A DNA stretch of 64,000 nucleotides from the human T2T-CHM13v2.0 reference genome, Homo sapiens: the NCBI RefSeq assembly GCF_009914755.1, contig NC_060939.1; one strand, written 5' to 3'. Positions 1 through 64,000 of this stretch are shown here, piece by piece; position 1 is the stretch's first letter, and each line of letters opens with the position of its first letter. The notes beneath the pieces were generated by a model. It worked only from the letters and a program-made list of their open reading frames with translations. It ran no database searches and was not told where the DNA came from. A program made the position numbers and the translations under genes.

Positions 1-4407
<4,407 letters not shown>

Positions 4408-4495
4408 CTTTGCCTTTAGTTGGTTTCTTGTTTGGAGTATCAGTTGAAACAGTTAATTCAATATTATCTGGATCGCCTCCTTCCTCTTCAATAGC
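4408..4495 (-). CDS. SLTM: SLTM coding exon 2 (88 nt, AIEEEGGDPDNIELTVSTDTPNKKPTKGK+G)
   Basis: Acceptor ctctttctaatgtag|GCT continues exon 1 in frame, giving RLKQ-AIEEEGG as in SAFB-family proteins. Donor AAG|GTTGTT. Confidence 0.92.
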
Positions 4496-5099
4496 CTACA
4501 TTAGAAAGAGAAGTTAATATGCTACACAATCTATCTAAACTTATTTTATAAAAACGAAATGAAAAAAAATTTAGCAAACCTCAAGCCTCAAGACATTAGA
4601 ATTGCCAGTCATTTCATCAACCGACTTCAAAAATGAGCAATTAAACTACACGAAAGAGTGAGAGAAACTTTCAGGGGAAAAAAATCATTAGGTATCAAAA
4701 TCGCAAGGAGTTTTAAATTCTACCGTGTCAAGATAATTAAATATCACATCATACTGGCCAAAAATCCAAATATGTTCTATTGCAGAAAAGTTGCTAGCTA
4801 CTAAAGTAAATAACTAAAAAGAGTTTTCCTAGTTTCTGTAATGCAAACTTACTGCTCCTCTGCTACAATTCCAACGCTCACTCAAACCAGAAAGCTAATC
4901 AGGAAAGAAAAAGTAATTATTGCGCTGATGCAAAAACTAAAAGCCTAGTGGAAAACAAAAACTCTGTCACCCACCCATCAACTCCCACTACCAATTCCCC
5001 CTCAAGATGGGGAAGAAACGGTTGGGCACAATTAAACGGTAACTTCGCAGAAGTCACCAAAGTAACCATTCCCTCTGAGGCCAAGAAATGCACACGCTC

Positions 5100-6130
5100 A
5101 CCATGGCTAAAGGCTGGGGAGCCAGCGCCTCCCAGGTCTCCGCGATCGCCCTTGGGAGGCCGCGCCGGCCGGCCGCAACCCTCGCAGCCTGGCGGGGACG
5201 TCCCGGGGAGGCGGAGGCACGCTGGGCTGCGGTGGCCGGTCCCTCGCAGGCCCGGCCCGGCCCGGGGCGCGGGGCGGGGGCACCGCGGAAGGGTCCCCGT
5301 CCTCCACGCTCGCGGGAGCCGCCCCTGGCCTCCCTACCATGCCGTTCCGCAGGTCCCAGCGGCTGCGGGCAGCCGGAGGCTGCGGCGGAAGCGGGGCGCC
5401 GAGGCGCGGCCTAAGTTCCCCTTCCCGGTCCTTTCCGGTCCTCGCCGGGCCTCACCTGCTTGAGTCGGGAGATGAGCACGGTCTTGACTCCGGTGATGTC
5501 TAAGTTCCGCCGCTTCAGCTCGGACTTCAGATCGATGACCCGCAGATCGGTGATCTTTTTACCTTCCGCCTGACCCGAGGCGGCCGAGGCTGCCACCGCA
5601 CCGGTAGCGGCAGCCATCTTAGAAGAGCAGCGCGCTGCCGAGGCAGCGAGTGGGCTGCAGGGCGGCGGCAGCAGCGCCAACTTCCACCCAGGCCTCGGCG
5701 GCCGCCGGCGCCGCGCAGCGCTGCGCACAATGAGCCGCTGGCCCCTCCCCCGGTCCGCCACCCTAGCGCAACCTGCAGCAGCCGCCAGCACCCGGATGAC
5801 GGCCGCGCGTGCGCGTTGGCGCAGGGACCGGCAGCGGCGCGCTCGGTCGAGCGGGCCGCGGCCACTTGGGCGGTGCGCTCCCTTGTGTGGACTGGGAGGT
5901 CGGGCACGTCCTACCGCAGCAACGTCCGCCGCGCCGCCGTTCTCTCGTCGCTTCGTTAGCCATTTTCTTGCAACGTCTTGAGTCTTGAGCAACAACGATG
6001 TGCGGGCACTGAATGACATAGTGCGCGCGTTACTCAACACAAACCGAGGGGGCGCGTGCGCGCGCTGAACCTCTCAAGGAAATACTTTATCAGTTCTGCT
6101 GAATAATCGAAAAATTGTCGCCGGTGTGCA
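5100..6130. promoter_or_regulatory. SLTM: SLTM CpG island / promoter and 5'UTR (TSS probably near 5730, minus strand)
   Basis: Very GC- and CpG-rich. NRF1-type GCGCGTGCGC at 5804-5813 and 6052-6061. YY1-type GCCATNTT at 5613-5620 (over the ATG) and ~5959-5966. GC boxes. Confidence 0.9.
5456..5617 (-). CDS. SLTM: SLTM coding exon 1 (54 codons; N-terminus and SAP domain)
   Basis: Translates [54 protein letters not shown], a SAF-B-family SAP motif. ATG at 5617-5615 in AAGATGG context. Phase-0 donor CAG|GTGAGG, with GT at 5455-5454. Confidence 0.96.
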
Positions 6131-6749
6131 CCAACGAACTAGGTTCCCCGAGTTCCATTCAAAAGACCTCAAAGCAGTTCTAGGGCTGTTAGTCCAAAGA
6201 ATAGGAAGGGCTGGCCTTTGACACATGGCTCATTGGCTGTCTCAGGAGAAAACATCATCGCCCTGCCCATGGCAGCTTAGGTTATTCTAGGGCTGCCCTT
6301 CCTCACTTGAAAAACAGGAAAACTTCTTTCTTGTTGGCCTCAGGTTTGCTATCCTCCCCGGTAGACCTGATGGCTCAACACGAAATTGTTCAATGAAAGA
6401 GAAAACTAGCTTATAAGTACTTGTTGCCGTTATCATATACTGTGTTCACTATTTTGCCCCCCAAAATTTGGGATTCCAAGAACAGTGAGCATCTTCTTAT
6501 GGAGGATCGGCCTGTACAAGTGAGTACCTATTTGTAATTTTACCTTGTATTATTCATTATCAAAGTGCAAGCATTGATAAAATAAAACGATTCTATAAAT
6601 TCCATAAGGTGATTATGATGCACAATTAACTATACTGTATTTCCTGGTTTTACAACTTAAATTCCTGAGATCTGACTCACTTTAGGTTACTTTTTCTGAT
6701 TGGCTCAAAAAAAAGGAAGACTGGACATTATAAAAGAATACCTGACATT

Positions 6750-6950
6750 AGGGTAGTTCTTTACAGTTTATAAGGCACTTTGACGTACAGTAACCCCCTT
6801 AATCCTTCCCAAGTCTGTCAAGTAAATCTCCGTGAGGCTTAGAGAGATTAAATGACTTGCCCATGTTCACACAGCTGGTATGTGGCCGAGCTGTGCTCAA
6901 ATCCCAGGCTCCTGATTCCAAATCCAGCTCTGTCTCTGCTACAACATTGG
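6750..6950 (-). mobile_element. MIR
   Basis: gaggcttagagagattaaatgacttgcccatgttcacacagct core. Confidence 0.75.
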
Positions 6951-7004
6951 ATTCACAATAATAGAAGTTTAGAATGCAAGACTCCTTAGAAATCTTCTGG
7001 CCCA

Positions 7005-9170
<2,166 letters not shown>

Positions 9171-10330
9171 CTTACTTTTGAGACACTAAAGGACTGCTCT
9201 CTAGAAGAAAACATGAACTTAGAGTAAGGAAAGCCTTGCAAAGACTGCAGCCATCTTGATGTCATGCTAATGACATGAAGTCATGTTGTAAGACCTAACG
9301 GTGTCATATTAATGCCACTGCTACCTAGCAGAAGCAAATGTAAATTATCCTTGAAGGGACATACAACAAATTACCTATGTTCACAAGTTGCTTTTACAAA
9401 TATTTTTTAAATTACAGTGTCTAGGCCAGGCACGGTGGCTCACGCCTGTAATCCCAGCTCTTTGGGAGGCCGAGGCGGGAGGATCACCTGACGTCAGGAG
9501 TTCGAGACCAGCCTGGCCAACATGGTGAAACCCCGTCTCTACTAAAAATACCAAAAGTAGCCAAGCATGGTGACAGGCGCCTGTAGTTCCAGCTACTCAG
9601 GAGGCTGAGGCAGGAGAATCGCTTGAACCGGGTGGCAGAGGTTGCGATGAGTTGAGATTGCACCACTGCACTCCAGCCTAGGCAACAGAGCAAGACTCCA
9701 TCTAAAACATAAATAAATAAATAAATATCTGCCTCTTAGGACACAGAATAGAGGATTGGAGAAGGGAGAAATTGGAGATATCCAGCACAGACAGTGAGGG
9801 ACAGACAGAATTCAGAGAGAAATCCAAAATAATTGTAGTTGAAATTTCAGAAAGAAAAGAGAATGGGGTCAAACCAATCTCTGAAGAGATCATAGATGAA
9901 AATTTTCTAAAATTTAAGAAACATATCGATCCATAGATTCAAGAAGTTCAACAAAGCCCAAGTAGGATACATTTTAAAATCATGCAAGACACATCATAGT
10001 GAAACTACAGAAGAAGATCAAAGAGAAAATCTTAAAGGAGGCAGAGAAAAACATTAGATTGCCTTCATAGGAGCAAATATAAGATAAATGTTTACTTTTT
10101 TTTTTTTTTTTTTGAGATGGAGTCTTGCCACTGGAGTGCAGTGGTGTGATCTTAGCTGACTGCAACCTCCGCCTTCCAGGTTCAAGCGATTCTCCTGCCT
10201 CAGCCTCCTGAGTAGCTGGGACTGCAGGTGTATGCCACCATGCCCAGCTAATTTTTGTATTTTTAGTAGAGACAGGGTTTCACCGTGTTGGCCAGGATGG
10301 TCTCTATCTCTTGATCTCGTGATCTCATGA

Positions 10331-10636
<306 letters not shown>

Positions 10637-10700
10637 TGATCCACCTGCCTCGGCCTCTCAAAGTGCTGGGATTACAGGTGTGAGCCACCGCGCCCGGGCC

Positions 10701-10731
<31 letters not shown>

Positions 10732-11588
10732 GGAGTCTCACTCTGTCTCCCAGGCTGGAGTGCAGTGCTGCGATCTTGGCTCACTGCAACCTCCACCTTA
10801 CGCATTCAGGTGATTCTCCTGCCTCAGCCTCCTGAGTAGCTGGGATTACAGGCGCACACCACGATGCCCAGTTAGTTGTATTTTTAGTAGAGATGGGGTT
10901 TTGCCATGTTGGCCAGACTGGTCCCGAACTCCTGACCTCGTGATCCACCCACCTGGGCCTCCCAAAGTGCTGGGATTACCGGCGTGAGCCACTGCACCCA
11001 GCGAATATTTACTTTTCAACAGCAAAAAAGGAAATCAGAAGATAGCAGGTTGATGTCTTACCCATACTTAAATAAAATTATAGCTAATAGCAAATAATAA
11101 CTGAGGGAATTAACAATGGGTAGATCTTCATTAAAGGAAATACTAAATGATATCTTGAGAAAGAAGAAAATGATCACAGAAAGGTCAGAGATGCATGTCC
11201 TAATTTCTAGGGTAGTCACTAGTCAAATATTAAAAGACTCTATAACTTTCAAACTAAGATTAAAAAAATCCTCCAGAGAACAAGACAGAAGAGGGGACAT
11301 AGAATCAGTGGGATAATAGAAAGCATGCTGTAAGATAAACATTTAAAAACAAACATAAAAGCAATTACATTAAAGATTAATGGGTTAACTATTCCAGGTA
11401 AAAGATAATTGTCAGTCCAGAAGTTTTTTAACTAGTTAGAAGAACACATTTAAGAAATATACAAAAATGGGCCAGGTGCAGTGGCTTACACCTGTAATCC
11501 CAGCACTTTGGGAGGCCGAGGCAGGCGGATCACGAGGTCAGGAAATCGAGACCATCCTGGCTAAGATGGCGAAACCCCGTCTCTACTA

Positions 11589-12371
<783 letters not shown>

Positions 12372-12482
12372 TATTTACATTATACTTACCAGCTGAGCAT
12401 CCTTAATCCAAAAACCTGAAATCCAAAATGCTCCAATGAGCATTTCCTTTGAATATCATGCTGGTGCTCAAAAAGTTTTGAA

Positions 12483-13535
12483 AGTTGCTTTGGGCAAGGA
12501 TTTCATGACCAAGAACCCAAAAGCAAATGCAATAAAAACAAAAATAAAGAGTTGAGACTTAATTAAACTAAAGAGCTTTTGCACAGCAAAAGGAACAGTC
12601 AGCAGAGTGAATAGACAACCCACAGAGTGGGAGAAAATCTTCATAATCTATACATCTGACAAAGGGCTAATATCCAGAATCTACAAAGAACTCAAACAAA
12701 TCAGTAAGAAAAAAACAAACAATTCCATCAAAAAGTGGGCTAAGGACATGAATAGACAATTCTCAAAAGAAGATATACAATGGCCAACAAACATATGAGA
12801 AAATGCTCAACATCACTAATGATCAGGGAAATGCAAATCAAAACATCAATGCAATACCACCTTACTCCTGCAAGAATGACCATAATCAAAAAACGTCGGT
12901 GTTGGTGTGGATGTGGTGAACAGGGAACACTTTTACACTGCTGGTGGGAACGTAAACTATTACAACCACTATGGAAAACAGTGTGGAGATTTCTTAAAGA
13001 GCTAAAAGTAGAACTACCATTTGATCCAGCATTCCCAGTACTGGGTATCTACTCGGAAAAAAAGTCATCATATGAAAAAGATACTTGCACACACATATTT
13101 ATAACAGCACAATTCACAATTGCAAAATCATGGAACCAACCCAAATGCCCATCAATCAGTGAATAAAGAAACTGCAGTATATTTATATGATGGTCTACTA
13201 CTCAGCCATAAAAAGGAAAGAATTAACGGCATTTGCAGCAACCTGGATGAGATTGGAGACTATTATTTTAAGTGAATTAACTCAGGAATGGAAAACCAAA
13301 CATCGTGTGTTTTCAGTGATATGTGGAAGCTAAGCTATGAGGATGCAAAGGCATATACAATGGATTTTGGGAACTTGGGGGGAAGGGTGGGAGGGGTGCG
13401 AGGGATAAAAGACTACGAATATGGTGCAGTGTATACTGCTCGGGTGATGGGTGCAAAGAAATCTCACAAGTCACCATTAAAGAACTTATTCATGTAACCA
13501 CATACCACCTGTACCCCAATAACTTATGGGAAAGT
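12483..13535 (+). mobile_element. 5'-truncated L1PB-like LINE-1 (ORF2 C-terminus plus 3'UTR)
   Basis: ORF2-like peptides ([29 protein letters not shown]). 12-bp TSD aaaagttttgaa at 12471-12482 and 13536-13547. Confidence 0.9.
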
Positions 13536-14607
13536 AAAAGTTTTGAATTTTGAAGCATTTCAGATTTTTGGATTAGGAATACTCAACCTATGTAGCATTT
13601 GGGTGGGGAACCCACTAAAGATAGAAGACTCTCTTAATATTGAGGAGTAAATCCCCAGGAAGATGGAACAATTCTGTTTCTGTGCACCTAATAACAAAGC
13701 CTTAAAGTACATAACATTTGACAGTTCTACAAAGGAAATTGACAAATCTGCAATTTTTGTAGGAATTTTTTTTGTGGGAGATTTTTAATACACTTCTCAC
13801 AGTAACTAATTTAACAAACAGGCAGAAGATCAGTAAGTACATAAGAGATTTGAACAATACAGTTCACAAATTTGACCTAGTAGACAAACAAATGTAGAAT
13901 ATATATTTTTAAAACCATTCCTGAGCAGTTAGAAATTTGATCTTGTACTACTCATAGAGCAAGCCTCAATATAATTTCAGAGGACTGAAATTACAGAATA
14001 TGTTCTCTGACCACATTGCAATTTAACTGGAAGTAAAGGCAAAAAGATAATTGGAAAATCACCATACATTTGGAAATTAATAAATACACTTTGAAATAAA
14101 CCAAGGGTCAAGAAGAAATCACAATAATGATGAAGATACAACATTTCACAACTGACGGAAAACAGCTAAAGAAGTAATTAGAGGGAAATTTATAGAATTA
14201 AATGCACTTATTGGGAAAGAAGTAAGATTAAAAATAAGCCAAATATATATCTCATTAAGTTAGGAAAAGAATGGCAAAATAAAAGAAGTAGAAGGAAGGG
14301 GATAAAGATAAGAGTAGAAATAAATGAAATATAAAATAAAAATACAATAGAGTGATCCACAAAGCCAAAAACTGGCACTTTGATAAACTTATAAAATTTA
14401 AAAGATTGGCATTTAAAGAAAAAACAGAAAAGACACAAATAATTCATATCAAGAATAAGAAAAAATTTTACACATCATGCAGACATTAAAAATAAGAGAG
14501 AGGTATTAGGAAGCCAACTTCAGGCCACATATTTGAAAATTTACAGCCAGGCACGGTGGCTCACGCCTGTAATCCCAACACTTTGGGAGGCCGAGGCAGG
14601 TGGATCA

Positions 14608-15203
<596 letters not shown>

Positions 15204-15365
15204 TTAGCAAACTGAATATAGCAATATATTTAAAAAGGTAATGCATATGACCAAATTGGCATTATTTTAGGAATGGAAGGTTAGACATTTGAAAAATCAG
15301 CCAATGTCCTTCGACACATTAACAGATTAAAGAAAATCATATGATCGGCCGGGCACAGTGGCTCA

Positions 15366-15860
<495 letters not shown>

Positions 15861-16461
15861 CTACAGTACAATGGAAGACCCTAGCCAGGCCAATGAGGCA
15901 AGGAAAGCAAAATATATGACTGAAAACAATAATCAAGTCATTATCTACAGATGATGTTATTACAAAAGGAATTATTAGAATTCATGAGAGTTTTGCTTTG
16001 TTTCTGAACACAATATCAGTGTACAGCAATGAATTGCATTACCATGTATCAGCCATAAATAAGATGAATTTTTTTTTAAGAGACAGAGTCTCACTATGTT
16101 GCCCAAGCTAAAGCATGGTGGCTATTTACAAGGATGAACATAACTCACTGTAACCTCAAACTCCTGGGGTCAAGTGATCTTCCTGCCTCATCCTCCCAAA
16201 GTACTGGCAGTAGCTGTGACTACAGGCTTACACCACCATGCCCAGCTAATTTTTTTTAATTTTAATTTTTCTTGTAGAGACAGGGTCTTGCTATGTTGCC
16301 TAGGCTGGTCTCAAACTCCTGGGCTTGAGTAATCCTTCTATCTCAGCCTCCCATAGCACTGGGATTATAGGTGTAAGGGACTGCACCCAGCCAACGAAAT
16401 AAAATTTTAAAAAATACACTATTTAAAATTTTTTTCTTTACCTCACAAGTAGAATAAATAA

Positions 16462-16662
<201 letters not shown>

Positions 16663-16843
16663 TAGTAGAGGTGGAATTTCACCATATTGGCCAGGCTGGT
16701 CTCGAACTCCTGACCTCAGGTGATCTGCCTGCCCCAGCCTCCCAAAGTGCTGAGATTACAGGTGTGAGTCACCGCGTCCAGCCAAATTTTTAATATTCAA
16801 TCAAATGTAACCTGGTTATATATTTACAATAACATTTAAATAA

Positions 16844-17107
<264 letters not shown>

Positions 17108-17157
17108 TAATTTTTAGTAGAGACGGGGTTTCACCATGTTAGCCAGGATGGTCTTGA

Positions 17158-17491
<334 letters not shown>

Positions 17492-18730
17492 TGAAAGTGA
17501 TGGGATTACAGGCGTGAGCCACCATGCCTGGAAGAAAATTTTTAAAGACTTAAATAAATGGAGAGGTATCAGGTTTATGAATTTTGAAAACTCAATATTG
17601 TAAAGATGTCGGTTCATCCTAAATCAATATATTTATCAATTCAGACTCAATCAAAATACTAACCATTTTTTTGGAGCGGAATTTGAGAAACTTTTTCAAA
17701 TTTTACATGGGATGCAAATGACCAAGAATAAGCAAAAAGTTTTGAGGAAGGAAAATGATATCAGCATTTGTTCTATGGTACATCAAGCATTATTTTAAAA
17801 TGTGGTGTTAGCAAAGAGATTGACAACTAGGCCAATGGAACAGAATAGAGGGACCCAAAACAGATCCATGCACCTGCTTTTAGACAAAAGTGGCGTTATA
17901 GAGTGGTAATGTGAGGACAACTTTTTCAACAGATTACATTGGGATTACTACTTTACACCAAATATGAAAAAAAATATCCATGTGGATTGGAGACATGAAT
18001 ATGAGGCAAAACAATAATACCACTAGTGTTCAGTGTGCAAGTATAAAATGGGAAATGTAAGCGGAAAAACATACAAGGTAAGAAGTAAAAAGGGCACACA
18101 CAGTGAAGCATGGAAAGGAATCCAGTTGACAAGGACATCACCACCTTAATGCTCTACATTATTCTAGGGAAGTGGGGACAGCAGTCAGTCTACTGTGTAA
18201 TAGTGGAGCTTCCTGGGCCAGAAAGTAGTCTTTTTTGCAAAGGAGGATCTTTTGGAGTTCAGTTTCTGCTGTCAGCTTGCTTGTATACTGAGCTAAGTTA
18301 CCAGAGGGAGGAGGAAATCAGTCCTCAGATTTGTTTCTCCCCAAAGATAGTATTAGGAAAATATTATCAGGACCTTGGATTAGGAAAATATTTATAAGGA
18401 CACAAAAAGCACCACCTACAACGAAAAAGATTGATATAAATAACTACACTAAAATTAATAATTTCTACTCATTAAAAGGTACCACTGAGAGAGTAGAAGA
18501 CAAATTACAAAAGGGAGAGGTATTTAAAACACAGATAACAATAGGTTCATAACCACCATATTCAAAGAACACATAAAAAAAAAAAACCCAGTAGAATAAA
18601 AATGATCAAGGCCGGGCGTGGTGGCTCATGCCTGTAGTCCCAGCACTTTGGGACACCAAGGCCCGTGGACTGCTTAAGGCCAGGAGTTTGAGACCAGCCT
18701 GGCCAACATGGCAAAACCCTGTCTCTACTA

Positions 18731-19091
<361 letters not shown>

Positions 19092-19912
19092 TCAAGATAT
19101 TGCATATTAAAACTGCAATGTTATGTCTTTATACTCCAGCATAATGCCTAAATCAGAGAGAAGAACAATACTAGGTTTTGGCAAGAATATGGAATAATTG
19201 GAACTCTTTAATACTAGGAGAAAAAAATTGGATACAACACTTTAACAAATAGTTTAGACTTATCTAATAAAGTTATAGAACCATATATTCTTTATATTCT
19301 TTGAGTCAAAAATTCACTTCTTTTTTCTTGTGGTTTTTTTGTTTGTTTGTTTGTTTTTTGACTGGATCGCACTGTGTCACCCAGGCTGGGGTGCAGTGCA
19401 ATGGTGCTGTAATGGCTCACTGTAGCCTCGACTTCCTGAACTCAAGGGATACTCCCACTTACATCTCCCAAAGTGCTGGTATTATAGGCATGAGCCATCA
19501 CATCCGGCCCCAAATTCACTTCTAAGTATATGCTCTATAGAAAAACAAATACACATAGCAGCATTATTTGTAATAGTCACAACCTAGAAACCACCCAAAT
19601 ATCTATTAACAGCAGAATGGATAAATTAATTGTGGTATATTCATACAATGCAATACTGTACAATAATTAATATGAAGCAATTATAATGATGTTGAAATAA
19701 ATTACCTTATGTAAGTACATGATGTAAATTCTTTTACATTATGTCAAATAATATATAATGTATCATATCATTTATATGACTGAAATACAAGAAAAAACAA
19801 ATTGTAATATTTAGGGATATATACTGAAGTAGTAAGTCTGTAATGGAAAACAAGGATGTGGTTGCCATACAAGTCAGGATAGTGCTTAATATAGTTGGGA
19901 GGTATAGGGTAG

Positions 19913-20281
<369 letters not shown>

Positions 20282-20544
20282 TAAAATTTCTCTATGTATA
20301 TTATACTCATAATAAAAAAGGTCAAAATGGAAAGCATAGGCTTTGGGGCCATATAATCATGAATTTAAATTCTACTTCTGAGGTGAACAGATGGTGCTAT
20401 ACTTTTGTTTTTAAAACTTAAACAATGTATGTGAAGTGTCTAACATGTAATGAATGCTCAACCTTTGTTAATCCTCAATTCCTTCTGGTATCTATTTTAA
20501 ACCTACCAAAGAATAACTACTGGTATGCTAATCTTCAAAGTGGG

Positions 20545-21395
20545 TGTGATGGCCTTCAAGATGGCCCCCAATCATTCTTTCTCCCAACATTGACATCTTC
20601 AAGTAGCACTGTCCTATGTTGAATAGGGCTGACCTGTGCAACCAACAGGATGTTGAGAAAATGATAGATTTGAACTTTAACGTTAGGCCATAAAAGAGAT
20701 TGTGGCCTCTATCTTTCCCTGTCTTGGGTCATTTGCTCTTGAAGAATCCATCTGCCATGTTGTGAGGATACTTAAGTAGCCCTAAGGCGAAGTCCACACA
20801 GCAAGGAACTGAGGCCTTTTGACAACAACCTGTACCAATTCACCATTCCTTTGAGTCAGCTATCTTGAAATGGGATCCTCCAGTCCCAACAAGCCTTAAG
20901 TGACTGCAGCCCCAGCTAATATCTTGACTATAGCCTTATAAGAGACCCTGAGCCAGAACACCCACTTTTCTGTTTCTTTTTCTTTTTCTTTTTTGAGACA
21001 GGGTTTTGCTGTGTTGCCCAGGCTTGAGTGCAGTGGTACAATCTTGGTCACTGCAACCTACGCTTCCCAGGCTCAAGCCACCCTCCCACCAGCCTCCCAA
21101 GTAGCTGGGACTACAGGTGCATGCCACCACACCCAGATAATTTTTTGTATTTTGTGTAGAGTTGGGGTTTCTCCATGTTGCTCATGTTGGTCTCAAACTC
21201 CTGGACTCAAGTGATACACCTGCCTTGGCCTCCCAAAGTGCTGGGATTACAGGTGTAAGCCACCGTGCCTGGCCCAGAAACATGCACTTAAGCTACTTTT
21301 AACTTCCTGACTCAGAAAAATTGTATATAGTAGTAAATGTTTATTTTTGTGTTACACTCCTAAGTAATTTGTTATGCAGCAATAGATAACCAGTA
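20545..21395 (+). mobile_element. MLT1-type MaLR LTR interrupted by an Alu (~20970-21273)
   Basis: Starts tgtgatggccttcaagatggcccccaat and ends ttgttatgcagcaatagataaccagtaca. Confidence 0.75.
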
Positions 21396-21619
21396 CAAAG
21401 AAGCAAGAAAGTAGGAAACTGAGGAATCTGTGACTTAGTCTGAAAGTTGACTTTGGGGGAGAGGATTTCCAAAGGATAAACAAGGGAGCAAAAAGTAGGC
21501 TGAAATACTGAAGCGAAGAAGGAAAAGGAGATTGCTCAGAGCTGTACTGGGCTAAGAAAAGGCTGTGTATTGAGGAGAAGAGTGTATATGGGATTCTCCA
21601 ACAAGACTTTATTAAGAAC

Positions 21620-22260
21620 ACAGCATTTGCTCTCAGTGTGTATCATTGGAATGCCCACTCCTTGCCAGGTATGGACCAACAATAAGGATACAGAAATGAA
21701 TACAAAAGAGGCCCCGAAGGACAGTCTAGTGGAGAAATAAGCAAACTAACATTTATAATACAATCTAAATACTAAACTACCGTACGATGACCAAAATAGA
21801 AAAGATCTATCAGCCCTAAAATAAATTTGGGACACTTCCTAATGAAGGCGACATCTAAGCTGAGTTTTAAGAGATGAGACAAATGGAAGAAGTGGTAATG
21901 GAGGAGAGAGCAGAAGAACGTGGGGCAATAAGGAGACATGCGCAAGGATGCGGCAGTGAAGACTTTGCAGGTATGCTGCAAGGGGAGAGGAATGGGGAGG
22001 GATGAGACTGGAGAAGTAGCCTGCAGTTTCCCACGTGCATTGAAGTAAGAAAGGAGGCAGAGAGACCCGTTAGGAAGCTATTGGTGTGTTAAAAGAGGTG
22101 GAGTGGGAAGGGATGAATTCCAGAAGTAGAATCGACAGGTCTTAGTTATCAAATGGATACGGAATCATGACATTTCCTGAGATACAAAATACAAATCAAG
22201 AAAGAGATTCATGGTGAGGAAAGAAGTGAGTTGAGTTTAAAGTTAGGAACCTTAAAGTTC
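21620..22260 (-). mobile_element. L2 fragment
   Basis: Purine-rich L2-type sequence (gaccaacaataaggatacagaaatgaa; gagacccgttaggaagctattg). Confidence 0.55.
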
Positions 22261-22409
22261 AGGATTATCCTAAGGAGAGAGCTGGATGCAGTGGTGAGCA
22301 CCTTGAATCCCAGCGACACAGGAAGCTGAGGCAGGAGGATCACTTGAGATCAGGTATTTGAGACTACCCTAGGCAACATAGCAAGACCTAGTCTCAAAAA
22401 AACAAATGA

Positions 22410-22901
<492 letters not shown>

Positions 22902-24259
22902 TAAATTTTAAGATTTTTAATTAATTATCTCCAAACTTACTCTAAGCCGTTTGATGGTTATAAAGTCACACAACAATGGATGCGGAGATTTGTCATCTCA
23001 AGGGAGCAGAGATTTCTAGGTTGAAGAATATATGATAGAATAGTTACTTACTGCCACAGGTTCAAACTGGGATGTGGAACCTGAAGGCTACGTGCTCCCA
23101 GGATGATTCTACCTGATGCCCAGAAGGGAAGACTGTCCTTTCTTATTATTGGTATTGAATAGGTAACTCTAAGTCAACAGATTTTAGCTGAGATTTTTAA
23201 TCAGCTGTCTTCTTTTTTTTGGTCTAATTCTGCTACAACTCTATTGCCATTTTAGTAATGGTATATTATTTTTAAATATTTTAATTTAAAACATAAAAAT
23301 GTTCACCAATCTTTTGATGTATGATTGAACTAGTCTGGACGGAAGGGCTTGTCTAGGCTAGGTTCAAAGATTGGTGAGAATGATCACGTAAGTGATTCCT
23401 TATTCACGACCGAACCTGTACGAAAGCAGTGAACAAAATATTTACACGACCAAAGATATGAATAAATGTGGTTCCCCAAAGCCTACCTTTATTCTTCATG
23501 GTGGTACACCCAAAGGCCGACAGTCTGAGATGCCCTTGGAAATGAAAAATCTGCTAGGTCAGGAGTGCTAGAGCAGTAGGCTAGCTGCCTTTTATATCAT
23601 TTAAAGCTGGAGCGAGGCAAGTGAGGCAACCACAGCCCTGCTTAAGAGTCTACCCTATTATTATATGAGGAAATCCCTATGGTGCCATAATTTAATACTC
23701 TGGATTACAGTTCATATGGCTTCAACAAGCCTATTTGAAGTTTCAGAGCGTCAGACCCAGCCATGGGTTTTCAAAGGAGAAAAGCCTTTTCTTTGAATTT
23801 TGGAACTCATATTTCTGGGGCTTCAGGAATATTTAATTAAATTACATAATTAGAGTAACGTATAACATGTACGACTGGAAAAACAGGTTTTGGAGCAAAT
23901 CCATATGACTAATAGCAAGCAGGATACAGCCCAACTTCTGGCAGCAGAAGTACATGATTATGCTGGAAAATAGCCTACTAGTTGAAAGTGTTCAGTATGT
24001 CATGACTTTAGCCTATTTTACAAAGGGAATAGTGAGAATGTAGCTTACTACCATGCATTAAGTAAAAGGATGCAGGTCAAGAACATTTCTACTCTATGTA
24101 GGCATGTAAACAATATGAATTTGTTCTGTGTTAGAGTTTGGGAGGATCCCTCCATCTGTTCATATTTTTGTAATTACTTTGTAGAGCTGCCACATCCTTA
24201 AGGAGAAGTTCCTCAATTGTTATGCATTCTCCATTAATAACTTTAAGTGGACACTCGTG

Positions 24260-24912
24260 GCACAGATAATGCTATATGTTCACTTTTCTCTTCCTGGGTG
24301 CCTAGGCAGTTAGGTTGCAACCTTTCTAGAAGTTTGGCTGGTGAGCTGTGGGTGGAACTGATATTAGCCATTTTCAGGCCCTGGCCCTTAAAAACTTCTT
24401 GGGCTGGCTAGGTGCAGTGGCTCACACCTGTAATCACAGCATTTGGGGAAGCTGAGATGAGAGGATTGCTTGACTCCAGGACTCTGAGAACAATCTGGGC
24501 AACAATGAGACCCTGTCTCTACAAAAATAAAAAATTAGCTTGGTATAGAGGCACTATAGTCCCAGCTACTTGAGGCCAAGGCAAGAGGATTCCTTGAGCC
24601 TGGGAGGTGGAGACTGCAGTGAGCTGTGATTGTGCCATTGCACTCCAGTCTGGGTGACAGAGTGAGACCCTGTCTCAAAATCAAAACAAAAATGAAACCA
24701 AAAAAACTTCTTGGGCAACCTTCCTGTCTTATCTTTACTCCTGTTACCTTAGAGGCTTCATGATTTGGATGGTATAGCTACAGCATGGTGGAAGTCTTCC
24801 CGAACCACGAGAAGTGTCACAGGACTGAGAAATAAACTTTTGTGATATAAAGTCACTACAATTTGGAGGTTTGTCATTTGTGGCAGATAGTGTTGATTAC
24901 TCTGAAAAATAC
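24260..24912 (+). mobile_element. MLT1-type MaLR LTR interrupted by an Alu (~24403-24700)
   Basis: cctggcccttaaaaacttc ... gagaaataaacttttgtg ... aaataca 3' end. Confidence 0.6.
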
Positions 24913-24929
24913 AGTAACATACAGCATAA

Positions 24930-25385
24930 TGTGAAAGGGAAATAAAAACTCAGAACCCCAATTCACTAGGCCAAAGGGAGAACAAATTAAGCTGAAAGCT
25001 GAGTCATGCAAGAAGCTGCCTTTCCTTTTGTTCATAAGCAGAGAGCTACAGATGAAAGACTCAGCATCTCCACTGGTAGCTACTCTATGTTCACCTTATC
25101 TTATGTGAAGTGCCAATTTACTGAGCATGAGACCAGTACATAATTGACCCTTCCCCTACCTGCTTCTTTTCTCTTGCAACATGTGGATTACTATACCTTC
25201 CCTCTTTTCCCTCCAGTCCACTTTTCCCCATTAAGTAGTGAAGCCCTCAAATTCTTCTTTGGAGAAAGACACAGACCACAGACTTTTTATGATTCTGTGT
25301 TCTTGTCTTCTGAGAATGTCCTTAACCTTGGCAAAATAAACTTCTAAATTGATTGAGACCTGTTTCAGATACTTTTTGGTTTATA
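24930..25385 (+). mobile_element. ERV1 solo LTR (MER4-group)
   Basis: tgtgaaagggaaataaaaactcagaacccc ... aataaacttctaaattgattgagacctg...ggtttata. 4-bp TSD ATAA at 24926-24929 and 25386-25389. Confidence 0.8.
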
Positions 25386-25517
25386 ATAACATCTATGAAA
25401 TTTGACCATATTGTTGCATATATCAGTAATTTGTTTTTTTTAATTACTATGTAATATTACATTGTTTGAATTTACCACACTGGTTTATTCATTTTGTTCT
25501 TAACGGACATTTGGGCT

Positions 25518-25715
25518 TGTGATATTGTGAAATATATACAGTATTTGGTCTTCCTCCCTGTTTTCTGGCATGTAACTCCGAAGTGATAAGTGACTTTTTG
25601 AGAGCTAACAAGTTGACTGATAGCTGGCCTCCCCTAGGTAACTTCAGGATGGGGGCTAGTCACTGGAAAGATTAAGCCATCATTAGAGAGTTGGTACTTT
25701 CAGTCCCACCTGACA
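25518..25715 (+). mobile_element. MER21-like LTR 5' fragment
   Basis: tgtgatattgtgaaatatata...ttcaggatgggggctagtcactggaaaga...tttcagtcccacc. Confidence 0.65.
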
Positions 25716-28700
25716 AAAACTTGTCTCGGCAGAAAACTACAAACCAACCTCTTCTATGAATATGATGCATAAGTTTAAAATAAAATCTTGGTAAACAAAA
25801 TTCAACAGCACTTTGCAAAGAGAATACATTGTGACCAAGAGTTTATTCCAGAAATTCAAGGGTGTTTTATTATTACAAAATTCATTAGTGTAATTCATCT
25901 TATTAATAGAACTAAGGCAAAAAAGCAGCCAGGTGCAGTGGCTCACGTCTGTAATCCCACATTTTGGGAGGTGAGGTGGGAGGATTGCTTTGAGACCAGC
26001 AGTCTGAGACCAGCCTGGGCAACATAGTGAGATTCCATCTCTTGAAAAAAAAAAAAATGCCTGGCATGGTGGTTCAAGTCCTAGTTACCCAGGAGGCTGA
26101 GGTGGGAGGATCGCTTGAGCCCAGGAGTTTGTGGTTGCAGTGAGCTATGATTGTGTCACTGCACTCCAGCCTGGACGACAGAGCGAGACACTGTCTAAAC
26201 AAACAAACAAACAAAAAACAAAACAGAAAACCTAAAAGAACTAAGGAGAACAAGTATATCACGATCTCCATAAATGCAGGAGAGTTATCTGACAAAATTC
26301 AACATCCTTTAATATTAACTCTAAATAAGAATTGAAAGACGCTTCCTTAATATGACTATATTTATGTGTGTGTATACACACACACATACATACTTCAGCC
26401 CAAAAGACAGCATTTACTTATGAAAAGTGTTCCTTCTAAAGTCAGAAATAGAGAACGCTCACTAGCTTCTCTGTCTTTAACAGTGTATAGGTGTTAATAA
26501 GAGAAAGGGGGAGAAGCATTGTGAAAAAAGGAGGTTAAGCTATTTCTATTTGGATATGATATAACTGTGTATCCGGAAAACCCAAAAGAATCAACTGCTA
26601 CAAACAATAAGATAATAGATAAAATAACATGTGTTAAAACTGATACACAAAACCCAATAGCTTCATATATATTACAAAGAAAAGCCAGTTAGAAGATAGA
26701 ATAGAAGACCTTTGCCATAGCATAAATTAATAAATAAATGACTTATGTTTGAACTAAACAAAAAATATTTAATACACCCAAAAGGAAAATTATAAGCCAC
26801 TTTGAAAGACTCACAGGTTGACATAAATAGAGATGTTCCTTGATTGAAAGGCTCAACATCATAAAGGCCATAGCTTACTAATCATCTCCTGTGCCAGTAA
26901 ATCTTTTATCTCAGGCATGACAATCTGGTTATCAAGTTCATTTTGAAGATCATGGAGCTTTAGGTTGGCAAGGAGCTAAAAGTTTGTAAACTTGCTGTGT
27001 TGTCAAGAATATGTTGTCAATGTATTCTCATGCATTGTAAATTGAAGTATAAATTGACATAAATGAAGACCAATTTGAAAATGCATACTAAAATTATAAT
27101 GTATAGACACTTTGACCCAGAAATCCCATTCATTCTTGTAGATAATAACATGTCTATGGGAAATATTATTTGAACTGATATTGCAGCATTGTTTATAACA
27201 GCAAAAGTGATGGGCACCTAAACATTTATCAATGGTATGGTCATGCAGTGGAATACATTGCACTTGTTAGTAAGAATGATGGATCAATACATATCTGCTA
27301 TGGAAATGACTGCAAGATACTTTAGAAAAATTAAACAGAGCTAGACACCAGATTATACTGTATGTAGCTTGCTATTGTTTGAAAGGGGAAAATAATATGT
27401 ATGATTATGTATTTAAGTATGTGGACTCATATCTGGAAGAATACATAAGAAACAGTTAATAGTGTTAATAGTATTGCCCTCTGAAGAGAGGAACTCAGAG
27501 GCTAAGGGGTATGGACAGAACAGAGGCTTTCATTTCAGGGAACAGTATTGTACCTTTTCAATTTTTTAACATACACATGCATTATCTATTAAATACATAT
27601 TGGCCAGGCTCCATGGCTCACATCTATAATCCCAGGACTTTAGGAGGCTGAGGTGGGAGGATCACTTAAACCAAGGAGTTTGAGACCAGCCTGGGCAACA
27701 TGGCAAGATCTCATCTCTACAAAAAAATTTTAAAAATTAGCTGGGTGTGGTGGTGCCCACCTGTGGTCCCAGCTACTTGGGAGGCAGAGGTGGGAGGATC
27801 CCTGGAGCTCATGAGGTCAAGGCTGCAGTAAGCCGCGATCATGCCAGTGCACCCCAGCCTGTGTGACAGAGCAAGACCCTGTCTCAAAATAAATAAATAA
27901 ATACATACATACATCATAAATTAATACATAAATAAATATTTATGTCTTTTCTCAATAAATGCCAACTGCAAATACCTGCCAATATTGTGATTTCTGCCAA
28001 TGTCTCTCTGTAGATCAGTCTTTGCTTTGTTTTATGTTTCAAGGCTGTTTTATAACTAATACAAATACATTTATTATTACGTGTTGTGTTCCTTTAATCT
28101 TTTTGTAGTTCCCCTTTTATTGCTGTTTTTGCCTTAAATTCTATTTTGTCTGATACTACTTACTATTAGCTTTCTGTTCATATGTATTTTCTGTAATTTG
28201 TAATTGCTTCTGTTTTATTTTCAATTTTTCTTCTCTTTTTGATATAGGGTCTCACTCTGTCACCCAGGCTGGAGTGAAGTGGTGCCATCGCAGCTCACCG
28301 CAACCTTCGCCTCCTGAGCTCAAGCCATTCTCCCTCCTCAAGTGATCCTCCCATCTCAGCCTCCCCAGTAGCTGAGACTACAGGTGCGTGCCACCATGCC
28401 TGGTTAATTTTTGTATTTTTTGTAGAGATGGAGTTTTGCCACGTTGCCCAGACTAGTCTCAAACTCCTGGACTCAAGGGATCCACTGACCTCATCCTCCT
28501 GAAGTGCTGGGTTTACAGGTGTGAGCCACTGCGCCTGGCCTATTTTCAATCTTTCTATGTTGTTTCAGGATTATCTTCTGTAAGAAGTATGTGGTTGGAT
28601 ATTTTTAATCCATTGTCTGAGTTTTTCCTCTTTAGTACATGAGTTTAATGCATTTGCATTTATTGTGATTACTAATACCTTTAACTTTATATGTGTATAT

Positions 28701-28886
28701 TTTATGATTCTGGTACTTTTTTTTTTTTCTCTTTCTCTGCTTTATGTTGGATTATTAACATTTTTTATAGTTCCCCTTTGATTTTCCTTTGCTAGTTTGG
28801 GAACTATAAGCTATATTTCTCTTCTTTTAATCATATCCTTAAATCTTTAACTTCACTAATTTGTATCAGTTATCTATTGCTGTCTA

Positions 28887-29276
<390 letters not shown>

Positions 29277-29499
29277 TCAGGAGGGGCTTAATTGGGGTGC
29301 TCTGGCTTGGGATCTCTCATGACTTGTCAAGATGTCAGCTGGCCTACAGTCATTTGAGGCTTCACTGGGCCTGGAGGACACTCTCAAGGACCCCTGTAGC
29401 TGGCAAGTTGTTGGGGCAGGAGGCCTTAGTTCCTTACCATGTGAACCTCTCGATACAGCTGTTGGATAATCCTCATGATATGGCGTCTGGTCTTCCCTA

Positions 29500-29735
29500 G
29501 AGGAAGGTTTCTCTACCTCAGTACTATTGACATTTTGTACTTCATAATTTGCTGCTGTAGGGGGCCAGAGGTACTGTTCTATTTAGGATGTTTAACAGCA
29601 TCCTTGACCTCTACCCACTAGATGGCAGTAGTGCTCCCAGTTGTGACAATCAAAAACGTCTCTCCAGACATCTCCAAATGGTCCCTGGGGTGAGCGTGGG
29701 GGACAAAATCATCCACAATTGAGAATCATTGCCAT
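29500..29735. mobile_element. MER20 (hAT-Charlie MITE)
   Basis: ctcagtactattgacatttt...cagttgtgacaatcaaaaacgtctctccagacat...ttgagaatcattg. Confidence 0.8.
29615..29628 (+). promoter_or_regulatory. CTCF-type motif CCACTAGATGGCAG inside MER20
   Basis: Near-perfect match to CCASYAGRKGGCRS. Confidence 0.5.
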
Positions 29736-30130
29736 AGAGCCAATGCTTCGAGAGAGAGAGAGAGAGAGAGACCAAGGTGGAAATTGCCACATCTTTGATG
29801 AAGTAGCCTCAGGAGTCAAAGCCGTCTCACTTCTGCTATATTTTATCTGGCACACTGGGAAGCCAAGGTTAAGTGACAATACCAGGAGGTGAGGATATTG
29901 GGAGCCATCATAGGAGGCTTGCTACCACGCTACTTAAATATAAAAACTTCCAAAGGCTAAAGCTTTTCACTATCTTTACCCTTCTACTGAACCTTTTCAT
30001 GCTATAATTATCCACTGAACACTCCCTATCCCTATTTTCTTATTTTTGTCCAGGGTTTCAGTTTAGTTTTAGTTTTAGTTTTAGTTTCTTCTAAAAATTA
30101 TTTTTAGAGTTCACATTTAATTAAATTTAA

Positions 30131-30400
<270 letters not shown>

Positions 30401-30439
30401 TGAGTAGCTGGGATTACAGGTGTGCGCCACCATGCCTAG

Positions 30440-30592
<153 letters not shown>

Positions 30593-30632
30593 TGATAGTT
30601 TAGCTGCATATAGATTTTTAGGTTGACAATTA

Positions 30633-30880
30633 CAGTTGACGCTTGAAAAACATGGGTTTGAACTGCATGGGTCCACTACTACAGGGATTTTTTCCAACCA
30701 AACACAGATGAAAATACAGCATTAGTGGGATGTGAAACCCACTTATATGGAGGGCTAACTTCCTATATGCAGGTTTTCAGGGTAGGCTGTGGGACTTGAG
30801 TATGTAAGGATTTTGGTATATACCCGGTGGGTGGTGGGGGATCTTGGCACCAATCCACTGTGTGTACTGAGAAAAGACTG
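30633..30880 (-). mobile_element. MER8-like Tigger MITE
   Basis: ta|cagttgacgcttgaaaaacatgggtttgaactg ... gactg|ta, with TA duplications at both ends. Confidence 0.75.
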
Positions 30881-32100
30881 TATTTACTTTCAGCAATTTG
30901 AAGCAATATTCCTATATGTATAATAATTTTTAATAGATAATTTATTAGAGAGACTTTTAGCAATTTATCTATATCTTTGATGTTTTTCAGTGTTACTTTT
31001 TTTTTTTTTTATTTGTCCAGGCTGGAGTGCAGTGGCGTGATCTCAGCTCACAGCAGCCTTGACCAACTTGGGCTCAAGCCATCCTCCCATCTCAGTCTCC
31101 TGAGTAGCTGGGACTACAGGCGCACACCATCATACGTGGCTAATTTTTGTAGTTTTTGTAGAAATGAGGTTTTGCCATGTTGCCCAGGCTGGTCTATAAC
31201 TACTGAGCTCAAGCAATCCACCTGCCTCAGCCTCCCAAAGTGCTGGGATAACAGGCGTGAGCCTCCATGCCCAGCCTACGTGTTTGGATATAAAGGTGTG
31301 GATTTTTCTTTATCCTGCAGAAGTGGACTTTCAATCTGAAGATTCATATGTTCCTTTAGTTCTTGAGTCTACTCTGCTATTATCACTTTCAGTGCAATTT
31401 TTCAAGGCGGAATCTTGCTGTCTCCCAGGCTGGAGTGCAATGGCATGATTTCATTGCAACCTCCCCCTGCCAGGTTCAAGCGATTCTTCTTTGTCAGCCT
31501 CCTGAGTAGCGGGACTACAGGCACCTGCCACCATGCCCAGCTAATTTTTGTATTTTTAATAGAGATGGGATTTCACCACTTTGGCCAGGCTGGTCTCAAA
31601 CTCCTGACCTCAGGTGATCCGGCCGCCTCAGCCTCCCAAAGTGTTGGGATTACAGGCGTGAGCCACCGCACATGGCCTTAATGCTGTTTTTCTATAATTC
31701 CTTTATAGTCTCTTCTTCTGGAACTCCAATTAATTGTACGTTATTTTTTCTGTCCTGTCTCATAGTTTTATCTCTTTTTGTGATGTGTTTTGAATGCATT
31801 TTTCAGTATTATCTTCCAAGTTCACTAATTACTCAGATTTGTCCAGTCTTACATTTACCCTATTATTATTGTTGTTGTTATTTAAAAAAAATAGCTTCAC
31901 TGAGGTGGGAGATGGTGGCTCACACCTGTAATCCCAGCATTCTAGGAGGCTGAAGCGGGAGGATTGCTTGAGGCCAGGAGTTTGAGACCAGTCTCTATAA
32001 TTTTTTTTTTTTTATAATTAGCTCAGCGTGGTGGTAGACACCTGTAGTCCTATCTACCTGGGAGGCTGAGGTGAGAGGATGGCTTGAGCCCAGGAGTTTA

Positions 32101-32304
<204 letters not shown>

Positions 32305-32307
32305 TTA

Positions 32308-32502
<195 letters not shown>

Positions 32503-33093
32503 TCACGGAGGTGTAATTTACGTACCATTTAATTTTATTTCTTTTTTTTATTGAGGTAAAACATACATATATAATTTGCCATCTTTACCATTTTACATAC
32601 AGTTTTAACGTACGATTCAATGGTTTTTGATCTATTTATGAAGTTGTACAACCATTATCACAATCCAGTTTTAGAAGATTTCTTTCACAACAAAATGATC
32701 CCTCATGCCCATTTGCAGTCCACCTTTGTCTCTACCTCTAGCCCCAGGCACCACTAATATACTTTCTGTTTCTATATATTTGCCTTTTCTGGACATTTGA
32801 TATAAACATAATTATACAATATGTGTTATGCACTTGGTTTCTTTAAGGTTCATTCATTTTGTAGCCTGTATCCATTTTTTTGTTTCTTGATACTGCTGAA
32901 AGTATTCCATTATATAGATGTACCACATTGCATTTATCCCTTCACTAGTTGATGGACATTTGGATTGTTTCCACTTTTTGACAATTATGAATACTGCTGC
33001 TATTAACATGTACCAGTCTTTGTGTGAACATATGTTTTTATTTTCTTGGAAAGATGTCTAGGAGTGGAATTTCTTGGTATGACTGTAAATTGA

Positions 33094-33462
<369 letters not shown>

Positions 33463-34299
33463 TAGTAGCTGTACCATTTTGCATACTCCTCAGCAAAATT
33501 TGAGGGTTCTATTTCTTCACATCCTTTCCAACATTTGTTATTTTCTTTTTTATTATAGCCGTACTAGTAGATGTGAATGGTGTCTTACTGTGGCTTTAAT
33601 TAGCATTTCCCTAATGTACCAATTCCAGCCATTCATATATCTTTTTTGGTAAAATGCCCGTTTAAATATTTTGCCTGTTTTTAATTGGGTTGCTTTTGAG
33701 TTTCCATTAAATTTTCACTGCTACTTTTTAATTTCTGAAATTTCTAATGGGCACGCTTTATATCCATCTACTCTTGTTTTATTTTTGTCTGCTTTTTATA
33801 ATTGCTTATTTGTGATAAATGTTACTTCATTTATCTCTGAGGATCTTCAATATGATTATACTTTCTTTTTTTGTTTTTTGGGAGTTTTTTTGTTTGTTTT
33901 TGAAATGGGTTCTGTCTAAGTTGCTTAGGCTGGTCTCAAACTCCTGGGCTCTGAAAGGTGGAGGCTGCAGTAAGCCGTGATCATTCCACTGTACTGCAGC
34001 TGGGGTGACAGAGTGAGACCTTGTCTCAGGAAAAAAAAAAAAAAAAAAAAAAAAACTCCTGGGCTCAAACAGTCCTCCTGCTTCAGCCTCCCAAATAGCT
34101 GGGATTATAGGTACATGCCATCAAGCCCAGGTCTCAATTTTTTATTTTGGAAAATTTCAAATGTATTCAAAAGTGGAAAGAGAATGAAGTGGACCCTCAT
34201 GAACTTATCACTCAGCTTAATGTATCTTCCACCTCTGAAGACTAATTCCCTTAAAAACCTTATCCTAGGCTACTTAGGAAAAACCTGTTGAAATCTTGC

Positions 34300-35120
<821 letters not shown>

Positions 35121-35449
35121 AACACTATGAATTCTTTAATTGATTGCATTTCCCTGTTGGCTCTGGCTGAAAGGAATCTAAAGCTAAATTTGTGACTCAC
35201 GCCTAGAAATTGTCCAGGATTCTATGGTATGCATTTTTGCATCATATTAATAGTTACCTCTGTCTGAATTTTGCCATCCTATTTTTCTTGTTCTGCCCCT
35301 TAGGGTCTTAATCCATTTAGGTTTTCTACCCTACTGATTACATGTGTTCATGTAAGCTATCACAAACACTGTTAGAGAATAGGGCTGGGCATGTTTGCAT
35401 AAATAAGTAAATATAATAAAAAATGATTCATTTAAAATGGCACTTGTGG

Positions 35450-38575
<3,126 letters not shown>

Positions 38576-38835
38576 CCTTGTTTTCTGTTCCATTGATTGC
38601 TACTTGTTTTTTTCTATCTGAAACTTTAAAATTTTACATTTGTTTCCAAAAGTAGAGTTCATATTATGTATAAGCATCATATAGAGGACATAAACATAAT
38701 ACAGACTTAGCAGCTGTTGGTCTGTATCAGTTTAACCCCTTCAAAATAAGTTTATCTATCAGCATGGTTGATGCCTCACAAACTTATTTTCTCTGTAAGA
38801 GAAAAGTTAACCTAATAACAAGTAACAAGTTAACG

Positions 38836-39975
38836 TTATTCTTTTCTATCACCTTCTTTCCCTGTCTCCAGTTCCTCTTCTCTGGTAATCCATATTCTTA
38901 TTTCAATGTGCACTTCTCAAAGAATTACTCATCATCCAGATCATCATCACTCATTCTACATCTTGGGGTAATTCTTGAGAGAGTTGTCATCATCCACAAG
39001 TGGCTTTGCTTTCTTCTTTCTCTTTTTCATTTGCTTTGTCAACTCAGCCAATTGTTCTTGCTCTTCTTTTGGCCACGCTGGGCTTATATTTCTAAATCCT
39101 TTCTCTTCCTTTTGTATCCCATGATTTGCTTGTTGAGCACCCCGTGATTGATTCCACATAGACCTGAGTGCACAGCAGATTCCATGGCATCAGATGACAA
39201 TGCACTGATCAGAGTCACAAGTTCCTTGAAATCATTTGGTATAAAGTCTTATTCATGTGATGGTCCACAGTCAACCATTGTCAGTAACTGATCAATCTCA
39301 GCTAGAGCTATATTTTGTTTGTCTTGAACAAACTGTATTGGCACCACATTACTCAAGATCTGTTGAGACATCAAAAGATGCTTCATTTGTACAGTGCTCT
39401 TCTGTAAGTTGGCTTCTGTGTGCTCATTCTGCTCAGCAAAAAGAGGTGTCTTCTAATATACATAGAAGGCTGAGAGGTCTAAAGTCAGAGATACCTTGGA
39501 AAGCTACAAATTCAGGTTATAGATATCTTGCTTCACATCGGAGGTGCACTGCAATTTGTGAATGCTTGACAGAGAAGGCCATCCAGGGTCCTTAAGCATA
39601 TGTGGTCTTCCTTAATTTTCTTTGAGGTATTCTTCATCAGGACTTCCAACTTAGATGGTTTGTAAGTAAAGTGAGATCGTAGAGAAAGAGCTTCAGACCA
39701 AAACATTATTTCTGACTGCTACTTTTCAAACTGTCAAGGTCATCAAAAACAAGGAAGGTCTGAGAAACTACCACCACCAAGAGGAGTCTACAATAAGACA
39801 TGACATTGAAATCTAATGTGGTATCTTGGATGGGATTTTGGTTTTTTGGCAAACTTCTTGAGCAAGTTCTTGTTGTCACAGGAGACAGAACGGCCATAGA
39901 GGCACCCAGCTTAGCTGCTGAGCAGTTGCCCAGGAACCAGTGGGAGTCCCCCTGCCCCTCAGTTGGGGACTACAT
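38836..39975 (-). pseudogene. Ancient processed pseudogene of RBFA (mitochondrial ribosome-binding factor A, C18orf22)
   Basis: Minus-strand pieces match recalled human RBFA in order and without introns. KNLLKKFA vs [42 protein letters not shown] vs [88 protein letters not shown] vs [72 protein letters not shown], and QLAELTKQMKKRKKKAKP. Contains stops and frameshifts. Confidence 0.9.
39712..39837 (+). mobile_element. Internal L1MC-type 3'-region fragment embedded antisense in the RBFA retrocopy
   Basis: aaactgtcaaggtcatcaaaaacaaggaaggtctgagaaact...gtggtatcttggatgggat resembles the recalled L1MC 3' consensus. No poly(A) and no TSD. Confidence 0.8.
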
Positions 39976-39979
39976 ACCT

Positions 39980-46506
<6,527 letters not shown>

Positions 46507-47049
46507 TAGAGGCAACTGCCATCATGCCTGGCTAATTTTTGTATTTTTAGTAGAGATGGGGTTTCACCATGTTGGCCAGGCTGGTCTCGAACTCCTGAAC
46601 TCAGGTGATCTGCCCACCTCAGCCTCCCAAAGTGCTGGGATTACAGGCGCGAGCCACCGTGCCCAGCTGAGAGCTGGGTTTTTAAAATACTAATTTTGAC
46701 TTTGCAAAAATTACTTATACTCTCTGATTGTCTTTCCATAAATCTGGATGACAACAAATGAAAAGCATTCAATCTCACTAGGTATCAGGGAAATACAAAC
46801 TAAAACTTTGGAAATAACGTTTACCTTAAAGATGTAGAAATTGAATGAAATAATATATGTAGAATCATTGACATATAGATGTAAATCCAATTCTATACAT
46901 CTTAGGTTTGGGATTCCTATTAGACATTCAAGTGGAGATGTAGAATAGGCAGTTGAGCATATATATCTGGTGCACAGAAGAACGATCTGGGCAAAGAAAT
47001 AAAGGAGAGCCTAAGACTAAACCTTGAGGGCAGGACATCCAAAGTTAAA

Positions 47050-50340
<3,291 letters not shown>

Positions 50341-50847
50341 ATTTTAGAATTTTAGAATTCCTTTTCAGTTTTGGGACATTTTTATTTCTTTTTTTTTTTA
50401 ATTTCTTTTTTCCATTTTCTTTGTTCTCCCTTGGAAGAACTTTTATTAGACTTTTTTTTTTCTTTTAAATGAGATGGGGCTCTCTCTGTGTTGCCCAGGC
50501 TGGCATCAAACTCCTGGGCTCAAGGAATCCTCCTTGATTATAGGTGTGTGCCACCGTACCTTGCTTCTATTAGATATTTTACTTCTAGGGTTGGACTTCT
50601 ATCTCTCTTATCCTTTCCTTCACATTTATTTTTCTTTTTGTCTTATATGCTGGAATATTGTCTTTCTTTTATCTTTTAACCCTTCTACTGAATTTTAATT
50701 TCAGGAATCGTATTTTAATCTCTAAAGATTCTTTCTTCCTTTTTAAAAAATAACATCATTTTCCTATTGTAAGAATGCAGTATCATTTTTAATTTCTGAG
50801 GATATTAGAGAGTTTAAAATATTTTCCCTCTTATGTTTTTTGAATTA

Positions 50848-50943
<96 letters not shown>

Positions 50944-51060
50944 TCACCTGAAGTCAGGAGTTCAAGACCAGCTTGAAACCTGGACTTGAAACCCTGTCTC
51001 TACTAAAAATACAAAAATTAGCCAGGTGTGGTGGTGTGCACCCGTAGTCCTAGCTACTCA

Positions 51061-51222
<162 letters not shown>

Positions 51223-51280
51223 TTATGAAAACTAAATGTGGCCGGGCGCAGTAGCTTACACCTGTAATCCCAATGCTTTA

Positions 51281-51553
<273 letters not shown>

Positions 51554-51977
51554 CTAAGTGTGATGTCTGTGTGGAAGGGTGCTGCCTACCACCAGGCATG
51601 TGTGGGCAGGTGGGGCCTATACATCTTAGAATGTGAAGTATTTATCACTGCTTGTCTCACCAGCTGTTCTGGTTCTTCTCAATTACTTCAATGTGTTTCT
51701 TTACAGAACTCCCTGCTCCTGTTTTTAGCCTAGGACTTAAAAGCCTAGATGCCACATTTTCTTTATGTGGTGAGAGAGAGGTGAAAAGGTTTCACGGGAT
51801 TGTGCCCAGAGAGACTTATGATTAATCTCCTCTGGTTTCATTTCTACATTTTACTGTTGGCCTCCCTTGCCTTTGGCCTGAGTCCATAGCCTGTCTTGTA
51901 TTCTGCAAAGCATAGCAGCTTGCTTGTTGGTGCAGCCTTCTTTGACAGTAGTTAATGGTGTAGCTTTTTTTTTTTGA

Positions 51978-52082
<105 letters not shown>

Positions 52083-52598
52083 TGAGTAGCTGGGACTATA
52101 GGTGTGCACCACTACGCCCGGCTAATTTTGTATTTTTAGTAGAGATGGGATTTCACCATGTTGGTCAGGCTGGTCTTGGACTTCCCACCTCAGGTGATCC
52201 GCCGGCCTTGGCCTCCCAAAGTGCTGGGATTACAGGCGTGAGCCACCCTGCCCGGTCTGGTGTAGCTTTGATACTTTGCTATAACAATCACTAGTCCTCT
52301 GATTTTTATCTTTCAGATATTAGGTGGAATAACTTGCTTGCTAATGACCTTCTCCCATTTTCATTTGTGTTTTGTACGTTTTTAATTCCTTTCTCGTTTG
52401 TCAGGGTGATGTTGGGATGATAAACACCTGTGGCCAGTCTAGTCTGTTATCTGCTACTGAAAAAGAAAATTTCATTAAATAAAACAATATTTGCTGTATG
52501 AAGATTATCTTAAATGTACATCTTTGAGGAAAAAAATGCTAGAGCTTTACAGGTTTTGCAAAATGAACTTAATGTTGAGATGTTTAAGCAATTTTGAT

Positions 52599-52613
52599 TC
52601 AGTAGGTGGCACT
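52599..52613 (+). promoter_or_regulatory. CTCF-type motif TCAGTAGGTGGCACT
   Basis: One mismatch to CCASYAGRKGGCRS, in otherwise AT-rich non-Alu DNA. Confidence 0.5.
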
Positions 52614-53689
52614 CTTTCCTAGTTTAACTCAATTCTAAATTGTGAACGGTTTGAAAATAGATTTTTCTTATCGGTATAATTTAAATAGATTGGGTTTCAG
52701 AGTTTCGTGATTGTCAACCTTAATCACTTGATATTTTCAGAATTTAAAAATACTTAAGCAAATTTTAAAATTAAGATATTAAACTAAAATCTCTAATATT
52801 TACAAATTTCTGTTGCATAATAGTGATTTATGTTCTGTCAAAAGTCAAAAATAATTACAATCTTATCAGAAGCCCTGACTGCTAAAGGTGTTTGGATTCA
52901 AGTTATCGAATAAATTTTTAAAATTCCCTTTTAGCACATGGGCACTTTCATTTTATTCTCTTTCTTCTTCTTCTTCTATATCTTTATCTCTGAACAGTCC
53001 CCCAATATATCAGTGTTTTTAATGTACTGTATAATAATTTTTTTCTTTCTTTTTTTTTTTTTGAAACATGGTCTCACTGTGTTGCCCTGGCTGGAGTGTA
53101 GTGGCTATTCACAGTCACGTTCATAGCACATTGCAGCCCTGAGTACCTGGGCTCCAGTGATCCTCCTGCCTCAGCCTCCTGAGAACAATGTACTATATAA
53201 TCTTTCAACTGAGCAAAGCACAGTCTCTGCAATCCTGTAACTTAAAATCATAATCAAGTATTAGTTTGTGCAATTAAAACTAATACTAATGTAGTTTAGA
53301 GAAACTTTTAAATGATTTTGGAAAACTTTGCATGATCTGTAAATAATAACAAGCAAATGCATCAAAGTGTCTTTACTTCCTGTTCTGAATTTGCAACTAA
53401 GTAGCCAGTATGTAAATCACACTTGAAATTGTAATATAGCGTTCTCATAAATCTAATTAGGTCTGAAGCAAAATATGAAATGTTAGAACTTTAAGGCACT
53501 TTGGAGGTTATCCAGTCTAACTTTTCAATGATCAGAAACTTTTGTTTTTTTTGAGATAGGTCCCACTCTGTCACCCAGGCTGGAGTGCAGTGACGTGTTC
53601 ATAGTTCACTGCAGCCTAAATCTCCCAGGCTCAAGTGATTCTCCTGTCTCAGCCTCCTGAGTAGCTGGGACTACAGGCACATGCCATAA

Positions 53690-53803
<114 letters not shown>

Positions 53804-54089
53804 TAGATTACAGATGTGAGTCCCTGCACCTGGCCAGAAACTTGTAATTGTAAAAAAGATTGCTAATAGAGGTGAGCGCATTAAAAATTCTGAATTTTAA
53901 AAGCGACATTGCAAAAGCATTTCAAGAGTTAACAACAACTTAATGAAAATGCTCACTGGTAAACCTCTGACTAACTTTAACCAAGTGTGTAAAAATATTG
54001 GTAATTAAAAGACTAAACTATTTCTGAGAATGGTTATCAGTCAGTTGGAAATCCTTGCTTGTGGTTCTAGGCTTACATTACCAATGGTG

Positions 54090-55800
54090 AATGGCAGCTT
54101 TCACTTTCATTTTTCTACACTTTTATCTTAAAAATATACTTTCACAGAATGAGAGAGCCTCAGACATGCCCAGAATTTGGCCTGATAACCAGAAACATAT
54201 CATGATATTTGAAGTTTTGCTCATCTGCAAAATTCCAGGCATTCTGTGTCCCCTGGTTAGTCCATAATTTGTTACCTCTGTTTTTTAGAAACAGAGTCAC
54301 AGAGATAGTATTAGTTATTGAGTCTTCTTCTTCTTCTTCTTCTTCTTCTTCTTCTTCTTCTTCTTCTTCTTCTTCTTCTTCTTCTTCTTCTTCTTCTTCT
54401 TCCTCTTCCTCTCCTTCTCCTTCTCCTTCTCCTTCTCCTTCTTCTTCTGACAGAGTCTTGCTCTGTTCGGCATGATCTTGGCTCACTGCAACCTCCGCCT
54501 CCTGGGTTCAAGCAATTCTCCTGTTTCAGCCTCCCAAGTAGCTGGGATTACAGGCGTGTGCCCAGCTAATTTCTTTGTGTTTTTAGTAGAGACGGGGTTT
54601 CACCATGTTGGCCAGCCAAGTCTCGAACTCCCAGCCTCAGGTGATCCAACCACCTCGGCCTCCCAAAATGCTGGGATTACAGGCATGAGCCACTGCGCCT
54701 GGCCTCTTGATATTTCAAATATATCTTGAAAGTTGCCTTCCAAAGAAAATTGTAAATTTATTAGTTGATAAGTACTCATCACAAAGGTATTGTCTTTTGA
54801 GGTTATCCTTCTGCTAAATAGCTCCTCAATTTTTCAGAATCTATGATTGCATTGATTGCAAAACAGTTTAGTAGGATAAAGGGCTGTGTCTAATTACTAT
54901 CTATCTGTTTCTATGTACATATAATAAAGATTATATAGTACTATATGTAGTATATGCTACATATATAATCTTTAAAAATAGTCTCTTTCCAATCACATAG
55001 CCTGAAATCATTTTTTATCTAGATACGTATTTTTTGAGGTGAAGTCTTGTTCTGTTGCCCAGGCTGGAGTGCAGTGGCACGATCTTGGCTCACTGCAACC
55101 TCCACCTCCTGGGCTCAAGCAATTGCCTGCCTCAGCCTCTTGAGTAGCTGGGATTACAGGTGCCTGCCACCATGTGCGGCTAATTTTTGTATTTTTAGTA
55201 GAGATGGGGTTTCACTATGTTGGCCAGGCTGGTCTCCAACTCTTGTCCTCAGGTGATCACCCTTTTCTGCCTCCCAAAGCGCTGGGATTACAGGGATGAG
55301 CCGCCACACCCAGCCCATATAGAAAATTTTAATGAGAACTGTGCTACCTCAACTAAATCAGCAGTTATGGAGTCTATAGCACTTTTCTTTCAGTTTTAAG
55401 TTCCAGTGATATCTTCATATGCCAAGAAGAAAATAAAATATTCTGAATCACGAAGTGTTCTGATTAGTTCATCTCTGAGATCCTTTTAATTATTTCCAAA
55501 GCTTTACATCTGAGGAAATAGTTCACTAAATACTTTCAAGAATTTCCCAAGATCTTCTAACTCTTGCATTACATCTTCAAACTTTTCTCCATTTCTTCCA
55601 AAGAGCTCACGAAGCTGACCACATAATTAGTTACTCTCACTTGCAGACTTTATACAGTTGTGAACTATGCAATGGATGATGGGCATACCAGTCTTTCCTT
55701 CTGACTTTGATAGTTTGTAGAAATTTTCTTATTACCCTTGATTGCAGGTAACTCACTAATTCAGCCCAGTATTTCCATGTTTAGACCAAACTCCTCAAAT
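54090..55800 (-). mobile_element. Decayed hAT (Charlie/Buster-type) transposase relic, interrupted by two Alus and the TTC tract
   Basis: Collinear minus-strand motifs: IIHCIVH (55660-55680, CxxH motif); LGKFLKVFSELF (55516-55551, cf. WLSRGKVLxRFxEL); QILGMSEALSFCESIF (54132-54179, cf. ILxMFGSTYLCExxFS of the hAT dimerisation domain). Confidence 0.62.
54323..54448. repeat. (TTC/GAA)~26 followed by a degenerate TCC/TCTCCT pyrimidine tract; tail of an antisense Alu
   Basis: Pure TTC run at 54325-54402, then CT-only variants, directly joined to the Alu 3' end (gacagagtcttgctctg) at ~54449. Confidence 0.95.
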
Positions 55801-56019
55801 TCCTGTCAGGCAGTAGTTAGATTCTGCTGGCCCATATATGCAGACTAATTTGGTAAACATTATTTGGCTGCAGTTTGAGGAAAGCAGAATTTGGTTTGGA
55901 GTGCATTTGGAAAAACTTGATCTCTCCACAAGTGAGTAAAATTAATTTTCAGATATTTAAAGTGATTTGATTAAGGATTTCTGGTTTCTTCTGGCAAAAT
56001 TGAGATTAGAATCCCAATC

Positions 56020-56757
56020 TTCTTATTCAGTACAGTTCAATAAATATTTATTGAGTGCTATTTTTCTACTTAAGAGAGAAAGACATTTTCTCTGATTTTA
56101 AGTTTTGAGACAGGTATGTATGTAAACAATCATAATACTTAGATGTATGTATAAAGCTTGAAGAGAGTACTAAAACTGGAGTAAGTCCATTTCAAGGGGT
56201 GGGGAGAGCGGTAAGGAAATGCTTCATGGAAGACGGCTTGGAGGAATGGGTAAGAATTTGTTAAGCAGATAAAGCATGGGTGGGAAATGTGGAGAAAGGG
56301 GGTGAATTTTGAGACAGAAGGAACTGTGCAAAGGCAGAGAGATGGAAAAAGAGAGACATATATCTACAAGAATATGGAGTTAAGATCGGGTGAGTCTTGA
56401 ACCTTGCTGGTATTCTGAAGGGTAAGAAACAGTAGAAAAAGAGAGAGGAAAGATAATGGAAATAAAAAGATGGTCAGTTGAAGAAAGTTCTTATGTAGGC
56501 AGAGGAAATGAGATCCAAATCTCACATGGAAGAATTAGCCTTGGATAGGAGAAAGGATAGCCTTTCCACTGAAACATGTGAGAGGGAAGAAGTGAGATTG
56601 TACTAATGCAATTAGGTTTGTTAGCTTCATGGGGAAAATTGATAGTTATATAGGAATAATATATATATATATTCTTTTACATATATATTATATATTCTTA
56701 TATATAACATATATTCTTTTATATATATAATATATATTATATATTCTTTTATATATA

Positions 56758-56791
<34 letters not shown>

Positions 56792-57600
56792 TTCCTGGAG
56801 AATTACAAGAAGTTTGAGAAGTCCACCGAGGTCCAGGAAGGGTCAGGGGACAGGATGGGAACTAGGGCTGGTATGAAGTGATACTGAAGAATCTGGATTT
56901 TGAAGGGCTTTATTTGTCATGCTAAGGATTTTTAACTTGAAGGTGATGGAGGATCATTGAAAGATTTAAGCAATTTAATGTCTAATCAGTTTCTGCCATA
57001 CTCTAACTGTGGCTTAAGGTTGAGTTTGGGGTGGTGTGGTGACAGTGGTGGAAGCAGAAGCATAGAAATCAGAAAATTGTTATGTGTAAATTAGGTGAGA
57101 GCCGCTTCTCACCCGAATCTACCATTATTCTTCTAAATACAACTGCGTAACACCTGTCCCTTCAACCTCACTCCTCTTCTGCTCTGGGCTTTGATTTGTT
57201 GCCCTTCTGCCATTATGGTAGTGACTATTCTGATTTTTAAAATCTCTTCTAGTCACTCTCCGCCCAGCATTTTCCAAAGCTCATATGTTTATAGATGGCC
57301 CTACCTCATGTTTCATAAGGAAGTCAAGGTCATTCAGTGAACAAGCCCTCAATTTGCCCCCTGAAGCTAACATACCTAAACTGCAGTCTTCTTCCTTCTC
57401 ACCTGTTTCAGTGGAAAGGCCATCCCTTCTCCTATCCAAGGCTAAATTTCCATCTGAGCTTTAAATCTCATTTCCTCTGGCTCCATAGGTATTTTTCTCC
57501 ATTGCGCATCCCTTTATTTTCTTTATCTTTCCACTCCTTTTTTCTACTGACTCTTTTCCTTCAGCATCCCAACAGGGTTGAAGCCCTCACCCTTTTATTT
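56020..57600. mobile_element. L2 fragments in both orientations, with a (TA)n tract at ~56660-56782
   Basis: L2 3' end ttcaataaatatttattgagtgc, then purine-rich and pyrimidine-rich L2 bodies. Confidence 0.6.
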
Positions 57601-57787
57601 CATCTGGGGTTTCTCAACTGCATTATTAACATTTTCGGCCAAAGAATTCTTTGTTGTGGAGAGGCCAGCATCCCTAGCCTCTATCCTAGTGGATAGATGC
57701 CAGTAGCCACGCCCCTCCTCCCTGAGTTGTAACAAACAGCAATGTCTCCGGATGTTGCTAAATCATCCCAGCTTCAGAACCACTGAT
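57600..57787. mobile_element. MER20 copy
   Basis: ggtttctcaactg...tagatgccagtagc...cagaaccactg. Confidence 0.7.
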
Positions 57788-57789
57788 TT

Positions 57790-58055
57790 AACCCAATATA
57801 TCCAAAATATTATTTCAACATATAATAAATATTAAAAAGTACTGAGATTTTTCAGTCTTTTTTTGTATTGTACCTTTGAAATTCGATGTGTATTTTTCAC
57901 TTAAAGCACTTCTCAATTATTTTTATTTATTTATTTTTTTAGGGAGACGGAAAAGGAAAAGGGGAGGGGAGAGGGAGAAGAGGAGGGAGTCTAGCCACAT
58001 TTTAAGTGCTCAGCAGCCACATATGGCTGGTGTCTACCTAATTGAAGAACACAGG
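57790..58055. mobile_element. MER33/MER3-like hAT MITE
   Basis: ctagccacattttaagtgctcagcagccacatatggctggtgtctacc. Confidence 0.65.
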
Positions 58056-58539
58056 TCAAAAGCTTCAGAAAAAAGGTTAGAGCTGGAAATACAGGTTTGA
58101 GAAGTCATGAGATAGTAACAGTTAAAATCAAGGGAGAAGATAAGATAGTCCGGGCAAAATTCTATGTTTAAGAGTGAGAAAATAGGAGGATTGAGGAAAA
58201 TCCTAGTCGAATGCTCTTTTAGTTTTCCCACACAATCTGCTATCCTTGATCATTATTGTAATTTTAAAATCATTTGTGTGTGTGTGTGTGTGTGTGTTTT
58301 GTTTGTTTGTTTGTTTGTTTGTTTTGAGACGGAATCTCACTCTGTCGCCCAGGCTGGAGTGCAGTGGCACAATCTCGCACTCACTACAACCTCTGCCTCC
58401 CGGGTCCTAGCAATTCTCCTGTGTCAGCCTCCCGAGTAGCTGGGGTTACAGGCGCCCGCCACTACGCCCGGCTAATTTTTTGTATTTTTAGTAGAGACAG
58501 CGTTTCACCGTGTTAGCCAGGATGGTCTCCATCTCCTGA

Positions 58540-58855
<316 letters not shown>

Positions 58856-58989
58856 TAGGCCTCCCAAAGTGCTGGGATTACAGGCGTGAGCCACCGTGCC
58901 CGGCCAAAATCATTTGCTTACTGAATGATACGGAAAATATGAGTGAACAAAAAAAGTATTGAAAAAGATGAGTTGATGGCAAAGGGAGG

Positions 58990-59215
58990 GAATTAATGTT
59001 TAGTGAACACTTAATTGGCAAGTAATGTTCAGAGCATTATATAAATTGTCTCATTTAATCTAACAAGAACCTTTTGAGGTAAATACGTTATCCCAATTTA
59101 TAGAGGAGGAAACTAAGATTTATAAGGATCTCATCAATCAGAGAACTCTTAAGTGGCACCACTGGACTTTGAAAGGAAGTCTGCCTGATGGACTCTGAAG
59201 CTCATCCTCTCTCTA
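58990..59215 (-). mobile_element. MIR
   Basis: tctcatttaatct...cccaatttatagaggaggaaactaag. Confidence 0.7.
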
Positions 59216-59753
59216 TCCTCCTAATGCATATAATGACGCATTTGTTATCTACTGACTTTTATAAAATAAACAAGGAGGCTTATGCGATTGTACAGCCCGA
59301 GTTCGCAGGAGATATGTGACCACTTTTGATCTGATTCCGGAAGCAAATTCACTTTAACAGTGAGGTGCCGTGATCTTTATGTCATTAGCGCATATGATAT
59401 GGGTATCATTTGTTGTGAAAGACACTAACCCATGATGTTTTTGTTTACGTATATCTGTAAATGTATCAATTCTGTAGTTGGTTAATTTTTAGTTACGAAA
59501 AAATGAACCAAGATGTAGTCAAGATTTGGCTTAAATGTTGAACGCATAATCACCAAAGAAAATTAAATAATGAGCTTTGTGACACCTTTCAGTTCGCCAA
59601 CAGACTGATAAAACCAGTACAAAGGGGGAGGGCCGGGACCGAGGGGGCGGGACGGTGAGAAACGGGAATCGAGCAAGCGCAGAAACAAACAGATGTTAAT
59701 GGAGGCGTGAAGGCTACTGCGCTCTCACTTTCCGAACTGTCGTAAAGAGCCCT

Positions 59754-60159
59754 AGTGTCGTGCTCTCCTCGGTAGGGGAGGAATTGGTTAGGCGGCGGCG
59801 GCGGCGAAGCGGCGGCGGCGGCTGTAGGGGAGCAGCGGCAGTGGCGGCGACGGCGAGGAGGTGTTCGGTTTGCGCAGCGTAGAAACGCCCGCAGCTTCAG
59901 AGAAGGAGTTCTTGTGGGACCAAATTAGGCATTCTGAACCCACGCCGGCTTAGCTGGGCCGAGTCCAGGCGCTGCCGCACGTACAGTTTTGGTGGCGGTG
60001 ACAGACACTGCTCTTGACTCTAGGGGCCTATTAGGCCGACGTCTGAGGCGCAGATCGCTGGCTCTCGACGCATTACTCTTTACGCCTTACATTTCTGTCT
60101 TCCTTCCTGGGTCAGTGATTCCCGGACCCTGGAAGAGAAGAGGGTGGCTAATGATTAAG
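59754..60159 (+). other. RNF111: RNF111 non-coding exon 1 (start approximate)
   Basis: GGC-repeat-containing leader ending at a strong donor AAG|GTGAGG (GT 60160-60161) followed by intronic G-runs. No RNF111 coding sequence lies in the window. Confidence 0.8.
59791..59822 (+). repeat. Interrupted GGC/CGG repeat in RNF111 5'UTR
   Basis: (GGC)5 GAAGC (GGC)4 read directly from the sequence. Confidence 0.95.
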
Positions 60160-63100
60160 GTGAGGGGAACAGGGGGGGAGGGGATCCATTGGAGGCCGCG
60201 CGTGCGCGCAACGGGGGAGGGGCCGGCCTGGAGGGGAGAAAGAGGAAGGGCTGCGGCCGCGGAAGGCTGGGGTCGGTGACCGGCCGGTTATCTCTGGCTC
60301 GGTGGTGACTTAGGGTCTGGGTCTCCGCAGACGATTTGTGTTTGGGCAAGGCATTCGTCTACCGACACACCCACAGCCTACAGTGAGGGAGTGTGGGTGA
60401 GGGGATTTCTCTCCCACTTCCGACTCTCCCTAGAGTCTCAGGATGGGGGCTGAGGACCGAGGCGTGGGAGTGCGATTTGACAATGGAGTGATGAAGGTAA
60501 CCCGGACCCGGGGAGTTGGAGGGCGCTAAGTCAGCCCTGACGGCTAGGGAGTCGCCTGCTGCTGCTGTGATCAAGGAAACGTAGTCCGCGGAACAGCTGA
60601 AATACAGACGCGTCAGATTTTGTATGGAGTTGGCTTGTTGGTCATTTAAAAAGAAACTGATGTTTTTACTATTGTCCTTCGATAATTTATCAGAGTCAGT
60701 GTCAGTGCTATAGTGGGAATATCTGTTCAGTGCAGCAGAAATAGATTTGTTACAACAGTTCTTAAATAGGTTATAGTAGATAGATCTTTACAGATGGGTA
60801 TTTCTCAACCTAAGTTTTGATTATTCAAAAAATACCAGAAAGTATGAGGTATTCATTTAATTTGTTCGTGTGTGTGTTGTGGGGTGACTCCATTGTGTTG
60901 TTGTAAGCTTTCCTGTTTCTTGATTTATGTGCGGCATTAATTTAGAATTCTCTTGAATGGTAAGATGCCAGCTGACATAGACTACGTTTTGTAGGATTTC
61001 CTGTAGCTTTTGAATGTGACTTAATCTAAACTTTATTTCATTTGGTATTTTATCTATAATTTTCTTGTTTTAGGGGCCTCTTGAACTAAAAAGAACAAAC
61101 TGGGAAAAACATAAGCTAAGGTTCCATTTCCTTTCCCATTTTTGTTGTGTGTGTGTGTGATGGTTGTAAATGCTTGAATGTGATTTTGAGATTACCATAC
61201 ACAACTTCTGTAACGCTGGACTTAGCTTTATTACAGTAAAGATACATCTTTTGATAGTTTATTACTATATGTATTTTTGTAAAAATCTTCATGTCAGTAT
61301 AAGCCACATTGTTTCACCCTAGTCTGGTTATATTTGTGAGGTGAAACAGATGGATAAGAAGGAAGCCCTTTTACTTTTACAATCATTTTAAATTGATTGT
61401 TTCTAAAGCCTTGATTTATCTTATTTTGGACACTTTCTTGCCATTTAACCTTGGACAAATGACTTTATCATCTCTCTCCTGCTCATTTGTTTGTGACCAA
61501 AGATTCACAACAGTATTCTAAGAATTGGTGAGGGTGTTTATAAATCTAAATAATATTTTAGGAAAAAGTAGGAAGAATGAGTCTCCTTGTTTATCACGGG
61601 TGCTATATCATGTGCAGATCCTTCTGTCACTTCTTAACTTTTGTTTGGTGTCTGTTGGCCACTTGTTTGCTAGTTATTTCACCAGACATAGAACTGGTTT
61701 TTAAAGAAAGGTATAAACAAAGTGACTTCATTTTGGTGAAAAATGCATTACAGCAGAGGTTACATCTTAACGAATTTCACTTTGGTACTCCATTTCTACA
61801 GATTATTGAGAGAGAGCTGTTGTGATGTTTAAGAGAAAAGCACCTTGCTTGTATAAAGCTAAGGTGCAGTCATTTAGCAGATACTCCTAGTTATTTTACT
61901 TTAAAATAAAAAATATAAAGGAAACTAATTGAATCAAACCATTTAGATTTTTAGATGTTTCCTTCTTTTTTTTTTGTTATAGTTTAAAGAGAGGTTTCTG
62001 TATCATGCTTTACTTGAGGCATACTTATGTGCCCTTCTTTTGACTTTTTCTCCCCTTTTGGGCCAAGACTTCAGTAGGAAATAAAAGAGACCATCTGAAA
62101 AATGATAGCAGTTAAAATATGTTATAACTTGACATTACCGTTCTATGGGTAACGTTATCTTATGAAATAATATAGGGCTAAGGACAGGAGATCTAGATTT
62201 TAGATCTATCTTTGCTTGCTATACATTAGATCTCCGAGTTTATTGTTAACCCTCCTTGGGCTTCAGGTCTCTCTGTTTAAATGAGAATTGTAGAATAGAT
62301 AACTTTCGTTTTCTTTAGGTCCCAAATTTAATGGTTTGTATATCTAGTTAGGTTTTTGGTATTCATTGTTGTGTTTGTCGTAATTGAATCCCCAGAAAGA
62401 AATGCTGTACAAAAAGCATCAATTCCCTCATGAAATGTGTATGTGTAAAACCTGTCATGAAGCTGTGGGCCAGGCGTGGTGGCTCACCCCTGTAATCCCA
62501 GCACTTTGGGAGGCCAAGGCGGGCGAATCACTTGAGGTGACCAGTCTGGCCAAAATGGTGAAACCCTATCTCTACTGAAAATACAAAAAATTAGCCGAGC
62601 TTAGTGGTGTGCGCCTGTAGTCCCAGCTGCCTGGGAAGCTGAGGCAGGAGAATGGCTTGAACCTCGGAGGCGGAGGTTGCAGTAAGCGGAGATCGTGCCA
62701 CTCACTGCACTCCAGCTTGGGCGACAGAGCGAGACTGCTTCTCAAAACAAACAAACAAAAAAACTATGATTGTTGTTCCACATATTATTGCTATTGTTGT
62801 CCCATTGTAGATATTAATTACTGAAGCTTTAATAGCTTTCAGATGGTACTAAAAATGAAATTTTTTATTACTCCTGGTAACATTTTAAAAATCATCTGGA
62901 ATAATTTGTTTTTCTTTCAGAAACCTGTAATTATTGTTCAGTAAAAGTCCACAATTACATTTGAATGTCTTATACCTCTGTTTGTTTCTTTCCTACATCC
63001 TACAGATTCTTGGTAACAGCTGGCCCAGGTTTCTACAGGTACTCAATTTATATCATTACATGAGGAGTGAATTACAAATATTTAAAGACAAATACTTAGC

Positions 63101-64000
63101 TGAGGCTGGGTGCGCTTGCTCATACCTGTAATCCCAGCACTTTGGGAAGCCGAGGCGGGTAGATCATGAGGTCGGGTTCGAGAGCAGCCAGGCCAACATG
63201 GTGAAACCCCGTCTGTACTAAAAAAAAAATACAAAAATTAGCTGGGCATGGTGGTGGCATGCGCCTGTAATCCTGGCTGCTCAAGAGGGTAAGGCAGAAT
63301 TGCTTGAACCCGGGAGGTGGAGGTTCCACTGAGCTGAGATCTGCACTCCAGCCTGGGTGACAGAGCAAGACTCCATCTTGAAAAAAAACAAAACAACAAA
63401 AAAGCCTCCAAATACTTAGCTGAGCTTACATTTTAAAGAGCGGTACTGCATTATTACGTAGATACATTTATTGAATGTCTCATGTTCTAGGCACAGTCAC
63501 TGGTCTTCAGTGAAGGCACTCTGCCTTCATGGAGCTGACATTCTGTTCTGTGTGTGGGAACATAATAAACAGAATGGTTTCAGGTAGTGGTAAGTGCCAT
63601 GAGGAAAATAGGACCATGTGATACGGCATGGATGGAAGTGGTTTTACTGTAGATTGAGTGGTTAGGGAGGGCCTTTTTAGAGGTGGTAATTTGACCTGTG
63701 ACTTCAATGACTAGAAAAAATCAGCCATAGTGACGATTTGGAGGAAGACTGCTACAGATAGCAGGGGCGGCAAATGCATTAGGTGAGGTTTGTTTCTAGA
63801 GAATCTACAAATGTAAATTAATTATTTGGTTTGTCTGTTAAGCTTTTCATATTTGCTGTCAGATGATGTAGACAGATTAAAATTATTTTATGTGTAGTAA
63901 CCAAATACAATATGTTGGTGTTGTTTAAACCCTGACTCAAACCAATTGTAGAAAGTCATTTTTGAAACATTGGGGGAAATCTGAATATGGATGGGTATTA

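What the first reader, a model, noticed from the sequence alone, without database searches (positions are those of the whole stretch)
39712..39837. Possible fossil splice isoform: an exonised antisense-L1MC poison exon preserved inside the RBFA retrocopy
Seen: in mRNA sense (-) the retrocopy reads ...GCCAAAAAACCAA | AATCCCATCCAAGATACC...AGTAGCAGTCAG | AAATAATGTTTTGGTCTGAA..., a 126-bp L1 piece splitting FA..TK / KK.W. It has no poly(A), no TSD and no L1 3' terminus, so it does not look like a retrotransposition event. Recalled knowledge: the antisense L1MC consensus reads ...tttttctgttccag|GATCCCATCC...ACTGGTCAG|gtattt..., so the insert runs from a built-in 3' splice site to a built-in 5' splice site. 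I also recall an RBFA exon1/exon2 junction in phase 2 at about this lysine codon. Inference: the retrotransposed mRNA was an alternatively spliced RBFA transcript that included an L1MC-derived cassette exon from intron 1. In frame it reads K-I-P-S-K-I-P-H-stop, i.e. a poison/NMD exon. The pseudogene would then record an ancestral and perhaps extinct splicing event of a mitoribosome assembly factor.
Basis: partly seen in the sequence, partly recalled or inferred. Interest (0 to 1): 0.85.

Follow-up and report, generated by a model that had tools for sequence, protein, structure and literature searches.

The report
Retrocopy preserving a repeat-derived RBFA exon
An old dead copy of the RBFA gene keeps a 126-base extra exon that was spliced out of a LINE repeat in the gene's first intron, a neat but not unprecedented fossil of an alternative, protein-truncating transcript.

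Summary
On the minus strand the RBFA retrocopy reads exon 1, then 126 extra bases (window 39712-39837), then exon 2.

The interpretation also holds. In the parent gene (chr18) exon 1 ends in phase 2 at the predicted lysine codon. Intron 1, between exons 1 and 2, holds the homologous repeat piece in the same orientation. That piece is 114 nt, has AG directly before it and GT directly after it, and lies inside a repeat more than 1 kb long. The insert's ends coincide to the base with those AG and GT positions.

- **Second retrocopy.** A copy on chrX joins exon 1 directly to exon 2.
- **Clock.** The insert's private divergence (10.5%) matches that of the retrocopy body (12.2%).
- **Reading frame.** The exon carries an in-frame stop in the retrocopy, in today's gene, and in 26 of 29 other genomic copies.

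Four things are not shown:
- sequence kinship between the insert and the intron copy beyond family membership;
- the L1MC name;
- any RNA or cross-species evidence;
- regulation or selection of the exon.

The idea that retrocopies record unannotated splice forms is already in print (PMC7692494). This is a new member of a known kind, of moderate interest.

The parts
39838..39975 (-). Exon-1-derived part of the RBFA retrocopy, from the ATG homolog to the last base of exon 1. It lies outside the RefSeq pseudogene annotation.
   Evidence: Aligns to L001:1063-1220 (70.5% over 132 aligned). BLAST block at 39888-39838 matches gene 1175-1220. The sequence is shown.
39712..39837 (-). 126-nt repeat-derived cassette exon. 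It is antisense to a LINE-like element and was captured from RBFA intron 1 by splicing. It carries an in-frame stop at codon 9.
   Evidence: Homologous to L001:1901-2014 (74.3% over 113 aligned). Its ends coincide with AG| and |GT in the intron copy.
38614..39711 (-). Remainder of the retrocopy: exons 2-7 and the 3' UTR down to the parent's poly(A) site. RefSeq LOC100420929 covers only 38845-39700.
   Evidence: Exon blocks are colinear with the parent gene without introns. The 3' UTR homology to the parent and to the chrX copy reaches about 38614.
38603..38613 (-). A-rich remnant (a run of 7 A) directly after the 3' UTR homology. Probably the decayed poly(A) tail.
   Evidence: Sequence. The position is read from the printed strings. 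The tail reading is an inference.

Best explanation
The chr15 pseudogene is an L1-type processed retrocopy of an alternatively spliced RBFA mRNA.

An old LINE-like repeat (L1 by recall) sits antisense in RBFA intron 1. In that orientation the repeat family carries a pyrimidine tract plus AG, and about 125 nt further on a CAG|GT. In the germ line of an early placental-mammal ancestor, the spliceosome used these two sites and included the segment as a cassette exon between exons 1 and 2. The mature transcript was then reverse-transcribed and inserted on what is now chr15.

The exon introduces an in-frame stop far upstream of the last exon junction. The isoform could therefore encode only a truncated peptide of about 60 residues, and it would be a target of nonsense-mediated decay.

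- **Shown:** the junction positions, the orientation, the splice dinucleotides, the stop codon and the matching divergence.
- **Inferred:** that splicing, and not a DNA-level event, placed the piece there; the age; and NMD sensitivity.
- **Open:** whether inclusion was regulated or was splicing noise. I consider noise or low-level inclusion more likely.
For: 1. **Junction.** The insert lies exactly between the last base of exon 1 and the first base of exon 2.
2. **Source in the parent.** Intron 1 holds the homologous piece at L001:1901-2014, in the same orientation, between exon 1 (ends 1220) and exon 2 (starts 3233), flanked by AG and GT.
3. **Only an internal piece is present.** Repeat homology in the intron runs from about 1693 to 2960, while the retrocopy holds only the AG-to-GT piece.
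4. **Built-in splice sites.** AG precedes the segment in 25 of 29 other copies, and both AG and GT are present in 15 of 29.
5. **Control copy.** The chrX retrocopy LOC100420872 joins exon 1 to exon 2 directly. This shows what the canonical junction looks like in a retrocopy.
6. **Clock concordance.**
   - Private changes of the insert are 10.5% (range 0.056-0.134 over 29 triplets), against 12.2% for the retrocopy body.
   - Private changes of the intron piece are 17.2%, against 17.9% for the parent mRNA.
   - Insert to intron piece is 74.3% identical, against 69.0% for the retrocopy to the spliced parent.
7. **Stop codon.** There is an in-frame stop in the insert (codon 9), in today's intron piece (codon 28) and in 26 of 29 other copies, 23 of them at codon 11.
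8. **No local donor.** No other copy of the segment occurs in the 64-kb window.
Against: - Sequence similarity does not single out the intron copy as the source.
  - The intron piece ranks 29th of 30 for the insert, and the insert ranks 12th of 30 for the intron piece.
  - The two share only 2 rare variants, a tie with five other copies, while L019 shares 3.
  - This is what one expects if the repeat was young when the retrocopy formed, but it adds no positive support.
- No RNA evidence for the exon was available.
- No other mammal could be examined.
- The poly(A) tail and target-site duplication of the retrocopy are degenerate.
- A 52-aa exon-1 protein query found no short isoform in named sources. 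The length window of that tool makes this a weak negative.
- Retention of AG and GT in today's gene is no more than neutral decay allows, since 15 of 29 unrelated copies keep both.
Confidence: 0.9

Rival explanations
1. The piece entered the retrocopy after integration as a DNA-level event, such as capture of a repeat fragment at a break or a truncated retrotransposition. Its position at the exon junction would then be a coincidence.
For: Sequence similarity gives no specific link between the insert and the RBFA intron copy. The insert's private divergence of 10.5% is slightly lower than the body's 12.2%, though within sampling noise for 112 sites.
Against: This needs three coincidences:
- insertion at 1 of about 1,360 positions, exactly the exon 1/2 junction;
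- fragment ends that fall exactly on the AG| and |GT positions of the repeat;
- a parent intron 1 that happens to carry the same segment in the same orientation.

The piece also has no poly(A), no duplication at its flanks and no repeat terminus.
Confidence: 0.03
2. The reverse transcriptase switched templates twice during retrotransposition, copying a stretch of an unrelated RNA that contained the antisense repeat.
For: Template switching by LINE reverse transcriptase produces chimeric retrocopies (established knowledge, recalled). No call here supports it.
Against: It requires two switches that land precisely on an exon junction and on splice-site-bounded ends. It also leaves unexplained why the parent's own intron 1 carries the segment.
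Confidence: 0.02
3. The splicing origin is the same, but the exon was and is a regulated poison exon that tunes RBFA dosage by splicing-coupled decay, maintained by selection. It would not be noise.
For: - The isoform was abundant enough in the germ line to be retrotransposed.
- AG, GT and 16 pyrimidines in the 20 nt before the AG survive in a fast-evolving intron.
- The in-frame stop is present in every version examined except 3 of 29 unrelated copies.
Against: - The intron piece is no better conserved than its repeat flanks. The ratio of intron-to-copy identity over copy-to-copy identity is 0.89 in the exon piece, against 0.92-1.10 in the five flanking bins. This measure is biased by how the copies were chosen.
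- The piece lost about 11 nt relative to other copies.
- 15 of 29 neutral copies also keep both splice dinucleotides.
- A single retrocopy can arise from a rare transcript.
Confidence: 0.12

Closest known systems
Retrocopies as records of unannotated or ancestral splice forms of their parent genes (MIR302CHG retrocopies, PMC7692494; also Shemesh et al. [quoted passage not shown]
   Same: An exon absent from the canonical transcript is inferred from its presence, bounded by exon junctions, in a processed retrocopy. PMC7692494 (passages read) did exactly this for exon E302, and then found junction reads.
   Different: Here the extra exon is repeat-derived and truncates the protein, and only one retrocopy carries it. 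No RNA confirmation was possible. I saw only the title of Shemesh 2006 in reference lists. The paper is not held, so its content is recalled.
Exonization of intronic LINE-1 in antisense orientation (PMC2176070; PMC2394776)
   Same: Intronic L1 copies supply both splice sites of a new cassette exon. For PMC2176070 I saw the search listing and the start of the abstract: active mouse L1s carry conserved functional splice sites on the antisense strand. For PMC2394776 I read passages: L1 contributes exons, mostly from antisense copies, because antisense insertions prevail in introns.
   Different: Those surveys use present-day ESTs and mRNAs. Here the only witness is an old retrocopy. The element is an old, long-inactive family, and its subfamily was not determined.
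Poison (NMD-targeting) cassette exons
   Same: The exon carries an in-frame stop and lies upstream of five further exon junctions.
   Different: Classical poison exons are conserved and regulated. No excess conservation was seen here, and NMD sensitivity was not tested.

Membership tests
Processed (L1-mediated) retrocopy | Exons joined without introns, colinear with the parent mRNA, at a locus unlinked to the parent | tested here: met
   Seven exon blocks are colinear with chr18 RBFA, 69.0% identical over 1178 aligned sites. The parent is on chr18 and the copy on chr15.
Processed (L1-mediated) retrocopy | 3' poly(A) tail and target-site duplication | tested here: inconclusive
   A run of 7 A follows the 3' UTR homology. 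One weak 23-25-nt similarity between the two flanks (score 7.5) was found, with no clear duplication.
Transposable-element exonization (cassette exon from an intronic repeat) | The exon lies wholly inside a repeat copy in an intron of the gene | tested here: met
   L001:1901-2014 lies inside repeat homology spanning about 1693-2960 of intron 1. 15 of 31 family queries hit it at E<1e-6.
Transposable-element exonization (cassette exon from an intronic repeat) | AG and GT directly flank the exon in the genomic copy | tested here: met
   cccag|GTGCCC...GGTCAG|gtgctt. The junctions are gapless.
Transposable-element exonization (cassette exon from an intronic repeat) | The exon is seen in a mature transcript | not testable with these tools
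   The only witness is the retrocopy. Reads and chr18 transcript annotation were not available.
Poison exon / NMD isoform | An in-frame premature stop more than about 50 nt upstream of the last exon junction | tested here: met
   The stop is at codon 9 of the insert and at codon 28 of today's piece. 26 of 29 other copies have an in-frame stop. Exons 2-7 follow. The 50-nt rule is established knowledge.
Poison exon / NMD isoform | Conservation or regulation of inclusion; transcript stabilised when NMD is blocked | tested here: inconclusive
   There is no excess conservation of the exon piece over its repeat flanks (a biased sample). NMD was not testable.
LINE-1, subfamily L1MC, antisense | Many copies with a common 3' terminus and variable 5' truncation (the LINE hallmark), with the insert on the opposite strand | tested here: met
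   Left ends cluster at -195 to -232 in 20 of 29 rows. 7 more run into an Alu in the reference flank (my inference), and 2 differ. Right ends are spread from 111 to 1070 or more. T-rich runs precede the common end in many copies.
LINE-1, subfamily L1MC, antisense | Homology to L1 ORF2 upstream of the 3' region; match to the L1MC consensus | tested here: inconclusive
Pfam gave 0 families for 9 and for 5 pieces. PDB gave 0 for 2 pieces. The Atlas gave no usable hit. No repeat library was at hand.

The most novel reading that the evidence does not exclude
The repeat-derived exon in RBFA intron 1 (T2T chr18:80311852-80311965) may be a roughly 100-million-year-old poison exon that still works. On this reading it sets the dose of a mitoribosome small-subunit assembly factor by splicing-coupled decay, and it was included at substantial levels in the ancestral germ line. 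The retrocopy would then date the origin of that regulatory switch.
Probability: 0.12. Interest if true: 0.6.

Novelty: new member of a known kind. Interest (0 to 1): 0.4.

Why it matters
The finding gives dated physical proof that a repeat in RBFA intron 1 was recognised as an exon in the germ line of an early placental mammal. A decay-prone, protein-truncating isoform was captured by retrotransposition.

It also points to a concrete, testable exon in the living gene. Its splice sites are intact, and RBFA is needed for mitochondrial ribosome assembly.

It corrects the annotation of LOC100420929, which omits the exon-1 part, the extra exon and the 3' UTR.

The principle itself is established: retrocopies record splice forms, and LINE copies can become exons. 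The value is that of a clean worked example, not a new mechanism.

Tried and rejected
1. **Kinship by similarity.** Pairwise identity ranks and shared rare variants did not single out the intron copy. I kept this as a neutral result.

2. **First per-exon identity script.** It used a faulty end-gap setting and spread exons across the retrocopy. Its figures are discarded, and one search replaces them. One search printed only exon-border sequence.

3. **Naming the repeat.** The following all gave nothing:
   - ORFs of L004 and L033;
   - Pfam on 9 and on 5 pieces;
   - PDB on 2 pieces;
   - the Atlas on 1 piece.

   Pieces that I recognise by recall as ORF2-like lie 1.7-2.2 kb on the 5' side of the L1 segment (element sense) in L035, but no tool confirmed that.

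4. **Protein search with exon 1 (52 aa), looking for short isoforms.** It found no candidate.

5. **Selection on the exon.** The windowed conservation test showed no excess.

6. **Literature.**
   - (RBFA plus splicing terms) listed 15 of 1,700 papers, and none contained RBFA.
   - (RBFA, splicing, intron) found 23 papers and listed 15. None is about a human RBFA isoform, judging by title and abstract start.
   - (RBFA, transposable element, exon) found 1 paper, on cotton.
   - I therefore found nothing in print on this exon. Supplementary tables of exonization surveys are closed and could list it.

7. **Local donor.** The window holds no other copy of the segment.

Full report
**What is in the window.** On the minus strand, window 39975-38614 is an intronless copy of RBFA mRNA. 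It reads ...gccaaaaaaccaa, then 126 extra bases (39837-39712, aatcccatcc...agcagtcag), then aaataatgttttgg.... RefSeq annotates only 38845-39700 as pseudogene LOC100420929. The exon-1 part, the extra piece and most of the 3' UTR lie outside that annotation.

**The parent gene.** RBFA lies at chr18:80310952-80327167, and I fetched it as L001 and L002.
- BLAST of the retrocopy against the gene gives colinear exon blocks.
- Reading the gene gives these coordinates in L001:
  - the ATG is at 1063;
  - exon 1 ends at 1220 (AA|gtaatg, phase 2);
  - exon 2 is 3233-3275 (43 nt);
  - exon 3 is 3895-4071;
  - exon 4 is 5067-5179;
  - exon 5 is 8700-8784;
  - exon 6 is 10777-10850;
  - exon 7 runs from 12340 to the poly(A) site near 12945.
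- The extra piece therefore sits exactly between the last base of exon 1 and the first base of exon 2.

**The source of the extra piece.**
- The same BLAST placed part of the insert at L001:1953-1997, inside intron 1 and on the same strand. A local alignment extends this to insert 4-110 against L001:1904-1997.
- The gene reads ...ttccttggttctgcctgctgtccgttcctgtcccag|GTGCCCACCC...GGTACTGGTCAG|gtgctttg.... This is a 114-nt piece (1901-2014; chr18:80311852-80311965). AG lies directly before it and GT directly after it, behind a tract with 16 pyrimidines in 20.
- A virtual transcript of exon 1 + this piece + exon 2 + exon 3 aligns with the retrocopy end to end, with no gap at either junction.
- Repeat homology in the intron is much longer than the piece, about 1693 to 2960 when compared with 29 other copies. 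The retrocopy holds only the AG-to-GT part.

**The repeat family.**
- The insert found 1041 first-look candidates in the genome. 40 were scored, and the 39 other than the insert itself are 78-84% identical.
- I compared 29 of them with 1.5-kb flanks. L005 and L006 are a duplicated block, so 28 are independent.
- AG directly precedes the segment in 25 of 29. GT follows it in 15 of 29. Both are present in 15 of 29.
- The copies share a common end about 195-232 nt to the left of the segment in 20 of 29 rows. Of the other rows, 7 run on into an Alu of the reference copy (my inference), one ends at -136 and one at +6. On the other side the copies stop at scattered places, from 111 to 1070 or more. 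T-rich runs precede the common end in many copies.
- This is the pattern of a LINE seen from its antisense strand.
- I could not confirm 'L1' or 'L1MC' with a tool. Pfam, PDB and the Atlas gave nothing for translated pieces, and no repeat library was available. Those names are recall.

**A control copy.** A second RBFA retrocopy lies at chrX:94166269-94167170 (LOC100420872). It joins exon 1 directly to exon 2, and the insert finds nothing in it. The canonical form was therefore also retrotransposed. The extra exon was either alternative, or the chrX copy predates the repeat.

**Clocks.**
- Identity to the spliced parent is 69.0% for the chr15 copy (1178 sites) and 70.1% for the chrX copy (1102 sites). 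The two copies are 72.4% identical to each other. The insert is 74.3% identical to the intron piece (113 sites).
- In a three-way alignment of 1072 ungapped sites, private changes are 12.2% for chr15, 11.0% for chrX and 17.9% for the parent.
- In triplets of insert, intron piece and each of the 29 copies, private changes are 10.5% for the insert and 17.2% for the intron piece.
- The insert has thus aged like the rest of the retrocopy, and the intron piece like the rest of the parent locus.
- From recalled neutral rates, a branch of 11-12% or more suggests an age near the radiation of placental mammals. This is an inference.

**What did not help.**
- Similarity does not mark the intron copy as the insert's nearest relative. 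The intron piece ranks 29th of 30 for the insert, and the insert ranks 12th of 30 for the intron piece.
- The two share 2 rare variants, which equals five other copies and is one fewer than L019.
- This fits a repeat that was still close to its source sequence when the retrocopy formed, followed by fast change at the parent locus. It is not positive evidence.
- The case rests on position, orientation, exact ends and the clock.

**Coding consequence.**
- In the exon-1 frame the insert reads K-I-P-S-K-I-P-H-stop, and today's intron piece reaches a stop at codon 28.
- 26 of 29 other copies have an in-frame stop, 23 of them at codon 11. The usual length is 125 nt, which would also shift the frame.
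- The ancestral exon therefore almost certainly truncated the protein after about 60 residues. With five exon junctions downstream, it would qualify for nonsense-mediated decay. That rule is established knowledge and was not tested here.

**Regulated or noise?**
- The exon piece in today's gene is no better conserved than its repeat flanks. The ratio is 0.89 in the exon piece, against 0.92-1.10 in the flanking bins. The copies were chosen for similarity within the segment, which biases this test.
- The piece has lost about 11 nt.
- Keeping AG and GT is no more than half of the neutral copies manage.
- I therefore treat regulated use as possible but unsupported, at about 0.12.

**Rivals.** A later DNA-level insertion, or double template switching, would each need three coincidences: the exact junction, the exact splice-site-bounded ends, and the matching repeat in the parent's intron 1. 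No other copy of the segment occurs in the 64-kb window, nor in about 140 kb of held sequence. I give the two rivals about 0.05 together.

**Comparison with what is known.**
- PMC7692494 (passages read) inferred an unannotated exon of MIR302CHG from retrocopies and then found junction reads. It is the closest precedent.
- Shemesh et al. 2006 is cited for the same idea. I saw only its title in reference lists, and the paper is not held.
- Antisense L1 splice sites and L1 exonization are described in PMC2176070 (search listing and abstract start) and PMC2394776 (passages).
- Searches for RBFA with splicing or transposable-element terms found nothing on this exon. Supplements were closed.

**Verdict.** This is a new member of a known kind. 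Interest is 0.4.

Noticed in passing
window 38603-39975 versus RefSeq LOC100420929 (38845-39700): The pseudogene annotation is truncated at both ends. It omits the exon-1-derived 138 nt, the 126-nt extra exon, and about 230 nt of 3' UTR plus an A-run.
   Followed up: yes
L034 (chrX:94164800-94168700), match at about 1470-2575: A second, independent RBFA retrocopy (LOC100420872) of similar age. It is 70.1% identical to the parent and 72.4% to the chr15 copy, and it has the canonical exon 1-exon 2 junction.
   Followed up: yes
L001/L002 (RBFA, chr18:80309952-80328167): The functional parent has changed more than either dead copy: 17.9% private changes against 12.2% and 11.0%. Its private changes run 134 AT-to-GC against 35 GC-to-AT, and its mRNA GC content is 53.7% against 39-41%. 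This suggests strong GC-biased evolution at this subtelomeric locus.
   Followed up: partly
window 39976-40140 and 38560-38602: The sequence on both sides of the retrocopy looks, by recall only, like one older LINE coding region on the same strand, so the retrocopy may be nested in it. It is not in the masked-repeat list. A weak 23-25-nt similarity between the two flanks might be a decayed target-site duplication.
   Followed up: partly
L005 (chr10:38406517-38409623) and L006 (chr1:162141393-162144499): These two loci carry identical copies of the repeat segment and near-identical flanks. They are a duplicated block between chr10 and chr1, not two independent insertions.
   Followed up: no
L023:433-717 (+): A younger-looking LINE coding fragment (by recall) is inserted into the older repeat copy. 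This explains an 840-bp break in its colinearity with RBFA intron 1. Pfam found no family for it.
   Followed up: partly
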